Source: Gammaproteobacteria bacterium
Lineage (GTDB): Bacteria; Pseudomonadota; Gammaproteobacteria; Thiohalospirales; Thiohalospiraceae
DNA: 64,000 bases
Direction of reading: 5' to 3'
Assembly: GCA_015490535.1 (NCBI GenBank)
Contig: WFXP01000107.1
Coordinates: 3,548 to 67,547 of the forward strand
The notes below the pieces were generated by a model, which had not been told where the DNA came from, ran no database searches, and saw nothing but the letters and a program-made list of their open reading frames with translations. This document shows, in pieces, positions 1-64,000 of this stretch; within the stretch, counting starts at the first letter, position 1, and the number at the start of each line of letters is the position of its first letter. The translations under genes were made by a program, and so were the position numbers.

Positions 1-322
1 TCACCGAAACCGGAGCTATGGAGAGGATGGTGAACAGCACCACCAGGCGCAGTTTCATCCTGGAACCCGCGGCATGGCGCCGGTACTGGGAGATCATCTG
101 CTGCAGCTGGTAGAGAATCAGTACCGACAGCAGCACCAGCGCCACCACGTTTACCGCCAGCAGGGAGCTGTAGTAGTTGCTGAACAGGGTGGAATCCCGG
201 GCCGCGCCGATCATCAGGTAGAGGGAGGCCAGCAGCAGAACCACCAGCAGAATCAGCAGGCGCGGCCCGGTGATCACCCGGACCACCTTGCGCCAGCCAC
301 GATTCAGATCCGCGGTGCCCAT
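1..322 (-). CDS. membrane protein, N-terminal part only (probable sensor histidine kinase N-terminus; runs off window)
   Basis: Own minus-strand translation from the ATG at 320-322: MGTADLNRGWRKVVRVITGPRLLILLVVLLLASLYLMIG...SRMKLRLVVLFTILSIAPVSV, open to position 1. Two hydrophobic helices. The start overlaps the stop of the DUF4390 ORF. The kinase call rests only on the usual rsmB-DUF4390-sensor kinase synteny. Confidence 0.35.
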   Translation of the reverse strand, partial: MGTADLNRGWRKVVRVITGPRLLILLVVLLLASLYLMIGAARDSTLFSNYYSSLLAVNVVALVLLSVLILYQLQQMISQYRRHAAGSRMKLRLVVLFTILSIAPVSV

Positions 323-918
323 GTGTACCACTCACTGGTGAGACGCCAGCGCGACGACAGATAGGCCAGCAGACGCAGTGGCTGCGGCAGTGACTCGATG
401 TCCAGGGCTACCCGCATGCGCGCCGTGTACTGCCCGCCGGAGGGGAGCAGATTGGCATCCAGCAGGGGGAGATCCTTGAGCCGCCCCAGCGCCTCCAGGG
501 CGTCGTCCAGCTTCTGGTAGCTGGTTTCGGTGCCCATATTGAGGTTGCTGAGCACGTAGTGCTGGGCGAGGGCGAAATAGCGCAGGCGGGAACGCTGCTT
601 GATCACCGCCAGGCGCTCGTCCCACCACGGCCAGGGACGGTTCTGCAGCAGCTCGATGCGCAGCTCTATGGTCAGCGGAACCCCGTTGTGCAGCGCCTCC
701 AGCACCGGCTTGGTGAGTTCGTAGTGGATCTCCGCATTCACCATGTAGACGCGGTTGTCCAGATAGAGATGGGCGCTGCGGATGGTAAAGGGTTGCGCCT
801 CCGCCCTGGCCAGGAGAGGCGAGGCCAGCAGCAGGGTGACGATCAGCAGATCGGTCAGATAGCGGCCGTTGCCGATACGCAGCATGTTTACCGTATACAA
901 GAGGCGGTCATCCCGCAT
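304..918 (-). CDS. DUF4390-like periplasmic protein
   Basis: 204-aa ORF with a signal-like N-terminus (LLIVTLLLASPLLARAEA). Its position directly downstream of rsmB is typical for DUF4390. An alternative start exists at 885. Confidence 0.55.
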   Translation of the reverse strand: MRDDRLLYTVNMLRIGNGRYLTDLLIVTLLLASPLLARAEAQPFTIRSAHLYLDNRVYMVNAEIHYELTKPVLEALHNGVPLTIELRIELLQNRPWPWWDERLAVIKQRSRLRYFALAQHYVLSNLNMGTETSYQKLDDALEALGRLKDLPLLDANLLPSGGQYTARMRVALDIESLPQPLRLLAYLSSRWRLTSEWYTWAPRI

Positions 919-988
919 CTTTCACCACCTCTTTCCGGGAGATGGCCGGGCGCGCCGCTCCCCTACCCACGGCAGCGGGAGAGGCGGG

Positions 989-2290
989 TTAGCATACCTT
1001 CTGCAGACGTGCATAATAGAAACCGTCCATCTGGTCTTCTCCGGGCAAAATCTGCCTTCCCACCAATGTTGCCCTCCCCCACCCTGCAGCTATGGGCAGC
1101 TCCCTGGCATCTGGGTGTTTGTCAATGAAATCCGCCACTTGCTGGACATTTTCCCGTTTCAGCACGGAGCAAGTCGCATATAACAGAATACCGCCAGGCT
1201 TGAGTAAAAACCACAACGACTCCAGTATTTGTTGCTGTTTCGCCACAAGTGCGGATATGTCACTCTCCCGCCGCAACAGCTTGATATCGGGGTGGCGCCG
1301 GATCACCCCGCTGGCCGAGCAGGGGGCATCCAGCAGGACACGGTCGAACCGACTGCCGTCCCACCACTGCCGGGGATTGGCGGCATCCCCGACATGCAGC
1401 CGCGCCTCCAGCGCCAGGCGGGTGAGATTCTGCCGCACCAGTTGCAGGCGCTGCGCATCGCTGTCCAGCGCCACCAGCTCGGCCAGATCCGGTTGCAGCT
1501 CGAGCAGGTGCGCCGTCTTGCCCCCCGGCGCTGCGCAGGCGTCCAGCACCCGCTCTCCTGGCCGGGGGTCCAGCAGCCGCGCGGCCAGCTGGGCGGCGCC
1601 ATCCTGCACCGACACCTCGCCCGCGGCGAACCCCGGCAGCTCCTGCACCTCCACAGCCCGCTCCAGGATCACTCCCTCCGGGACATGGGGCGACGGGTTC
1701 CCCTCCATGCCGGCGGAACGCAGCTTGCGCAGCCACGCGTCGCGCCCGATGCGGCGCTGGTTGATGCGCAACGTCATGGGAGCCTGGGCGTTATTGGCGG
1801 CTACCAGCTGCAGCCACTGCTCCGGCCAGTCGTGGCGCAGCATGTCGAACATCCAGCGCGGATGGGCGCAGGCGGTGGCGGGATCCCGATCCACCAGCTC
1901 CAGGGTCTGCTCCGCGCTGCGCAGGAAGGCGCGCAACACCGCATTGATCATCCGGCCCGCCCAGGGCTTACCGATGGCGCGGGCAAGCGCTACCGTCTCC
2001 GAGACGGCGGCGTGGTCCGGAACCCGCAGATGGATCAGCTGGTACAGTCCCAGCAGCAGGATAAGCTGCAGCTCCCGGTCACGGCGCCGCAGGGGGCGCT
2101 CCAGATGACACGCGGCGCACGCCTCGAGCCGTGGCAGGAAGCGCAACACACCGAAGGCCAGCTGGCGGGCAAAGGCCCGGTCGCGGGATTCCGGGATCCG
2201 CGCCAGGATCTCCGGCATAAGCGTGGCGAGCGAGCGGCCCTGCTCCAGTACCCCGCTCACCATCAGCAGTGCGGCGCGGCGCGGGTTCAT
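989..2290 (-). CDS. rsmB: 16S rRNA (cytosine967-C5)-methyltransferase RsmB
   Basis: NusB-like N-domain plus SAM methyltransferase motifs (VLDACAAPGGKT, DAPCSASGVIRRHPD). ATG at 2288-2290 overlaps the fmt stop (ATGA). The track ORF extends to 2593 as an in-frame upstream extension. Confidence 0.9.
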   Translation of the reverse strand: MNPRRAALLMVSGVLEQGRSLATLMPEILARIPESRDRAFARQLAFGVLRFLPRLEACAACHLERPLRRRDRELQLILLLGLYQLIHLRVPDHAAVSETVALARAIGKPWAGRMINAVLRAFLRSAEQTLELVDRDPATACAHPRWMFDMLRHDWPEQWLQLVAANNAQAPMTLRINQRRIGRDAWLRKLRSAGMEGNPSPHVPEGVILERAVEVQELPGFAAGEVSVQDGAAQLAARLLDPRPGERVLDACAAPGGKTAHLLELQPDLAELVALDSDAQRLQLVRQNLTRLALEARLHVGDAANPRQWWDGSRFDRVLLDAPCSASGVIRRHPDIKLLRRESDISALVAKQQQILESLWFLLKPGGILLYATCSVLKRENVQQVADFIDKHPDARELPIAAGWGRATLVGRQILPGEDQMDGFYYARLQKVC

Positions 2291-3237
2291 CCGCCCAGGA
2301 TGGTACCGGGGTTCCCCAGCTCCGGATGTCCGTTGAGAAATTCGGCGGCTCCCATCTGCCTCCCACCTGCCCCCTGCAGCCGCAGGATGCGCAGCACCCC
2401 CTCCCCGGTGGCCACCTCGATCCCCTGCCGGCCGGCCCGCAGCACGGTCCCGGGCGCCTCCCTCACGTCGCGCTCCCCGGGCAGATCCGCCTGCCAGATG
2501 CGCAACGGCTCCCCGCCGACGGTGGTTCGCACCACCGGCCAGGGGTTGAATGCCCGGATGCACCGCTCCAGCTCCAGCGCGGGCCGGCTCCACTCCAGCC
2601 GGGCCTCGTCCTTCTCCAGTTTGGGGGCGTAGGTGGCCCGCGCCTCGTCCTGGGGCAGCGGATCGAGGGAACCCTCCACGAGCGATTGCAGGGTTTCGAG
2701 CAGGGCCCGGGCCCCCAGCCCGGCGAGCCGATGGTGCAACGTGTGGGCGGTATCGCCGGCGTGGATCGGAGTAACCAGCCGGTGCAGCACCGGACCGGTG
2801 TCCAGCCCCCGTTCCATCTGCATGATGCTCACCCCGGTCTCCCGATCACCGGCCATTATGGCGCGCTGGATGGGGGCGGCACCCCGCCAGCGCGGCAACA
2901 GCGAGGCGTGCACGTTGATGCAGCCAAGGCGCGGCGCTTCCAGCACCGCTTGCGGCAGCAGCAGGCCGTAGGCCGCCACCACCATCAGGTCAGCCCGCAG
3001 GGCGCGCAACCGCTGCGCTTCGGCATCATCGAGCGCCGGTGGCTGATAGATGGGCAACCGATGCTGCTCGGCCAACCTCTTGACCGCGCTGGCAGTGAGC
3101 CTGCGCCCCCTGCCCGCCGGCCGATCCGGCTGGGTATAGACCGCGCAGATCATGTGGCGCCCGTTCAGCAGGGCCTCCAGGGAGGTGGCGGCAAACTCCG
3201 GGGTGCCGGCGAATACGATACGCAGGGGGGCGCTCAT
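2287..3237 (-). CDS. fmt: methionyl-tRNA formyltransferase
   Basis: 316 aa. RIVFAGTPEFA N-terminus, HASLLPRWRGAAPIQ motif, def-fmt-rsmB synteny. Confidence 0.95.
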   Translation of the reverse strand: MSAPLRIVFAGTPEFAATSLEALLNGRHMICAVYTQPDRPAGRGRRLTASAVKRLAEQHRLPIYQPPALDDAEAQRLRALRADLMVVAAYGLLLPQAVLEAPRLGCINVHASLLPRWRGAAPIQRAIMAGDRETGVSIMQMERGLDTGPVLHRLVTPIHAGDTAHTLHHRLAGLGARALLETLQSLVEGSLDPLPQDEARATYAPKLEKDEARLEWSRPALELERCIRAFNPWPVVRTTVGGEPLRIWQADLPGERDVREAPGTVLRAGRQGIEVATGEGVLRILRLQGAGGRQMGAAEFLNGHPELGNPGTILGG

Positions 3238-3258
3238 GAAACGACCATCGCGGCGGGC

Positions 3259-3762
3259 CTACCCGGCCCTGCGGCGCAGCTTCTCCAGTTTCTTGCGGAT
3301 CCGCTGCCGCTTCACCTCCGAGAGATAGTCCACGAACAGTTTTCCCTCCAGGTGATCCATCTCATGCTGGATACAGACCGCCAGCAGCCCCTCGGCCTCC
3401 CGCTCGAACGGCTCGCCGTTCCGGTCCAGGGCGCGAAACCTGATCCAGGTGGCGCGCTGCACCGGCTCGTAGAAACCGGGCACGGAGAGACACCCCTCCT
3501 CATAGGGCTCCACTCCGGATCTATCCAGCAGCTGAGGATTGATCAACACCAGCGGCTGATCGCGCTGCTCCGACACATCCACCACCAGCAGCCGCAACCG
3601 CACGTTCACCTGGGGAGCCGCCAGACCGATACCGGGAACCTCGTACATGGTCTGCAGCATATCATCTATCAACCGCTGCAGGCCGGCGTCGAAACTGGTG
3701 ACCGGCTCGGTCTTTCTGCGCAGACGGGGGTCAGGGTAGAGGAGGATCGGGAGCCTGGCCAT
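3259..3762 (-). CDS. def: peptide deformylase
   Basis: 167 aa from the ATG at 3760-3762. Motifs [19 protein letters not shown]. The track ORF 3259..5004 is an upstream extension. Confidence 0.95.
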
Positions 3763-3861
3763 CTGGAAGCTGACGTTTCGGTTACGGTTGCGGTCGCGGT
3801 TAAGGATAATGATACTCGAACCGATATAGATTGTAACGTAACCAATCCGAAGGGAGTGCAG

Positions 3862-4911
3862 ATGGTCTCCATGTTCGACGTTGCGGGCAGAGCCGTTGTC
3901 CTCATGCTGCTGTTCTGCTGCGCGGCCGGGCCCGCCCTGGCGCAGCAGATTGACCTGAACCCTGATCACCCTGACCGCTACGTGGTGGTCAAGGGGGACA
4001 CCCTGTGGGACATATCCGCGCGTTTCCTGCGCGATCCCTGGATGTGGCCGGAGGTGTGGCAGGCCAACCCGCAGATCGCCAACCCCCACCTGATCTATCC
4101 AGGCGACACCATCGCCCTGGAGTACCATGACGGCAGGCCGGTGCTGCGCCTGGAGCGCGGCCGTAGGACGGTCAAGCTCTCCCCCAAGGTGCGTGCGCAG
4201 GAGCTGGATCAGGCCATCCCCACCATCGATCCCGACGCCATCCGCCACTTTCTCAACCGGGCCCGCGTGGTGAGCGAAGAGGAGCTGGAGCGCTCCCCCT
4301 ATGTGCTGGGAGGGGTGGAGAGGCGCCTGCTGGCCGGAACCCCCGGAGAGCACATCTACGCGCGCGGCATCACCGACCAGGAGGTGCGCCGGTTCGGAAT
4401 CTACCGCACCGGCAAGAGATACCTGAACCCGGCCGACAAAAAGGAGGTCCTGGGACACGAGGTGGTACGGGTGGCGACCGCGGTGCTGGAGAGCAGGGGC
4501 GATCCCGCAACCCTGCGCGTAACCGAGATAAACCGCGAGATCCGCGCAGGTGATCGCCTGCTGCCCATCGGCAGAGACAGCGCCGCCGACATCCACCTGT
4601 TCCCGCGCGCCCCTCAAGCCGGCGCCAGGGGGAGTATCATCTCGGTCTTCGACGGGGTGACCATGGTGGGTCAATACCAGGGTGTGGTGCTCAACCTGGG
4701 ACACCAGCAGGGGATCCAGGCGGGCCATGTGCTGGCGGTATATCAGGCCAACGGCGTGATCCGTGACCCGGTGACCGGCGAACAGGTGGAGCTGCCGGAG
4801 GAGCGCGCCGGCGTGCTGCTGGTGTTCCGTACCTTCGATCGGGTGAGCTATGCGCTGTTGATGGAATCCACGCGGCCGGTCAGGGTTGGGGATGGTGTGC
4901 GTAATCCGTGA
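3862..4911 (+). CDS. LysM peptidoglycan-binding domain protein (TsaP-like, conserved def/dprA neighbour)
   Basis: Signal peptide ([16 protein letters not shown]) then a LysM motif ([17 protein letters not shown]...IYPGD). It is the 3' part of track ORF 2269..4911. ATG at 3862 (alternative at 3871). Confidence 0.75.
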
Positions 4912-4928
4912 TTCGTGACTCGTGATTC

Positions 4929-6065
4929 GTGACTGGTGACGGTTCTGGGGCGGATGGGGCGTATGCCTGGCTGACGTTGTGGCGCGCACCCGGCATCGGT
5001 GCACGGCGCTTCATGCAGCTGCTGGAACGGTTCGGTACCCCTGCCGCGGTGCTGAGCGCCGGGCAGGCGCGGTTGCGGGAGGCGGGAATCAGCGATCCCG
5101 CCACCCTTGCATGGCTGCGGGAGCCGGACGAGAGCGCCGTGGCCCGGGATCTGGAGTGGCTGGAGCAGCCAGGGAACCATCTGCTCACCATAGAGTCATC
5201 CGGCTATCCTCCCCTGCTGCGCGAAATCCCCGACCCTCCACCCCTGCTGTTCGTGCGCGGCGAGCCGGCCCTGCTGCGCCACCCCCAGCTGGCTGTGGTG
5301 GGGAGCCGCAGCGCCACCGCTCCCGGATGCGAAACCGCGTTTGCCTTCGCCCACCAGCTGTCCGCGCAGGGGATGGCCATCACCAGCGGCCTGGCCCTCG
5401 GTATCGATGCCGCGGCCCACCGCGGCGCCCTGGCCGGAAGCGGCCTCACCGTGGCGGTGACCGGCACCGGGCCAGACCGTATCTACCCGGCGCGCAACCG
5501 GCTCCTTGCCCACGAGATTGCGGAGCGTGGCGTGCTGGTCTCCGAGTTCCCCGTCGGCACCGCCCCGGCCCGCGCCAACTTCCCGCGCCGCAACCGCATC
5601 ATCAGCGGACTGGCGTTGGGCACGCTGGTGGTGGAAGCCACCACCCGCAGCGGCTCCCTTATCACCGCCCGCCTGGCCGCCGAGCAGGGGCGCGAGGTGT
5701 TTGCCGTTCCCGGCTCCATCCGGAACCCCCAGGCGCGAGGCTGTCACCTTCTGATCCGCCAGGGCGCGAGGCTGGTGGAGAGCGCAGCCGACATCCTGGA
5801 GGAGCTCCGCGGCACCCTGACCATCGCGCTGCAGAACGGCTCCGGCGCGCCGGAACGGGAGGAACCCGAAGAGGTCCAACCGGACGGGGAGTACGCAATC
5901 CTGCTCGACGCCATGGGGTTCGACCCGGTTTCGGTCGATACTATAGTTGAACGGAGTGGATTGACGACAGAGGAAGTTTCCTCCATGCTGTTGGTACTGG
6001 AATTGCAGGATCGGGTAAAATCCATACCCGGTGGCCTTTACAGCAGGTCCGGCAAGGGGATGTGA
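4929..6065 (+). CDS. dprA: DNA-processing protein DprA
   Basis: 378 aa. Rossmann-like DprA core (VVGSRSAT...[15 protein letters not shown]...[28 protein letters not shown]). The GTG start lies inside the heptamer repeat, so the start is uncertain. Confidence 0.9.
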
Positions 6066-6068
6066 ACC

Positions 6069-6545
6069 ATGAAAGAGTCCGTACTCGATGTACTTATGTA
6101 CCTGTTCGAAAACTACATTTACGACGATGTGGAGATCGGGCCGGACGAAGAGGCGCTGCGCACCGAGCTGAGCGCGGCCGGCTTTCGCAATGCGGAGATA
6201 GACAAGGCGCTGGGCTGGCTGGAGGGCCTGGCCAACCTGCAGGAGAACCTGAGCGCCGCTCCCCTGTGCAGCCACTCCATCCGCTTGTACACGGAAGCGG
6301 AGTGTGAAAAACTGGATCGGGAGGCGCGCGGTTTCCTGCTGTTCCTGGAGCAGGTCGCGGTGCTGGACCAGGTGAGCCGCGAGATGGTAATCGACCGCAT
6401 CATGGCCCTGGAAGCGGACGAGATCGATCTGGACCAGCTCAAGTGGGTGGTGTTGATGGTGCTGTTCAACATGCCCGGACAGGAGGCCGCCTTCGCCTGG
6501 ATGGAGGACATGGTGTTCAACGACATGCCGGTCAGCCTGCACTGA
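6069..6545 (+). CDS. smg: Smg protein (DUF494)
   Basis: 158 aa. VLDVLMYLFENYI...LKWVVLMVLFNMPG is closely similar to E. coli Smg. dprA-smg-topA synteny. Confidence 0.85.
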   Translation: MKESVLDVLMYLFENYIYDDVEIGPDEEALRTELSAAGFRNAEIDKALGWLEGLANLQENLSAAPLCSHSIRLYTEAECEKLDREARGFLLFLEQVAVLDQVSREMVIDRIMALEADEIDLDQLKWVVLMVLFNMPGQEAAFAWMEDMVFNDMPVSLH

Positions 6546-6583
6546 GCGGATGGCGTCACCCCATCCCCGTTTCATAGTCGAAC

Positions 6584-6605
6584 GCCCGCGCCAGCGGGCT
6601 TTTTT
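6584..6605 (+). terminator. candidate rho-independent terminator or attenuator between smg and topA
   Basis: GCCCGC-gcca-GCGGGC stem followed by TTTTTT. Confidence 0.5.
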
Positions 6606-6611
6606 CGGAAT

Positions 6612-8915
6612 ATGGCAAAAAATCTGGTAATAGTGGAGTCGCCCGCCAAGGCGAAAACCATCAAGAAATACCTGGGCAAGGAGTTCGAGGTGCTCGCCTC
6701 CTACGGGCATGTGCGCGACCTGCTGCCCAAGGAGGGAGCGGTGGATCCGGCCCACGACTTTGCCATGAAATACCGCATCATCGACAAGAACGCCCGGCAT
6801 GTGGATGCCATCGCCAAGGCGTTGAAGAAGGCCGATGCCCTCTATCTGGCAACCGACCCGGACCGCGAGGGAGAGGCCATCTCGTGGCACCTTTACGAGC
6901 TGCTGAAGAAACGCAAGGCGCTGGAGGGCAAGAAGGTGGGGCGGGTGGTGTTCCACGAGATCACCAGGCGCGCCATCCAGGAGGCCATCCAGAACCCGCG
7001 GGAGCTCTCCACCGACCTGATCAACGCCCAGCAGGCGCGCCGCGCGCTGGACTACCTGGTAGGCTTCAACCTCTCTCCGCTGCTGTGGAAGAAGATCCGG
7101 CGTGGCCTCTCCGCCGGCCGCGTCCAGAGTCCGGCGCTGCGCCTGATAGTGGAGCGGGAGGAGGAGATTGAGAGGTTCCGCTCTCGGGAGTACTGGACCA
7201 TCGAGGCCAACCTGACGGCTGGGGGGCAGAAGTTCCCCGCCAGGCTGACCCACTATCAGGGAGAGAAGCTGGGCCAGTTCAGCATCACCAGCGGGGAGCG
7301 GGCCGGGGAGGTGGAGCAAACCCTGGCCAGGGCCGCCGGTGGCAAGTTGCTGGTCACCAGGGTGGAGAAGAAGCAGCGCCGGCGCAATCCGGCGGCGCCC
7401 TTTACCACCTCCACGCTGCAGCAGGAGGCATCGCGCAAGCTCGGGTTCACCGCCCAACGCACCATGCGCATCGCCCAGCAGCTCTACGAGGGTGTGGACA
7501 TCGGTGGCGAAACCGTCGGTCTCATCACCTACATGCGTACCGACTCGGTGACCCTGGCCCGGGAGGCTCTGGAGGAGATCCGCGCCCTGATTGGCGAACG
7601 CTACGGCAGCGCCGCCCTGCCCGGCAAGCCGCGTCTGTACAGGACCAAGGCCAAGAACGCCCAGGAGGCCCACGAGGCGATCCGGCCCACCTCCGCGCGC
7701 CACCTGCCGGAGGTTGTCAGGCGGCACCTCAGCAAGGAGCAGCACAAGCTCTACGACCTGATCTGGAAGCGCACCATCGCCTGCCAGATGATCCACGCCA
7801 CCATCGACACCGTTGCGGTGGAGATGCAGGCCGGGAAGCCGGGCAACCTGTTCCGCGCCACCGGCTCCACGGTCGTCAACCCCGGTTTCATGGCGGTCTA
7901 CCAGGAGGGGCGTGACGACAGCAAGGAGGGCGACGAGAAGGAGCGCCTGCTGCCTCCCCTCCAGAAGGGGGACCAGGTGGATCTGCTCGCCATCCGCCCC
8001 GAGCAGCATTTCACCGAGCCGCCCCCGCGCTACACCGAGGCCAGCCTGGTCAAGGCGCTGGAGGAGTATGGCATCGGGCGCCCCTCCACCTACGCCAGCA
8101 TCATCTCCACCCTGCAGAACCGGGAGTATGTGGAGATGGACCGCAAGCGCTTCATCCCCACCGACGTGGGACGCATTGTCAACAGGTTCCTCACCCAGCA
8201 CTTCACCCGTTATGTGGACTACAACTTCACCGCCAACCTGGAGAACGAGCTGGATGAGATCTCGCGCGGCGAACGGGAGTGGGTCCCGGTGCTGCGGGAG
8301 TTCTGGGAACCCTTCATCGAGCTGGTACACGACAAGGAGAGCAACGTCAGCCGCAAGGATGTGACCCGGGAGGAGCTGGACGAGGCCTGCCCCAAATGCG
8401 GCAAGCCGCTCGCCATCCAGCTGGGACGGCGCGGGCGCTTCATCGGCTGCACCGGCTACCCGGAGTGTGACTACACCCGCAACCTGAACGAGGAGGCGGA
8501 CTCGACCGGGCCGGAGCCGGTGGAGGGGCGCAGCTGTCCGGAGTGCAACTCGGCGCTCATCATCCGCCAGGGGCGTTACGGCAAGTTCATCGGCTGCAGC
8601 AGCTACCCCGAGTGCCGCTACATCGAACCGCTGGAGAAGCCGGCGGACACGGGAGTACCCTGCCCCCAGTGCGGCAAGGGAACCATGTTCAAGCGCAAGT
8701 CCCGCTCCGGCAAGGTGTTCTACTCCTGCTCCGGATATCCGGAGTGCAGCTACGCCATCTGGAACGAACCGGTGGCGGAGCCCTGCCCGGAGTGTGGCTG
8801 GCCAATTCTCACCATCAAGACCACCAGGCGGCGGGGCACGGAAAAGGTCTGTCCGCAGCGGGAGTGCCGCTTCGTCCAGCCCGGTGGGGGCGGAAAGATG
8901 GCCAGCGCCGGGTGA
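6612..8915 (+). CDS. topA: DNA topoisomerase I
   Basis: 767 aa. TOPRIM N-terminus (LVIVESPAKAKTI), catalytic region (ITYMRTDS), several C-terminal C4 zinc ribbons (CPKCG..CTGYPEC). Confidence 0.95.
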   Translation: MAKNLVIVESPAKAKTIKKYLGKEFEVLASYGHVRDLLPKEGAVDPAHDFAMKYRIIDKNARHVDAIAKALKKADALYLATDPDREGEAISWHLYELLKKRKALEGKKVGRVVFHEITRRAIQEAIQNPRELSTDLINAQQARRALDYLVGFNLSPLLWKKIRRGLSAGRVQSPALRLIVEREEEIERFRSREYWTIEANLTAGGQKFPARLTHYQGEKLGQFSITSGERAGEVEQTLARAAGGKLLVTRVEKKQRRRNPAAPFTTSTLQQEASRKLGFTAQRTMRIAQQLYEGVDIGGETVGLITYMRTDSVTLAREALEEIRALIGERYGSAALPGKPRLYRTKAKNAQEAHEAIRPTSARHLPEVVRRHLSKEQHKLYDLIWKRTIACQMIHATIDTVAVEMQAGKPGNLFRATGSTVVNPGFMAVYQEGRDDSKEGDEKERLLPPLQKGDQVDLLAIRPEQHFTEPPPRYTEASLVKALEEYGIGRPSTYASIISTLQNREYVEMDRKRFIPTDVGRIVNRFLTQHFTRYVDYNFTANLENELDEISRGEREWVPVLREFWEPFIELVHDKESNVSRKDVTREELDEACPKCGKPLAIQLGRRGRFIGCTGYPECDYTRNLNEEADSTGPEPVEGRSCPECNSALIIRQGRYGKFIGCSSYPECRYIEPLEKPADTGVPCPQCGKGTMFKRKSRSGKVFYSCSGYPECSYAIWNEPVAEPCPECGWPILTIKTTRRRGTEKVCPQRECRFVQPGGGGKMASAG

Positions 8916-9475
8916 AACAGCCGGACTTCGCCCTGCGCCGGGCGCTCCACGTACTCCGCCAGGGGGGGGTGATCGCCTACCCTACCGAGGCGGTCTATGG
9001 CTTGGGGTGCGATCCTCTGGATGGCGCCGCCGTGCAGCGGCTGCTGGAGCTGAAAGGGCGACCGCTGCACAAGGGGCTGATCCTGATCGCCGCGGAGCTC
9101 TCCCAGCTGCTGCCCCTTATCCAACCGCCATCCGCGGACAGGCTGCAGCTGTTGAGGGAGAGCTGGCCGGGACCGGTCACCTGGGTGGTGGCGGCACGCC
9201 CGGAGCTTCCCTTCTGGCTGCGCGGTAACCACACCACCGTCGCGGTAAGGGTGACCGGCCACCCGCTGGCGGCGGCGCTGTGCCGCGCTTTTGGCGGAGC
9301 CCTGGTCTCCACCAGCGCCAACCCGGCGGGCCTGCCCCCGGCACGCAGCCCGCTCGCCGTACGCCGCTACTTTGGCGGACGGGTGAACCAGATTCTGCAC
9401 GGCGCAACCGGCGGGCTGCGGAGGCCCACCGAGATCCGCAGCCTGGCCGACGGCAGGGTACTGCGCCCCGCCTGA
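8912..9475 (+). CDS. tsaC: L-threonylcarbamoyladenylate synthase TsaC/YrdC
   Basis: GTG at 8912 overlaps the topA stop. YPTEAVYGLGCD, LKGRP and STSAN motifs. About 187 aa. Confidence 0.85.
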   Translation: MKQPDFALRRALHVLRQGGVIAYPTEAVYGLGCDPLDGAAVQRLLELKGRPLHKGLILIAAELSQLLPLIQPPSADRLQLLRESWPGPVTWVVAARPELPFWLRGNHTTVAVRVTGHPLAAALCRAFGGALVSTSANPAGLPPARSPLAVRRYFGGRVNQILHGATGGLRRPTEIRSLADGRVLRPA

Positions 9476-9490
9476 ACGGGGGATCATGGC

Positions 9491-9706
9491 GTGCCTTCCA
9501 GGAAACCGCACCCCTCCGCCCGCCTGGGCCTGCTGTCGCTGCTGACAGGCTTGACCGGCTCTGCCGTCGCCTACCTGGGTCTCTGGATCGAATCGGACAG
9601 CGTGGGACTGGTTGGCTTCAGCATCGTGGCGGTGGCGGTGATCGGCGCCGTAGGCTCCCTGCTGTGGAGCGCCATCTGGGCAATCAGCCGCAAATGGCGG
9701 GGATGA
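9491..9706 (+). CDS. hypothetical small membrane protein
   Basis: 71-aa ORF with two predicted hydrophobic helices and a GTG start after GGGGGA. No family recognised. Confidence 0.3.
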   Translation: MPSRKPHPSARLGLLSLLTGLTGSAVAYLGLWIESDSVGLVGFSIVAVAVIGAVGSLLWSAIWAISRKWRG

Positions 9707-9737
9707 TACCGCTGTGGCAACCCCGTGCGCATAGCCC

Positions 9738-10418
9738 TCAGCAGCGGTAAAGCGTGGGATCCGGCACGCCGGCCTCCTGAAACCCTTGCGCCCGCAGCCG
9801 GCAGGAGTCACACACCCCGCAGGCGTGCCCCTGTTCGTCAGCGGCGTAGCAGGAGACCGTCCGGGAGTAGTCCACCCCCAGCCCCACCCCCTTGCGGATA
9901 ATCTCCGCCTTGCTCAACTTCAGTAACGGCGCACGGATCCGGAACCGCCCGCGCCCCTCCACCGCCGCGCGGGTGGCCAGGTTGGCGGTCTGCTCGAAGG
10001 AGCGTATGAACCCGGGACGACAGTCGGGGTAGCCGGAGTAGTCCACCGCGTTGGCGCCGATGAAGATCTCCCACGCCTCCAGCACCTCCGCCCAGGCCAG
10101 GGCGAGAGAGAGCAGCAGGGTATTGCGGGCCGGCACGTAGGTGACCGGAATCCCCTCACTCGGCCGGGTCGGGATCTCGATGGCACTGTCGGTGAGTGCG
10201 GACCCCCCGATGCCACGCAGATCCAGCTGCAGCCTCCTGTGCTCCTCCACTCCGCTCTCCCGCGCCACACGCCGCGCCGCCGCCAGTTCGCTGCCGTGGC
10301 GCTGGCCGTAGTCCACGCTCAGGGCGTAACAGCGATAACCCTCCGCGCGGGCGATGGCCAGCACGGTGGCGGAATCCAGCCCTCCGGAGAGCAGCACTAC
10401 AGCCCTGTCACCCATCAC
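9738..10418 (-). CDS. queC: 7-cyano-7-deazaguanine synthase
   Basis: 226 aa. [14 protein letters not shown]-loop, C-terminal [10 protein letters not shown] zinc motif. Confidence 0.95.
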
Positions 10419-11062
10419 CTACCCCTCTCGTCACCCCATAACAGCTTGTGCAGCTGCAGCTGAAACCGCACCGGCAGCCTGTCCTCCACTATCCACTCGG
10501 CGAGCCGGACCGGAGAGAGCCGCCCCGCCGCGGGTGAGAACAGCACCTCGCAGCGGGAGGCGATCCCGTGCCGCTCCATACACTCCCTGGCCCAGAGGTA
10601 GTCCGCCCGGTCGCACAGCACGAACTTTACCTGGTCCCGGGGGGCGAGCAGCGGGATGTTCCGGTAGCGGTTACTCTCCGCCTCGCCCGAACCCGGGGTC
10701 TTGAGATCCATGACCTTGACCACCCGCCGATCCACCGCGGAGAGATCCTGCGCTCCGCCGGTCTCCAGGGAGACCTCGCGGAACCCGCGTTCGCAGAGCC
10801 GGCGCAACAGCTCCGGGGTGTGCTCCTGCGCCAGCGGCTCTCCCCCGGTTACGGTAACCCGCTCCACCCCCAGCGCAGCCACCTCCTCAACCACGGCCTC
10901 CAGCGTCATGTCGCTGCCGCCGCCAAAGGCGTAACGGGTATCACAGTAGCTGCAGCGCAGCGGACATCCGGTGAGGCGCACGAAGGCGGTGGGAAATCCG
11001 GCGCTGCGGGACTCCCCCTGCAGGGAGCAGAAGATCTCGGTCACGCGCACGGTACGCAGCAT
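10415..11062 (-). CDS. queE: 7-carboxy-7-deazaguanine synthase (radical SAM)
   Basis: 215 aa. FCSLQGES and [10 protein letters not shown] radical-SAM cluster. 4-nt overlap with queC. Confidence 0.9.
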
Positions 11063-11085
11063 TGTTAAGCAGGTGCCAAACTATC

Positions 11086-11358
11086 GGGTCTTCACCGAAT
11101 CGTGTGGGTAAAATGGCAAATCACCGCGCAGCGGCTTCGTCCTTGACAGGCGGAATGCACGCCACATACTCGGAAGCCAAGAGGGGATTGGGGCTGTCTG
11201 GGCTGGGAAGTGGCGGATATCCACCACCTGCACCAATTGCACAACCGGTGCGGCTATCCCAAACTCTCCCCAACCCCCTTCTGCCGACCATCTTCCGGCG
11301 TGCATTCCGCCTCTCAAGGATGATTTACCATTTTACCCACACGATTCGGTGAAGACCC
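11086..11358. mobile_element. family A palindromic element, core-only copy (lacks the outer TAGTACTCTTTCAAGG arms)
   Basis: 37-bp perfect terminal inverted repeat (GGGTCTTCACCGAATCGTGTGGGTAAAATGG...). Inner 23-bp inverted repeat CCTTGACAGGCGGAATGCACGCC. Alignable to the other six loci. Confidence 0.8.
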
Positions 11359-11409
11359 AATTCCCGACAACAATATATTATTGCCGCCGATTCCCGCCCG
11401 CCGCACCGC

Positions 11410-12144
11410 TCACTTCAGATATTTCCGGGCCTGCTCCGCCTCGGGGCTGTCCGGAAAGCGCTCCAGCAGAGCCTCGAACTGCCTGCGCGCCGCGCGTGCA
11501 TTTCCCAGCTCCCGGTAGCTGAGTCCCATCTTGAGCAGCGCCTCGGCAACCCTGGCGTTGTCCGGATAGCCCTCGACGAATTTGCGGTACTCGGCGATGG
11601 CCCGCTTGTAGGCCCCCCGCACGTAGCGGATCTCCCCCAGCCAGTACTGGGCATTGGGGGCATAGCGCCCCCCGGGATAGGACTTCAGGTATTCGGTGAA
11701 GCCGCTCACCGCCCTGGGGTACTCCAGTTTGCGCAGATGGGCGAAGGCCTGCTGGTAAGCCTGCTGCTCGTCGGCATCCACGGCGACCTCCGGCTGCCGG
11801 GCCTCCTCCCCCTCCCCGGCCGGTTGCTCCTCTTGCGGCGCACCGCCGGGGGCGCTCTCCAGCTTGCCGATGCGCTCATCCAGATCCCGGTAGATCTCCT
11901 GCTGGCGGCGCTTGAGGGTCTCCAGGCCGTGCCCATGCAGCTCCAGCTCGCCGCGGATGGAGCGCAACTCCTCCTGCAGCTGCTCCAGGCGCAGGAACAT
12001 CTCGCTCTGCTGCTGAATGAGGCGCTCCAGGCGGACGATGCGCTGCTCCAGCTCCCGCTTGCTGATGGCCTGGGCGGAACCGGCCCCCAGCAGCAGGACC
12101 AGGCAGAGGGAGAGGGAGAGCCAGCGCCGTGGCACCGTTTTCAT
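11410..12144 (-). CDS. cpoB: Tol-Pal system protein CpoB/YbgF
   Basis: Signal peptide, coiled-coil N-domain, C-terminal TPR repeats (YQQAF..YPGGRYAPNAQYWLGE). ATG at 12142-12144 overlaps the pal stop. Confidence 0.85.
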   Translation of the reverse strand: MKTVPRRWLSLSLCLVLLLGAGSAQAISKRELEQRIVRLERLIQQQSEMFLRLEQLQEELRSIRGELELHGHGLETLKRRQQEIYRDLDERIGKLESAPGGAPQEEQPAGEGEEARQPEVAVDADEQQAYQQAFAHLRKLEYPRAVSGFTEYLKSYPGGRYAPNAQYWLGEIRYVRGAYKRAIAEYRKFVEGYPDNARVAEALLKMGLSYRELGNARAARRQFEALLERFPDSPEAEQARKYLK

Positions 12145-12671
12145 CGGCGGGCCGGGTAGCGCAGCACGGCGCGGCGGTTGAGACGCCATGCCGCTTCATC
12201 GTGACCGAACTCGGCGGGCCGCTCCTCTCCGAAACTGATCACCTCCAGCTGGCTGGCCGTCGCTCCCTGGAGCATCAGCAGCTGCCGCACCGCATAGGCG
12301 CGCCGCTCACCCAGGGCCAGATTGTACTCCCGGGTACCACGCTCGTCGGTGTGCCCCTCGATGGTGATCCGGACCGACGGATTGGCGGCCAGGTAATCCC
12401 CGTGGGCGCGCAGCACCTCCCGGAACTCCGGCGCCACGGTGCTGCTGTCGTAGTCGAAATAGATGGTGGTACGGGAGAGCAGCGACCCCGCATCCAGGGC
12501 CTTCCCTTCGACCCTCTCTTCCTGCACCACCCCGCGCCCCGCGGCATCCGCTCCACTCCGCTGGGTGCCAGTGGGTACGTTGACCGTCTCGTCCACCGGC
12601 TCAGTGGTGCTGCAGCCGGAAAAACCCACCACCAGAGCTGCGGCGACAGCACAATAGAACAGTTTTTTCAT
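12141..12671 (-). CDS. pal: peptidoglycan-associated lipoprotein Pal
   Basis: 176 aa. Lipobox (VVGFSGCS), OmpA-like domain (IEGHTDERGTREYNLALGERRA). Confidence 0.95.
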   Translation of the reverse strand: MKKLFYCAVAAALVVGFSGCSTTEPVDETVNVPTGTQRSGADAAGRGVVQEERVEGKALDAGSLLSRTTIYFDYDSSTVAPEFREVLRAHGDYLAANPSVRITIEGHTDERGTREYNLALGERRAYAVRQLLMLQGATASQLEVISFGEERPAEFGHDEAAWRLNRRAVLRYPARR

Positions 12672-12697
12672 AGATACACTCCTGTCTCGAGATAAAA

Positions 12698-12866
12698 GTT
12701 GAACCGTAACTATTCAGCTCACCCCTGAAATCCGCCAATGCTGCGTTGAAAAATGGTCATTTACCCTCGTAAACTCCCATTTTTCGCCTTGAACTGACCA
12801 ATTTCAGGGGCAATCTGAACAGTTACCAGCCTGTTTCAATACCATGCTGAATAGTTACGTTGAACC
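12698..12866. repeat. family B palindromic repeat, full copy
   Basis: Terminal inverted repeat GTTGAACCGTAACTATTCAGC / GCTGAATAGTTACGTTGAAC. Inner inverted repeat CCCCTGAAAT...ATTTCAGGGG. Related copies at 33286, 35226 and 57676. Confidence 0.75.
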
Positions 12867-12872
12867 CTGCTT

Positions 12873-14189
12873 CTACAGCGGTGACCAGGCCGGCTCGCGT
12901 ACGTCACCCCGTGCGAAACCCAGGCGCTGCCGGGTGCGGGTATCCACCGACGCCGCCTCCAGCACCCCCTTGCCGCGGATCTCGGTGGCATACAGTACCA
13001 TGTCGCCGTTGGGCGCAAAGCTGGGGGACTCTCCCAGGCGGGTGTCGGCGATGATACTCACCTGCCCACCCCTCAGATCCTGGACCGCAATCTGGAACCC
13101 CGCACCCCCCCGGTGCACCATGACCAGCCTGCCGCCGTCAGGGGAGAAAGAGGCCCGGGCATTGTATCTCCCTTCGTAGGTGACGCGGCGCGGTTTGCCG
13201 GTGGGACCGGAGGGGCCGACGGCGACCCTGTAGATCTGCGGGCTCCCCCCCCGATCCGAGGTAAACACCAGGGAGCCACCATCCGGCGACCAGGCCGCCT
13301 CGGTGTCGATGGCGCGGCTGGTGGTGACCCGGGTCAGCTTGCGGCTCGCCAGATCCAGCAGATAGATGTCGGCGTTGCCGTTCCTGGAGGAGGTAAACGC
13401 CAGCCTGCTCCCGTCCGGAGACCAGGCGGGCGCGCTGTTGATCCCCTTGAAACCGACTATGCGGGTGCGCTGCGCGGTCTCCACGTTCTGCACGTAGATG
13501 GCGGAGCGACCGGACTCGAAGCTCACATAGGCGAGCCTCTTCCCGTCCGGAGACCAGGCGGGAGACATGAGCGGCTGGCTCGACTCCAGGATGATCTGCT
13601 CGTTGTGGCCGTCGGCGTCCGCCACCGACAGGGAGTAGCGGGTGCCGCCGCCGCGCCGCACGGTGGTGATATAGGCGATGCTGGTACTGAACACCCCCTT
13701 CTTGCCGGTGAGCTGCTCGTATATTATGTCGCTGATCTGGTGCGCCACCCGGCGCAGGCCACGCCGGTTGGTGCGGTAACTGTAGCCCGCCAGGGATCTC
13801 CCCTTGTACACGTCAAACAGGTGGAACTTGACCTGGTAGCTGTCCGGCCCCAGCAGCTCCAGCTTGCCGATCACCAGATTGTCCACCCGCACCATGCGCC
13901 ACTCGGAGAAGCGCACAGCCGCGGCCTCATGGGGACGGGAGGGGAGTTCCCCTTCCGGCAGCGGCGCAAAATAGCCGCTGCGGGCCAGATTGGCCGCCAC
14001 GATGCCGGCCATGTTTTCGGGAGCGGCGCTCGGCGCGCTCCAGCCGAACGGAACGATGGCGATGGGCAGCGCCCCCTTCACCCCCTTGGTGATCTCGATG
14101 GTCAGCACCGCCTGGGCGCCGCCGGACAGCAGCAGCGCCCCGAGGAGGAGTGTCATCTTCAGTAGCAGCACTCTGTTGATCGCTCTCAT
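12873..14189 (-). CDS. tolB: Tol-Pal system beta-propeller protein TolB
   Basis: 438 aa. Signal peptide and repeated PAWSPDG propeller motifs. Confidence 0.95.
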   Translation of the reverse strand: MRAINRVLLLKMTLLLGALLLSGGAQAVLTIEITKGVKGALPIAIVPFGWSAPSAAPENMAGIVAANLARSGYFAPLPEGELPSRPHEAAAVRFSEWRMVRVDNLVIGKLELLGPDSYQVKFHLFDVYKGRSLAGYSYRTNRRGLRRVAHQISDIIYEQLTGKKGVFSTSIAYITTVRRGGGTRYSLSVADADGHNEQIILESSQPLMSPAWSPDGKRLAYVSFESGRSAIYVQNVETAQRTRIVGFKGINSAPAWSPDGSRLAFTSSRNGNADIYLLDLASRKLTRVTTSRAIDTEAAWSPDGGSLVFTSDRGGSPQIYRVAVGPSGPTGKPRRVTYEGRYNARASFSPDGGRLVMVHRGGAGFQIAVQDLRGGQVSIIADTRLGESPSFAPNGDMVLYATEIRGKGVLEAASVDTRTRQRLGFARGDVREPAWSPL

Positions 14190-15048
14190 GACTCTTTGAT
14201 GAATTTGAAATTCATTTCCGGGAAATTGGGCAATATAGCGGTATCGGAGGGCAGTGGCAAAGGGGATGCCTTGCGCACCGCAGCCTCCACCGAGCGGTCG
14301 AACACCGCATCTCCACTGCTTTGCACCGTCTTGACCACCAGCACCTCACCACTGGGAGAGAGCCGGATCCTCACCGTGGTGGACATCCCCTCCCGCGCGT
14401 TGGGCGGCTCGCGCCAGCGGCTCTCCACCCTGGAGCGAACCCTCTCTATATAGCGCTCCAGCTCGGCCTGATTCTTGCGGCGCCGCTCTCCCTCGAGAAA
14501 CTCCTCCTCCGCCGCCAGCAGACTCTTCAGCTCCTCCTCGCGCCGCCTGCGCTGCGCCTCCCTGCGGCGCCTCTCCTCCTCGGCCCGTTTGCGCCTCTCC
14601 TCTTCCTCCTTTTTGCGCCTGGCCTCCTGCTCCGCCTTTTTGCGCTTCTCCTCTTCCGCCTTGCGCCTCGCCTCTTCGGCCCTCCTCTGCTCCTCCTGCT
14701 GGGCCCTCTTGCGCTCCGCCAACTCTATCTCTCTGCGCCTCTTCTCCTCGGCCGCCCTGCGCTCGGCCTGTTCCCGCTCCTTGCGCAACCTTTCCGCCTC
14801 GACGCGCTTCCGCTCCTCCTGTTTCCGCTTCTCCTCCCGTTTGCGGATCTCCTCCTGTTCCCGATCCCGCTCCACGGCGGGGGGTTGAGGGTCCCGCTGC
14901 GGCAGTCTGTCCACCACCACCGCCTGAATGGCCGCGGTGGCCGGGGGGGATTCGCTGCTCCACCAGTCGAATCTCACCATGAGTATGGTGAACAGCACCA
15001 GATGCAGCAGTACGGCGATCAGCAGGTAGCGTCCCATCGGGTGACGGC

Positions 15049-15052
<4 letters not shown>
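14186..15052 (-). CDS. tolA: cell envelope integrity protein TolA
   Basis: N-terminal TM helix, long E/K/R/A-rich helical domain II, TonB/TolA C-terminal fold. Gene order tolQ-tolR-tolA-tolB. Confidence 0.85.
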
Positions 15053-15485
<433 letters not shown>

Positions 15486-15489
<4 letters not shown>

Positions 15490-16184
15490 TGGGCGACGGT
15501 CCGCGCGCCCCCCCTGGGCTGGTTAAAGCGCAGCATGATGGATATGAACTCCTCGATGAAGTTTTCGTAGCGGCTGGCGAGACGCCCCACCTCGGAGGTG
15601 CTGCGGTTGTAGGATATAACCGCAGGAATGGCGGCGAACAGCCCCATCGCGGTGGCGAACAGCGCCTCGGCGATACCGGGCGCCACCATGGCGAGGGTCG
15701 CCTGCTGCACGTTTCCCAGGGCGGTGAAGGAGGTCATTATCCCCCACACCGTGCCGAACAGCCCCACGTAGGGGCTTACCGAACCGATGGTGGCAAGCGA
15801 TGGAAGGCTGGACTCCATGGCATCCAGCTCCCGGTTCATCACCACGCGCATTACCCGCGCGGAGTTGTCCGTCAGCAGCTCGCGGTCAAAGGCGGGCTGG
15901 CGGCGCTGGTGAAGAAACTCCCGGTAGCCGGCCTCAAAGATGGCAGCCATCGCCCCCAACCGGTCATCCGAGCGCAACACCCGTTGATAGAGATCACCCA
16001 TGCGCTGCTCCTTGCGGAAGTACTCCTCGAACTGCTCGGCGCTGCGCCGTGCCTGGCTCAGCACCCTGCGCTTGTACAGGATCAATCCCCAGGAGTAGAT
16101 GGACGCCAGAACCAGGATGGCCATGACGATCTGTACCGGCAGGCTGGCATTCAGTACCAGATGGGTCAGCGTGAGTTCCTGCAT
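15486..16184 (-). CDS. tolQ: Tol-Pal system protein TolQ
   Basis: 232 aa. MotA/TolQ/ExbB channel motifs (IGSVSPYVGLFGTVWGIM). Confidence 0.95.
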
Positions 16185-16188
16185 CGTT

Positions 16189-16629
16189 CTAGTGGTGCTC
16201 CTCTAACCTGGGGTTCCGCTGCCTGATGCCGGCCGCTATCCGCTCCGGGATGGCGCAGGGCCTGAAGCCGGAACTGGCGAGACAGGCGATCACCATTCGC
16301 CCCCTGCAGAGTATCTGCCCCTGGCCACGCCGCCTCACGGCCTGGTGGATCCTGACGCTCGCCCCCGCGCAGCGCAGCACCCCGACGCTAACCTCAAGCA
16401 GATCGTCCAGCCGCGCCGGGGCCAGATAGTCCAGCTCGGCGCGCCGCACGGCGAACACCACACCCTCTTCCCGGGCCAGCGTGCCCTGCTCGACCCCCAT
16501 GGAGCGTAACCACTCGGTGCGCGCCCGCTCCATGAACCTCAGATAGCCGGCATAGTAGACCACCCCTGCGCAATCGGTATCCTCGTAATAGACCCGAACC
16601 GGCCAGATAAATTCACCCTTGTCCGACAA
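16189..16629 (-). CDS. ybgC: tol-pal associated acyl-CoA thioesterase YbgC
   Basis: 4HBT hotdog motif (VRVYYEDTDCAGVVYYAGYL). No in-frame ATG near the domain start. TTG at 16627-16629 is preceded by GGGGAG. The track ORF extends to 16779. Confidence 0.75.
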   Translation of the reverse strand: MSDKGEFIWPVRVYYEDTDCAGVVYYAGYLRFMERARTEWLRSMGVEQGTLAREEGVVFAVRRAELDYLAPARLDDLLEVSVGVLRCAGASVRIHQAVRRRGQGQILCRGRMVIACLASSGFRPCAIPERIAAGIRQRNPRLEEHH

Positions 16630-17361
16630 GCAGGAACTCCCCTCGCGTGCTGCGCACGCGCAAACTGTATTCAGTTTCCAATCCGGAGGCAAGTGATATC
16701 TTGAGGAAAGTGTGACGCAGGTTATAAAAAGGCCATCCTTGGCCCTCCCCTGGGGGGGAGACGGGGAGCCCACGTCCATGTCGTAGAAGCGATAACCAGA
16801 GGTGGGTCAAGACGGTACGCGCTACTTCCCATGCCGAGACCCGTGCGGAGACTCCTTCTCCTTGCTGTACCGGCTTTCGCCTTCGCCGGGTTAAATGCAC
16901 AAGGCATGCCACCAAAGAACATTTGGGTTTTATTCAGAGTCTTACATGGAACAGCTCCCACCAGGAGACTCCTCCGGCAACTCATATTGTCCCTGAATGG
17001 CGACACCGTTTTAGGCAAAACATGGTAACTAACTGATATTACGGGATATGAATGTGTCGCCAAATACAAACAGCAGCCAAAAGAATATCCCGGTTTTCTA
17101 ATCAAAAATATGGCGCACCCCGGGAGCCAGCGGTCCGCGATTCCGGCCAGCGCCAGTTAACGTACTGTTTTGTCTGATCAAACCGTTTGAATGGTCACAT
17201 GCCGGCCGCCCCCGGCAACGACCTTAATTTGTCATGCAATAGGTAGGGGAATTTTGCCGCTCTGGCCGCTCCCGGTGGCGGCGGGCAGCAGACGCTGCAA
17301 CCCGGATATCCCTTCCGGGAACGCCACAGCACCGGCGGAATGGTCATCCCTGCGGGAAACT

Positions 17362-17446
17362 GCGGCTGAATCTGATTGGGTCTTCCTCAAATCGTGTGGG
17401 TAAAATGGCAAATCACCGCGTAGCGGATCCGTCCTTGACAGGCGGA
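17362..17446. repeat. family A element, truncated copy (one arm only)
   Basis: GCTGAATCTGATTGGGTCTTCCTCAAATCGTGTGGGTAAAATGGCAAATCACCGCGTAGCGG..CCTTGACAGGCGGA, then similarity stops. Lies directly downstream of the rpoS stop. Confidence 0.7.
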
Positions 17447-17470
17447 GTGTCGGCATAAGGGAAGGAGCCC

Positions 17471-18424
17471 CTATTTGAACAGGGTATCCACGGAGAAGCC
17501 ATCCTTCTCCAGAATCTGGCGCAACCTGCGCAGGGCCTCTATCTGGATCTGGCGCACCCGCTCCCGGGTCACGCCAATCTCGTTGCCGACCTCTTCAAGG
17601 GTGGCGATGTTGCCTCCCTCCAGGCCGAAGCGCTTGATCACCACCTCCCGCTGCTTGTCGTTGAGTTGCGAAAGCCAGATCTCCATGTGGCTGCGCATGT
17701 TGTCATCCTGAAGAATTTCGGCGGGATCGTTGTCGCCCTCGTCCGGTATCGCCTCAAGCATGGTCTTGTCGGTATCCCTGCCGAGGGGCTCATCCACCGA
17801 GGCGATGCGGTCATTCAGCCCCATCATACGCATCACCTCCTCCGTGGGTTTGTCGAGAAAGCGGGCGATATCCTCCGGAGTGGGCTCGCTCCCCTCGGTC
17901 TGCATCAGATGACGCGCGGCACGGAGATAGACATTGAGCTCCTTGACCACATGGATGGGCAGGCGGATGGTACGGGTCTGGTTCATGAGGGCCCGTTCGA
18001 TGGTCTGCCTGATCCACCAGGTGGCGTAGGTGGAGAAGCGGAAACCGCGCTCCGGATCAAACTTCTCCACGGCCCTGATCAATCCCAGATTACCCTCTTC
18101 GATCAGATCCAGCAGCGGCAAGCCACGGTTCAGGTACCGACGCGCAATCTTCACCACCAGGCGCAGATTGCTCTCAATCATGTGCTTGCGCGCCGCCTTG
18201 TCCCCCTGCAGCACCAGGCGCCCGAGCTGCACCTCCTCCTCCGCGCTGAGCAGCGGGGAGAAACCTATCTCGCTGAGATAGAGCCTGGTGGCATCCAGCT
18301 GCGCCTCCGGGATGGTGACCGGCTCCGGGATCTGTGCCTCCTCTTCGTCCGGTGCCATGCCGGCCGCAGCTTCCATATCTGTCAACCCCCCCCACCCCGG
18401 TGGAATGCCGTGTTCCCCTGTCAT
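17471..18424 (-). CDS. rpoS: RNA polymerase sigma factor RpoS
   Basis: 317 aa sigma70-family protein (regions 1.2-4). Follows nlpD in the canonical surE-pcm-nlpD-rpoS order. Confidence 0.85.
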
Positions 18425-18436
18425 GGATCCGTTTCC

Positions 18437-19246
18437 CTATCTTTTCGGCAGATACGTCAGCGGGTCGACCGGCCTGCCATTGCGCCTGATCTCAAAATGG
18501 AGCATAACCCGGCCTTCCCCGTTACTCCCCATGCGGGCAATCTGGACACCCCTGGCCACCTCGTCCCCCTCCTCGACCAGAAGTTCCCAGTTGTGGGCGT
18601 AGGCGCTCAGAAACCGCTCGTTGTGCTTGATGATGATCAGCTTCCCGTAGCCGAGCAACCCACTGCCACTGTAAACCACCTTGCCCGCCGCCGCAGCGTA
18701 GACCGGCTGCCCCCTGCGCCCCGGAATGTCGATCCCCGGCCGCCTGCCGGCGGGCACCAGGGGAGCTCCCCTGGTGGGCCAGATCCAGTCTATCTCCCCC
18801 CCATCACCATCCGCAACGGCGGACTCCTCCCCGGCCGGCTCCGTAATCGGTGCGGCTGTCGGTGGTGCCGGGAGGGTTACCGGACGTACCCGTACCGCGG
18901 CCGTGGAGCTCTCCGACCGGGTGGCCTGGACAGGAGCCGCCTCCCGCCGCCGGCCATCGCCCTCCCGGTCGGGAGGCGGCGCCACCCTTATGCGCTGCCC
19001 CGGCCGGATGATATAGGGTGGCGGAATATCGTTCCAGCGCGCCAGAAGACGATAGTCCTGGCCGTAACTCCAGGCTATGGAGTACAGGGTGTCCCCCGCC
19101 TGCGCCGTATGAAACCGCGGATGCCAGTCCAGCCGGGTATGCCTGTCCCCCGTCAGAACGGCATCACCGGCGCAACCCGACAGCAGCAGGGCCACCACCA
19201 GGCAGACCGCCGGCGGGGACACGGGGTGTCCCGGAGCACAGTTCAC
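18437..19246 (-). CDS. nlpD: murein hydrolase activator NlpD (LysM + M23 peptidase domains)
   Basis: Lipobox LLLSGCAG, LysM (HTAQAGDTLYSIAWSYG), M23 domain (GIDIPGRRGQPVYAAAAGKVVYSG). GTG at 19244-19246 follows GGAGGAG. The track ORF extends to 19459. Confidence 0.8.
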   Translation of the reverse strand: MNCAPGHPVSPPAVCLVVALLLSGCAGDAVLTGDRHTRLDWHPRFHTAQAGDTLYSIAWSYGQDYRLLARWNDIPPPYIIRPGQRIRVAPPPDREGDGRRREAAPVQATRSESSTAAVRVRPVTLPAPPTAAPITEPAGEESAVADGDGGEIDWIWPTRGAPLVPAGRRPGIDIPGRRGQPVYAAAAGKVVYSGSGLLGYGKLIIIKHNERFLSAYAHNWELLVEEGDEVARGVQIARMGSNGEGRVMLHFEIRRNGRPVDPLTYLPKR

Positions 19247-19356
19247 TCCCGCTCCTCCACCCTGTTGCAACGAGCCGCCATGCCGGCGCGTACCGCGCCC
19301 GTTCCCGCCCGCCCGTAGGGGATGGAGGGCGCTGACACTGTAGCGGAAGAGCCGGC

Positions 19357-19932
19357 TCATCTGGAGATCAGATACCCCACCACCACCGCAATCACCGTCG
19401 CCCACCCGATATAGTCTACATAACCGTGCAGCCTCTTCTCCATAGACTCTCCACCCCATCTCATCAGCGCCGCAACCAGAAAGAAACGTGCGCCGCGGCC
19501 TACCAGGGATGCTACCACAAATGGCAGGAACGGCATCGCCAGGGCGCCGCCGGCGATCGTGAATACCTTGTAGGGTATGGGCGAGAAGCCGGCGATGAGG
19601 ATCGCCCAGAAGCCGTAACTCTCGAACCAGGCCTGCGCCAGCTCAAACTTCTCCCAGTATCCGTATTCATGCAGCAGCGGCTCGATCAGATCGAGAAACA
19701 GCATACCCACCAGATACCCCAGCACCCCGCCGGCTACAGAGGTCAGGGTGGTCAGCAAGGCGTAGTGCAGCGCCCGCTCCGGCCGGGCCAGGGCCATCGG
19801 TGCCAGCATCACGTCCGGTGGTATGGGGAAGAAGGAGGACTCCGCGAAACTGAGACCGCCCAGAAACCAGGGGGCGCGACGGTGGCGGGCCCAGCGCATG
19901 GCCTGAAGATAAAGGGGGGAAAACAGTTTCAT
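19357..19932 (-). CDS. DedA/YqaA-family inner membrane protein
   Basis: 191 aa. SFAESSFFPIPPDVML motif typical of YqaA-like DedA proteins, with multiple TM helices. Confidence 0.75.
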   Translation of the reverse strand: MKLFSPLYLQAMRWARHRRAPWFLGGLSFAESSFFPIPPDVMLAPMALARPERALHYALLTTLTSVAGGVLGYLVGMLFLDLIEPLLHEYGYWEKFELAQAWFESYGFWAILIAGFSPIPYKVFTIAGGALAMPFLPFVVASLVGRGARFFLVAALMRWGGESMEKRLHGYVDYIGWATVIAVVVGYLISR

Positions 19933-19988
19933 GGGGAAATCCTCGATGGATCAAGTTACCAACCCGCCAGGTGATGGCTCCGGCAGTT

Positions 19989-20618
19989 TCACTCCCGCAC
20001 CAGGGGTACGAACCTGACCAGATCCAGCGTCTCGCAATAGCACTCGTCACCCCGCCGCGTCACCCGCACCAGCTCCTGCTCGCCATTTTCGCCCCCCACC
20101 GGAATCACCATCTTTCCCCCTTCCGCCAGCTGCAGCAACAGCTGTTCCGGAATCTCCTCGGCGGCGGCGGTTACCAGGATGCCGTCATAGGGAGCGGCCT
20201 GCGCCCAGCCGGCGCAGCCGTCCCCCGGTTTCAGATGGGTATTGTACAGGCCCAGCCGCCGCAGCCTGGCGCGCGCCTGGCGCAGCAACGGGGTGATGCG
20301 CTCCACGCTGTACACCTGCTCCACCAGGCTGGCCAGAACCGCTGTCTGGTAGCCGCAGCCGGTGCCTATCTCCAGCACCTTGGCACAACACCTCCCCCCC
20401 AGCAGCGCCTCGGTCATGCGTGCCACTATGTAGGGCTGCGATATGGTCTGGCCGTGGCCGATGGGGAGCGCGGTATCCTCGTAGGCACGGCTGGCCAGGG
20501 CCTCGTCCACGAACAGGTGGCGCGGCACCGAGCGCAACGCCGCCAGCACCGCGGGATCGCTGATACCCCGCTCCTGCAGGCGCTGCACCAGCCGGTTGCG
20601 GGTGCGCTGCGAGGTCAT
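19989..20618 (-). CDS. pcm: protein-L-isoaspartate O-methyltransferase
   Basis: 209 aa from the ATG at 20616-20618. [11 protein letters not shown] and [13 protein letters not shown] motifs. Confidence 0.9.
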
Positions 20619-20644
20619 GCCGATACCGTCGGGAAACTGACCGC

Positions 20645-21394
20645 TCACGGGATCTTCTCCACCCAGCGGGAGAGCTTGTCCAGCGCCTGGTAGCAGGTGA
20701 GGTCCACCTGCAGCGGAGTGATGGAGACCCGCCGGTTGCGGATGGCGTGGAAGTCGGTCCCGGGTCCGGAGTCCTGCTCCTCGCCCGGCGGTCCCACCCA
20801 GTAGATCTCCCGTCCCCTGGGATCCGTATCGCGCACCATGGGCTCCGCCTTGTGGCGGTGTCCCAGCCGGGTTACCTCGAATCCCGCGATCTCCTCCCAC
20901 GGAACATCCGGCACGTTCACGTTCAGAATGGTATCGGCCGGAAGCGGATCGCTGCGCAGCCGGTGCACCAGCCTGAGCGTCACCCTGGCGGCGGTTTGGT
21001 AGTGGTTGAACTCCCGTCCCACGAGCGACACCGCCATTGCCGGCAGCCCCAGAAACCGCCCCTCGGTGGCGGCCGCCACGGTGCCGGAGTAGAGCACGTC
21101 ATCGCCCAGGTTGGCCCCCGCGTTGATCCCCGACACCACCATGTCATGCTCCTCATCCAGCATCCCGGTGATGGCCAGGTGCACGCAGTCGGTGGGTGTG
21201 CCCTCCACCCGGTAGAAGCCGTTCTCCTGACGGTGAACGCGCAGGGGGTTGTCGAGGGTGAGGGAGTTGCTCGCGCCGCTGCGATCCCGGTCCGGCGCCA
21301 CCACCGTGACCCGACCCAGCTCTCCCAGGGTCCGCGCCAGCACCATAATCCCTGGCGCATGGCAGCCGTCGTCGTTACTGAGCAGAATCTTCAT
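20645..21394 (-). CDS. surE: 5'/3'-nucleotidase SurE
   Basis: 249 aa from [16 protein letters not shown]. The track ORF is an upstream extension. Confidence 0.95.
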
Positions 21395-21410
21395 TTCCGG
21401 TGCGAAAACC

Positions 21411-22160
21411 CTACAGCCGCGGCACCAGCTCCACCAGCAGGCGGCAGACCTTCTCCATGCCACTCTCCAGATGCTGCCGGATGAGATCCATGGAGATGGT
21501 CTCACCCTCCCGGCCGCGCCCCGCCGCCATGTTGGCCACCACCGCGCAGGCGGCATAGCTCAGTCCCAGTTCGCAGGCCAGGGCCGCCTCCGGCATGCCG
21601 GTCATGCCCACCATGTGGCAGCCATCCCGCTCGAGGCGGTCGATCTCCGCCGCGGTCTCCAGGCGCGGGCCCTGGGTGGCGCCGTAGGTCCCGCTGTTCA
21701 CGGTATGCAGACCGGCGGCCCGCGCCGCCTCCATCAGCAGGCTGCGCAGCTCCTCGCTGTAGGGGCGGGTGAAATCCACATGCACCACGCTGCTGAGCCC
21801 GTCCTCGAAAAAGGTGTTGATGCGCGACCAGGTGTAGTCGATGATCTGATCCGGAAACACCAGGCAGCCCGGAGTAAGGCTGCTGTCGATACCACCCACG
21901 GCGTTGACGGCGATCACGCTCCGCACCCCGATACTGTGCAGCGCCCAGATGTTGGCCCGGTAGTTTATCCTGTGGGGCGGGATGGTGTGCCCCGAGCCGT
22001 GACGCGGCAGGAACACCACGCCGTGCCCCTGCAGCCGGCCGTGAACCAGGGGCCCCGAGGGCTCCCCATAGGGGGTGTTGACCACCTCGCGACGCACGAT
22101 CTCCAGGCCATTCAGGGAGGTGAGGCCGGTACCTCCTATGATCGCGGTTTCACTCATCAT
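21411..22160 (-). CDS. S-methyl-5'-thioadenosine/thioinosine phosphorylase (PNP/MTAP family)
   Basis: [28 protein letters not shown] and [13 protein letters not shown] motifs. Confidence 0.85.
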
Positions 22161-22713
22161 CTCCCTCCCCGAGCGCATAGATGGCGGGCAGATTTCTCAG
22201 ATAGCCCTGGTAATCCATGCCGAATCCGAACACGTAGCGATCCTCCACCTCCAGTCCCAGGAAATCGGCCCTGATCCCGGGCGCCTTGCGCCCGTGCCTC
22301 TTCTCCACCAGCGCCGCCAGATGGACCTCGCTGGCCCCCTGCTCCCGGCAGTACTCCAGGATGGCGGCCAGGGTGTGCCCCTCGTCCAGGATGTCGTCCA
22401 CCACCAGCACCGCGCGCCCGGCCAGTGGCAGGGCCGGCCGGGCCAGCCAGCGGATCTCCCCGCCGCTGGTGGCGCCCCGGTAGCGGGTGGCGTGCAGATA
22501 GTCCAGCTGCAGCGGAAACCGCAGGCGGGTGAGCAGATGTCCCGTGGTGACGATCCCGCCGGTCATCACGCACAGCAGGATGGGGTTCTTCCCCGCCAGC
22601 GCGGCGGCGATCCCGGCCGCCATGCGATCCAGGGCCGCGTTCACCGCATCTCTCCGGTAGAGACATTGGGCCCGCTCCAGGGCCGCCTCGGCCTGTTGGG
22701 GTGAGATGGGCAT
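22150..22713 (-). CDS. hypoxanthine-guanine phosphoribosyltransferase-like protein
   Basis: 187 aa. PRPP-binding loop VLVVDDILDEGHTL. Overlaps the downstream phosphorylase gene. Confidence 0.8.
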   Translation of the reverse strand: MPISPQQAEAALERAQCLYRRDAVNAALDRMAAGIAAALAGKNPILLCVMTGGIVTTGHLLTRLRFPLQLDYLHATRYRGATSGGEIRWLARPALPLAGRAVLVVDDILDEGHTLAAILEYCREQGASEVHLAALVEKRHGRKAPGIRADFLGLEVEDRYVFGFGMDYQGYLRNLPAIYALGEGDDE

Positions 22714-23081
22714 CAGTAGGTAAAGGTGACGGTGTTGTCGTCCATCGCCTCGCTGATCATGTAGGCGCTGCCCACCGTCTCGGTTATCTCCGGGATCAGA
22801 TCCTCACCCCACAGCTCCACGGTGGTGGTGCACACCTTGAATACGGCGCCCGCCTCAACCGCCTCCTTCATCACGTCATATACCGTCTTGCTGCTGCCCG
22901 GCTGGAGCGTCAGCCGCTCCGCCACTCCCTTTTTCGCCAGCTCTCCGGAGCGTCCGGTGAGCACCACCTCCACATCATACTCCATGGCCGCCGCCACCCC
23001 AGCCTGGAAGAACGGCACACCCAGTTCACTGGGATTGGCCGGGTCGGTGTTTGCCAGAATTATCAAAAGCTTGTCTGCCAT
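22713..23081 (-). CDS. DsrE/DsrF-like family protein
   Basis: 122 aa. LLIILANTDP start and conserved Cys in FKVCTTT resemble DsrE2/DrsE_2-type small sulfur-relay-fold proteins. The stop overlaps the hpt start by 1 nt. Confidence 0.55.
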   Translation of the reverse strand: MADKLLIILANTDPANPSELGVPFFQAGVAAAMEYDVEVVLTGRSGELAKKGVAERLTLQPGSSKTVYDVMKEAVEAGAVFKVCTTTVELWGEDLIPEITETVGSAYMISEAMDDNTVTFTY

Positions 23082-23101
23082 CAGAGCCTATCTCCCCAGG
23101 T

Positions 23102-24016
23102 TCAGGAAACCATGCCTCGCAGAAACAGCGGCAGCTGGGCATCTATCCTCTGCACCGCGCGCACCCCCTCCTCTATGGCCTCGTCGGCACGGTGAAAATC
23201 CATCAGACCGATCCCTTCCACCACCGGCGTAATCAGCAGGTTGGGCGGCTCGCCCGCCATGCGGCTGCGGCTGATGCGCATCTGCATGATGTGGATACTA
23301 CCGGACACCACCTCGAATATCGAGGGTTCATCCCTCCCCTCTCCCGCCAGCCTCTGCTTCACCGCCCCCTCCCACATGCGGGCGGTTATCTCGCGCGCGC
23401 TGGCCAGCCAGGAGTCCTCCCCGCCCCTCTCTTGCCGCTCCTCGCTCCCGGCCGGAATGCTGCGCTGGGCGAACAGATCCACCGCGATCACCAGCTCGGC
23501 ACCCATCGCCCGACAGAGGGAGACCGGAACCGGATTGACCAAACCGCCATCCACCAGCCAGTGCCCGTTGTGATAGACCGGCGTGAACAAACCCGGCAGC
23601 GACGCCGAAGCGCGTACCGCATCCAGCACCGCACCCTCGCGCAGCCACACCTCCAGTCCGTTGGTCAGGTTGGTGGCGACCGCTCCGAAGGGCAGCTGCA
23701 GCTGCTCGATGCGCTCCACCCGGTAGTGCCGGCGCAGCTGCTCGAACACCTTTCTGCCCTGAATCACGCCCCCCTTGCTCAGGGTCACATCCAGGAATCC
23801 CACAACATCCTGCCACTTGAGGCGACGCACCCACTCCTCCAGGTGCGCCAGCTGCCCCGCCGCATGGGCCGCCCCCACCAGGGCGCCGATGGAGGTGCCG
23901 CACACGATGTCCGCCTCGATGCCGCGCTCGCGCAGGGCGTTGATCACACCGATGTGCGCCCAGCCGCGCGCCGCGCCCCCTCCCAGGGCCAGGGCGATGG
24001 TGGGCCGCCGCGTCAC
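23102..24016 (-). CDS. patatin-like phospholipase family protein
   Basis: GGGAARGWAHIGV oxyanion motif, GTSIG serine lipase motif, DGG catalytic Asp. Confidence 0.85.
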   Translation of the reverse strand: MTRRPTIALALGGGAARGWAHIGVINALRERGIEADIVCGTSIGALVGAAHAAGQLAHLEEWVRRLKWQDVVGFLDVTLSKGGVIQGRKVFEQLRRHYRVERIEQLQLPFGAVATNLTNGLEVWLREGAVLDAVRASASLPGLFTPVYHNGHWLVDGGLVNPVPVSLCRAMGAELVIAVDLFAQRSIPAGSEERQERGGEDSWLASAREITARMWEGAVKQRLAGEGRDEPSIFEVVSGSIHIMQMRISRSRMAGEPPNLLITPVVEGIGLMDFHRADEAIEEGVRAVQRIDAQLPLFLRGMVS

Positions 24017-25140
24017 GGGGCGGATCGCTCCGGCTGCGGCATGGTGCCCTCATCCCGCGCGATATGCAAGGTACGCGTGGGAAACGCCACCTCGGCGCCG
24101 TGCTCGCTTATTATGTGGTAGATGCGCAATAGTACATCCTCCTTGACCCGGTGGTACTCGCTCCAGTCGGTGGTACGGGTGAAAGTGTAGATGAAGAAGT
24201 CCAGCGAGGAGGGGCCGAAGGTGTTGAAGTTGACCATCAGCGTCTGGTCCTGATCGATCTCCGGGTGGTGCTGCAGCATGTGGCGCACCGCGGCCAGGAT
24301 CCGCTCCATCCTGCCGGCGTCGTCGTAGCGGATCCCGATGGTCTCCTTGATGCGCCGGTGGGTCATGCGCGAGGGGTTCTCCACCGCGATGGAGGTGAAG
24401 GTGGCGTTGGGGATGTAGAGGGGCCGCTTGTCGAAGGTGCGGATGCGGGTGAGGCGCCAGCCGATCTCCTCCACGGTGCCCTCGATCTCCCGATCCGGGG
24501 AGCGCACCCAGTCACCCACCGCGAAGGGGCGGTCCAGATAGATCATCAGGCCACCGAAAAAGTTGGCCAGCAGATCCTTGGCGGCGAAGCCCACCGCGAT
24601 CCCGCCGATGCCGCCAAAGGCCAGCACGCCGGAGATGCTGTATCCCAGGGTCTGCAGAATGACCAGGGTGGCGGTGATGATCACGGAGATGCGCAGCAGC
24701 TTGCCGACCGCGTCCAGGGTGGTGCGATCCAGCTCCCGGCCGCGCCGCTCGGCGCTGATCAGCATGTTCTGCTGCACCCGGCTCACCAGCCGCACCAGGA
24801 ACCACGCCAGCAGCACGATTACGCCGATGTCCCGCAGGGGACCCACGGCGTCGAACAGGGGGGCGCCGGTCTGGCGTCCCACGATGTGCGCGGCGAAGGC
24901 GATCCCCTGCAGCCAGATGAACATGCGCAGCGGTCTGCCCAGGGCCTCCACCAGGGCGTCGTCCCAGATGTTGTCGGTGCTCTGGAACAGGCGGTGCAGG
25001 CGCTTGAGGAAGCGCTTCACCAGGAAGGCGAGCAGCAGCGCCGCGAACACCACCACGAACGCCTGCACCATCCATGAGGTATCCGCCGGAAGCCGCCCCA
25101 GCAGCCCGGTCATGTACTGGATATCCAGCAGGCTGTTCAT
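24013..25140 (-). CDS. mechanosensitive ion channel (MscS family)
   Basis: 375 aa. Several TM helices followed by an MscS beta-domain (FAVGDWVRSPDREIEGTVEEIGWRLTRIRTFDKRPLYIPN). Confidence 0.85.
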   Translation of the reverse strand: MNSLLDIQYMTGLLGRLPADTSWMVQAFVVVFAALLLAFLVKRFLKRLHRLFQSTDNIWDDALVEALGRPLRMFIWLQGIAFAAHIVGRQTGAPLFDAVGPLRDIGVIVLLAWFLVRLVSRVQQNMLISAERRGRELDRTTLDAVGKLLRISVIITATLVILQTLGYSISGVLAFGGIGGIAVGFAAKDLLANFFGGLMIYLDRPFAVGDWVRSPDREIEGTVEEIGWRLTRIRTFDKRPLYIPNATFTSIAVENPSRMTHRRIKETIGIRYDDAGRMERILAAVRHMLQHHPEIDQDQTLMVNFNTFGPSSLDFFIYTFTRTTDWSEYHRVKEDVLLRIYHIISEHGAEVAFPTRTLHIARDEGTMPQPERSAP

Positions 25141-25144
25141 GGCG

Positions 25145-26188
25145 CTACAGGGGCAACTGTGCCGTGTCGTCGCCCAGGCGGGCCACCCTCTCCACCGCCT
25201 GGCGCCAGCGAGGGTCCGCCGGCAGCTCCTCCCGGCGCGGATGCTGGCGGCCGTGCATGCGCGCCAGACGCAGATGGACCACGGGGCTCTCCCGCCAGGT
25301 GATGCCCTCCACCACCCGCCGGATCTCCCGGGGGTTGTTGCACAGCAGGATCATGTCGCAACCGGCGGCCAGCGCCGACTCCGCCCGCTCCATCATATCG
25401 CCGGCGACGCTGGCGCCGGCCATGCCCAGATCGTCGCTGAATACCACCCCCTGAAATCCCAGCCGGCCGCGCAGTACGTCGCCGATCCAGAAAGGGGAGA
25501 AGCTGGCCGGCCGCCGGTCCACCCTTTCGTAAATGACGTGGGCGGTCATCACCGCCGCCAGGCCATGCCCCACCATGCGCTCGAAGGGAACCACATCCCG
25601 CATCATGATCTCCTCGAAAGTGCGTTGGTCACGCGGAACCGCCACGTGGGAATCGGCCGCCACCGCGCCGTGGCCCGGAAAATGTTTTCCGGTGGCGGCC
25701 ATGCCGGCCTCCCGCATCCCCGCCAGCCAGCCGTGGGCGAGCCGGGTTACCCCGTCCGGGGTGGAGTGGAAGGCGCGGTCGCCGATTACGCTGCTTACCC
25801 CGAGATCCAGATCCAGCACCGGGGCGAAGCTGAAATCCACCCCTACGGCGCGCAGCTCACGCGCCATCAGCCAGCCACACAGTTGGGCCATGTGGAAGGC
25901 GTCATCCGGATTGCGCGCATACAGCTCGCCGAAGCGGCGGGGGGCGGGAAGCGGCGTGAATCCATCGCGGAAGCGCTGCACCCGCCCCCCCTCCTGATCC
26001 ACCGCCACCAGGAGATGGGGCTTGCGCAGCCGGTGGATGGTGTCCACCAGCTCCGTCACCTGCTCCGGAGAGTGGTAGTTGCGGCTGAACAGGATTACCC
26101 CTCCCACCGCCGGATGCAGCAGCAGTTCGCGCTCCTCGGGAGTGAGCTCCTGCCCCTCGAGGTCCACCATGACCGGACCAAGACGCAT
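25145..26188 (-). CDS. nagZ: beta-N-acetylhexosaminidase NagZ
   Basis: 347 aa from MRLGPVMVDLEG. AVDQEGGRVQRF and KHFPGHG motifs. Confidence 0.9.
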   Translation of the reverse strand: MRLGPVMVDLEGQELTPEERELLLHPAVGGVILFSRNYHSPEQVTELVDTIHRLRKPHLLVAVDQEGGRVQRFRDGFTPLPAPRRFGELYARNPDDAFHMAQLCGWLMARELRAVGVDFSFAPVLDLDLGVSSVIGDRAFHSTPDGVTRLAHGWLAGMREAGMAATGKHFPGHGAVAADSHVAVPRDQRTFEEIMMRDVVPFERMVGHGLAAVMTAHVIYERVDRRPASFSPFWIGDVLRGRLGFQGVVFSDDLGMAGASVAGDMMERAESALAAGCDMILLCNNPREIRRVVEGITWRESPVVHLRLARMHGRQHPRREELPADPRWRQAVERVARLGDDTAQLPL

Positions 26189-26196
26189 GCCCTGCC

Positions 26197-26694
26197 TTAC
26201 TCCTCTATCAGCACCCTGGTGCCCACCGCCACCCGGTCGAACAGGGCCATGATGTCGGCGTTGCGCATCCTCACGCACCCCCTGGAGCGGGGAACGCCCA
26301 TCGGCTCGCTCTCCGGGCAGCCGTGAATGTAGATGTAGCGGCGCATGCTGTCCACCTCCCCAAGCCGGTTCCTGCCCACCTCGAGCCCGCTGAGCCACAG
26401 GATGCGGGTCAGGATCCAGTCACGGCCAGGGTAGCGGCGCGCCAGCTCCTCGGAGTAGATCTCGCCGCTCGGCCTGCGCCCCACGAACACGGTCCCTGCG
26501 GGGCAGCCGGCACCGATGCGGGCCCTGATCTGGTGCAGGCCACGGGGGGTGCAGAAGCTCCCCGCCAGCTCTCCGGCGCCGTTGCGCGCCGTGGAGACCG
26601 CCACATCCATGCACAGCCTGCCCTCCCGGTAGAGACGCAGGCGCTGATCGGCGAGGCCGATCACGACGTGCACGCTACCGGGAAGCGCCGTCAC
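26197..26694 (-). CDS. L,D-transpeptidase (YkuD) family protein
   Basis: YkuD catalytic motif IYIHGCPE...SRGCVRM. Start uncertain (GTG at 26694, ATG at 26748). Overlaps the CYTH gene end. Confidence 0.7.
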   Translation of the reverse strand: MTALPGSVHVVIGLADQRLRLYREGRLCMDVAVSTARNGAGELAGSFCTPRGLHQIRARIGAGCPAGTVFVGRRPSGEIYSEELARRYPGRDWILTRILWLSGLEVGRNRLGEVDSMRRYIYIHGCPESEPMGVPRSRGCVRMRNADIMALFDRVAVGTRVLIEE

Positions 26695-27160
26695 GCCACT
26701 CCCGGTAGGGGTGGGAGACCAGGCAGGTGTTGTAGTAGCGCGGGTCATGGGAGACCTCCTCCCCCGCCCAGTCGGGAAGCAGGAACGGCTCATCCTCGCG
26801 GGCGAGCTCGATCTCCGCCAGGATCAGCCCCTCGTTGGCGCCGTGGAACAGATCCACCTCCCAGATGTGATCGCCCACCGGCACCCGGTAGCGCCTCTTC
26901 TCGATGAGCGGTTTCATGCAGAGCCGCTCCAGCATCTGCTCGGCGTCCGGCAGGGGGATGGGGTAGTCGTACTCCAGCCTGCGCACCCCGAGCGTGGCGC
27001 TCTTGATATTGAGCGCGGCCCTGCCGGCGGCGATGCGCACGCGCACCGAAGCCGCCTCCGACCCGGCCAGGTAGCCCTGCCGGATCTCCGTGCCGCGGTC
27101 CGCCCGGCGGCGCCACCCGTCATCCCGCACCAGGAACTTGCGCTCGATCTCCGTCCCCAT
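26675..27160 (-). CDS. CYTH domain protein (triphosphate tunnel metalloenzyme)
   Basis: 161 aa. N-terminal EIERKFLV signature of CYTH/CyaB-ThTPase. Confidence 0.8.
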   Translation of the reverse strand: MGTEIERKFLVRDDGWRRRADRGTEIRQGYLAGSEAASVRVRIAAGRAALNIKSATLGVRRLEYDYPIPLPDAEQMLERLCMKPLIEKRRYRVPVGDHIWEVDLFHGANEGLILAEIELAREDEPFLLPDWAGEEVSHDPRYYNTCLVSHPYREWRDGASR

Positions 27161-27181
27161 GGGCCGGGAGCGGATCCGCTC

Positions 27182-27889
27182 CTACTGCTGCTGATCGGAG
27201 CCGACTATCACCTGTATATCGACCCCTTCCGGCAGTTCGTCCCCTCTGGTGACGATCTGGTTGCCCGGCAGGATGTGGCCCAGTTTCACCGCCTGCCTGG
27301 CATAGCTGGGGCGGTACCTGATAAACGTCTCATGCTGGGTTCCGACGGTAGTGCCCTCCCCAGCCCAGGATATGAAATACCCCTTTCCGGCGAGCCGTTC
27401 GCTTACCTGCTGCTCCAGACCGGGAACCCCGGAGGCGTTGTGGATCTCCACCCTGATCGCGTCCGTCACGGAAGGGGGCTCGGCACCGGCAGGGGGGGTG
27501 GCGCCGGCCGGAATGATGATGGCCTCCGCATCGGCGCTCGCCGCAATCTCGTCCGGAAGATAGAGATCCCCGGAGGCACCATCGGCCGCCACGCTCCCGT
27601 CATCCAGCTCGATCACCTCCACCACCTCGGCATCGGGCAGCCCAGCCACTGACCCCTCCGTGACCTCCGCATCCGGTAACAGGAGCTCGGAACTCTCCAC
27701 CGTCACCTCGTCATCGGCCGGCAGGACCACCGCCCCGGGTGGAAGTGGTTCCCCCTCGCTCAGGATGGTCCTGTCGCGGGCGGGATCTTCGGGCAATACC
27801 GTGATATCCTCGCCGCCCCCCTTCGGCTCCAGCATGGAGCACCCGCCTACCACCACTCCCAACAGCGCAAGCGTCAAATGTCTCTTCAT
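27182..27889 (-). CDS. lipoprotein with LytR_C-like C-terminal domain
   Basis: Lipobox LLGVVVGGCS, acidic low-complexity middle, C-terminal RVEIHNASGVPGLEQQVSERLAGKGY resembling LytR C-terminal domains. Confidence 0.55.
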   Translation of the reverse strand: MKRHLTLALLGVVVGGCSMLEPKGGGEDITVLPEDPARDRTILSEGEPLPPGAVVLPADDEVTVESSELLLPDAEVTEGSVAGLPDAEVVEVIELDDGSVAADGASGDLYLPDEIAASADAEAIIIPAGATPPAGAEPPSVTDAIRVEIHNASGVPGLEQQVSERLAGKGYFISWAGEGTTVGTQHETFIRYRPSYARQAVKLGHILPGNQIVTRGDELPEGVDIQVIVGSDQQQ

Positions 27890-28032
27890 GGATATTTCCC
27901 TGTAGTGTTGAATGTAACCGATCTACTGTTTCTCCAGCCCGACAAATCCCGCCGGCAGCCGTGAAACAGACCGCCCGGCAGGTCGATGAAGAGAACCTGC
28001 CTCCCCGCGCCGCCCATTATATCCCGAACCGG

Positions 28033-29361
28033 TCAGCGGCGGAATTCGAACAGGGCGATGGACTCCACATGCGCCGTATGGGGAAACATGTCCATCACCC
28101 CCACGGCCGCCAGGCGGTATCCATGAACCTTCACCAGCTCGCCCGCATCACGCGCCAGGGTGGCGGGATTGCAGGATACATAGACTATCTTCGGCGCCCG
28201 CAGCCCGGCGATGCGGGGCAGGAGTTCCAGCGCCCCACTGCGGGGCGGATCCAGCAAGATCCTGTCGTATCCGCTCCTGGCCCAGCTGTAGCAGTCGATC
28301 TCCTGCGCCAGATCGGCCACGTGAAACTCCACGTTGTGCAACCCGTTGCGCCCGGCGTTGTCGCGCGCCCGCTGTACCAGGGCGGCATCGCCCTCCACAC
28401 CCACCACCTCTTCCGCCATCCGCGCCAGGGGAAGGGAGAAGTTCCCGATCCCGCAGAACAGATCCAGAACCCGCTGCCCAGGGCCGCAGTCGAGCAGCTC
28501 CAGCGCCTGACGCACCATCCTGCGGTTCAGCGCTTCGTTCACCTGGGTGAAATCGGTGGGCAGAAAGAGCAGCTCCAGATCGAACTCCGGCAGCCGGTAG
28601 CCCAGCTGCGACCTCTCCGGCCACAGCAGATGTACCGAATCGGGGCCCCCGGGCTGGAGATAGATGTGCAGCCCGGTACGCCGCCCGAAATCCTCCAGCA
28701 GGGCGCGGTCGCCGGGGTCCAGCTCCTCCAGATGGCGGAACACCAGCGCCGCCACCCCGTCACCGACCGCCACCTCCAGTTGGGGCACCGAACGGCAGAT
28801 CCGCAGTGACTGCACCAGCTCCGCCAGTTCCGTCATGCGTCCGCCAATGGCCGGATGCAGAATCTCGCAGCGCTGCATATCCACGATGTAGCCGCTGTGC
28901 CTCTCGCGAAACCCCACCAGCACCCGGCCCTTGCCCTTGACGAACCGCGCACCCAGGCGCGCCTTGTGCCGGTAACCCCAGAGCGGCCCGGTCAGGGGCG
29001 GCAGGAGCCGCTGCGCCTCCACCGCGCCGATGCGCCGCAGCTGCTCCAGGAGCAGCCGCTGCTTGGCCTCGATCTGCGCCGCCGGATCCAGATGCTGCAG
29101 GGAGCAGCCGCCACACCGTCCAAAACTGTCGCAGCGGGGGGCCACCCGTTCCGGGGCGGCCTGCAGGATCTCCAGCACGCTCCCCTCGTCCCGGCTGCGG
29201 CGCCGGCCGGTATAGCGGAAGGTAACCAGCTCGCCAGGCAGGGCGCCGTCGATAAAAGTCACCTTGCCGGCAATCCGGGCCACGCCCCTGCCGTCATGGG
29301 AGAGCGACTCGATACGGGCCTCATGTGGCCCGGCCGGCAGCCGTTTCCGCCCACGCGCCAC
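28033..29361 (-). CDS. rlmD: 23S rRNA (uracil1939-C5)-methyltransferase RlmD
   Basis: 442 aa. TRAM N-domain, Fe-S cysteines (CDSFGRCGGCSLQH), SAM motif VLDLFCGIGNFSLPLA, catalytic SCNPATL. Confidence 0.9.
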   Translation of the reverse strand: MARGRKRLPAGPHEARIESLSHDGRGVARIAGKVTFIDGALPGELVTFRYTGRRRSRDEGSVLEILQAAPERVAPRCDSFGRCGGCSLQHLDPAAQIEAKQRLLLEQLRRIGAVEAQRLLPPLTGPLWGYRHKARLGARFVKGKGRVLVGFRERHSGYIVDMQRCEILHPAIGGRMTELAELVQSLRICRSVPQLEVAVGDGVAALVFRHLEELDPGDRALLEDFGRRTGLHIYLQPGGPDSVHLLWPERSQLGYRLPEFDLELLFLPTDFTQVNEALNRRMVRQALELLDCGPGQRVLDLFCGIGNFSLPLARMAEEVVGVEGDAALVQRARDNAGRNGLHNVEFHVADLAQEIDCYSWARSGYDRILLDPPRSGALELLPRIAGLRAPKIVYVSCNPATLARDAGELVKVHGYRLAAVGVMDMFPHTAHVESIALFEFRR

Positions 29362-29372
29362 TCCGCCCGCCC

Positions 29373-30263
29373 TCAGCCGAATACGCCGGTGGAGAGGTAG
29401 CGATCCCCGCGATCACAGACGATGGTCACGATGACGGCCCCCTCCAGCTCCCCGGCGAGCCGCAGCGCGGCGGCCACGGCCCCTCCGGAGGATACTCCGG
29501 CGAAGATCCCCTCCCTCCGGGCCAGCTCCCGGGTGGTACGCTCCGCCTCCTCCTGGGTCACGTCCAGGATCCTGTCCACCCGGCCGGGATCGTAGATTCG
29601 CGGCAGGTAGGCGGGTGGCCAGCGGCGGATTCCGGGGATGCTGGCCCCTTCGGCCGGCTGCACCCCGACGATCTGGATGGCGGGATTGCGCTCCTTGAGA
29701 TAGCGCGACACCCCCATTATGGTTCCGGTGGTACCCATGGCGCTGACGAAGTGGGTGATCCGGCCGGCGGTGTCGCGCCAGATCTCGGGCCCCGTGGATT
29801 CATAGTGGGCTCGTGGATTGTCCGGGTTGGCGAACTGGTTGAGTACCCGGCCGCGCCCCTCCGCCTCCATCTTCTCGGCAAGATCGCGCGCCCCCTCCAT
29901 CCCCTCCTCGGCGGAGACCAGCACGATCTCCGCGCCGTAGGCCCGCATCGCGGCGCGGCGCTCCATGCTCATGGTCTCCGGCATGATGAGCAGAAACCGG
30001 TAACCCCGGATCGCGGCAGCCAGGGCCAGGGCGATACCGGTATTGCCGCTGGTAGCCTCGATCAGGGTATCGCCGGGATGAATCTCGCCGCGCTGTTCGG
30101 CGTGCCGGATCATGCTGAGTGCAGGTCGATCCTTGACGGAACCGGCCGGATTGTTGCCCTCCAGCTTCACCAGGAAGATATTGCCCGACCCGGATGACAG
30201 GCGCTGCAGCCGCACCAGCGGGGTGCCGCCAACAAACGACTCAATGGTTGGAAACTCCCTCAT
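29373..30263 (-). CDS. cysM: cysteine synthase (CysM/CysK family, CysM-like length)
   Basis: 296 aa. PLP lysine motif NPAGSVKDR, TSGNTGIALA, GTTGT loop. Confidence 0.85.
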   Translation of the reverse strand: MREFPTIESFVGGTPLVRLQRLSSGSGNIFLVKLEGNNPAGSVKDRPALSMIRHAEQRGEIHPGDTLIEATSGNTGIALALAAAIRGYRFLLIMPETMSMERRAAMRAYGAEIVLVSAEEGMEGARDLAEKMEAEGRGRVLNQFANPDNPRAHYESTGPEIWRDTAGRITHFVSAMGTTGTIMGVSRYLKERNPAIQIVGVQPAEGASIPGIRRWPPAYLPRIYDPGRVDRILDVTQEEAERTTRELARREGIFAGVSSGGAVAAALRLAGELEGAVIVTIVCDRGDRYLSTGVFG

Positions 30264-30289
30264 AATCGGGAGTGTAATGCAATCCGTCC

Positions 30290-30327
30290 GGAAATTGTAT
30301 TATTCACCCGGCGACGATATATATCGT
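30290..30327 (-). promoter_or_regulatory. candidate cysM promoter: 14-bp perfect palindrome ACGATATATATCGT plus TACAAT -10
   Basis: Minus strand reads ACGATATATATCGT-N14-TACAAT, with the hexamer 31 nt upstream of the cysM ATG. A near-identical module occurs at 35036..35074. Confidence 0.35.
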
Positions 30328-30549
30328 TATCGGGCAAATTGCTTAAGGGGTTCGGGACAGCGGCGCAAAGTTCTTATAGAATGGTGACTCCCCCGAACGT
30401 AACCGACCGGATATCCCGGGGCCGGAGAAACGGCCCGGTTCGAGGGCGCGGCCTGCCGACAGCGGTATCCCCACCGGCGAAAGCCGCAGCGCCCGGCGGA
30501 CCGGCTGGTTCCGAGGCACCGTGATGGAAAGAACAGCGAAGAGGAACCC

Positions 30550-31206
30550 ATGAACAGCGAAACAGTTGTGGCAGCATTAGTCACCCTCATCGCAGGACTC
30601 CTGATTGGAGTACTGCTCGGCCGTGGCTCCCGAAGCAGGGAGGCCCGGCAGAACGCCGCCATCGAGGCGGAGCTGAACAAGACCAGAGAGGATGTGGAGA
30701 AGTATCGCAACCAGGTCAATCACCACTTTGAAAAGACGGCGGATCTGATGGGCGAGCTGACCGACAGTTACAAGGAGATGACCCGGCGCTACAAGAAGGT
30801 CTACGAGCATCTGGCGGAGGGTGCAAACACCCTGGCCAGCGTTGACACCAGCCGGATGATCACCTCCTCCACCATAGATCGCCTGATCTACGAGGCCAAC
30901 GAGGATACCCACGTGGCTGAAAAGAGCGCCGCCGGCCAGTCCGGGGGCAATGCCGGAGAGGACCGGCCGGAGCCAGCCGACAGCAGCGCTCCCCCTGCCG
31001 GGGACGAGAAGGCCACAAAACCGCAACCGGGGCGGATGGCCGAAGGAAGGGGAGACCGGCAGGAGAGGCCGACTGCCACGACCAGGGCCAACCGGCAGGG
31101 GAAGAAACCGAAACCGCCCGCACCGGACGCTCCGGCCTCCAGCCAAAAGAGTGATCGGCAGCCCATCCGGGAGACGCAAGGGAAGAAGGGAACCGGCGAG
31201 AGTTGA
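30550..31206 (+). CDS. YhcB/ZapG (DUF1043) family inner membrane protein with long disordered tail
   Basis: N-terminal TM helix, then a coiled region (ELNKTREDVEKYRNQVNHHFEKTADLMGELTDSYKEM) that parallels E. coli YhcB. Confidence 0.7.
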   Translation: MNSETVVAALVTLIAGLLIGVLLGRGSRSREARQNAAIEAELNKTREDVEKYRNQVNHHFEKTADLMGELTDSYKEMTRRYKKVYEHLAEGANTLASVDTSRMITSSTIDRLIYEANEDTHVAEKSAAGQSGGNAGEDRPEPADSSAPPAGDEKATKPQPGRMAEGRGDRQERPTATTRANRQGKKPKPPAPDAPASSQKSDRQPIRETQGKKGTGES

Positions 31207-31220
31207 TCGCGGCGGGCCCC

Positions 31221-31613
31221 ATGCGACATCCCGTTCCGGCTGTGCTTCTCTCTCTCGGAGCTCTCCTGGCCACCGTGGCATGCAGCCAGGGGTGGCCGGC
31301 GAAACCCGCCGCGGAGACCATTCCGCTCCATCGGGAAGGTGACCACAAGCTCTCCTGCCGCCAGCTGGATATCCACATCCAGCGGCTCTATGTGCAGGCC
31401 CAGCAGCTGGCCCCCCGGGATTTCACCTCGGACGAGAGCAACGTGGTGGCGGCAGCGGTGGGGACATTCGCCTTCACCCCCGCATATCTCCACATACTCA
31501 AGAACGAGCTGCTGGACAAGCCGGAGCAGCGCAAGCGCATCGAGGCCATCGCCGCGCGCATCCATCTGCTGCGCGGCTACAAGGCGGAGAGGCGCTGCTA
31601 CGAATCACGCTGA
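31221..31613 (+). CDS. hypothetical lipoprotein
   Basis: Lipobox LGALLATVACS. No family recognised. The track ORF starts at a TTG at 31203 overlapping the yhcB stop. Confidence 0.4.
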   Translation: MRHPVPAVLLSLGALLATVACSQGWPAKPAAETIPLHREGDHKLSCRQLDIHIQRLYVQAQQLAPRDFTSDESNVVAAAVGTFAFTPAYLHILKNELLDKPEQRKRIEAIAARIHLLRGYKAERRCYESR

Positions 31614-31753
31614 GCTGTTCCAATTCGAGCTCACGCTGCAGGAGGCGGCAGCAGATACTTGGTGCTGTCGGAAGGGGTGGCCGCAGCGACCCGCGCCGGG
31701 ACGCAAGGGCTGGCTCGAGGTGGACTCGGCAAGGCCGTCTGGAGGTGATATTC

Positions 31754-32084
31754 TAGTACTCCGTCAAAGTAATAAATTTAGGGAGGTCTTCCTCAAATCG
31801 TGTGGGTAAAATGGTAAATCATCCTTGACAGGCGGAATGCACGCCGGAAGATGGTCGGCAGAAGGGGATTGGGGAGGCTTTGGGATAGCCGAACCGGTTG
31901 CAATTGGCGCAGGTGGTGGATATCCGCTACTCCCCAGCCAAACAGCCCCCAATCCCCTTCTGGTTACCGAGTATGTGGCGCGCATTCCGCCTGTCAAGGA
32001 CGGAGCCGCTACGCGGTGATTTACCATTTTACCCACACGATTTGAGGAAGACCTCCCTAAATTTATTACTTTGAAAGAGTACTA
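31754..32084. mobile_element. family A nested palindromic MITE-like element, full copy
   Basis: Outer inverted ends TAGTACTCCGTCAAAGTAATAAATTTAGGGAGGTCTTCC / reverse complement. Inner 37-bp and 23-bp inverted repeats. Inverted relative to the copy at 11086. Confidence 0.8.
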
Positions 32085-32113
32085 GCGCGCGAGCCGGAAC
32101 CGGAGGAGAAAAG

Positions 32114-33289
32114 ATGCCCGTAGTAGATATCAAGGAGATGCTCCAGCACGCCTATCAGAACGGATATGCCGTGGGAGCGTTCGATCTGGTCAGCCTGGAG
32201 TTCCTTGAGGGGATCATTGAGGCGGCGGAACGGTGCCGTTCGCCGGTAATAGTGTCACTGGCGGAGTCCCATTTCGAGCACTACGACTTCGAACTGCTCA
32301 CCACCGCTGCCGAGGCCGCCGCACAGCGGAGCTCCGTTCCGGTGGCCATCTTTCTCGACCACGGCGCCGGGCTGGACTCCGCGGTGCGGGCCATCAACGG
32401 GGGTTGCAACGGAGTAATGGTGGATGCCTCGCACCACCCCCTGCCCGACAACATCGCCCTGACCCGCCAGGTGGTGGAGATGGCCCACTCCTGCGGTGTT
32501 CCCGTCGAGGGGGAACTCGGATATGTCCCGGGCGTGGAGGGGGAGGACGCCGAGCGCCATCCCGGCGAGATATCCTACACCACCGTGGCAGAGGCCTGCA
32601 CATATCTGCAGCAGACCGAAGTGGATTTTCTGGCGGTATCCATAGGCACCGTCCATGGACGCATGAATGGCTGCCCGGAGCTGGATATCGGACGGCTTGC
32701 GGAGATCAACCGGGCGCTACGGATTCCGCTGGTCATCCATGGCGGCACCGGCCTGAGCGATGAGCAGTTCCGTCAACTGATCGAAAACGGCGTGGCCAAA
32801 ATCAACTACTACACGGCGCTGTCCGATGCGGCGGCCCAACAGATCCGTGCCAACACCGGCGCGGGTCCGGGAGGATACACGCAGCTGACCAGGGGGGTAA
32901 GCGACTCCGTACGCGCCGAGTGTGAACGCTGCATGCGCCTCTGGAGGAGCGCCGGGCAGGCCGACGCCGTACTGCAAAGCTGCACCCCCTGGCGGATGGT
33001 GGAACATCTGATCATCTACAATGTAAGCGGGATCGATGAAGAGCAGGCCAGGCGGATGGCGGCGGAGGGGCGCCGCATCCTGGGCCAGATCCCCGGAGTC
33101 AGGCATGTGCTTACCGGAGAAGCGGTCAAACAGGATGCCAAGTATCGCTTCTGCTGGCTGATCCGCTTTGTGCACGAGAAGGTGATCGACAGCTACCGGG
33201 ACCATCCCGATCATGTACGGTTTGCCGATGAGCTGTTCCGGCCCGTAGCAGGCGACCGGATAAGCATAGACTATGAACTGGTGAGGTAA
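32114..33289 (+). CDS. class II ketose/fructose-bisphosphate aldolase fused to a C-terminal Dabb (stress-responsive alpha/beta barrel) domain
   Basis: Aldolase motifs FLDHG, SIGTVHG, LVIHGGTG up to about aa 285, then VEHLIIYNV...YRFCWLIRFVHEKVIDSYRDHPDHVRF typical of Dabb domains. Single uninterrupted ORF. Confidence 0.8.
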   Translation: MPVVDIKEMLQHAYQNGYAVGAFDLVSLEFLEGIIEAAERCRSPVIVSLAESHFEHYDFELLTTAAEAAAQRSSVPVAIFLDHGAGLDSAVRAINGGCNGVMVDASHHPLPDNIALTRQVVEMAHSCGVPVEGELGYVPGVEGEDAERHPGEISYTTVAEACTYLQQTEVDFLAVSIGTVHGRMNGCPELDIGRLAEINRALRIPLVIHGGTGLSDEQFRQLIENGVAKINYYTALSDAAAQQIRANTGAGPGGYTQLTRGVSDSVRAECERCMRLWRSAGQADAVLQSCTPWRMVEHLIIYNVSGIDEEQARRMAAEGRRILGQIPGVRHVLTGEAVKQDAKYRFCWLIRFVHEKVIDSYRDHPDHVRFADELFRPVAGDRISIDYELVR

Positions 33290-33403
33290 CCGTTCAGCTT
33301 ACCCCTGAAATCCGCCATTTCAAACTCACGTTTCACCTTGAACCGACAGATTTCAGGGGTGATCTGAACAGTTGCCGGCCTGCTTCAGGCTGTGCCGAAC
33401 AGC
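33286..33403. repeat. family B repeat, shorter copy
   Basis: GTAACCGTTCAGCTTACCCCTGAAATCCGCC...ATTTCAGGGGTGATCTGAACAGTTGCC aligns to 12698..12866. Its first bases contain the TAA stop of the aldolase-Dabb gene. Confidence 0.7.
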
Positions 33404-33516
33404 CACCTGGTGAGTTGATAGTATTGCCCCCGCAACGCTGCGGCGGAGCACCGCAGGGGCGCCCGGAGGGTTGGTCTGTCAGCCTCCATGGCGGTGGAAT
33501 ACATCCCTGTATTCCA

Positions 33517-34917
33517 TCAACGCCCCCCCCTGCCGGAGAGAACCGCATATACCGTCTGCACCAGGATCATGAAATCAAACCATATGCTGTAGTTCTTGAT
33601 GTAGTACAAATCGTACTGCAGCTTCTCCAGGGCGTCTTTTTCAGAGGAACCATAGGGGTAACAGATCTGGGCCCAGCCGGTTATCCCCGGCTTCACTTTG
33701 TGGCGCAGATTGTAGTATGGAATTATCTCGCCAAGTCTCTCCACAAACTGCGGCCGCTCCGGTCGCGGACCGACAAAACTCATCTCCCCCCGCAACACAT
33801 TCAGCAGCTGCGGCAGCTCATCGATCCGGTATTTGCGAATAACGCTCCCGACCTTCGTAACCCGGCTGTCATTGGGCGATGCCCACTGCGCCGCCCCGCT
33901 CCGCTCCGCATCCATCCTCATGCTGCGGAACTTGAGCACGTCAAAGGTCTTGCCGAACCTTCCGACCCGCTCCTGGCGATAGAGTATGGTTGCCCCCCGC
34001 CCCGACTCGATGAGTATGGCCGCAGTTGTCAACACCATAACCGGCCAGGCGACCGCCAGTAACATGATACTTGCACCTATATCGAACATCCGTTTGCCCC
34101 AGGACGCCAGGGCGGCATGTGAGTAGCCGTCAGCAAAAATCATGTCACTGGGTCGGATGGTGTCCAGTTTGATCTTGCTGGTGCGCTGTTCGAGAAAACC
34201 GGTTATATCGGTAATCTGCACCCCGTTCATCTTGCACTCCAGGATCTCCTGGTAGGGAAAATATTCACGCAGCTCGTCCAGCGCAATGATGATGCCCTCG
34301 ATGCCGTAGCGGCTGACTATGCTCTCGAGGGGGGCATCCGTGGAGATAATGCTTCCCCTGTCTACCTTCACCGGCTGCCCGGGAGCCGGAACAAACCCGA
34401 CTATCTTGCAGCCCGGGGCCATGCCGTTCCCCTCCACCTCATCCTTCAGGCGGCGGGCGCTCTCTCCGGCCCCGAGCACCAGAACGCGTTGCTTCAAAAC
34501 CTCATGATCGGCAAACAGATGGTGGAGCGCCCGCGCCACAACGATGCCCGGAAACGCAACCAGCAGGGCCAGGGCAAACGCCCCCCTGCCGATAAACGCT
34601 GCCGGGAACAGATAGAACAGCATTAGCATGGCCACCACGCCCACGGTGAAGCTGAGCAGCATCTGGCGTATTATGGCCAGTTTCTCCAGCTGGGTGCTCT
34701 GCCAGTAGAGACCCATGGAGGTCATCACCCCCAACATTACCACAGCGAAAAGGAGCGCCTTGGGAAACAGGGGGAGAAGAGAGGCGGAGGCACCCGGCTC
34801 CTGCCGCAGAAACCGGAGTTCCACGCCGATATATATGGAGGTGAAAAACACCATGAACTCGGCCACAGCCAGGAGAACCAGGGAAGCCGGAACATAGTGG
34901 CGGAACAGCCGAATCAT
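33517..34917 (-). CDS. exopolysaccharide priming polyprenyl glycosylphosphotransferase (WbaP/EpsB-like, resembles PEP-CTERM-associated sugar transferases)
   Basis: 466 aa. N-terminal TM block starting MIRLFRHYVP, C-terminal bacterial sugar transferase domain (MFDI..., RPERP, GITGWAQ). Confidence 0.85.
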   Translation of the reverse strand: MIRLFRHYVPASLVLLAVAEFMVFFTSIYIGVELRFLRQEPGASASLLPLFPKALLFAVVMLGVMTSMGLYWQSTQLEKLAIIRQMLLSFTVGVVAMLMLFYLFPAAFIGRGAFALALLVAFPGIVVARALHHLFADHEVLKQRVLVLGAGESARRLKDEVEGNGMAPGCKIVGFVPAPGQPVKVDRGSIISTDAPLESIVSRYGIEGIIIALDELREYFPYQEILECKMNGVQITDITGFLEQRTSKIKLDTIRPSDMIFADGYSHAALASWGKRMFDIGASIMLLAVAWPVMVLTTAAILIESGRGATILYRQERVGRFGKTFDVLKFRSMRMDAERSGAAQWASPNDSRVTKVGSVIRKYRIDELPQLLNVLRGEMSFVGPRPERPQFVERLGEIIPYYNLRHKVKPGITGWAQICYPYGSSEKDALEKLQYDLYYIKNYSIWFDFMILVQTVYAVLSGRGGR

Positions 34918-35035
34918 AGCAACAACAGATCTCCATCCATAGAAACTGCTCTCCCGCCAGTGGTGCGGCCGTTTGCCGGCTCACCACCCGGAGATACCAG
35001 CCGTTACCCCATCCCGATCCCCCTTTTCCGGGGGT

Positions 35036-35074
35036 AGAATTATACTATTTTATCCCGGCAACGATATATATCGT
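35036..35074 (-). promoter_or_regulatory. candidate promoter of the priming transferase: ACGATATATATCGT palindrome plus TATAAT
   Basis: Minus strand reads ACGATATATATCGT-N16-TATAAT, about 120 nt upstream of the ATG at 34917. Same module as 30290..30327. Confidence 0.35.
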
Positions 35075-35225
35075 ATTCAGCCGCCGAGCGCCCCTCTGCG
35101 GCAACACGCCGCAGCCCCCCTCCGGCGAGTATCGGCCGACACCGCCGGCAGACCGGCACGCAGCGGTCTCTCTCAGGATACCATTCCCGCCAAGGCGCAG
35201 AGCTGGGGATATATGCTTTACGGGT

Positions 35226-35272
35226 CGTAACTATTCAGCATGGTACTGAAACAGGCTGGTAACTGTTCAGAT
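35226..35272. repeat. family B repeat, solo end fragment (inverted)
   Basis: CGTAACTATTCAGCATGGTACTGAAACAGGCTGGTAACTGTTCAG is the reverse complement of the right end of 12698..12866. Confidence 0.7.
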
Positions 35273-36219
35273 AGTTGCGACCCCGCTTTATCGCTTGGAG
35301 TTTTTCACGGCTGTTATGCTGGAGAGAGTCTTTCCCACAACCGCTGTGCCGGCGCCCGGGGGGTTGAATCGCGTGACAAAAGAAAGTCCGGGAACAGCTT
35401 CCGCCATTCCCGGACAAACAGACGAAGCGCATCGCCCGCACCTCGTATCATCCCCCCCCAGGGATTCAAAAATTGTCCGCTTTCCGGCTGTATTACCTGC
35501 GCATAGTGTTAGCAATTGCCATGCCAAAACGGCAACTCCCTGTTTTTCAACAATCATCCCGCGCCATTGCACAGCTGAACTGTAGTTCATGAAAAAAAAA
35601 CTGACACCCGAACATGCCCAATTCAACAACCCGGAGCCGGGGCTCCGATAGGGAAGGCGGCGCAGGCCTGACTCCTCTACCGACTTTGTTCCAGTATTTC
35701 AGTATCTTACTGGTTAACCGCCAGCCCGGAGTCCAGATGTTACCTGACGGCTACATGCGTCAACCGCACGCCCGGGATGTGTCAATTTTCCTGACGAGCA
35801 ACCGGAGAGAAATTGACTGCCCGGACGCCTACAGCGCCGGGCCAGCCTGCTACTCTTGCAGCCCGTGACTTCCTGGCTTAGGATGAACAACCCGGCAGCC
35901 GGGTGGGAAACCGCGGCTCGGGGAAGCCATGACGGAGTACTAGGGACTGGCGCCAGCGGCCGGCGTCCGCACCGGATTGGTAACTGTGGGCCGCTGCATC
36001 TTGGTAAGATTAACCCGGCGACTATTACTAATCTAAATCAAATCTCAAAACTGTATTGACCAGCAATCATGGATGACTTTCCATCCATGTATCGTTTCTT
36101 GCCATTCGTGTTGCAGGAACCGGTATTGAAACAATCATGAGACTTTTAGTATGTTGCCGGATCAACAACAATCCCTGTTTTTGGGGAGCACAAACTGGCA
36201 CCAGCCTTACGGGGGAGCT

Positions 36220-37506
36220 ATGGAGATATCAAACATCGACAGTTGCCAAATTGGGGTTATCGGGCTTGGATATGTGGGTCTGCCGTTAGCGGTCGAGTTT
36301 GGCAAGCAGCTGACCACCATCGGATACGATATCAGTCCTGAACGGATAGCGGAGCTGCGCGACGGAAGGGACAGCACGCTGGAGGTGTCCGACGAGGAGC
36401 TGCGGCAGGCGGCTCGCATCACCTACACCGATCGTCTGGAGGATCTGGCGGAGTGCAACATCTATATCGTTACTGTCCCTACACCGGTCGACGACTCCAA
36501 GCGCCCCAATCTGGTCCCCCTGCAGCATGCCAGCAGGGCCCTGGGCAGCGTGATCGGCAGGGGGGATGTGGTCATCTACGAGTCCACCGTCTATCCTGGT
36601 GCCACTGAGGAGGTGTGCATCCCCATCATTGAATCGGTCTCCGGCCTGACCTACAACAAGGATTTCTTTGCCGGCTACAGCCCGGAGCGGATAAATCCGG
36701 GCGACAAGGAGCACCGCATCAGCAACATCCTCAAGGTCACATCCGGCTCCACGCCGGAGGTGGCCGATTTCGTGGATGCCCTCTATCGCAGGGTGATCGC
36801 GGCTGGCACCCACAAGGCCAGCAGCATCCGCGTGGCTGAGGCGGCCAAGGTGATCGAGAATACCCAGCGGGATGTCAACATCGCCCTAATCAACGAGTTG
36901 ACACTGATTTTCGACCGTCTGGGAATCGACACCGAGGAGGTGCTGGAGGCAGCCGGCACCAAATGGAACTTCCTGCCTTTCCGCCCCGGGCTGGTGGGAG
37001 GGCACTGTATAGGCGTGGATCCCTACTATCTGACCCACAAGGCCCAGGAGATCGGTTACCATCCGGACATGATCCTGGCGGGCCGACGCATCAACGACGG
37101 CATGGGCGCCTACGTGGCGCAGCGCGCGGTAAAGCTGATGACACGCCGCAAGATCCATGTCTCCGGCTCACGGGTTCTGGTGATGGGCCTGGCGTTCAAG
37201 GAGGACTGTCCGGATCTGCGCAATACCAGGGTGGTGGACATAATCGAGGAGTTCCGCAGCTACAATGCCGATGTGGAGGTGTTCGATCCCTGGGTGGATC
37301 CCGAGGAGGCCATGCAGGAGTACGGCATCAGGGTGCTGACCGCGCCGCCGGAGGAGAACCGTTACGACGCCATCATAATCGCGGTGGGACACCATCAGTT
37401 CCGGCAGATGGGGGCCGACCGGATCCGCTCCATGGGGAAGGAGCAGTGCGTGCTGTTCGATGTGAAGTACCTGCTGCCCAAGGATAGGGTGGACGCCCGG
37501 CTGTAA
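36220..37506 (+). CDS. nucleotide-sugar 6-dehydrogenase (TviB/WbpO/WecC-like UDP-N-acetyl-hexosamine dehydrogenase)
   Basis: 428 aa from the ATG at 36220 after [23 protein letters not shown] fold, catalytic GGHCIGVDP. Confidence 0.9.
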
Positions 37507-37542
37507 GAGTGTAGAGACGAGGCTCCTCCAGCGGCGGCTGTC

Positions 37543-37923
37543 TCAGGCGGCCTGCACCGGTATGCTGTTCTTGATGTGGGTGACCCTGTTGGCCTCATCC
37601 AGATAGACCAGGGTGGGTCTGAAGTTCACCAGTTCCTGCTGGGTAAGGCCCACGTAGGCGCAGATGACCACAATATCGCCGGGAGCCGCACGCCGCGCCG
37701 CGCCGCCATTGATGGAGATGGTCCCGCTCCCCTCCTCGGCGCGAATCGCGTAGGTAATGAAACGCTCCCCGTTGGTAATGTTGTAGATGTGAATCTGCTC
37801 ATATTCGCAGATCCCCGCGCTCTCCAGCAGATACCCGTCTATAGCGCATGATCCTTCATACTCCAGCTCCACCTGGGTCACCCTGGCCCGGTGCAATTTA
37901 CATTTGAGCATGGTGGACTGCAT
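37543..37923 (-). CDS. panD: aspartate 1-decarboxylase
   Basis: 126 aa. [12 protein letters not shown]...YEGSCAID self-processing site. Confidence 0.95.
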
Positions 37924-38050
37924 ATATCGCCCTCATGGTAGCCAGCAAAGCGGACCGGTGGCCCGAACATTTTATTATGGAGGATCTGGACGAGTGTTTC
38001 AATATGCACAAAACATAAACAGGTTCAATAAAAACAGATAACAATATGAT

Positions 38051-38899
38051 TTATATGCGGAATAAAATATTGTCAATCAACCTTGCACCACCCAGGGAAG
38101 CCGCGCCCAGTATAACCAGACACCGCTCCCCCTGCTGCGGAACCCCCAGATCGCCGGCGGCGCGCACCTCCCAGTAGTGCGGCTCGAAACCGGCTCCAAG
38201 CAGTTTTTCGCGAGCCCTCGCCGCCAGCTCCCCGAAGTTACGCTCACCGGCCAGAATGCGATCCCGGCCCTCCACGAGCGTACGGTAAAGCAGAGGCGCG
38301 CGCTCCCGCTCCTCCGGCGTCAGATAGGCGTTGCGCGAGCTGAGGGCCAGGCCATCCGGTTCCCGCACGGTGGGTACCGCCACGATCTCCAGGGGCATAC
38401 AGAGATCCCGGACCATTTTGCGAATCACCAGCAGCTGCTGATAATCCTTCTCCCCGAACAGGGACACATCCGGCTGCACGCAGTTGAACAGCTTGGTCAC
38501 CACGGTGGCAACCCCACGGAAGTGGCCGGGACGCGCCTCCCCACACAGCCCCTCCGAAACCACCGGCACCTCCACCGCCGCGCCGTCACGCAGACCCGAC
38601 GGATAGATCTCCTCCGCCTCGGGGAGAAACAGCAGATCCGTCCCCGCCTGCTCCAGCATGACGGCGTCACGCTCCGGAGTGCGGGGATAGGAGGAGTAAT
38701 CCTCCCCTGGACCAAACTGGGTGGGATTGACGAAGATGGTGACCACCACTCGCTGCGCCAGCTCCCTGGCACGCGCCACCAGCGCCATATGCCCGGCATG
38801 CAGGTTGCCCATGGTGGGCACCAGGGCCAATCTTCCGCCCGCTCGACGCCACTCCCGGAGCCGCCGGCGCAGCTCCGGAATGGTCCGTGCGACAAACAT
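38051..38899 (-). CDS. panC: pantoate--beta-alanine ligase
   Basis: 282 aa. VPTMGNLHAGH HIGH-like motif. Confidence 0.95.
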   Translation of the reverse strand: MFVARTIPELRRRLREWRRAGGRLALVPTMGNLHAGHMALVARARELAQRVVVTIFVNPTQFGPGEDYSSYPRTPERDAVMLEQAGTDLLFLPEAEEIYPSGLRDGAAVEVPVVSEGLCGEARPGHFRGVATVVTKLFNCVQPDVSLFGEKDYQQLLVIRKMVRDLCMPLEIVAVPTVREPDGLALSSRNAYLTPEERERAPLLYRTLVEGRDRILAGERNFGELAARAREKLLGAGFEPHYWEVRAAGDLGVPQQGERCLVILGAASLGGARLIDNILFRI

Positions 38900-38910
38900 G
38901 GGAGTGCCGC

Positions 38911-39363
38911 CTATCCCGCGGAGTTGCTGCCGCCTCTAGCGGTTAGCAGCTCCCGCTGCCGGGAGACCACCAGCCCCAGAAAGAGCATGGTAACCAGAAT
39001 TCCGGCAAGGTTGGCCACAAGATCCAGAATCACGGAGCTGCGGGCCACGAAGTACTGCCCCAGCTCGGTGCCCATTCCCAGCAGTACTGCGATTACCACG
39101 GTGGCCAGCAGCGCTTCCCGCACCGAGTAGTGCTGAATGAGGGTGCTCCACCAAAGCAGGGTAAGAATTCCGAACATGATGAAATGCGCCACCGCTTCGC
39201 GCAACTCCTCGGGGGAGAAATCCATCCTGAAAAAGGATCCCCAAAACGGGACGGAGGGGGTATTACCCTGCCTCATCAGCAGATACAGCACGAATGCGGT
39301 CCAGCCCACGGCAACCGCCCACGACAGCAACAGTCCCCCACGCCTAATCCAGACTCTCATCAT
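38911..39363 (-). CDS. VanZ-like family membrane protein
   Basis: 150 aa, four TM helices. HFIMFGILTLL...GTELGQYF pattern typical of VanZ-like proteins. Confidence 0.65.
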   Translation of the reverse strand: MMRVWIRRGGLLLSWAVAVGWTAFVLYLLMRQGNTPSVPFWGSFFRMDFSPEELREAVAHFIMFGILTLLWWSTLIQHYSVREALLATVVIAVLLGMGTELGQYFVARSSVILDLVANLAGILVTMLFLGLVVSRQRELLTARGGSNSAG

Positions 39364-40484
39364 CTCCCACCCAAACCCATAGTGTGCAACATCACCGCAT
39401 TGACCTTGTGTACGTCAAACCTCTGTTCCGCCAGCGCCCTTCCACGCCGGCCGAAGCGCTCTGCCTCCTCCGGCCTCTGGATGAGACGCTCCATGGCCTT
39501 AACGAGCGCATCCACATCCGCCACCGGGACCAAAAGCCCGCTCTCTTCGTGGCGCACCGCCTCGCGACAGCCGGGGGCATCGGTAGTGATGACGGGGCGC
39601 CCCATGGACATCGCCTCAAGCACGCTCACCGGCATCCCCTCGTGATAGGAGGGCAGCACGTAGACCGAGCACTCCCGCAGCGCCGGACGCACATCCTCCA
39701 GCCGGCCGATAAACTCTATATCGCCACCATCGACCCAGGACTGCAGTTCCCGCTCATCTATGGTATCGGGATTGTCCCGGTCGATCCATCCCACCAGCCG
39801 GAACAAAACCGCCGGATGGCGCCGCCGAACGCGGCGCGCCGCCGCCGCATACTCCCTTACCCCCTTGTCCTTCAGCAGACGCGCTATCAGCAGGAACGAG
39901 AAGCTCTGCGGAAAGGGTGCCGGCCTGAACCGCTCCAGGTCCACCCCGATCCCGTTCAGCATCACCGCCTGCTCCCTGGTCCGCAGCAGGCGCCGCTCCA
40001 GAAACAGGTTCAGGTTGTCGTGGTTAAGAAAGAAAACCCCCTTGTTGTGCCTCAGCGCCAGCCGGTACAACCGGTTGGTAACAGCGCCCAGCAGACGGCT
40101 CTTCAGGCCGCTTCCCATGAAGGTAAAACCGAGCCCCTCAATCATGGAGTAGCACCGGGGCACTCCGGCCACCCTGGCTGCGAGGGAGCCGTACAGCACC
40201 GGTTTGATAGTATAGCAGAGAAACACCTCCGGGCGGAGGCGCCTGCAGAGCCTGTAGAGCTCCAGTATGGTGCGCAGATCCTGGAGAGGATTGGTACCGG
40301 TGCGCTGCAGGGGGATATCGCAGTAGACGACCCCGATCCCGGAGAGTTTCCGGCGCAGCCTGGCGGAGGCGCCAGGGGCGCAGGCGTATACCCGGTGCCC
40401 CCGGCGTACCATCTCCGCCAGCAGCGCTCCCCGAAACAGAATGAGGGAGTCGGCGAAACTGCCCAGCACCAGCACCCGCGCCAT
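39360..40484 (-). CDS. glycosyltransferase family 4 (GT-B)
   Basis: 374 aa from MARVLVLGSF. C-terminal EGMPVSVLEAMSMGRPVITTD (E-x7-E type motif). The track ORF is an upstream extension. Confidence 0.85.
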   Translation of the reverse strand: MARVLVLGSFADSLILFRGALLAEMVRRGHRVYACAPGASARLRRKLSGIGVVYCDIPLQRTGTNPLQDLRTILELYRLCRRLRPEVFLCYTIKPVLYGSLAARVAGVPRCYSMIEGLGFTFMGSGLKSRLLGAVTNRLYRLALRHNKGVFFLNHDNLNLFLERRLLRTREQAVMLNGIGVDLERFRPAPFPQSFSFLLIARLLKDKGVREYAAAARRVRRRHPAVLFRLVGWIDRDNPDTIDERELQSWVDGGDIEFIGRLEDVRPALRECSVYVLPSYHEGMPVSVLEAMSMGRPVITTDAPGCREAVRHEESGLLVPVADVDALVKAMERLIQRPEEAERFGRRGRALAEQRFDVHKVNAVMLHTMGLGGR

Positions 40485-40491
40485 GGCCGCG

Positions 40492-41619
40492 TCAGCGCCC
40501 CGCTCTGGGAAGCAGCAGCTCCAGATACTGCCGCACCACCCGGTCCAGCTGGTACGGCTGCCAGGCCAACACGCTGTTTTCCGCACCGCGGGGCCGCTGC
40601 AGGGAGCGCAGCATGGCTTCCGCCAGACCCTGCTCATCCCCCACCTCCACCAGCTCTCCAAAGCGCCCCCCCTGGAGGATCTCCGCCGGTCCGCTGGGGC
40701 AGCTCGTGGAGACCACCGGGACACCCAGAGCCAACGCCTCTATAAGTACCGTGGGCAAACCCTCGTAGCTGGATGAGAGCACGAACAACGCCGCCCGCGA
40801 AAGATAGGCGTAGGGGTTGTCGGAAAAACCGGGCAGCAGCACCTCATCCGTGATTTCGAGCTCCCTGGCCAGCTCCTGCATTGCGCCACGCAGCTCCCCG
40901 TCACCCAGAATCACCAGACGCGCCATATGCCTCCGGCGCAGGCGGGCAAAGGCGCGGATCAGCAGGGGGAAGTTCTTGGCGCTCACCATCCGCCCGATAC
41001 CCAGGATAACCGGCGGCTGGCCCGCCGCGAACCACGGATGTGGCACCGGCTCGGCCGCCTTGCGGTGTATCTGCGGAGTGACCACCGGGTTGAATATGAC
41101 GCGCACCGACGAGGGCTTCAGGCCAGTGGTGGCCAGCAGATCCTCCCGCGCCGCCTCCGATACCGCCACCACACTGCTTGCCCAGGGGTAGAACCAGCGT
41201 ACCAGACGCGGGAAGATCCGCGCCCGAAGCTGACGGGAGTCCTCGGTATCGCGACTCAGGGTGGTGTGTACGCTGACCACCACACGGGTATCCACTCCCG
41301 CCAGACGCGCCGCCAACAACGCCATGATATTGGTGTGCTCGAGGGCGGAGAGCAGCGCCACCGGCCTCTCCCTGCGCAGGTAGTGGACAAGCCGCGGCAG
41401 GCAGAACAGGGCCCGCCCCGCGTCCAGATCGATGAGCCGTACAGCTGGATGAATATCCTCGATAACCGCTGCGACCCGGGAGGTCACCACCACCAGGTCG
41501 ACCTGCAACCCCCTTTCCGCCAGCCCCCCCGCCAGATTGGCCGTGACCCGCTCGGCACCGCCGATCACCAGCGAGGGAACAAACAGGCAGATCCTGCCGC
41601 CCGTTGCCTCACGCCCCAT
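40492..41619 (-). CDS. glycosyltransferase family 4 (GT-B)
   Basis: 375 aa from MGREATGGRICLFVPSLVIGGAERV. YEGLPTVLIEALALGVPVVST motif. Confidence 0.85.
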   Translation of the reverse strand: MGREATGGRICLFVPSLVIGGAERVTANLAGGLAERGLQVDLVVVTSRVAAVIEDIHPAVRLIDLDAGRALFCLPRLVHYLRRERPVALLSALEHTNIMALLAARLAGVDTRVVVSVHTTLSRDTEDSRQLRARIFPRLVRWFYPWASSVVAVSEAAREDLLATTGLKPSSVRVIFNPVVTPQIHRKAAEPVPHPWFAAGQPPVILGIGRMVSAKNFPLLIRAFARLRRRHMARLVILGDGELRGAMQELARELEITDEVLLPGFSDNPYAYLSRAALFVLSSSYEGLPTVLIEALALGVPVVSTSCPSGPAEILQGGRFGELVEVGDEQGLAEAMLRSLQRPRGAENSVLAWQPYQLDRVVRQYLELLLPRAGR

Positions 41620-41684
41620 GGTCCGCTCTCCTCCCTGCGGCCGCCGACATCCCCTGCATCCCTTCCGGTGAATCTGCCCGCCCC

Positions 41685-42923
41685 CTATCCATGACCGGCG
41701 CCTACCATCTCCTCCCTGCCGCTCGCCCTCTCCCCTTCGGCCAGCACCGCGGCATGGGTGACCGCCAGGGCAAACAGAAACCAGGTCTCCTTGCGGAACT
41801 CCCAGTTCAGCACCATGGCGCCCATCGCCCACATGGCCAGCAGGGTGAGCCACAGGATCCGCTCCCGGCGCGGCATGGCAAGCACATGCCATAGTACCAC
41901 CGCCACCACCAGCGCAAACAGGAGGAAGCCGATCACCCCCACCTCCACCAGGATGGAGAGATAGGCGTTGTGGGAGACGTACGGCTCCCCGATGTAGGGT
42001 GCCACAGCAACCGGGAAGCCATCCCAACCGGTACCCCAGATCACCCCCAGCCCGGAGTAGGGGGCGTTGCGCAGTACATCAAGGGCGCCGTCCCAGATCC
42101 TGGTGCGGTAGTTGAGATCTCCGGATGAGACGGCGCTGCCTATGGTATGGATCCGCTCCAGGGAGTCCACCGGGATATGGGGCAACAGGGCGAGCAACGC
42201 CACTCCCCCCAGCAACGGAAGGATCATCCTGCTCCGCACGGAGAGATCCCGATAGGACCAGATCATGTAGCTGCATCCCAGCAACGCCACCAGGAACCCG
42301 GTGCGGGATCCGGTCAGAAACACCACCCCCAGCGCCAGCAGCGGATAGCCCCGCCACAGCCACAGCAGCGGAGCGCTCCCCCTCCCCGTAGCCAGATAGC
42401 CGGCCATCGGGATCCCCAGGGAGATGATTACCGCCAGATCGTTGGGATCGAAGCCGGCCGCGGCGAATCGCTGGTAGGCGCTCTCGATATTGTAGAGATA
42501 GGCGTATAGCGTGGCGCCCACCGAGACAAAGCATCCCAGCACATATGCCGCCAGAAACCCCTCGATCTGCCCCGGCCGGATGGTCCACTGGTAGATCAGC
42601 CACATCATCAACATTATCTGGAAATAGCTGATTATATTGGTTACCGCCCCCTCCGGATGGATACTCCACAGATAGGTGGTGGTCCCCCAGGCCCAGAACA
42701 GAAACATGGTCAGGTTGAGCAGATGGATGCGAACCTGCTGGATATAGAGGGCCGCGAACAGCGACACCCCTATCACCAGCACCCCGGCGATACGGCTTAC
42801 TGTACCTATCCCGGGCAGTACCAGCATATCCTGCCAGGGCATGGTAAATATCAGGATCCAGATGGTTCCTGCGGCCACCCTCCCTGTCAGCGGATCCGCG
42901 GTGGCGCCAGACGATCCTTTCAC
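41685..42923 (-). CDS. O-antigen ligase/polymerase (Wzy_C) family membrane protein
   Basis: 412 aa, about 10-12 TM helices. Large loop with HNAYLSILVEVG motif characteristic of the Wzy_C/O-antigen ligase family. Confidence 0.7.
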   Translation of the reverse strand: MKGSSGATADPLTGRVAAGTIWILIFTMPWQDMLVLPGIGTVSRIAGVLVIGVSLFAALYIQQVRIHLLNLTMFLFWAWGTTTYLWSIHPEGAVTNIISYFQIMLMMWLIYQWTIRPGQIEGFLAAYVLGCFVSVGATLYAYLYNIESAYQRFAAAGFDPNDLAVIISLGIPMAGYLATGRGSAPLLWLWRGYPLLALGVVFLTGSRTGFLVALLGCSYMIWSYRDLSVRSRMILPLLGGVALLALLPHIPVDSLERIHTIGSAVSSGDLNYRTRIWDGALDVLRNAPYSGLGVIWGTGWDGFPVAVAPYIGEPYVSHNAYLSILVEVGVIGFLLFALVVAVVLWHVLAMPRRERILWLTLLAMWAMGAMVLNWEFRKETWFLFALAVTHAAVLAEGERASGREEMVGAGHG

Positions 42924-43013
42924 AGCCGGGGTGTGTCCGGAAAGCTCTCTGCCACCCCCAGCGGGCCGGCCACTGCCGGCACCCGCGGCGACAGGGAGAG
43001 AGATATCGCGGCA

Positions 43014-45170
43014 CTAACTGCGGTAGTCATAGTGGTAGCCGTAATAGCGCCCGTAACCGAACCTGCTGCTCAGGCGGCTCATACGGTTGAACACCGCCCC
43101 GCGCAGGTTAACGCCGGCGTGCTGAAGCGTTTTGAGGCTCTGCTGAACCTCGCGGAGCGGATGACGCCCGTCCCGCAGAACCAGCAGGGAGGCGCCGGCC
43201 AGACGGCCGATGATGCTGGCGTCATTCACCGCAAGCACCGGTGGCGAATCTATAAGGATGTAGTCATAGAACGGCGCCACCTGCTCCATGGTGAGGACAA
43301 AGTTCTCGTGCAGCAGAAGCTCTGACGGATTGGGGGGCAGCGCCCCCGTCGAGATCAGATCCAGATTTTCTATCCCGCTTTCACGGATTCCATCCTCGAC
43401 GCCCAGATCTCCGGCGATAATCTCGGACAGGCCGCCGCTGCGCCCCAGGCCGAACATGGCATGCAGCCGTCCACGGCGCAGATCCCCGTCCACCAGCAGC
43501 ACCCGCTTTCCGGAATGGGCCAGGATCACCGCCAGGTTGGCGCTAACAAAGCTCTTGCCCACACCCGGGCTCGGACCGGTAATCATGATGATACTGTTCT
43601 TCGCATCCAGCTGCGCGAAATGCAAAGAGGTGCGCAGACTGCGCAGACTCTCGATACTGAGATCGTCGGGATCCAGCAGCGCCAGCACGGCGGGGCCGCC
43701 ATCGCCCCGGCGGGTCTTGCGGTTCAGCTCCTGCTGCGTCCGGCTGGTGGGAACGGTGGCGTACACCGGCAGCCCCAGCTGCTCAATCTGATCCGGATCC
43801 TCCACCCCTCCCCGCATCCGCTTGCGCAGAATGGCCAGCGCCACACCACCCATGGCCCCCAGCAGCACTCCGAGCAGAAGAACCAGCCCCTTGACCGGCT
43901 TCACCGGCACGTAGGGTTTCAGCGCCGTGTCTATGATACGCACGTTCCCCACTGTGCCCGCCTTGACCACCTTCAGCTCCTGCGCCTTGTTGAGCAGGGT
44001 GGTGTACAGGGTGGTGCTCACCTGGGCATTGCGTGACAGCCGTAACAGCTCCTGCTGGGTGCCAGGCAGGCTCTGAGCGCGTTTGTCTATCTGCGCAAGA
44101 TCCCTTTTGAGCGCTCCGATCTGTGCATCCAGCGCCGCGATACGCGGGTGCTTGGGGCGGAATCTCTGCAACAGCTCCTCGCGCGTGGTGGCCAGCTCCG
44201 AGATCTTGGCCTCCAATGCGACCGACTGCTGCAGCAGACTCCGGGTCTCCAGAGGCAGATCTATGGTGCCCCGTTTCATCCGGTAACTGTTGAGCTCTGC
44301 CTCGGCCTCCTCCATCTGATCTTTGAGAAGCGGCAGCTGCACCTTGAGAAATGCCAGGGTCTTCTCCGCCTCCTCGGACCTGCGCTCCACGTTCTGGCGC
44401 ACATAGACGTTGGCGACCGCATTCACCAATCTGGTAATGCGCTCCGCGTCGGTTCCCTCGATTGAAATGCGGATGATTCCGGAATCCTTGCCCATCTCCT
44501 CCACGCGCAGATCGCGCCGGAGGCGTTTCACCACATCCAGCAGATGGTTCTTCTTGATCCGGAAGTCATCCCCTGCCACGCCGTTCATCCTGGACACAAA
44601 CAGCCTGATCTCACCGTCACCCATCGGCGCCTGCGCCGGCTCTCCCACCTTTCCCTCGAGGATCTTGCTGTCATCCGCGCCAAACAGCACATAGTTCCTC
44701 CCCTCACCGACCACCAGGGTCAACAGCTTGCCCAGCAGCCGCTCCGGAACCTCCAGCGTATCCACCTGCAGCGCATCGTCACTGCCGAACAGCTGCCCGG
44801 AGCGCACCTCGATATCGAGCCCCAGCCGCCGCACCACCTCTCCCAGCACCATGCGGGAGCGGATAATCTGAAACTCGGAGACAATATCCGACTCCTCCTT
44901 GAAAAAGTTGGAGAGATCCGAGAGAGCCCCGATCCCCTGCGTCTGCCGCTCCACCTGGAGCAGGGTTTCCGCCCGATATACGGGCTTGGTGAAATAGATA
45001 TAGAGCAGGGCGAGCGTCGCCATCAGCAGAATCGCGCCCAGGATCAGTTTCCAGGACTCCAGCAGCGTAACAAACAGCTCTCCCAGGAGGATTTCGCCGC
45101 TGCCCCCTCTACGAAGTCCGGCCGCTCCCGCTCCACTGGCGGCTCTGTTGTCGATGGATCGTTGCAGCAT
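43014..45170 (-). CDS. wzc: polysaccharide co-polymerase / BY-kinase (Wzc-like tyrosine autokinase)
   Basis: 718 aa. Wzz domain with two TM helices, Walker A GPSPGVGKS, Walker A' VLLVDGDLRR, Walker B ILIDSPP, Tyr-rich tail YGRYYGYHYDYRS. Confidence 0.9.
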   Translation of the reverse strand: MLQRSIDNRAASGAGAAGLRRGGSGEILLGELFVTLLESWKLILGAILLMATLALLYIYFTKPVYRAETLLQVERQTQGIGALSDLSNFFKEESDIVSEFQIIRSRMVLGEVVRRLGLDIEVRSGQLFGSDDALQVDTLEVPERLLGKLLTLVVGEGRNYVLFGADDSKILEGKVGEPAQAPMGDGEIRLFVSRMNGVAGDDFRIKKNHLLDVVKRLRRDLRVEEMGKDSGIIRISIEGTDAERITRLVNAVANVYVRQNVERRSEEAEKTLAFLKVQLPLLKDQMEEAEAELNSYRMKRGTIDLPLETRSLLQQSVALEAKISELATTREELLQRFRPKHPRIAALDAQIGALKRDLAQIDKRAQSLPGTQQELLRLSRNAQVSTTLYTTLLNKAQELKVVKAGTVGNVRIIDTALKPYVPVKPVKGLVLLLGVLLGAMGGVALAILRKRMRGGVEDPDQIEQLGLPVYATVPTSRTQQELNRKTRRGDGGPAVLALLDPDDLSIESLRSLRTSLHFAQLDAKNSIIMITGPSPGVGKSFVSANLAVILAHSGKRVLLVDGDLRRGRLHAMFGLGRSGGLSEIIAGDLGVEDGIRESGIENLDLISTGALPPNPSELLLHENFVLTMEQVAPFYDYILIDSPPVLAVNDASIIGRLAGASLLVLRDGRHPLREVQQSLKTLQHAGVNLRGAVFNRMSRLSSRFGYGRYYGYHYDYRS

Positions 45171-45554
45171 GTCTGATTTTCACCTCTCTACCCGACGGCC
45201 AGCAGCCGCCCCACCAGGAAACTCCCCCTGAACCGGAGAGTGCGGGAAAGGCGGTTCTCCTGCTCCCTCTCGTTCGGTCCGGCGCCACCGCCGAGGGCGC
45301 TGTATCCTGTCCCGCAGGAATGCTGGGGTCCCTTTCTTGTCACACTGTCCGGCAGCAATATATGTCATGTTCCACCGTCACCTGCCGCTCTCGCCGCAAA
45401 CCAGGCTGGCCCGGTGTTGCGGCCCTCGGCAAGGGCCGGAATTCCCTGCGGGCCGCGCCTTGCTCCGGAACGCGTGGGGCGCTCTGAAATGGGGCCCGGC
45501 CATCGATTGTCCTGGCAATGGCAATCTTTCCCGGGGGAAACGCCCCGGACAATC

Positions 45555-46652
45555 CTATTTGACCCTGATCTTGTCGCTACCCAACGTATAATCGGTCTCC
45601 ACGACTTCGCGCACGAGGTTAGATGTGGGCAACAGTCTGGAGATAACCCTGTTCCAGCGCACCACTCCGGCGGTCTCGACATAGACCACGTCGCGCGGCT
45701 CGAGCCGGAACTGATCACCCAGAATCAGCGCCTCCGGGGACTTGGCGTTCAGATGATAGATGCTGGGCCTGCCCTCGGAATCGGCGCGGATCACATAGAC
45801 CCTGGCCGGATTGGAGGTTTCCGGCTTGATGCCGCCGGCCTCGCTGAGCGCTTCCGAGAGGGTCATGCGCCCCCTGCGCAGGAACAGCGTCGACGGTTTC
45901 GATACCTCTCCCAGAACAAACACCTTCTGGCCCTGAAGATTGGGAACATTCAGCACATCCCCATTTTTCAGACGCATGTTGGCATCCATATTGCCGTTCT
46001 CAAAGATATCCAGCAGATTGATGGTGTAAACCTCCTCGCCGCGGGTCAGGGTGACATTGCGCCAGTCCGCTCTCTCCGTAGTACCTCCCGCCTGCTTTAT
46101 GGCATCCACCACGGTGAGGGGTACGTTGGTAATGGGCTGGGAGCCGGGCTTGTTCACCTCCCCCACCACATACGCCTTCTGGCTGAGATAGGCCGCCACC
46201 TTGACATCCACCTGCGGCCGGGTAATGTGTTTGGACAGCAAACGGGCAATCAGCCAGCGGGTCTCGGGGATGGTTCTTCCGGCCACCTTCACCCGCCCGA
46301 TGTAGGGATAGAATATACTGCCGTTCTTGGCGATCTGGTGCCCAGCGACCTCTGCAGCCCGATACTGTCCGGCCGGAATGGTAAGCTCCGGGTGGTCCCA
46401 TACGGTGATGCTCAATATATCCCCCACCCCCAGCCGGTACTGATACTCCTCCTCTGGGGGCGGCACAGGATATGTACCTCTCTCCCCGACCACATCCCGT
46501 GTCGCGGAACGCTGACTCTGGATCAGTGAGGCGGTAATCGGAACCACCTCCACCCCCTGAACGGAGCTCCTCCCTGACATGTTCATCCCTGGAGAAATGG
46601 CGCATCCGCTCACCAGCGCTGCCAGCAGCATCACTAGACTCTTTTTTCCCAT
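45555..46652 (-). CDS. wza: outer-membrane polysaccharide export lipoprotein (Wza family)
   Basis: 365 aa. Lipobox LAALVSGCA, Poly_export motif (YRLGVGDILSITVWDHPEL), SLBB repeats. Confidence 0.9.
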   Translation of the reverse strand: MGKKSLVMLLAALVSGCAISPGMNMSGRSSVQGVEVVPITASLIQSQRSATRDVVGERGTYPVPPPEEEYQYRLGVGDILSITVWDHPELTIPAGQYRAAEVAGHQIAKNGSIFYPYIGRVKVAGRTIPETRWLIARLLSKHITRPQVDVKVAAYLSQKAYVVGEVNKPGSQPITNVPLTVVDAIKQAGGTTERADWRNVTLTRGEEVYTINLLDIFENGNMDANMRLKNGDVLNVPNLQGQKVFVLGEVSKPSTLFLRRGRMTLSEALSEAGGIKPETSNPARVYVIRADSEGRPSIYHLNAKSPEALILGDQFRLEPRDVVYVETAGVVRWNRVISRLLPTSNLVREVVETDYTLGSDKIRVK

Positions 46653-46931
46653 ATCTCTCTGGACCTCTTCATCTCCGAACGGGATAGCACGATGCCCTGC
46701 GGCGGATCGGCAGAAGCCTGGCGACAGTCACGCTCCGTCCTTAACCCGGAGCGAAACCACCGGCCCCACCGCAACTACCGGTCTGGATCCCACCACAGAG
46801 AAGATCTGGACTCGCCAGGCAATTTTTCTTTTCTTATTAACATATACGAATAAAAAAGAGCGTCAATGAACAACCGTCAACAGTTTGTTGCAGATTCCAT
46901 CTCCCATACTCTTGACCAACGTGCTGCAGCA

Positions 46932-48380
46932 CTAACCGGAGCGTTTTTCACCAGGGACAGGCCGGAGGATTAAGCGGGCGATTATCCTCCTGCGGATCCC
47001 GGCGGCATCCAGCACTATCAGTGCCGCGACATATACCAGAAGGCCAACCACAATCTGGCCGATCAATGCCAGACCTCCGCGAAAATCCGCCACGAGCCAC
47101 AGTGCCGGCGCCATCGCCATGCATGCGACAGAGATCTTCCCCACATCACGCGAGGGTGGAGGCAACGAGAACACCCTGCGGCCCAGATACCAGCTGAGGA
47201 GTGCGCCGAGACAGTACGCGACCACCGTAGCTCCAGCTGCTCCCGCCAGGCCGTAGAGAGGAATCCACCAAAGGTTGAGCAGTACATTGATCAGGGCGGC
47301 CCACGCCATGACCCGGGGTTCCAGATAGGTCTTTTTGCTCAGCTGAAAAGCGAGATCCAGGTAGAATATCTTTACTCCAAACACAAACGAGGAAACCGCT
47401 ATCAACGGGATCAGACCCGCGGCCGACTCGCGGTAGGTTTCACCCAGGAGAACGGTAGCAATATTTCCGGCACACACCATCATCCCCACGGCGACCGGCA
47501 GCGCGGTTATCACCATCAGCACCAACACTCTCTCCAGATGCCGCCGCGCCGCCGCCAATCCGCCGCTGTCCAACGCCCTCACCACCATTGGATAGGCGGC
47601 CAGATTCACAATGGTCATAATCATTATCAGGCTGAACTGGGCCATGTCGTAACCTGGCGCATAGAGCCCCGGAGCCTCGGCCCCCATGAACCAACCCAGC
47701 ATGAAGCGGTCCGAGCTGCTCACCAGAAAGGAGAGCGCATAGGTGGCGGTCATGGGCAGCCCGTAGCGCAACAGCTGCAACAGAAGATCCGGATCAGCTG
47801 CCACGCCCCGCAATCCCCTCCACTCCCGCCATGCCAGCAGCAGTGACGCGGCCGTCATCCCCGCCAGCAATCCGAGCAGCGGCGCCAGAGCCCCCAACCC
47901 CAGCAGTACCAGCATGAATCCGATCATGAGGGCCAACAGAGATTTGAATATCGACATCCAGCCATAGCGCAGCGGCTCCAGCCTGCTGCGCGCCAGCTCC
48001 AGATTCAGCTCGTACCACCCCTGCACCCAAAGCAGCACGACCCCTGCCACCAGCAGTCGGTAATCCAGCTGCTCGGACCAGACAAGCAGGGCCACCAACC
48101 CCAGCAGAGATGTAAAGGCCACCGTCCCGAGAAAGGCGATAAACAGGGTTGCCAACAGCTCATGCGGTCGATTCCCCTGGGCGGGAAGAAATCGTAGCAG
48201 CCCCAGTCTGAGCCACTGAAACAGGACCGAGTCCAGCAGCCCCACCGCCGCGAGAACCAGGGCGTAGTAACCGTACTCTCCGGGAGCCAGCCAGCGCGTG
48301 TATATGGCTATGGCCAGAAAGTTCACGAGCCCGGGAACCCCGCGGGCGAGAGTGTAGAATAGACTGTGCTTCAGCAGCAT
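46932..48380 (-). CDS. oligosaccharide flippase (Wzx / MOP superfamily)
   Basis: About 12-14 TM helices, polysaccharide biosynthesis protein family pattern. ATG at 48378-48380 is preferred because the longer ORF (to 48479) runs into the family A repeat. Confidence 0.75.
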   Translation of the reverse strand: MLLKHSLFYTLARGVPGLVNFLAIAIYTRWLAPGEYGYYALVLAAVGLLDSVLFQWLRLGLLRFLPAQGNRPHELLATLFIAFLGTVAFTSLLGLVALLVWSEQLDYRLLVAGVVLLWVQGWYELNLELARSRLEPLRYGWMSIFKSLLALMIGFMLVLLGLGALAPLLGLLAGMTAASLLLAWREWRGLRGVAADPDLLLQLLRYGLPMTATYALSFLVSSSDRFMLGWFMGAEAPGLYAPGYDMAQFSLIMIMTIVNLAAYPMVVRALDSGGLAAARRHLERVLVLMVITALPVAVGMMVCAGNIATVLLGETYRESAAGLIPLIAVSSFVFGVKIFYLDLAFQLSKKTYLEPRVMAWAALINVLLNLWWIPLYGLAGAAGATVVAYCLGALLSWYLGRRVFSLPPPSRDVGKISVACMAMAPALWLVADFRGGLALIGQIVVGLLVYVAALIVLDAAGIRRRIIARLILRPVPGEKRSG

Positions 48381-48465
48381 GGGATTCAGGGCTGCAATTC
48401 TGGCATCCGGGGTTCCATGTTTTGCTGTCAATCGTCTTGGCGTTGGCCCGGAAATATCAACCAGC

Positions 48466-48768
48466 TGGTACTCCGTCAAGGTTATAACTTAGGATGGTCT
48501 TCCTCAAATCGTATGGGTGAAATGGTAAATCATCCTTGACAGGCAGAATGCACGCCACATACTCGGTAGCCAGAAGGGGATTGAGGCTGTCTGGCCGGGG
48601 AGTGGCGGATATCCACCACCCGCGCCAATTGCAACTGGTCCGGCTGTCCCAAACTCTCCCCAATCCCCTTCTGCCGACCATCTTCCGGCGTGCATTCCGC
48701 CTGTCAAGGATGATTTACCATTTCACCCATACGATTTAAGGAAGACCCATTACCTTGAAAGAGCACTA
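48466..48768. mobile_element. family A nested palindromic MITE-like element, full copy (inside the EPS gene string)
   Basis: GGTACTCCGTCAAGGTTATAACTTAGGATGGTCTTCC...GGAAGACCCATTACCTTGAAAGAGCACTA with inner 23-bp inverted repeat. Same orientation as 11086. Confidence 0.8.
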
Positions 48769-48917
48769 GTTATCGGGATCTGCGCACTGCTTCTGAGTCG
48801 GAAGCTGGTCCCCCCATTGGTGAAACCGCATCTGCTGTGCATCCCGAATCGTCCGATTACAGGAGCAGGCCGAGCCACGGTTTCCAAATGGGGCTCCTCC
48901 CCGGGCGGCTGCTTCCC

Positions 48918-50888
48918 CTATCCCGCCTGACTGGTCGCGAGCCAGACCTGATCCCTGATTCCACACTGGGGCTGATATTCGCTTACCGCCTGGCGAAGCA
49001 GAGCGCATACTGTATCGGTATCGCGCCGTCTGCAGGCCCGCTCCAGCTGCTCCAGGATCCCCACCAGTTGCACCCAGGGAAGGGCGGACTCGTTGGCGCG
49101 CATAATCCTGGGATGATCGGTAGTGGTCACATTGCTGCCTATCAGAAGCTCCTCAAACAGCTTCTCGCCGGGACGAAGCCCGGTAAACTCAATCTCTATG
49201 TCCCCCTCCGGATTATCTTCGTCACGTACCGTCAAACCGCTCAACGCTATCATGCGGCACGCCAGATCGTAGATTCGCACCGGCTCTCCCATATCGAGCA
49301 CAAACACATCCCCACCCTTGCCCATCGCTCCCGCCTGAATCACCAGCTGTGCCGCCTCCGGAATGGTCATGAAATAGCGAATTACCTGCTTGTGGGTCAC
49401 GGTAACCGGACCCTTGGCACGAATCTGCTCCCGGAACAGAGGCACCACGGAGCCGGAAGAGCCGAGCACATTCCCAAAGCGCACGATACTGAAGCAAGTG
49501 GGCTGGTACCGCTTTATCAGCCGCTGCAGAACCTCCTCATGCCTTGCCAGCCCCTGCAACACCATCTCCGCCATCCGCTTGCTCGCTCCCATGATATTGG
49601 TGGGGCGAACCGCCTTGTCGGTGGAGATCAGGATGAAGGTGCGAACTTTTGCGGTCATCGCCGCCCTGGCGGTGAACATGGTGCCGAATACGTTGTTGTA
49701 AGCCCCCGCCGCCGGATTCTGCTCCACCAGGGGGACATGCTTGTACGCCGCCGCGTGATATACCGTATCAATGGGGAAAGCGCGGAACACCGCCTCCAGA
49801 GCTGCCGGATCGGTAACACTCCCCAGAACAGGAACTATCTCCGTTTTGCGGATCTCCCCGGCGCGTGCGGACTGAAACTTCTGCAGCTCACGCTCGATCT
49901 GATACAGCGCATACTCCGACGATTCGAACAACACCAACTGGATCGGCTGCAGGGTGAGGATCTGGCGAGCCAGCTCGGAGCCGATCGAGCCGCCTGCGCC
50001 GGTGATCAGAACATGTTTTCCCGTAACGCAAACCGCCATGAGCCCCCGATCCGGTGCCACCGGCTCTCTCCCCAGCAGATCCTCAATGTCCACATCCCGG
50101 ATCTGCGCCACCGAGGCCCGCTCCCACACCAGCTCATGAAGCGAAGGTACCGTCTTTACCTGCACGGGATACCTCTCCAGCAGCGTCAACAGCTCGTTCC
50201 TGCGCTCCACTGAGGCAGAGGGTATCGCCAGCAGCACCTGTGATACGTTGTGGCGGAGAATCAGGGAGCCCAGGGCACTACGCGGATATACCTCCAGACC
50301 CAGGATCTCCCCTCCATGAAAACCACGCTTGTCATCTATAAATGCGACCGGCTCTATCTCACAGCCATCCAGCAGAACCCGCGCCAGCTCCACGCCGGCA
50401 CTTCCAGCGCCGTAGATGATCACCCGTCGGGATGAGTGCCGGCCCCGCATGGCGCTGCGCAGGCTGGCCTGGGTGGCGAACCTGACGCCTACGATAAGCA
50501 CCAGGCTGGTCAGCCAGTAGATAATGAAAAGGGAAAGGGGAAGCGAGTTACCTATCGCCAGCAGCGCCAGCGCAGCCAGAAGCAGCGCCTGGATGGTAAC
50601 CGCCTTGCAGATCTCCATGAACGCCTTGCTGCCGGCATACAGCAGCACGGTCCGGTACAACCCCAGGAAAACGAACACCGGCAGTGCAGTGGCCGGTACG
50701 GCGGGCAGCAACCACCACAGATCGGCGGCGGCACCGAGCCCCCCCTCGCCCAGACGGAGGTAGAACGCTGTCAGGAGGGAGAATGTCAGCAATACCGCGT
50801 CCACAAAGGATGCCAACAGCCGCTTGTGCCGCTGTGACAACCCCCTGTTGGCACGCTCCAGATCCAGCAATCCGATACTGGATATCAT
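48918..50888 (-). CDS. membrane-anchored nucleotide-sugar 4,6-dehydratase/epimerase (CapD/WbpM/PglF family)
   Basis: 656 aa. N-terminal TM helices, two Rossmann folds (IYGAGSAG; ITGAGGSIGSEL), SDR catalytic region. Confidence 0.9.
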   Translation of the reverse strand: MISSIGLLDLERANRGLSQRHKRLLASFVDAVLLTFSLLTAFYLRLGEGGLGAAADLWWLLPAVPATALPVFVFLGLYRTVLLYAGSKAFMEICKAVTIQALLLAALALLAIGNSLPLSLFIIYWLTSLVLIVGVRFATQASLRSAMRGRHSSRRVIIYGAGSAGVELARVLLDGCEIEPVAFIDDKRGFHGGEILGLEVYPRSALGSLILRHNVSQVLLAIPSASVERRNELLTLLERYPVQVKTVPSLHELVWERASVAQIRDVDIEDLLGREPVAPDRGLMAVCVTGKHVLITGAGGSIGSELARQILTLQPIQLVLFESSEYALYQIERELQKFQSARAGEIRKTEIVPVLGSVTDPAALEAVFRAFPIDTVYHAAAYKHVPLVEQNPAAGAYNNVFGTMFTARAAMTAKVRTFILISTDKAVRPTNIMGASKRMAEMVLQGLARHEEVLQRLIKRYQPTCFSIVRFGNVLGSSGSVVPLFREQIRAKGPVTVTHKQVIRYFMTIPEAAQLVIQAGAMGKGGDVFVLDMGEPVRIYDLACRMIALSGLTVRDEDNPEGDIEIEFTGLRPGEKLFEELLIGSNVTTTDHPRIMRANESALPWVQLVGILEQLERACRRRDTDTVCALLRQAVSEYQPQCGIRDQVWLATSQAG

Positions 50889-51347
50889 CTACCTTCCCTG
50901 GTATCCATGGGGTAAACAGATCCGCCGCCCCAGTTCCATGCATTAATTTTAACACCTGCCCGGAGCCGTTGCCGCATAACGGGTGGGGATTTGCTCATGA
51001 TGGTGATGCGGTGACGCCACCGGCGCAGGGGCTGTGCCCGTTCCGCCGGCTGCACCCCCGGCGCCCGGCAACCGAGACCCGTACGGAAACCGGCAAAGGC
51101 AACACCCACACCGGACATGACCCTCCTGCACCCCGGCAATTCAACAAGTTGCCCACATAACATAACTCACCTTCGCACTCTTTGTTATTATCTGGAGAGC
51201 CATGCCGCAGCGGCCACCCCGTCACCTATTCTAGAGGTGTCGAGGCGCTATACAACGCGCGGATGTCATATTTTTGTGGAAAAAGAGCCGGAGTTATCCA
51301 GCATGAAAATTGCGGGGAATTTACATAAATTTTACGATCGCGGATCC

Positions 51348-51700
51348 TAATGCTCTTTCAAAGTAATAAGTTAGGATCCAGAGGGGCGCTGAATCCGGAT
51401 TGGGTCTCCCTCAAATCTTATGGGTGAAATGGTAAATCATCCTTGACAGGCAGAATGCACGCCGGAAGATGGTCGGCAGAAGGGGATTGGGGAGAGTTTG
51501 GGATAGCCGGAGCAGTCGCAATTGGCGCAGCTGGTGGATATCCGCCACTCCCCGGCCTGCCGGCCCCAATCCCCTTCTGGTTAACGATTATGTGGCGTGC
51601 ATTCCGCCTGTCAAGGAGGGAGCCGCTACGCGGTGATTTACCATTTCACCCATACGATTTGAGGAAGACCATCCTAAGTTATAACCTTGAAAGAGTACTA
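51348..51700. mobile_element. family A nested palindromic MITE-like element, full copy
   Basis: TAATGCTCTTTCAAAGTAATAAG...CCTTGAAAGAGTACTA. The left linker carries an extra GCTGAATCCGGATTGGG module. Confidence 0.8.
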
Positions 51701-51766
51701 GGCCACGCGCCGTATCATGATGCGATGTCGAGCAGCATCCGGGAGAAGTGCGGCCACACCCCTCCC

Positions 51767-52384
51767 TCACCTGAGGTTCTCATCCAGGCAATGCTCCCGG
51801 ACACACTCCTGCCGCGTCACACCATCCACCCCGATCCCCCGCAGCTGCTCCTCCAGCTCCTGCAGCAGGGACTCGCTTGTCAGACCGGGGTGGACGGTAA
51901 CACGAAACTGGCAAGCCACCCCGGACTCCCGCAGCAACCGGGCGCTGCGCCACGCCCGCTCGCCGCTGCCGGGCACACCGGTGATGCGCGGATAGTCGGC
52001 CGGGGTGGTCTTGATATCCATCCCGACCCAGTCCAGGTGGGGAAGCAGGGGAACAAGCCGTTCCGGCCAGGGGCCGGCGGTGTGCAGCCCGATCTTGAAT
52101 CCCAGCCTGCGCACCTGCCGCAGCGCTGCGGGCAGCCCCCTCTGCAGGGTCGGTTCACCACCGCTGAACACCACCGCATCCAGCAGCCCCCGGCGGCGGC
52201 GGAGAAATCCGAGGATCTCCTCCCAGGAGAGCGACTTCGCACCCCGGACCGGAAGGAGATGACCGTTCTGGCAGTAGCGGCAGCGCCAGGGGCACCCCTG
52301 GCAGAACACCACCGCCGCCAGCTCACCTGGATAGTCAATGGTGGTCAGACGGGTGAACCCCCCTATCCGCAGGTCGTCCGGCAT
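51767..52384 (-). CDS. nrdG: anaerobic ribonucleoside-triphosphate reductase activating protein
   Basis: 205 aa from the ATG at 52382-52384. Radical-SAM cluster CQGCPWRCRYCQN, SGGEPTLQ. Confidence 0.9.
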   Translation of the reverse strand: MPDDLRIGGFTRLTTIDYPGELAAVVFCQGCPWRCRYCQNGHLLPVRGAKSLSWEEILGFLRRRRGLLDAVVFSGGEPTLQRGLPAALRQVRRLGFKIGLHTAGPWPERLVPLLPHLDWVGMDIKTTPADYPRITGVPGSGERAWRSARLLRESGVACQFRVTVHPGLTSESLLQELEEQLRGIGVDGVTRQECVREHCLDENLR

Positions 52385-52536
52385 TCCCGGAAAAAGGTGC
52401 GTTGGGCGTGCTCCGATCTCTTGCCGGGGTTGAATGCGGACACCGGGCGGTGATAGCCCATGACGCGCGTCCACACCTCACAGCACTGGCGCTCCTCCTC
52501 TTTCAGTTCGATGGTTCTGGTGTCGGGTCGAGACAT
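52363..52536 (-). CDS. 57-aa ORF encoding the NrdD-type glycyl-radical domain, separate from and out of frame with nrdD
   Basis: Own translation: MSRPDTRTIELKEEERQCCEVWTRVMGYHRPVSAFNPGKRSEHAQRTFFRECRTTCG. Contains the RVxGY..PV...N.GK..E glycyl-radical signature. ATG follows GAGGAGGGAG. Overlaps the nrdD 3' end by 34 nt and the nrdG start by 22 nt. Below the 60-aa ORF-track cutoff. Confidence 0.7.
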   Translation of the reverse strand: MSRPDTRTIELKEEERQCCEVWTRVMGYHRPVSAFNPGKRSEHAQRTFFRECRTTCG

Positions 52537-54557
52537 TGCTCCCTCCTCTTGCGTAACCGCAGTTCATCATCACAAACGGGACAAAACCGGTGCTCCCCAT
52601 CCAGATAGCCGTGCCGGGGACAGATGGAGAAGGTGGGGGTGACCGTGATATAGGGCAGCCGGAACCCCTCCAGGGCGCGCCGCACCAAACGGCGGCACGC
52701 CTCGGGGGTACTGATCCGTTCGCTCATGTAAAGATGGAGCACGGTGCCCCCGGTATATTTCTGCTGCAGCTCCTCCTGCCGCTCCAGCGCTTCGAAGGGA
52801 TCATCGCTGAAGCCCACCGGCAGTTGCGTCGAGTTGGTGTAGTAGGGGCGCTCGCGAGTGCCTGCCTGGAGAATTCCTGGAAAGCGCTCCTGATCCCTCC
52901 TGGCAAAACGGTAGGTGGTCCCCTCCGCCGGGGTGGCCTCCAGATTGTACATATGGCCGGTCTCCTCCTGGAACTCCACCATCCGCCCGCGCATGTGATC
53001 CAGCAGCCGACAGGCCAGGGCGTGGCCCGCGGGCGAGGTGATGTCCTCGGCGTCGGCGGTGAAATTACGCACCATCTCGTTGACGCCGTTGACGCCAATG
53101 GTGGAGAAGTGGTTGCGCAGCGTACCCAGATAACGCCTGGTATAGGGGAACAGCCCGGCGTCCATGTGGCGCTGGATCACCTTGCGCTTGATCTCCAGGC
53201 TGCAGCGCGCCAGCTCCAGCAGCTCATCCAGGCGCCGCATGAGCCGCTGTTCGTCGCCCTTGTGCAGGTAGCCCAACCGGGCGCAGTTGATGGTAACCAC
53301 GCCCAGAGATCCGGTCTGCTCGGCCGAGCCGAAAAGGCCATTGCCCCGTTTCAGCAGTTCCCGCAAGTCGAGCTGGAGACGGCAACACATGGAGCGTATC
53401 ATGTTCGGCTTCAGCTCGGAGTTGAGGAAATTCTGGAAATAGGGCAGACCATATTTGGCCGTCATGGCGAACAACCGGTCGGCATTTTCACTCTCCCAGG
53501 GGAAATCCGGGGTGATGTTGTAGGTCGGAATGGGAAACGTGAACACCCTGCCCCTGGCATCACCGGCTGTCATCACCTCGATGTAGGCGCGGTTGATCAT
53601 CTCCATCTCGGGCTGCAGGTCGGCGTAGGTAAACGGCATCTCCTCGCCGCCGACCAGCGGAACCTGCCCGCGCAGATCCTCGGGGCAGACCCAGTCGAAG
53701 GTCAGATTGGTGAACGGAGTCTGGGTGCCCCAGCGGGAGGGGACGTTAAGGTTGTAGATCAGCTCCTGGATGCACTGGCGCACCTCCTCGTAACCGAGCC
53801 CGTCCTTGCGTACAAAGGGGGCCAGATAGGTGTCGAACGAGCTGAACGCCTGGGCACCCGCCCACTCGTTCTGCAGCGTGCCAAGGAAATTTACAATCTG
53901 CCCCACCGCGCTGCTCAGATGTCTGGGCGGCCCCGCCTCCACCTTGCCAGGCACGCCGTTGAGCCCCTCTTCCAGCAACATGCGCAGGGACCAGCCGGCG
54001 CAGTAGCCGGCCAGCATATCCAGATCGTGGATGTGGAGATCTCCTTCCCGATGGGCCTCCCCCACCTCCGGGGGATAAACGTGGTTGAGCCAGTAGTTGG
54101 CGATCATCTTTCCCGAGGTGTTGAGGATCAGTCCGCCGAGGGAGTAGCCCTGATTGGCGTTGGCGCTGACCCGCCAGTCCTCCCGCCGCAGATACTCGTT
54201 GACCGAGGCGGCCACATCCACCAGGGTACGGCGATCCTGGCGCAGCTTGCGGTGCTGCTCCCGATAGATGATGTAGGCGCGCGCCGTCTTCAGATAACCG
54301 GCGGTGATCAGAACCTGCTCCACCACATCCTGGATCCGCTCGATATCCAGTACCCCCTGCCGGCAGATGTGGCCCAGCACCCTGACCACCTCTGCTCCAA
54401 GCCGGTACGCCTCCCCCTCCCCAAGCTCACCGCTCGCCCTGCCGGCGCGGCGTATGGCGGAATCGATCCGGCCACGATCGAAACGGACCCGGAGACCATC
54501 CCGCTGCACCACCCTGGTGGGCAGCCCGCAACCGGCAGAAACACTCTCGGGATACAT
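52503..54557 (-). CDS. nrdD: anaerobic ribonucleoside-triphosphate reductase catalytic subunit (class III), lacking the glycyl-radical C-terminus in this frame
   Basis: ATP-cone N-terminus (VVQRDGLRVRFDRGRIDSAI), class III core, C-terminal zinc-ribbon-like ICPRHGYLDGEHRFCPVC. The ORF then ends 23 codons later without any RVxGY motif. ATG at 54555-54557 preferred. Confidence 0.85.
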   Translation of the reverse strand: MYPESVSAGCGLPTRVVQRDGLRVRFDRGRIDSAIRRAGRASGELGEGEAYRLGAEVVRVLGHICRQGVLDIERIQDVVEQVLITAGYLKTARAYIIYREQHRKLRQDRRTLVDVAASVNEYLRREDWRVSANANQGYSLGGLILNTSGKMIANYWLNHVYPPEVGEAHREGDLHIHDLDMLAGYCAGWSLRMLLEEGLNGVPGKVEAGPPRHLSSAVGQIVNFLGTLQNEWAGAQAFSSFDTYLAPFVRKDGLGYEEVRQCIQELIYNLNVPSRWGTQTPFTNLTFDWVCPEDLRGQVPLVGGEEMPFTYADLQPEMEMINRAYIEVMTAGDARGRVFTFPIPTYNITPDFPWESENADRLFAMTAKYGLPYFQNFLNSELKPNMIRSMCCRLQLDLRELLKRGNGLFGSAEQTGSLGVVTINCARLGYLHKGDEQRLMRRLDELLELARCSLEIKRKVIQRHMDAGLFPYTRRYLGTLRNHFSTIGVNGVNEMVRNFTADAEDITSPAGHALACRLLDHMRGRMVEFQEETGHMYNLEATPAEGTTYRFARRDQERFPGILQAGTRERPYYTNSTQLPVGFSDDPFEALERQEELQQKYTGGTVLHLYMSERISTPEACRRLVRRALEGFRLPYITVTPTFSICPRHGYLDGEHRFCPVCDDELRLRKRREQCLDPTPEPSN

Positions 54558-54586
54558 CTTCCAGCACTCCCCCTTGAAGGCACTAA

Positions 54587-54633
54587 CCACAATATATCGC
54601 GCATTTTCAGCAAATCAACCCTATATATTGTGG
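54587..54633 (-). promoter_or_regulatory. tandem NrdR boxes upstream of nrdD
   Basis: CCACAATATATCGCGC (54587-54602) and ACCCTATATATTGTGG (54618-54633) match the 16-bp NrdR palindrome acaCwAtATaTwGtgt (about 12/14 core positions and 14/16). The starts are 31 bp apart. Confidence 0.6.
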
Positions 54634-54646
54634 TTGCTCGCATATA

Positions 54647-54660
54647 TTGACCTGGATCAA
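54647..54660 (-). promoter_or_regulatory. FNR/ANR-type box upstream of nrdD
   Basis: TTGACCTGGATCAA versus consensus TTGAT-N4-ATCAA (one mismatch), about 95 nt upstream of the nrdD ATG. Confidence 0.5.
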
Positions 54661-54891
54661 CACAGCCCGTCATCCGGATCCATGAAAAGCCGCACGACAG
54701 AAGGTAAAATTCCCGTCTCCCTCCGGAAACAGTATCGGCGGGGGCGGACAGCCGCCGACGAGGGAACTTAAAGCCCCGGACGTTGCCCCACCAATTGACA
54801 GGTCAGAGATCCAGCCACCGGTTTCTCCCATGAGCATCACTCAGCCACAGGCCACCTGCGACCCGGCCCGCACCCTCCAGAGCCACCAACC

Positions 54892-56352
54892 GTGCCGCCC
54901 ATGTTTCGCTCACCCATCCTGATTCTGTTGCTCATTCTGGGTACCGCCCCATGGCAACAGGCCCACGCCCTTTACGGCGATCTCCCGGAGATGGGCGACA
55001 GCACCGGCAACCTGATGACCCAGGAGGAGGAGCGACGGATCGGGGCGGAGTTCATGCGTAACGTGCGGCAAAGCCTGACCCTGCTGGATGACCCCGAAAT
55101 CAACGGCTATCTGCAGGATCTGGGAAGGCGGCTGGCATCCCACAGCGACCGGCCAGGTGACGAGTTCTCCTTCTTCATAGTCCAGGATCCGCGCATCAAC
55201 GCCTTTGCGGCACCCGGGGGGTACATCGGTATCAATTCAGGGCTAATCCTCAATACCGGCAGCGAGAGCGAGCTGGCCGCCGTGCTGGCTCACGAGATCG
55301 CCCATGTCACCCAGCGCCACCTGGCCCGCGCCAGCGAGGCGGCCAGCCGGATGAACCTGCCCCTTACTGCGGCCATCCTGGCGGCCATCATCCTGGGCGG
55401 GCAGGATCCGGATCTGGCCCAGGCTGCGATCACCGCCGCAGTGGCCGGAGGCACCCAGCGGATGATCAACTTCACGCGCAGCAACGAAAAGGAGGCGGAT
55501 CGGGTCGGGATCCGGCTGCTCCATCAGGCCGGCTTCGACCCCACCGCCATGCCCTCCTTCTTTCGCAAGATGCTCCCCAGCGACCGGCTCTACCGGGAGG
55601 TTCTGCCCGATTTTCTGAAGACCCACCCGGTAACCCTGGAGCGTATCAGCGACTCGGAGAATCGCGCCGCCCAGCTGGGGAAAAGGGTGCGCACCGTCGG
55701 GAACCGCCGCTACCAGCTGATGCGCGCCAAGCTGAAGGTGCTGACGAGCCCCACCCCCATCCAGGCGATAGAGCAGTTCCGCAGCCGTGACGGTGACGCT
55801 GCGAGATACGGCTACGCTCTGGCCCTGAGCCGCGCCGGACGCCACCGGGAGGCGCGGCGTGAAATCGGTGCGCTGCTGGAGCGGAACCCCGCCACCGTGG
55901 CCTACCAGCTCGCCCAGGCACGCATAGAGGCGAACGCGGGCAGGCTGGAACCAGCGCTGGAGATCTACCGTCGCAACCTGCGCCTCTACCCCCTGGACGC
56001 CACCCTCACCATAGAGTACGGCATGGCACTGCTGCAGGCCGGACAGGCCGCGGAGGCTCGGCGGTTGCTGCACCGCTACCTCACCGCCAGGGAGGCGAGT
56101 CCGAGAATCTACCGCATGCTGGCGCAGGCGGAGAAGGCGGCCGGCTATCCGGTGGCCTCGTTCCGCGCCATGGCGGAGTACTACTACCTGGAAGGGTTGA
56201 CGCTGGAGGCCCTGCGCCAGCTGCGCCATGCCCTGGCGGTGGAGGGGATCAGCGAGTACGACTCCGCCGCCATCCAGGCGCGCATACGCCAGCTACGCCA
56301 ACAGGCCGCCCTGGAGGCGGAGTCCCGCAGAGAAAAACAGAAGCCACGCTGA
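54892..56352 (+). CDS. bepA: M48 metalloprotease with TPR domain (BepA/YfgC-like)
   Basis: Signal peptide, HEIAHV zinc motif, C-terminal TPR repeats. ATG at 54901 is an alternative start. Confidence 0.85.
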   Translation: MPPMFRSPILILLLILGTAPWQQAHALYGDLPEMGDSTGNLMTQEEERRIGAEFMRNVRQSLTLLDDPEINGYLQDLGRRLASHSDRPGDEFSFFIVQDPRINAFAAPGGYIGINSGLILNTGSESELAAVLAHEIAHVTQRHLARASEAASRMNLPLTAAILAAIILGGQDPDLAQAAITAAVAGGTQRMINFTRSNEKEADRVGIRLLHQAGFDPTAMPSFFRKMLPSDRLYREVLPDFLKTHPVTLERISDSENRAAQLGKRVRTVGNRRYQLMRAKLKVLTSPTPIQAIEQFRSRDGDAARYGYALALSRAGRHREARREIGALLERNPATVAYQLAQARIEANAGRLEPALEIYRRNLRLYPLDATLTIEYGMALLQAGQAAEARRLLHRYLTAREASPRIYRMLAQAEKAAGYPVASFRAMAEYYYLEGLTLEALRQLRHALAVEGISEYDSAAIQARIRQLRQQAALEAESRREKQKPR

Positions 56353-56353
56353 G

Positions 56354-57196
56354 ATGCCCGAGGGACCGGAGATCAGGCGTGCCGCGGACCGGCTGGAGGA
56401 GATCCTCTGCGGCAAGGGGGAGACGAGGGTCTGGTTCGCCTTTCCGCACCTGAAACGGTTCGAGCAGCGGCTGGAGGGCGCCCGGGTGGTGGCAGTGGAG
56501 ACCTACGGCAAGGCGATGCTGACCAAGTTTGACAACAACCTGAACATCTACAGCCACAACCAGCTCTACGGCCGCTGGTACTGCTGCGACCCGGCCGCAC
56601 CACCCCGCACCGGTCGCCGGTTGCGGCTGGCGATCCACACCAGCGGCCAATCGGCTCTTCTCTACAGCGCCTCCGAAATCGAGGTGCTGGAGAGCGGGGC
56701 CGTGGCAGACCATCCCTTTCTCTCCCGGCTCGGGCCGGACCTGCTCTCCCCGGAGACCTCCCTGCCGAAGGTGATGGAGCGCCTCGGGGAGCGCCGCTTC
56801 CGCAACCGGCGGCTGGGGCGTCTGCTCACCGAGCAGTCATTCGTGGCCGGTCTGGGAAACTACCTGCGTTGCGAGATCCTGTTTGTCGCCGGACTCGCAC
56901 CCTCGTGCCGCCCTGCGGATCTGGACCCCGGCCGGATAGAGTTGCTGGCGCGCACCATGCTGGAGCTGCCCCGGCAATCCTATGAAACGGGCGGGATAAC
57001 CAACCACCTGCCGCGCGCCCGCAGAATGCTGGCGGAGGGCAGCACCTTCGAGGAGGCGCGCTTCCATGTGTTCCGCCGCAACGGCAAACCCTGCTACCGC
57101 TGCGGCACCACCATCCTGCGCAGCGACCAGGGAGGACAGGCCACCTGGTTCTGCCCCGGCTGCCAGGCGGGATCCCTCCCGCAACGGGCGGGCTGA
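56354..57196 (+). CDS. nei: endonuclease VIII (Fpg/Nei family DNA glycosylase)
   Basis: 280 aa from MPEGPEIRR (catalytic N-terminal Pro), H2TH region, C-terminal zinc finger CYRCGT...CPGCQ. The ATG lies 1 nt after the bepA stop. Confidence 0.85.
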   Translation: MPEGPEIRRAADRLEEILCGKGETRVWFAFPHLKRFEQRLEGARVVAVETYGKAMLTKFDNNLNIYSHNQLYGRWYCCDPAAPPRTGRRLRLAIHTSGQSALLYSASEIEVLESGAVADHPFLSRLGPDLLSPETSLPKVMERLGERRFRNRRLGRLLTEQSFVAGLGNYLRCEILFVAGLAPSCRPADLDPGRIELLARTMLELPRQSYETGGITNHLPRARRMLAEGSTFEEARFHVFRRNGKPCYRCGTTILRSDQGGQATWFCPGCQAGSLPQRAG

Positions 57197-57333
57197 CGGG
57201 GCGCACAGTGGCGGAGGGTTCCGGCACACCTCAATCCACTTCTCCCCCCTGACGAACACCCCGCCCGCCGTGGGCGGGCCGTCATCCAGCCTGCTCCATC
57301 CGGGGAGGAGCCCGAGAGCGTGGCAGGACAGGG

Positions 57334-57672
57334 ATCCTCCTTTCAAGGTAAAAAATCAGGAACTCTTCCTCAAAGCGTGTGGGTGAAATGGTAAATCATC
57401 CTTGACAGGCAGAATGCACGCTGGAAGATGGTCGGCAGAAGGGGATTGGGGAGAGTTTGGGATAGCCGAACCAGTTGCAATGGGCGCAGGTGGTGGATAT
57501 CCGCCACTCTCCAGCCCGGACAGCCCCAATCCCCTTCTGGTTACCGATTATGTGGCGTGCATTCTGCCTGTCAAGGATGATTTACCATTTCACCCACACA
57601 CTTAGAGGAAGACCCCGTCAGGATTCAGCATCCCTCCAACCGAATCCTGATTTACCACCTTGAAAGAGTCCT
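57334..57672. mobile_element. family A nested palindromic MITE-like element, full copy with degenerate outer ends
   Basis: CCTCCTTTCAAGGTAAAAAATCAGGAACTCTTCC...CCTTGAAAGAGTCCT. The right linker carries the GCTGAATCCTGACGGGG module. Confidence 0.75.
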
Positions 57673-57675
57673 GTT

Positions 57676-57700
57676 TTCCAATACCATGCTGAACAGTCAG
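57676..57700. repeat. family B repeat fragment
   Basis: TTCCAATACCATGCTGAACAGTCAG matches the TTTCAATACCATGCTGAATAGTTAC end of family B. Abuts the family A copy and overlaps the stop codon of the next gene. Confidence 0.55.
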
Positions 57701-58140
57701 CCCTCCTTTTTCATTCCCTCCAGAATCTCCACCGCGCCACCCACCAGGGCGGGACATACCTTCCGGAACAGCCCCTCCTCCACGGCGCGCCGATACCCAT
57801 CCGGGGTGCCGATGTCACACCCCAGCAGGGCGCTGCACTCCACCGAACCATGGCGCTCCTGAAACCGGTTGAGAAACTCCCGCACCAGGTAGTAGGTCTC
57901 CTCCTTGGAGGCCACGTCGTTCACCTCCGTGGGTCCCTTCTTCAGGCCGATCACCAGTATGGCCCCGGTTACCGCCCCGCAGGTATGGGCGGTTCGTCCC
58001 ATCCCCCCTCCCAGGCCGGTGGCCAGCTTCAGGGCCAGTTCGCGCTCCAGCCCCTCCTCCTCACAGTAGGCGGACAGAACAGCCTGGGAGCAGAGAAACC
58101 CGTCGCAAAAGCTGGCAACCGCCTCATCGTTCTTGTCCAT
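57697..58140 (-). CDS. C_GCAxxG_C_C family protein
   Basis: 147 aa. FLCSQAVL...GGGMGRTAHTCGAVTGA...C...C pattern defining the C-GCAxxG-C-C family. Confidence 0.8.
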   Translation of the reverse strand: MDKNDEAVASFCDGFLCSQAVLSAYCEEEGLERELALKLATGLGGGMGRTAHTCGAVTGAILVIGLKKGPTEVNDVASKEETYYLVREFLNRFQERHGSVECSALLGCDIGTPDGYRRAVEEGLFRKVCPALVGGAVEILEGMKKEG

Positions 58141-58146
58141 CTCGCT

Positions 58147-59193
58147 TCACCCCTCCGCAATCAACTCCGCTACCCCCCGCGTGGCGGGATTCAGCACCAC
58201 GCCCCTCTCGGTAACTATAGCATCTATGAGGGACGCGGGCGTTACGTCAAACGAGGGGTTCCAGGCGGCCGCCCCCTGCGCCGCAACCGGCTCCCCCCCC
58301 AGCTCCAGCAGCTCCCGCCCGGGCCTCTGCTCAATGGGGATGGAGGAGCCGTCCGGGGTGAGCGGGTCGATGGTTGAGGTGGGCGCCACCACCATGAACT
58401 TCACGCCGTGATGACGGGCGGAAACCGCGGTGCTGTAGGTGCCAATCTTGTTGGCCACATCCCCGTTGGCGGCGATCCGGTCCGCACCCACCACCACCCA
58501 GCCAATCCCTCCCTGTCTCATCAGCCAGGCTGCGGCGCCGTCGGCCAGCAAGGTCACCGGGATACCATCCTGCACCAGCTCCCAGGCGGTAAGACGCGCC
58601 CCCTGCAGCCAAGGACGGGTCTCGCCGGCATACACATGTCCGATGCGCCCGGCAGCGTAGGCGGTGCGGATCACCCCCAGGGCAGTACCAAAACCACCGG
58701 TGGCCAGGGAACCGGTGTTGCAATGGGTCAGCACCGCACAGCGCTCCTCGATCAGGGCGGCCCCCAGCTCTCCCATGCGCCGGTTGGCGTCCACATCCTC
58801 TGCGTGAATGCGCCTGGCCTCTTCAAGCAGCACCCCTCCGGGATCCCCTTCCGCCCGATCCGCCACCGCCTCCATGCGCTTCAGGGCCCAGCACAGGTTG
58901 ACGGCGGTGGGACGGGCGGCGGCCAGCAGCTCCAGATCCCGCTCCATCTCCCCGCGCCAGCCGGCCGGGCTGCGCTGCCACGCCCTGCGCGCCGCAAGCA
59001 CCACTGCGTAGGCGGCGGCCACTCCTATGGCCGGGGCGCCGCGCACCACCATGTCGCGGATTGCGGCAGCCACCGCGGCCGGCCTGTCCAGCTCCAGGAA
59101 CTCCTGATGCCGCGGCAGCAGACGCTGATCCAGCAGGCGCAGGGCGGAACCGCGCCACTCCACGGCGCGAACGGTGTCGGGGGGGTGATTCAT
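58147..59193 (-). CDS. mtnA: S-methyl-5-thioribose-1-phosphate isomerase
   Basis: 348 aa from the ATG at 59191-59193. eIF-2B/MtnA family motifs ([25 protein letters not shown]). Confidence 0.9.
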
Positions 59194-59320
59194 GGCTGCT
59201 GTCTCGCTACGGCGGTAAAGTTGCGACTGGAATGTTCCGAAACCAACTGGTATTGACCCGGTGGCACAACATGTCGTTTTCAGCCGTCGGGCGCCCGCTG
59301 AACGGGGCTTTAACATCGGT

Positions 59321-59643
59321 TAGTATCAAGGTGATAAACCAGGAAGCTCTTCATCAAATCGTGTGGGTAAAATGGTAAATCATCCTTGACAGGCAGAATG
59401 CACGCCGGAAGATGGTCGGCAGAAGGGGATTGGGGAGACTTTGGGATAGCCGCACCAGTAGCAATTGGCACGGGTGGTGGATATCCGCCACTCCCCATCC
59501 CGGACAGCCCCAATCCCCTTCTGGTTACCGATTATGTGGCGTGCATTCTGCCTGTCAAGGACGGAGCCGCTGCGCGGTGATTTACCATTTTACCCACACG
59601 ATTTGATGAAGAGCTTCCTGATTTATCACCTTGAAAGAGTACT
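59321..59643. mobile_element. family A nested palindromic MITE-like element, full copy
   Basis: TAGTATCAAGGTGATAAACCAGGAAGCTCTTCATCAAATCG...CGATTTGATGAAGAGCTTCCTGATTTATCACCTTGAAAGAGTACT. Lies 25 bp from tRNA-Ser. Confidence 0.8.
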
Positions 59644-59667
59644 GGTAACAGGCCACCGGGCAAAAAA

Positions 59668-59757
59668 TGGCGGAGGGTCAGGGATTCGAACCCTGGATGG
59701 GCGTGAACCCATGCCGGTTTTCAAGACCGGTGCTTTCAACCGCTCAGCCAACCCTCC
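59668..59757 (-). tRNA. tRNA-Ser (anticodon UGA)
   Basis: Manual fold of the reverse complement: acceptor GGAGGGT/ACCCTCC, anticodon stem CCGGT/ACCGG with loop CTTGAAA, long variable arm ATGGG/CCCAT, T-arm CAGGG-TTCGAAT-CCCTG, encoded CCA. Confidence 0.9.
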
Positions 59758-59922
59758 GGATTGCCGGCCGGAAGCCGCGTTCAGGCCCCGGCACGGAGGG
59801 ACAAGGCTACCTAAAGTACGGTCAAAATTCCAGAACTTGATATTCACGCCGGTTGCGGTATGCTTGAACCAAGCAGAACCAAAGCTGTCATATCTGTAGC
59901 TGTTCCATCACAGGAGGAGTAA

Positions 59923-60591
59923 ATGATAACCAACCAGTCCGTTGCCACAACCCGTAGCGAAGGGGTTCTGGCGTCCAACAAACTGATACGCAACACCTAT
60001 ATACTGCTCTCCATGACGCTGCTGTTCAGCGCCCTGACGGCCGGCATATCGGTGGTGATGAAGCTGCCCTCCATGGGGCTGCTGATCACCCTGGCCGGCT
60101 ACTTCGGGCTGCTGTTCCTGACCACCAGATTCAGCAACAGCGCACTGGGGCTGCTGTTCGTATTCGCCCTGACAGGATTCATGGGGTTGACCCTTGGCCC
60201 GCTTGTCAACGCCTATCTGGGCCTCCCCAACGGCGGTCAGCTCGTCGCAATGGCCATGGGTGGCACCGCCGTCATTTTCCTGGGGCTGTCCGCCTACGCC
60301 ATCACCACACGCAAGGACTTCAGCTTCATGGGTGGATTCCTGATGGTGGGGATCCTGGTGGCCTTCCTGGCCGGAATAGCGGCCTACTTCTTCTCCCTGC
60401 CGGGCCTCTCCCTGGCGGTGTCGGCGATGTTCGTCCTGCTCATGTCGGGCCTGATCCTCTACCAGACCGGCGAAATCGTAAATGGGGGGGAAACCAACTA
60501 CATACTGGCCACCATCACGCTGTTCGTATCCATCTACAACCTGTTCACCAGCCTGCTTCACCTGCTGGGGGCATTTGGCGGAGACGAATAG
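59923..60591 (+). CDS. Bax inhibitor-1/YccA family membrane protein
   Basis: 222 aa, seven TM helices. NKLIRNTYILLSMTLLFSA start and C-terminal LFTSLLHLLG are typical of BI-1/YccA. Confidence 0.9.
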   Translation: MITNQSVATTRSEGVLASNKLIRNTYILLSMTLLFSALTAGISVVMKLPSMGLLITLAGYFGLLFLTTRFSNSALGLLFVFALTGFMGLTLGPLVNAYLGLPNGGQLVAMAMGGTAVIFLGLSAYAITTRKDFSFMGGFLMVGILVAFLAGIAAYFFSLPGLSLAVSAMFVLLMSGLILYQTGEIVNGGETNYILATITLFVSIYNLFTSLLHLLGAFGGDE

Positions 60592-60626
60592 CCGCCGATC
60601 CACCCCTCATTTGGCGCAACCCTCCA

Positions 60627-60652
60627 AAACCCCGCCCTAGGCGGGGTTTTTT
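60627..60652 (+). terminator. rho-independent terminator after the yccA-like gene
   Basis: AAAACCCCGCC-ctag-GGCGGGGTTTTTT. Confidence 0.75.
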
Positions 60653-60740
60653 GGGGGATACAATCCCGAGCGACAAACTGCAAATTATCGGTAACCATTG
60701 CCCTGGCATGGGCATATAACCCGCTGTACCGCTGATATTA

Positions 60741-63122
60741 TTGCTATACTTCGCGCCTGTTCCGGTGAATCGCCGCCGGGAAACGGAACCAGGTCAGAAG
60801 AAGGTGGCAACCCTTTGTACACTGAACCCACGCGCGCTTCCCCTGCTGCTGGTGGCACTGCTGCTCATTCCGGAGGCCGCCAGGGCCGCGCGACTCACCA
60901 TGTTTGTGGTTGACAAGACTAACGACCGGCCCGTGGAGGATGCCACGGTGGTTATCCAGGGTGGCGCATGGCACGGCACCACCGACGAACGGGGAAGAGT
61001 CCACTTCGCCAACCTGACCTTTCCGGTGCAGGTCAGGATTCTGGCCCTCGGATACGCCCCGGTACTGTTCCCGCTGCATCCCAAGAGGGAGCAGGTAAAG
61101 ATCCTGCTGACCCCGCTGGCGGTGGAGGGTGAGGCGCTGGAGGTGGTAGCCGACCGGATCCCCCAGAGAAGCTCCAAGATCACCCTGTCACACCGGGAGG
61201 TATCCGCCTCTCCCGGGGCCCAGGGAGATGCTCTCAGGGTAGTCCAGGCCCTCCCCGGGGTGGTCACCGCCTATGGCGGCAGCGGGATGTTCTATATCCG
61301 CGGCAGCAGCCTGGAGGATAACGGCTTCTGGATCAACTCCCTTCCTGTGGGATATCTCTACCACTGGGGCGGGCTGCGCTCCGCCCTCAATCCGGCCCTG
61401 ATAGAGGATTTCAATCTGTTTCTGGGAGGATTTCAGGTGGAGTATCCGGATCGTCTGGGCGGCATGCTGGATATACGCCTGCGAACGCCGCGCAACGATC
61501 GGCTACACCAGCAGTACAACATCGGCACCTTTGAATCCTCCTTCCTCATCGAGGGGCCGGTCGGCGCCGCCGGGGGCAGCGACAGCTTTTACATCGCGGC
61601 GCGACGCAGCTACATCGACCTGCTTCTGTCACCGGACAGCTTCAACTCCGCCCTGGGCAACAGGGACGCCAACGATGACCAGGTGACAGCGGTGCCGCGC
61701 TTTTACGACGCCCAGGCTCTCTGGCATCGCGATCTGGGGGAGGGAACGGTGGAGCTGCAGTATTTCGCCGCGGGCGACAATCTGCAAATGAGAAACAGCA
61801 CCACCCGAAGATCCGATCCCGACCTCGTTGGCGAGCTGCGTCAGGACACCTCCTACCAGACCGCGGGAGTGACCTGGAGACAGCGGTGGGGCGAGGCCCT
61901 GACCAGCCATACGGCGCTCTCCTGGAGCGAGCAGCGTGACGATATATCCCTGGGGACCAACCCGGACACCGGTCGGCCCTATTTCGCCGACAGCCGCGTA
62001 TACACCACGCGCCTGCAGCCGGAGCTCACATGGCAGACCGGTTCCCGCGAGACCATCAGTGGCGGCATGGAGCTGATCTATACGGAGGCACCCATAGATC
62101 TGTATATCGCCGTCCCGCCAGGCGAGGAAGAGCCCTACTACGATTTCACCAGCGCCCGCAAACACCGGCAGAGATCCACCCTGTACGCCACCGGGAAGGC
62201 GCTGTTTGTCAAGCACTCCCGCAGCTGGGGCAGCCGCCTGAGCACCACCCTGGGGCTGCGTTACAGTAGCATAAGCGGATCTTCCGGGATCGACATGGAG
62301 GGGCTGGCCCCGCGTCTCACCGCCGAGTACCATCTGGACAGGGGTACCCTGCTCACCGCCGCGTGGGGAAAGTATCTCCAGATGCCGGGTGGTGAAAAGC
62401 TGATCGATGGCTTCAGCACCCCGGGGTTGGAATTCACCAACGCGGAGCATCGCGTGGTGGGGATTCAGCACCAGCTCTCGCCACTCTGGACACTGCACCT
62501 GGAAGCATACCACAAACCGATGGAGCGACTGGTGGTACGGATCCCGGGAGCCGCTCCCGGACAGAACTATGCCAACGCCGCCAGCGGCGAATCGCGGGGG
62601 GTGGATCTGCTGCTCAAGCGCCAGCAGGGGGATCGTCGCATGGGGTGGCTTAGCTACTCCTGGGGACGCTCCATACGCCGCAACCATCTCACTGGAGAGG
62701 AGTACCCCTCCTCCGGCGATCAGAGCCATACCCTGACCCTGGTCTGGAAACAGCCCATGCCCGGCCCGGCCCGGGCCTGGGACTGGGGCTTCAGGCTGCA
62801 GGCCGCCACCGGGAAACCCTTCACACCGGTGATCGGTCGCGTCCTGGAGCCCCTGCCGGACGGCCGGCAGCGCTGGAGACCCATCCTCGGGGAGACCAAC
62901 AGCGCCCGCCTGCCACACTATTTCAGCCTGGATCTGCGTATAGATCGCAGTATAGCGATGGGCGGCTGGGAGCTGGGTCTATACATCGAACTGCAAAACG
63001 TCACCCGGAACGAGAACGTCATCCGCTACGACTACGGAAACAGCTACCAAAACCATGACAATCCGAGGAAAATCACCGGTCTGCCGTTCCTGCCGGCATT
63101 CGGGATCACGGCAACCTTCTAG
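60741..63122 (+). CDS. TonB-dependent receptor with N-terminal carboxypeptidase-regulatory-like domain
   Basis: Signal peptide (LPLLLVALLLIPEAARA), CarboxypepD_reg-like segment, plug (ALRVVQALPGVV), beta-barrel ending in terminal Phe (GITATF). Start uncertain (TTG 60741, GTG 60765 or 60804). Confidence 0.85.
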   Translation: MLYFAPVPVNRRRETEPGQKKVATLCTLNPRALPLLLVALLLIPEAARAARLTMFVVDKTNDRPVEDATVVIQGGAWHGTTDERGRVHFANLTFPVQVRILALGYAPVLFPLHPKREQVKILLTPLAVEGEALEVVADRIPQRSSKITLSHREVSASPGAQGDALRVVQALPGVVTAYGGSGMFYIRGSSLEDNGFWINSLPVGYLYHWGGLRSALNPALIEDFNLFLGGFQVEYPDRLGGMLDIRLRTPRNDRLHQQYNIGTFESSFLIEGPVGAAGGSDSFYIAARRSYIDLLLSPDSFNSALGNRDANDDQVTAVPRFYDAQALWHRDLGEGTVELQYFAAGDNLQMRNSTTRRSDPDLVGELRQDTSYQTAGVTWRQRWGEALTSHTALSWSEQRDDISLGTNPDTGRPYFADSRVYTTRLQPELTWQTGSRETISGGMELIYTEAPIDLYIAVPPGEEEPYYDFTSARKHRQRSTLYATGKALFVKHSRSWGSRLSTTLGLRYSSISGSSGIDMEGLAPRLTAEYHLDRGTLLTAAWGKYLQMPGGEKLIDGFSTPGLEFTNAEHRVVGIQHQLSPLWTLHLEAYHKPMERLVVRIPGAAPGQNYANAASGESRGVDLLLKRQQGDRRMGWLSYSWGRSIRRNHLTGEEYPSSGDQSHTLTLVWKQPMPGPARAWDWGFRLQAATGKPFTPVIGRVLEPLPDGRQRWRPILGETNSARLPHYFSLDLRIDRSIAMGGWELGLYIELQNVTRNENVIRYDYGNSYQNHDNPRKITGLPFLPAFGITATF

Positions 63123-63160
63123 TACTCCGTCAGCAGATTCTGATTGGTAAAACGGAAAAC
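63120..63160. repeat. family A outer-end fragment
   Basis: TAGTACTCCGTCAGCAGATTCTGATTGGT matches the TAGTACTCCGTCA end plus the GAATCTGATTGGG linker module. Its first three bases are the receptor stop codon. Confidence 0.5.
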
Positions 63161-63206
63161 CGCGAATAGGGAGCCATGACAACGTGATCTCCAGGGAGAA
63201 CTTGAT

Positions 63207-63803
63207 ATGCTGAGCAGCTTCCTCGATCTTATGGCGCGGGGAGGTGCGGTGATGTGGGTGATCCTGATCACCGCATGGATAGCCTTCGTGATGATGGCCG
63301 AGCGCGCCCTGCAGATCGAACTCTGGATCCGCGAGGCGCTGCGCGATCAACGCGAGCTGGAACGAAGCCCGTCCTACCAGCCGCCGATACCGTCCGGCCG
63401 GCGCTCCAGCCCTATCGCCATCCTGCTCTATCGCCTCAACTGGCGGGAGATCCGGAGCCGCTCCGACCTGGCCAAGCAGCTCAACATCCAGCTGGCGGAA
63501 CTGATGCCACGCCTCGAGGGCACCCTCCCCACCATCGCCATCATAGGCTCCCTGCTGCCGATGCTGGGGCTGCTGGGAACGGTGATAGGGATGATCCAGG
63601 TGTTCGAGGTGATAGCGGAGCACGGCACCGGCGATCCGATGCAGATGGCGCACGGGATCTCCCAGGCGCTGCTAACCACTGCCAGCGGGCTGATCTGCGC
63701 CATTCCGGTAATTTTCGTCCACCATATGCTGGTGCGGCGCATGAATCTGCTCCTGGCACTCACCGAGCAGAGCATGCTGATGGTATACAACCGCCACGCC
63801 TGA
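63207..63803 (+). CDS. exbB: MotA/TolQ/ExbB proton-channel family protein
   Basis: 198 aa, three TM helices. IGSLLPMLGLLGTVIGMI motif. Follows the TonB-dependent receptor. Confidence 0.85.
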   Translation: MLSSFLDLMARGGAVMWVILITAWIAFVMMAERALQIELWIREALRDQRELERSPSYQPPIPSGRRSSPIAILLYRLNWREIRSRSDLAKQLNIQLAELMPRLEGTLPTIAIIGSLLPMLGLLGTVIGMIQVFEVIAEHGTGDPMQMAHGISQALLTTASGLICAIPVIFVHHMLVRRMNLLLALTEQSMLMVYNRHA

Positions 63804-63806
63804 CCC

Positions 63807-64000
63807 ATGATCGAGCTGCCCGAGCCATCCCCCATAAGGATCCCCCCGTTGCGCGGCGGCAAGCCGGAGATCACCATGGCTCCGCTGATTGACGTGGTGT
63901 TCCTGCTGCTCATCTTCTTTATGGTGACCACCATATTCCCCGACCATCAGGGTCTGACTATCGAGCGTCCGGTCGCCGCCGCCAGCGCGCCCCTGCAGCG
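63807..64000 (+). CDS. exbD: ExbD/TolR family protein, N-terminal part (runs off window)
   Basis: Own translation from the ATG at 63807: MIELPEPSPIRIPPLRGGKPEITMAPLIDVVFLLLIFFMVTT. Confidence 0.8.
   Translation, partial: MIELPEPSPIRIPPLRGGKPEITMAPLIDVVFLLLIFFMVTTIFPDHQGLTIERPVAAASAPLQ

Follow-up and report, generated by a model that had tools for sequence, protein, structure and literature searches.

The IS elements of the ISL3 family as described in ISfinder, with the MITEs that carry their ends, and the TA/CTAG-targeting bacterial MITEs of the IS630/Tc1-mariner type, such as RUP, Nezha and Correia-like elements, are among the described systems closest to the repeat analysed here. Quasipalindrome correction by template switching is a further known process of relevance to long inverted arms. 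Nested or mosaic non-autonomous elements have also been reported, namely nested plant MITEs (PMC5172404) and TIME-COMP of Pseudomonas (PMC4133298), and Galileo of Drosophila is a foldback-type element with long inverted arms (PMC4168063).

The window, which is the whole stretch of 64,000 nucleotides analysed (C107:3548-67547 of the draft genome G000; 2.13 Mb, 171 contigs, 63% G+C), contains several copies of a palindromic repeat, here called family A. This family is very probably a pair of non-coding MITEs, in which a core with ISL3-type ends is nested within a second, unrelated MITE, called S. An earlier note, made from the letters of the window, had taken it for a single element with nested repeats, and that description gives way here to two unrelated MITEs, one within the other.

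Like the IS elements and MITEs of the ISL3 family, the core starts with GGCTCTTC, has an identity of 25 nt at its ends, is accompanied by an 8-bp duplication in A+T-rich targets, is non-coding and would depend on a transposase acting in trans. Unlike them, the whole core is one long hairpin whose ~90-bp arms reach far past the ~25-nt IS-derived tips, its interior is without similarity to the IS, its copy number is very high (~180 in 2.1 Mb), and three core-bearing assemblies lack a cognate transposase. The outer part of the repeat, the shell, resembles the IS630/Tc1-mariner-type MITEs in that it ends in C-TA-G, in that abutting copies share a TA, and in being small, palindromic, intergenic and high-copy, whereas S ends match no IS630-family IS found here and the shell is just a ~30-55-nt wrapper round a foreign element. 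As in nested plant MITEs and TIME-COMP, a non-autonomous element holds other DNA between its ends and would be mobilised with it as a unit; here, however, one MITE is nested in another of a different IS superfamily, within a small bacterial genome whose dominant repeat the nested product became. As in Galileo and in quasipalindrome correction, long inverted arms appear to recombine, invert the centre and stay homogenised, but the likeness is one of behaviour only, with no kinship of sequence or transposase. Family A is a previously undescribed family of an ordinary kind of selfish DNA, and not a new kind of system. A literature search for a published description of it gave general MITE surveys only, and most prokaryotic MITEs are undescribed according to large surveys (PMC11602168).

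Copies of the repeat in the genome and in the window

The census of family A was made by blastn against the G000 assembly with the copy at 31754-32084 as query. It gave 229 loci, 158 of them with a length of 250 bp or more, with 78 copies in plus and 80 in minus orientation, and the family spans 55.4 kb in total, or 2.6% of the assembly; 35 loci lie at contig ends. The copies are 87-91% identical to one another and have unrelated flanks, and the family is also present in two independently assembled same-genus MAGs, HyVt-486 (G002) and S012_118 (G001). For these reasons it is not an assembly artefact, and the duplication artefact of the assembly that the earlier note had named as a possible refutation is ruled out. 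Among the 143 complete copies only four overlap a gene by more than 40 bp (crude gene calls), which bears out the description of the repeat as intergenic, as the genome-wide counts do for the occurrence of both orientations. When folded as single-stranded DNA, the copy at 31754-32084 reached -136.3 kcal/mol, against -43.2 +/- 3.4 for shuffles (z = -27). Among the plasmids of PLSDB, no relative of family A was found, and S had a single 57-nt match.

The copy at 31754-32084 is a composite of the symmetric 'short/short' form, consisting of an S-type shell, the core and an S-type shell, and is assigned to the minus strand, which is the direction of its internal promoter-like site. Its context is C-TA...TA-G (ATTC TA|GTACTC ... 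GAGTAC|TA G). The left shell (31754-31783, plus strand) is the terminal 30 nt of an S-type MITE, TAGTACTCCGTCAAAGTAATAAATTTAGGG. It is followed by the core (31784-32054, minus strand), a 271-bp ISL3-type MITE with the ends AGGTCTTCCTCAAATCGTGTGGGTA ... TACCCACACGATTTGAGGAAGACCT, which is built of arms A (37 bp), B (23 bp) and C (16 bp) around an asymmetric centre. The right shell (32055-32084, minus strand) is the left shell copied in inverse, and the copy is therefore palindromised and has no direct 8-bp duplication at its core. A predicted sigma-70-like promoter, TTGACA-16 nt-CATACT with 10/12 matches, points inward at 31970-31997 on the minus strand and is conserved in nearly all copies of the family. 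In addition, an extra mini-hairpin block of 16-17 nt, ACGGAGCCGCTACGCGG, is present at 32003-32019 on one arm only, and its side relative to the centre varies between copies. An empty-site comparison for this copy met intergenic DNA that is not conserved in relatives, and its flanks in G002 lie on separate contigs.

All six full copies and three fragments that had been described in the window were re-found, together with the nested inverted repeats of 37, 23 and 16 bp; the extra block on one arm, given earlier as 17 nt, measures 16-17 nt. The copy at 11086-11358 (plus strand) is a naked core, in which the shell is absent; it is an old insertion whose 8-bp duplication is unrecognisable (2/8), and its left flank recurs beside a core in G002 (L033). 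The other four full copies are composites. The one at 48466-48768 (plus strand, core 48495-48748) has a short left and a truncated right shell, while that at 51348-51700 (minus strand, core 51402-51671) is of the ancestral-type 'long/short' form. In the composite at 57334-57672 (minus strand), the core at 57361-57615 stands between a left shell that is short and degenerate and a long right one, and in that at 59321-59643 (minus strand), the core at 59345-59615 stands between short shells, of which the left is degenerate. A tRNA gene (Rfam, 61.4 bits) is located at 59671-59757 on the minus strand, 28 nt from the right end of the latter composite. Of the fragments, 17362-17446 (plus strand) is a truncated core that retains just arm A, the 17-nt block and arm B, and the inner portion of a long shell stands before it; 63120-63160 (plus strand) is a solo S-type shell end, CTAGTACTCCGTCA..., and 35930-35942 (minus strand) a solo S-type end of 13 nt, GACGGAGTACTAG. 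Linker variants shared between copies had been attributed to recombination or subfamilies, and this attribution holds, with the difference that the shared 'variants' are really the short and long sides of an interrupted shell. No transposase is present in the window, and the view of the repeat as MITE-like and non-autonomous was judged right.

The core and its ISL3-type ends

In an alignment of 149 copies, a core of ~270 bp, GGTCTTCCTCAAATCG...CGATTTGAGGAAGACC, is 90-99% conserved per column, and the outer 30-55 nt are far less uniform. Outward from each core arm, three states were observed, namely no shell, a short shell of ~30 nt and a long shell of ~55-59 nt. Complete cores without a shell and with unique flanks were scored at 52 loci, a number that is an upper bound. 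At these naked cores, the 8 nt on each side form direct repeats with a mean of 5.1/8, compared with 2.18 +/- 0.19 for shuffled partners, and they do so solely when the boundary is placed at GGG/GGC ... CCC/GCC. A duplication of at least 7/8 is found at 15 of the 52 and is perfect in five, such as TTTTCAGT and TCTATTTG; perfect 8-bp duplications are also carried by core copies of G001 and G002, and at many old cores the duplication is unrecognisable. The flanks of the naked cores are 60% A+T, against 37% A+T for the genome. Moreover, one core interrupts a family-B repeat, for which the B consensus provides the empty site (TSD CTCACATT), and the cores of G002 (L018) and G001 (L019, perfect TSD GTCTTGGT) are absent at the orthologous sites on G000 contig C86. 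The empty sites and target duplications that the earlier note had proposed to look for are thereby both on record for the core.

An 8-bp duplication together with GGCTCTTC-type ends led to the suspicion of an ISL3 relationship. Metagenomic relatives were fetched with an ISL3 transposase fragment of the same-genus genome G007 as query, and an ISL3 element of ~1303-1307 bp was found at 80 loci from marine sediment and vent samples, with a transposase that is 94% identical to the G007 fragment. The core ends, GG(G/C)TCTTCCCCAAATCGTGTGGGTA, are the exact terminal 25-mer of this ~1306-bp ISL3-family IS of sediment and vent metagenomes. At several copies of the IS the terminal sequence is GGCTCTTCCCCAAATCGTGTGGGTA, which core ends of G000 match without a difference over 25 nt, and in one of ~1306 bp (L117) this sequence forms both ends; within G000, the exact 25-mer stands at one core end and its GGG- version at five. 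The IS end of G007, GGCTCTTCCCCAGATCGAGTGAGT, matches the core end at 20/24 positions. The flanks of the metagenomic IS are 83% A+T, and an 8-bp duplication of at least 7/8, in some cases perfect, was recognised at 5 of 40 copies, most contigs barely exceeding the length of the IS. ISAeme19, a member of the ISL3 family, has been reported to be 1304 bp long with 8-bp direct repeats (PMC12554700).

The likeness between core and IS ends after about 25-30 nt, so that the interior of the core would be of other origin than the IS. The assemblies of G000, G001 and G002, which are fragmented MAGs, lack the ISL3 transposase (PF01610); it is present in the relatives G005-G009, among them other species of the genus. 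With regard to its ends, 8-bp duplication, A+T-rich targets, mobility and lack of coding capacity, the core has what can be checked of an ISL3-type MITE, the one exception being a resident transposase. It would have been moved in trans by an ISL3 transposase, by cut-and-paste or by copying, inserting in A+T-rich intergenic DNA and duplicating 8 bp. At least three species of the genus carry the naked form.

The outer shell and the origin of the composite

The outer ends of the composites, C-TA|GTACTCTTTCAAGG..., belong to the separate MITE S of ~265 bp, whose ends read C-TA|GTACTCTTTCAAGGTAATAA and which is found in several other gammaproteobacterial families. The short shell of ~30 nt is TA|GTACTCTTTCAAGGTAATAAATCAGGA, and the long shell of ~55-59 nt consists of the short one plus the hairpin TTCAG-TTGGAGGGACG-CTGAATCCTGATT. 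Outside this bacterial family, the exact shell end AGTACTCTTTCAAGGTAATAA occurs at 66 ends in G291 and 15 in G101, as well as in G092, G152 and G329, and in genomes of other families the shell ends bound the ~265-bp S with two inward-facing hairpin modules. Full S is also present in G000, such as at C24:5177-5442, as are core-less S derivatives of ~70-75 bp, such as C128:12668-12743, which reads TA-GTACT..AATCAGGATTCA-TTTGGAGGGAC-CCTGAATCCTGATT..AGTA-ATA. The two hairpin modules of S, each of ~95 nt (GGCAAGGCGC...AATGG...TTGTCAAG...GCAACGCCGC), are mutual inverted copies and are conserved across gammaproteobacterial families in variable surroundings (G000 C24:5177-5442; L080, L086, L087, L090, L091).

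TA at the outer ends, as first claimed from the window, is present at 64% of ends genome-wide and belongs to a conserved C-T-A context; at positions -3 to -1 outside the S end, C stands at 72%, T at 64% and A at 61%, with background composition beyond. With G as the first and C as the last letter of the element, duplicating TA inside CTAG yields a sequence indistinguishable from that of a 4-bp CTAG duplication. Duplication of the TA of CTAG is the habit of IS630 elements. The shell behaves like the TA/CTAG-targeting MITEs and is at most a candidate member of the IS630 group. The CTAG at S ends (349 in G000) is often CCAG (21%) or CTGG (23%) and is far more changed than the adjoining TIR positions; the CCAG/CTGG pattern matches the presumed effect of very-short-patch repair on CTAG in enterobacteria.

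The reading of the first analysis, that the whole repeat is a single MITE of the IS630/Tc1-mariner type to which all nested terminal repeats belong and which duplicates TA, could appeal to the C-TA-G of the outer ends, to the one TA common to abutting copies and to an IS630-family transposase in at least four copies. It is nevertheless extremely improbable for the element as a whole, because ~50 shell-less cores have 8-bp duplications at the GGGTCTTC boundary, the shell exists coreless, also in other families without the core, and the resident IS630 ends are unrelated. For the core, with its ISL3-type ends and 8-bp duplication, this reading is contradicted; for the shell alone, where the C-TA-G context fits, it is possible.

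The resident IS630-family IS (DDE_3) has at least four copies in G000, all cut by contig ends, and its ends, TA|TTAACCCGGCAATA, are unlike those of S. These copies, all outside the window, are C51:1-640, C1:1-150, C146:12020-12169 and C14:1-90, with ends of the form TA|TTAAC(C/T)CGGCAATA, and tiny MITEs with the TATTAACCCGGCAA ends of this IS were also noticed, for example near C84:206 and in the flank of C63:11446. The C51 gene was considered as the autonomous partner of the shell, its end abutting ...CCTTGACGGAGTAC, and was rejected; three other copies and a full copy in G006 end in ...GAGTTAATA, and the C51 IS is therefore merely inserted within an S end, at its TA. A transposase for S was searched for in several ways. 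None was found in G000 where two S ends lie 0.4-4 kb from each other, the DDE_3 loci of S-rich genomes have other ends and no S ends, and clustering of contig ends gave just an IS200-like remnant abutting S ends. At G000 C57:26335-27460, a stretch of 1125 bp has S-like ends of ~11 nt (GTACTCTTTC...GAAAGAGTAC), no long ORF and further S ends on both sides; it may be what is left of an autonomous S element, or its ends may be paired by chance.

The IS200-like remnant is a multicopy unit of ~170 bp in which the final ~30 codons of a TnpA of IS200-like type (...TEEMIKEYLEHHFEPRVDDNFRTEA*) stand before two hairpins, and its end is ...GGTGGTTGTTGAGT. It is found in G000 at C132:1-150, C19:1-150 and C129:7946-8130, in G008 (13 copies) and in G006, and all three G000 units abut an S-type end at TA^CCTTGAAAG. 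Family A could in principle be a REP/BIME-type or IS200/IS605-type palindrome that a Y1 (HUH) transposase mobilises in single-stranded form, in view of its hairpin-rich structure and of this multicopy remnant with an IS200-like TnpA C-terminus in the same genome. The likelihood of that is practically negligible, as Y1 elements have neither target duplications nor TIRs, whereas an 8-bp duplication and IS-type TIRs are present here, and as the remnant has its own end, ...GGTGGTTGTTGAGT, and merely abuts S ends. Another repeat, family B, is interleaved with family A in both ways. Its copies (12698-12866 and 33286-33403 in the window, and throughout G000) have the ends GTAACTATTCAGC.../...CTGAACAGTTAC; A shells contain B at C128:9161 and C110:9247, for instance, and B contains an A core at C10:4577-4840.

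With the two-MITE composition preferred here, the flanks of the core indicate how the parts came together. In long/short composites (n=19), direct repeats of the AATCAGGA type stand on either side of the core, their 8 nt agreeing at 5.7/8 on average, which points to one ISL3-type insertion into the stem of a mini-S. The flanks of the core in short/short composites (n=20) are inverted (6.3/8) and not direct (1.5/8), which suggests that one side was replaced by the inverted copy of the other. There is no long/long form. The junction of core and shell is the same in all composites and their outer flanks vary, with CTAG context, which argues that the composite multiplied via its S ends. Compared pairwise, the cores of naked copies are 87.5% identical and those of shelled copies 91.2%. 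G001 has naked cores only and G002 both naked cores and composites; the S-bearing genomes outside this bacterial family have no core, and the same query did match within the genus. From these distributions we infer an order of events from naked through captured and amplified to symmetric. The naked core would be the older form, which spread within the genus. In the lineage of G000 and G002, it would then have entered the stem of a deleted S of ~75 bp, duplicating AATCAGGA, and the composite so formed, its core between one short and one long shell, would have been amplified as a unit through its S ends at CTAG-type sites. Copying of one arm onto the other would finally have produced the symmetric short/short derivative, of which 31754-32084 is an instance.

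Inversion of the core, its promoter-like site and the meaning of the family

The two arms of the core change in concert. Across 129 copies and 76 arm positions, changes were the same in both arms in 315 cells and one-sided in 340. Of three markers of asymmetry that were scored, the -10 loop and the centre are always concordant, and the 17-nt block lies on the 'wrong' arm in ~24 of ~110 copies. Two of six orthologous insertions in G000 and G002 are inverted in situ between the same flanks; their identity is 71% when they are compared collinearly, and 91% and 94% when one is reverse-complemented. In arm A of the orthologues, three concordant two-arm changes were counted against 16 one-sided ones, where ~0.2-0.5 would be expected under independence (a rough estimate). 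The ~90-bp inverted arms therefore probably recombine mutually, by which the centre would be flipped in situ and the arms kept alike in concerted evolution. Homogenisation of the arms may occur by recombination or gene conversion between them, or by template switching on the hairpin, and the symmetrised shells would likewise be explained by such arm recombination, gene conversion or template switching.

Neither a coding nor a structured-RNA function of family A is supported by evidence from the copies. A conserved reading frame, named in the earlier note as a finding that would turn the repeat into a gene family, is absent, as 0 of 142 indels are a multiple of 3 and no Pfam family matches a 90-aa ORF spanning the element. 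In Rfam, nothing was found at gathering score, with chance miRNA matches only (E = 0.18-0.45). Pairing of an RNA might also have kept the arms alike, and a multicopy structured non-coding RNA gene, or a long dsRNA hairpin, with its own promoter would agree with the predicted energy of the consensus hairpin as RNA (-242.7 kcal/mol), with the conserved TTGACA-16-CATACT in one arm and with the many changes present in both arms. Yet 118 of the arm mismatches would be G·U if one strand were the RNA and 121 if the opposite strand were, with 114 transversions besides, and this want of strand bias indicates that the shared changes are not due to selection at the RNA level. Orthologous copies diverge at or above the rate of their flanks (for example 9.3% vs 6.0% and 4.5% vs 0.3%), from which it follows that individual copies are not under purifying selection. 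Together with the empty Rfam search, the lack of a terminator after the promoter-like site and a spread already accounted for by target duplications, empty sites and IS-type ends, this leaves an RNA gene highly doubtful, and the hairpin role in RNA raised by the earlier note is not borne out.

The promoter-like site deserves separate consideration in the nested MITE. It is predicted in one arm and directed inward, TTGACA-16-CATACT or CATAAT, with 10/12 matches where 0.3 chance sites are expected, and it is kept even in the diverged copies of G001; no terminator was found after it. The core interior, including this site, is more uniform among copies than the termini, and a purely 'junk' reading leaves this uniformity unexplained. 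It is conceivable, though improbable, that the core is a mobile invertible sigma-70 promoter cassette, flipped by its ~90-bp arms at up to ~180 intergenic sites. If this were true, the host would have a recombinase-free, dispersed means of switchable sense/antisense transcription, and the uniform interior might be kept for that or for transposition. That the cassettes would in fact give the host heritable or switchable transcription into their neighbours, arm recombination flipping a functional sigma-70 promoter, seems more improbable still. Such switching would suit the two of six orthologues inverted in situ, the conserved promoter and the tandem gene contexts, in which the site faces the same way as the downstream gene 24 times and the opposite way 44 times (crude calls; p ~0.02, rough estimate). 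The inversions, however, are fixed between-species differences, the copies are without purifying selection, and the orientation bias is weak and could equally be explained by selection against read-through.

As an ISL3-type MITE nested in an S-type MITE, family A accounts for the dominant repeat of an uncultured hydrothermal-vent gammaproteobacterium, amounting to 2.6% of a 2.1-Mb genome, and its 35 copies at contig ends explain some of the fragmentation of the assembly as well. The consensus sequences can be used for masking and annotating these repeats in related MAGs. Through its core, a previously unannotated repeat is linked to one particular lineage of ISL3 elements, common among marine sediment metagenomes. 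Moreover, the family offers a clean bacterial case of an ISL3-type MITE that was, in the order of events favoured here, captured by a MITE of another superfamily and re-amplified via the outer ends. In-situ inversion and arm homogenisation are directly visible in sister genomes, so that family A makes a tidy example of MITE-in-MITE capture with flip-flop arms.

Follow-up and report, generated by a model that had tools for sequence, protein, structure and literature searches.

Reviews and recent structural papers place the radical of class III ribonucleotide reductase (RNR) on the C-terminal domain of NrdD. In the 64-kb window considered here, meaning the whole stretch of DNA that was analysed, an nrdD gene ends without a glycyl-radical motif and the motif lies in a small overlapping reading frame ahead of nrdG, which raises the question of whether the locus holds a damaged gene, an assembly error, a recoding site or a reductase built from two polypeptides. 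The first-pass annotation of this DNA had preferred the last of these, a genuine two-polypeptide NrdD, and that option is strongly supported by the recurrence of the layout, by its start signals and by the selection acting upon it. We put the probability at about 85% that the locus encodes a class III RNR made of two obligate polypeptides, its radical-bearing tail acting in trans.

Anatomy of the nrdD-nrdG locus

The absence of the glycyl-radical motif from nrdD and its presence in a 57-aa ORF in the -1 frame (52363-52536), both noted in the first-pass annotation, are borne out by coordinates and profile searches alike. The features of the locus, all on the minus strand, are the following.

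51767..52384, minus strand: nrdG, radical-SAM activase, 205 aa from the ATG at 52384
52363..52536, minus strand: small glycyl-radical subunit gene, 57 aa, -1 frame relative to nrdD
52453..52467, minus strand: glycyl-radical motif R24-V-M-G27-Y28 of the small protein, with the Gly27 codon GGC at 52458-52456
52503..54557, minus strand: nrdD large subunit, 684 aa from the ATG at 54557, with ATP-cone, barrel and Zn-ribbon and without the Gly motif
52506..52571, minus strand: C-terminal tail of the large subunit, DDELRLRKRREQCLDPTPEPSN, with a helix at residues 660-676 in the AF2 model
52539..52548, minus strand: Shine-Dalgarno (SD) sequence of the small gene, GAGGAGGGAG, inside the 3' end of nrdD and ahead of the small-gene ATG
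52572..52622, minus strand: Zn-ribbon, CPRHGYLDGEHRFCPVC, residues 646-662, CPRH...CPVC
54587..54660, minus strand: putative regulatory region upstream of nrdD, recognised by consensus matches

The nrdD product, for which a length of 684-695 aa had been proposed, is best taken as 684 aa from the ATG at 54557, the start called in four assemblies, and the 695-aa form from the GTG at 54590 is set aside. It matches positions 2-532 of the 562 in the Pfam NRDD profile (PF13597; E = 4e-176) in a profile search that also returned an ATP-cone match, and positions 3-660 of the 684 in NCBIfam NF006126 (1128 bits against a cutoff of 548). The barrel bears an SMCCR finger-loop motif, and the MCCR finger-loop variant reported for the NrdDh4 group (PMC4493059) is present in split NrdD too. 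The features that mark a class III RNR, namely an NRDD barrel with finger-loop cysteines, a Zn-ribbon and an adjacent NrdG activase, are all found, and the one that the 684-aa chain lacks, the Gly motif, is located on the separate 57-aa ORF. The Zn-ribbon, conserved in all large-subunit homologues examined (best 120), is the final element held in common with single-chain NrdD ahead of the break point. The product can be aligned to Thermotoga maritima NrdD (4COI) as far as CPVC, and the chain break lies directly after the CxxC, which aligns to T. maritima residue 609. Only 22 residues separate CPVC from the end of the chain (...FCPVCDDELRLRKRREQCLDPTPEPSN; TGA at 52505-52503), and the glycyl-radical motif is absent from all 684 aa.

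The product of the 57-aa ORF (52536->52363, minus strand) is MSRPDTRTIELKEEERQCCEVWTRVMGYHRPVSAFNPGKRSEHAQRTFFRECRTTCG. That this ORF has its own ATG and SD and overlaps both the end of nrdD (34 nt) and the start of nrdG (22 nt) was confirmed from the sequence, as was the closure of its frame upstream by three TGA codons (52572-52564). In Pfam NRDD it matches the final 32 positions (531-562 of 562; E = 3e-8), and a Pfam scan (E <= 0.01) returned no match to the PFL-type glycyl-radical family, the only significant matches being to NrdD profiles. The gene downstream encodes NrdG (TIGR02495, NrdG2; E = 6e-58, 195 bits against a cutoff of 131), which completes a three-gene operon layout in the order nrdD, small gene, nrdG; its start is most likely the ATG at 52384, and the 22-nt overlap with the small ORF follows from this choice. 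Upstream of nrdD, a putative FNR/ANR-like box (TTGATCCAGGTCAA; 54660-54647) is accompanied by two putative NrdR-box-like palindromes (54633-54618 and 54602-54587, centres 31 bp apart), all recognised by their match to consensus sequences; nrdG and these upstream sites are intact, as had been proposed. An Rfam scan of 51000-55500 returned nothing relevant, neither a known recoding element nor a riboswitch.

The two chains were also modelled with AF2 as a single concatenated sequence. The model from an 86-row alignment, which is biased to the canonical fold because the chains were covalently concatenated and fused homologues were present in the alignment, reached a pLDDT of 90.1 and a pTM of 0.85 and superseded a run without alignment (pLDDT 34.6). 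Gly27, position 711 of the concatenated chain, is predicted in the turn of a β-hairpin (strands 704-709 and 712-715; pLDDT 80-94), low confidence is confined to the artificial junction, and the best PDB matches of the model in Foldseek are class III RNRs.

Distribution and conservation of the split layout

The locus was compared in four independent assemblies (GCA_015492455.1, GCA_027054765.1, GCA_027048195.1 and ENA ERZ23495063), and the calls for the 684-aa nrdD, the 57-aa ORF and the 205-aa nrdG, along with their overlaps, are identical in all four. The alignment with relatives that had been suggested as a check reveals a discontinuous linker and a recurring split: none of the 120 closest large-subunit homologues (79-100% identity), among them those of Allochromatium vinosum, Marichromatium, Thiocapsa and Endoriftia, carries the Gly motif in cis. 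The wider family includes single-chain NrdDs: among the nearest cluster representatives at 50% identity, 47 of 150 have the motif in cis. Tail-less representatives with other endings, either of the CP[YF]xH type or with a redoxin fused at the C-terminus, also occur. At E <= 1e-3, searches with the small ORF recovered 898 homologue clusters, of which the best 120 are all stand-alone proteins of 50-98 aa, and a Pseudomonas small-ORF query recovered 1,364 clusters at E <= 1e-8. Stand-alone small homologues accordingly span 48-98 aa and about 900-1,360 clusters, and the small protein is encoded in at least 600 species-level genomes.

Classification of 83 loci gave 81 split and 2 fused. Relative to nrdD, the small gene occupies frame 0 in 22 of the split loci, frame +1 in 31 and frame +2 in 28, statistics that omit three Gly-motif sites at which the Zn-ribbon pattern was unmatched (L021, L034 and the second copy in L061). 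Across 77 non-redundant split loci the distance from nrdD to the small gene runs from -34 to +234 nt, ATG is the start codon of 76 small genes, and an SD core of at least 4 nt precedes 72 of them at a spacing of 5-12 nt, the start codons of a few small genes with far-upstream ATGs having been reassigned by SD scoring. Frame-0 loci have in-frame stops between nrdD and the small gene, and nrdG lies downstream on the same strand in 78 of the 79 loci analysed. The layout extends to well-studied organisms: in Pseudomonas aeruginosa, nrdD (675 aa) is followed by a 43-nt spacer containing AAGGAG, then by a 48-aa small ORF and by nrdG, and the same split is found in the finished genome of Cupriavidus necator H16, on pHG1.

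The small ORF is under purifying selection, with a dN/dS of about 0.16 or less (pN = 0.16 against a saturated pS = 0.71; median Jukes-Cantor dN/dS 0.16), and its third codon positions are far less conserved than the first and second. Eighteen residues are invariant across the small-protein homologues and an N-terminal motif, [IL]-x-L-x-D-E-E-R-x-x-C, is conserved, while the very first residues differ in length and sequence among homologues, as expected of a true N-terminus. An ATG and SD of its own, conservation across taxa and purifying selection are together the marks of an independent gene. Fused relatives have only 4-6 residues between the CxxC and EV(W/Y)xRV(V/M)GY, and compared with fused proteins this locus has gained about 40 residues of junction sequence, complete with conserved motifs, an SD site and an ATG.

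Part of this gain lies at the end of the large subunit. The first 9 residues of its tail match the family motif D-[EQ]-E-L-[IL]-A-[RK]-K-[QR], which is conserved, with an invariant D, among 152 unique tails compared and has no counterpart in the fused homologues sampled and aligned; the tail is a candidate helix to which the small subunit might dock. A universal metal site formed by Cys or His residues of the tail and the invariant Cys of the small subunit was also considered, and was dropped because 97 of the 152 unique tails have no Cys.

Alternative explanations

A programmed -1 ribosomal frameshift, or some other form of recoding, would fuse the two frames into a full-length NrdD and leave the small ORF without independent translation. 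The geometry of the window would suit such an event, the small ORF lying in the -1 frame with a 34-nt overlap, but the 58-nt window in which a shift would have to occur has no X XXY YYZ heptamer, in agreement with the first-pass annotation, and no homopolymer of 4 nt or more. Nor is the frame relationship conserved, as a programmed shift would demand: the three relative frames are similarly frequent among the 81 split loci, spacers extend to 234 nt and in-frame stops part the two genes in frame-0 loci. The near-universal ATG (76/77), the SD sequences (72/77) and the variable N-terminal residues likewise speak for separate initiation, and recoding is very improbable. The existence of single-chain NrdDs in the wider family (the 47 of 150 representatives with the motif in cis) lends some plausibility to a recent inactivating frameshift that would make nrdD a pseudogene in this strain, yet this explanation is more doubtful still, given that at least 600 species share the architecture, with the small gene in all three frames and with its own start signals, that the 120 closest homologues all lack the motif in cis, that the small ORF is under purifying selection and that nrdG is intact, as are the FNR-like and NrdR-like sites upstream. 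Moreover, some 40 junction residues gained together with conserved motifs, an SD and an ATG cannot be the outcome of a 1-nt lesion. A sequencing or assembly indel, for which the frame change itself is the sole argument, is barely conceivable, since gene calls and overlaps agree in four independent assemblies, the junction is free of homopolymers and finished genomes such as that of C. necator H16 (pHG1) have the same split.

The alternative that the small protein is a GrcA-like spare part for another, complete glycyl-radical enzyme, or that the radical of the large NrdD arises by some other route, is better motivated and still unlikely. It has a precedent in GrcA/YfiD, the rescuer of oxygen-damaged PFL (PMC8683613), and the view taken here is confined to 64 kb of a genome that may have a complete nrdD elsewhere. 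Within the window, however, there is no second nrdD; the significant profile matches of the small protein are to the C-terminus of NrdD and none is to the PFL-type domain; in 78 of 79 loci its gene is flanked by an nrdD lacking the tail on one side and by nrdG on the other; and the partner NrdD possesses no Gly motif for which the small protein might substitute. As the large subunit is without a glycyl-radical tail, the small protein is best understood as an obligate partner rather than a spare.

Proposed mechanism and relation to known systems

If NrdD is indeed an obligate two-polypeptide enzyme, the 57-aa protein, which comprises the glycyl-radical hairpin and the stretch behind it, would be made from its own SD and ATG within the end of nrdD, and NrdG, using SAM and a [4Fe-4S] cluster, would take a hydrogen from Gly27. 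Beyond the gene anatomy, homology, conservation, separate translation signals and operon linkage, which the comparisons show, we infer that the radical forms on the small chain and that this chain docks in trans: its hairpin would enter the NrdD barrel at the site occupied in single-chain NrdDs by the covalent C-terminal domain, where Gly27 would generate the thiyl radical with which nucleotide reduction begins. The two chains are probably joined through the tail of the large subunit (D-x-E-L-[IL]-A-R-K) and the N-terminal motif of the small one ([IL]-x-L-x-D-E-E-R-x-x-C). Speculatively, such an arrangement might make access easier for the activase, free the C-terminus of the large subunit, or allow the 57-aa piece alone to be replaced cheaply after cleavage by oxygen at the radical site.

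The split enzyme resembles T. maritima NrdD (4COI/4U3E; RNRdb subclass NrdDh) in fold and in the domain order (ATP-cone)-barrel-Zn-ribbon-Gly hairpin, and it resembles canonical NrdD/NrdG systems, which provide its best sequence and structure matches, in its adjacent nrdG. Unlike single-chain NrdD, it has a chain break that separates the CxxC of the Zn-ribbon from the Gly hairpin, bears a conserved extension at each of the new ends, and has the hairpin as a separate gene product of 48-98 aa with its own SD and ATG.

GrcA, a protein of about 127 aa encoded away from pflB, serves as a backup for a PFL already equipped with a radical domain. Like GrcA/YfiD, the small protein stands alone and is essentially a glycyl-radical domain and nothing else; for both proteins, activation by the cognate activase and docking in trans into a large barrel subunit are presumed. 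The analogy that had been drawn between the two therefore holds for mode of action and fails for family membership, GrcA being homologous to the C-terminus of PFL and the small protein to that of NrdD. The small protein has neither PFL-type homology nor a partner with its own radical domain; whereas the PFL partner of GrcA has one, the NrdD partner does not, and the small gene sits between nrdD and nrdG (78/79).

Benzylsuccinate synthase, with its beta and gamma subunits, and HPAD, with its small subunit HpdC, are likewise multi-polypeptide glycyl-radical enzymes with small partners. These partners are not known to carry the radical glycine, whose place is on the large catalytic chain; the small chain of the split RNR would, in contrast, be the radical carrier. 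A parallel in gene structure is the split class II RNR NrdJa/NrdJb of P. aeruginosa, an organism that has both RNR splits, in which an RNR catalytic chain is similarly fissioned into two consecutive ORFs. The two cases differ in RNR class and break point, and the piece detached from nrdD is the radical-bearing element, whereas NrdJb comprises an IscU-like domain and a zinc-finger domain (PMC9669993). The same paper raised the possibility that split domains are peculiar to class II RNRs. Literature on split RNRs and stand-alone radical domains yielded the split class II RNR and GrcA, and no description of a split class III RNR was found in the searchable literature, where an earlier mention of the small ORF is possible (Siedow 1999; Wei 2014).

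A broader proposal, to which we give somewhat better than even odds, is that the class III RNRs of a large clade, spread horizontally, constitute an obligate three-protein system of an NrdD core, an exchangeable glycyl-radical subunit of about 50-70 aa and NrdG. Among its members would be the RNRs of P. aeruginosa, C. necator H16, purple sulfur bacteria, Thiobacillus, and SUP05 and tubeworm symbionts, and it would be the first case of a glycyl-radical enzyme whose radical element is always a separate polypeptide, one on which the radical could be installed off-enzyme and which could be swapped when damaged by oxygen, a component overlooked by the RNR literature even in model organisms. If so, the system would offer a clean means of studying how activases reach their glycine, for which the domain of single-chain enzymes must flip out of the barrel, and would make the exchange of radical domains after oxygen damage testable, a matter of relevance to facultative and microaerophilic lifestyles. 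Cloning, expression and mutation of nrdDG in P. aeruginosa, Cupriavidus and sulfur oxidisers would have to change, as one would expect constructs without the small ORF to be inactive. The nrdDG system is needed for normal anaerobic growth and biofilm formation in P. aeruginosa according to PMC4860495, and is indispensable if denitrification is to run to completion in C. necator according to PMC2864759 citing Siedow 1999; these published genetics concern nrdDG, not the small ORF specifically, and the strains may differ from the genomes compared here.

The split layout also corrects annotation practice. The expectation that standard annotation would miss the small ORF did not hold, for gene callers found it in all four assemblies and RefSeq annotates its homologues (WP_120796139.1 in Thiocapsa rosea; H16_RS32675 on C. 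necator pHG1). RefSeq labels the small ORF nrdD, and the genome paper of C. metallidurans CH34 gives NrdDG as Rmet_5137 and Rmet_5139, with Rmet_5138 passed over. The named isolates recovered in the searches have mostly facultative and microaerophilic lifestyles.

Organization of the split nrdD locus

The class III ribonucleotide reductase (RNR) of the window is encoded by three close-packed genes on the minus strand, preceded by putative regulatory boxes recognized by their likeness to consensus sequences:

54660-54647, minus strand: FNR/ANR-like box TTGATCCAGGTCAA, upstream of nrdD
54633-54618, minus strand: NrdR-box-like palindrome CCACAATATATAGGGT, upstream of nrdD
54602-54587, minus strand: second NrdR-box-like palindrome, upstream of nrdD, its centre 31 bp from that of the first
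54557-52503, minus strand: nrdD, 684 aa from ATG (695 aa as the mechanical ORF from GTG at 54590)
52536-52363, minus strand: small ORF, 57 aa
52384-51767, minus strand: nrdG, 205 aa, matching TIGR02495

The boxes at 54587-54660 would fit an operon induced by anoxia and repressed by NrdR. In profile searches, the large ORF covers positions 2-532 of 562 of Pfam NRDD, along with an ATP-cone, and positions 3-660 of 684 of NCBIfam NF006126, while the match of the small ORF is confined to the final 32 NRDD positions (E = 3e-8). Alignment of the large chain to the solved structure of Thermotoga maritima NrdD reaches only the CPVC motif of the latter, residue 609 of 651, and the break is thus placed directly after the Zn-ribbon. 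Only 4-6 residues separate CxxC from EV(W/Y)xRV(V/M)GY in the fused relatives sampled, which carry the Gly motif in cis, and neither a second nrdD nor a second Gly tail was found within the 64-kb window.

The first-pass annotation had described the small ORF as lying in the -1 frame relative to nrdD, with a Shine-Dalgarno (SD) sequence GAGGAGGGAG at 52548-52539, three TGA codons at 52572-52564 and an overlap free of slippery heptamers; each of these particulars was confirmed on re-checking, and homopolymers are likewise absent from the overlap. Its preferred interpretation was a genuine two-polypeptide NrdD, with an assembly indel and a recent inactivating frameshift as the other options. An indel is contradicted by four independent assemblies that carry an identical 57-aa ORF with unchanged overlaps of 34 nt and 22 nt, and an artefact was therefore dismissed. 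A frameshift peculiar to this genome, or a pseudogene, was abandoned in turn because the nearest 120 large subunits share the tail-less form and at least 600 species genomes encode the small protein: R[VIL]xGY occurs in the last 80 residues of none of the 120 nearest large-subunit homologues listed (79-100% identity), among them those of Allochromatium vinosum, Marichromatium, Thiorhodococcus, Endoriftia and Thiolapillus, and stand-alone homologues of the small protein are widespread. The split indeed recurs in relatives, where 81 of 83 classified loci (a count that includes the window and the four assemblies duplicating it) are split and two are fused.

Recoding between the two ORFs is difficult to reconcile with these loci. 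Counted against nrdD, the small gene is in frame 0 at 22 loci, in frame +1 at 31 and in frame +2 at 28. Between the nrdD stop and the start of the small gene, the spacing ranges from -34 nt, the largest overlap and that of the window, to +234 nt among 77 non-redundant split loci. Of these, 76 use an ATG start and 72 present an SD core of at least 4 nt at 5-12 nt spacing. The three relative frames, the long spacers and the dedicated start signals identify a separate gene, and a recoding site was rejected.

Conservation and spread of the predicted radical-bearing protein

The small ORF retrieved 898 protein clusters at E <= 1e-3, and the best 120 of these are all stand-alone proteins of 50-98 aa with their own Met or Val start. 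An alignment of 31 sequences displays 18 invariant positions (R16, C19, E20, W22-P31, N36, G38, K39, E42 and R46) between freely variable N- and C-terminal ends. Across a 35-codon core from 79 loci, third codon positions are much less conserved than first and second positions; synonymous differences are saturated (pS = 0.71) against a pN of 0.16, and the median dN/dS of unsaturated pairs is 0.16. In 78 of the 79 loci analysed, nrdG lies downstream of the gene in the same orientation; the remaining locus is on a truncated contig. This conservation, the start signals, selection and operon linkage support a genuine class III RNR of two polypeptides, ancient and widespread, with the two-polypeptide reading as the first-pass annotation had proposed.

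The species genomes encoding the small protein, counted in a scan restricted to a single genome for each species, belong to Gamma-, Beta- and Alphaproteobacteria, with some MAGs labelled Geobacteraceae, Verrucomicrobiota, Omnitrophota and Elusimicrobiota, and a plasmid search added replicons in Ralstonia, Cupriavidus, Bradyrhizobium and Paracoccus. Large subunits remain 67-82% identical over all these taxa, which suggests that the operon has spread horizontally.

Two split-type operons occur in well-studied organisms:

Pseudomonas aeruginosa GCA_002136435.1, 1430-4342: nrdD of 675 aa ending CPKCDEELLQRSTPKSCCGGCGG; 43-nt spacer containing AAGGAG; small ORF of 48 aa, MNPNQLPEGQRQRCEVWTRVMGYHRPVAAFNAGQQSEHRERRHFRETR, joined to nrdG by an ATGA overlap
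Cupriavidus necator H16 megaplasmid pHG1, 771-3847: 676-aa 'ribonucleoside triphosphate reductase'; 142-nt gap; 66-aa CDS; activase

Published studies handle both systems as 'nrdDG'. They associate normal anaerobic growth and the formation of biofilm with the P. aeruginosa enzyme (PMC4860495), and state that complete denitrification cannot do without that of C. necator (PMC2864759 citing Siedow 1999). Operons of the split type thus work in vivo, a conclusion drawn from studies of nrdDG that were not aimed at the small ORF. In the genome paper of C. metallidurans CH34, NrdDG is given as Rmet_5137 and Rmet_5139 and Rmet_5138 is skipped; in RefSeq it is the small ORF that bears the gene symbol nrdD, the large one being named 'ribonucleoside triphosphate reductase'.

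The small gene is already annotated, since databases carry its products as 'anaerobic ribonucleoside-triphosphate reductase', 'oxidoreductase' or 'hypothetical protein'. Reviews, together with recent papers on structure and phylogeny, place the radical on NrdD's C-terminal domain and mention splitting for class II only, and a full-text literature search with incomplete coverage of potentially relevant papers returned no description of a split class III RNR; the biology of the small gene thus appears undescribed so far. Experimental follow-up in tractable hosts is merited.

Junction anatomy and proposed mode of action

Both new ends carry extensions compared with the fused relatives sampled. 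The large-subunit tail (52506-52571 in the window) begins with an invariant Asp in the consensus D-[EQ]-E-L-[IL]-A-[RK]-K-[QR] (152 unique tails), beyond which a variable stretch adds up to ~35 residues. Distal tails are enriched over the body of these homologues in Cys (6.4% vs 1.7%) and His (9.5% vs 2.7%), often ending ...C.H, with CCGGCGG in P. aeruginosa; 97 of the 152 contain no Cys. The small protein opens with 5-30 variable residues followed by [IL]-x-L-x-D-E-E-R-x-x-C-E-V-W-T-R-V-M-G-Y. An AF2 model of the two concatenated window chains, built on an 86-row alignment of fused relatives, tail-less large subunits and small proteins (mean pLDDT 90.1, pTM 0.85), predicts a helix at 660-676 in the large tail, ~20 junction residues of low confidence, and Gly27 (position 711) between strands 704-709 and 712-715 (pLDDT 80-94). 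The Gly27 region is thus modelled as the canonical glycyl-radical hairpin, an arrangement toward which covalent concatenation and the fused rows bias the prediction. Foldseek retrieved class III RNRs as top matches, with target-normalized TM-scores up to 0.77.

By homology, NrdG would form the radical on Gly27, and the hairpin would sit in the large-subunit barrel beside the finger-loop cysteines, as in single-chain NrdD, such that the split would turn the radical element into a diffusible, separately made cofactor protein. Plausible advantages are a glycine within reach of the activase without a domain flip out of the barrel, and the replacement of only a 57-aa piece following oxygen cleavage at the radical site, an economy that would suit the interface-dwelling sulfur oxidizers, denitrifiers and pseudomonads that stand out among the named isolates recovered. 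The large-subunit C-terminus, often Cys/His-rich and bearing a redoxin-like domain in some relatives, would also be freed.

In all features tested the system is a class III RNR, with the single exception that its Gly motif lies off the NrdD chain, and its finger loop is the MCCR variant reported for group NrdDh4 within the RNRdb subclass NrdDh (PMC4493059). Its mode of working may be likened to that of GrcA/YfiD, the spare-part radical protein of pyruvate formate-lyase; however, the small protein lies outside that family, being homologous to NrdD, its partner lacks a radical domain of its own, and its gene is consistently operon-linked. NrdJa/NrdJb, a split class II RNR in P. aeruginosa, is a parallel case, although the break point differs and the piece detached here is the predicted radical carrier.

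Related architectures and unusual loci

Chain endings were compared among the 150 nearest NrdD cluster representatives at 50% identity.

Endings of 150 NrdD cluster representatives
Gly motif in cis: 47
Chain end <=60 aa past CxxC, no Gly motif: 49
End after a CP[YF]xH-type half-site: 28
Longer extension past the first Zn half-site: 8 (redoxin-like CPNC stretch in 6)
Extension >60 aa past a complete CxxC site, no Gly motif: 1
Fragments: 17

Judged from these NrdD chains, tail-less NrdDs may be one of the main architectures in this region of the family. In the CP[YF]xH representatives (e.g. P0269, P0271, P0274, P0290 and P0303), the variant replaces the second CxxC of the Zn site and the chain stops ~20-50 aa later without a Gly motif; these may form a second group, independently split or otherwise organized. 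P0256, P0259, P0282, P0283, P0299 and P0300 also lack the Gly motif and bear a C-terminal CPNC extension with the appearance of a thioredoxin/glutaredoxin domain, where the freed C-terminus may have served to attach a reductant domain.

The only continuous ORFs among the 83 classified loci are L005 and L027. Their nearest relatives are split genes, and L005 retains the large-tail and small N-terminal motifs in full, L027 in reduced versions; both accordingly have the appearance of secondary re-fusions from an ancestor that was split, or of read-through errors in MAGs. In a Geobacteraceae MAG (L061, 2851-5087), a 312-aa ORF resembling a secreted protein with a PEP-CTERM-like C-terminus lies between the small gene and nrdG, and a partial copy of the small gene's 3' portion (4312-4527) adjoins nrdG. 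Many large subunits reach 1000-1879 aa, their matches to the query falling into 2-5 separate stretches (L022, L076 and representatives within P0241-P0390), with an additional segment of ~270-310 aa in L022 and L076, a pattern that fits intein insertions in nrdD. Finally, alignment of the large subunits of L027, L036, L050, L058, L069 and L074 to the window protein starts only around residue 100-110 of the latter, several of the ORFs having other sequence upstream, which would fit absence of the N-terminal ATP-cone.
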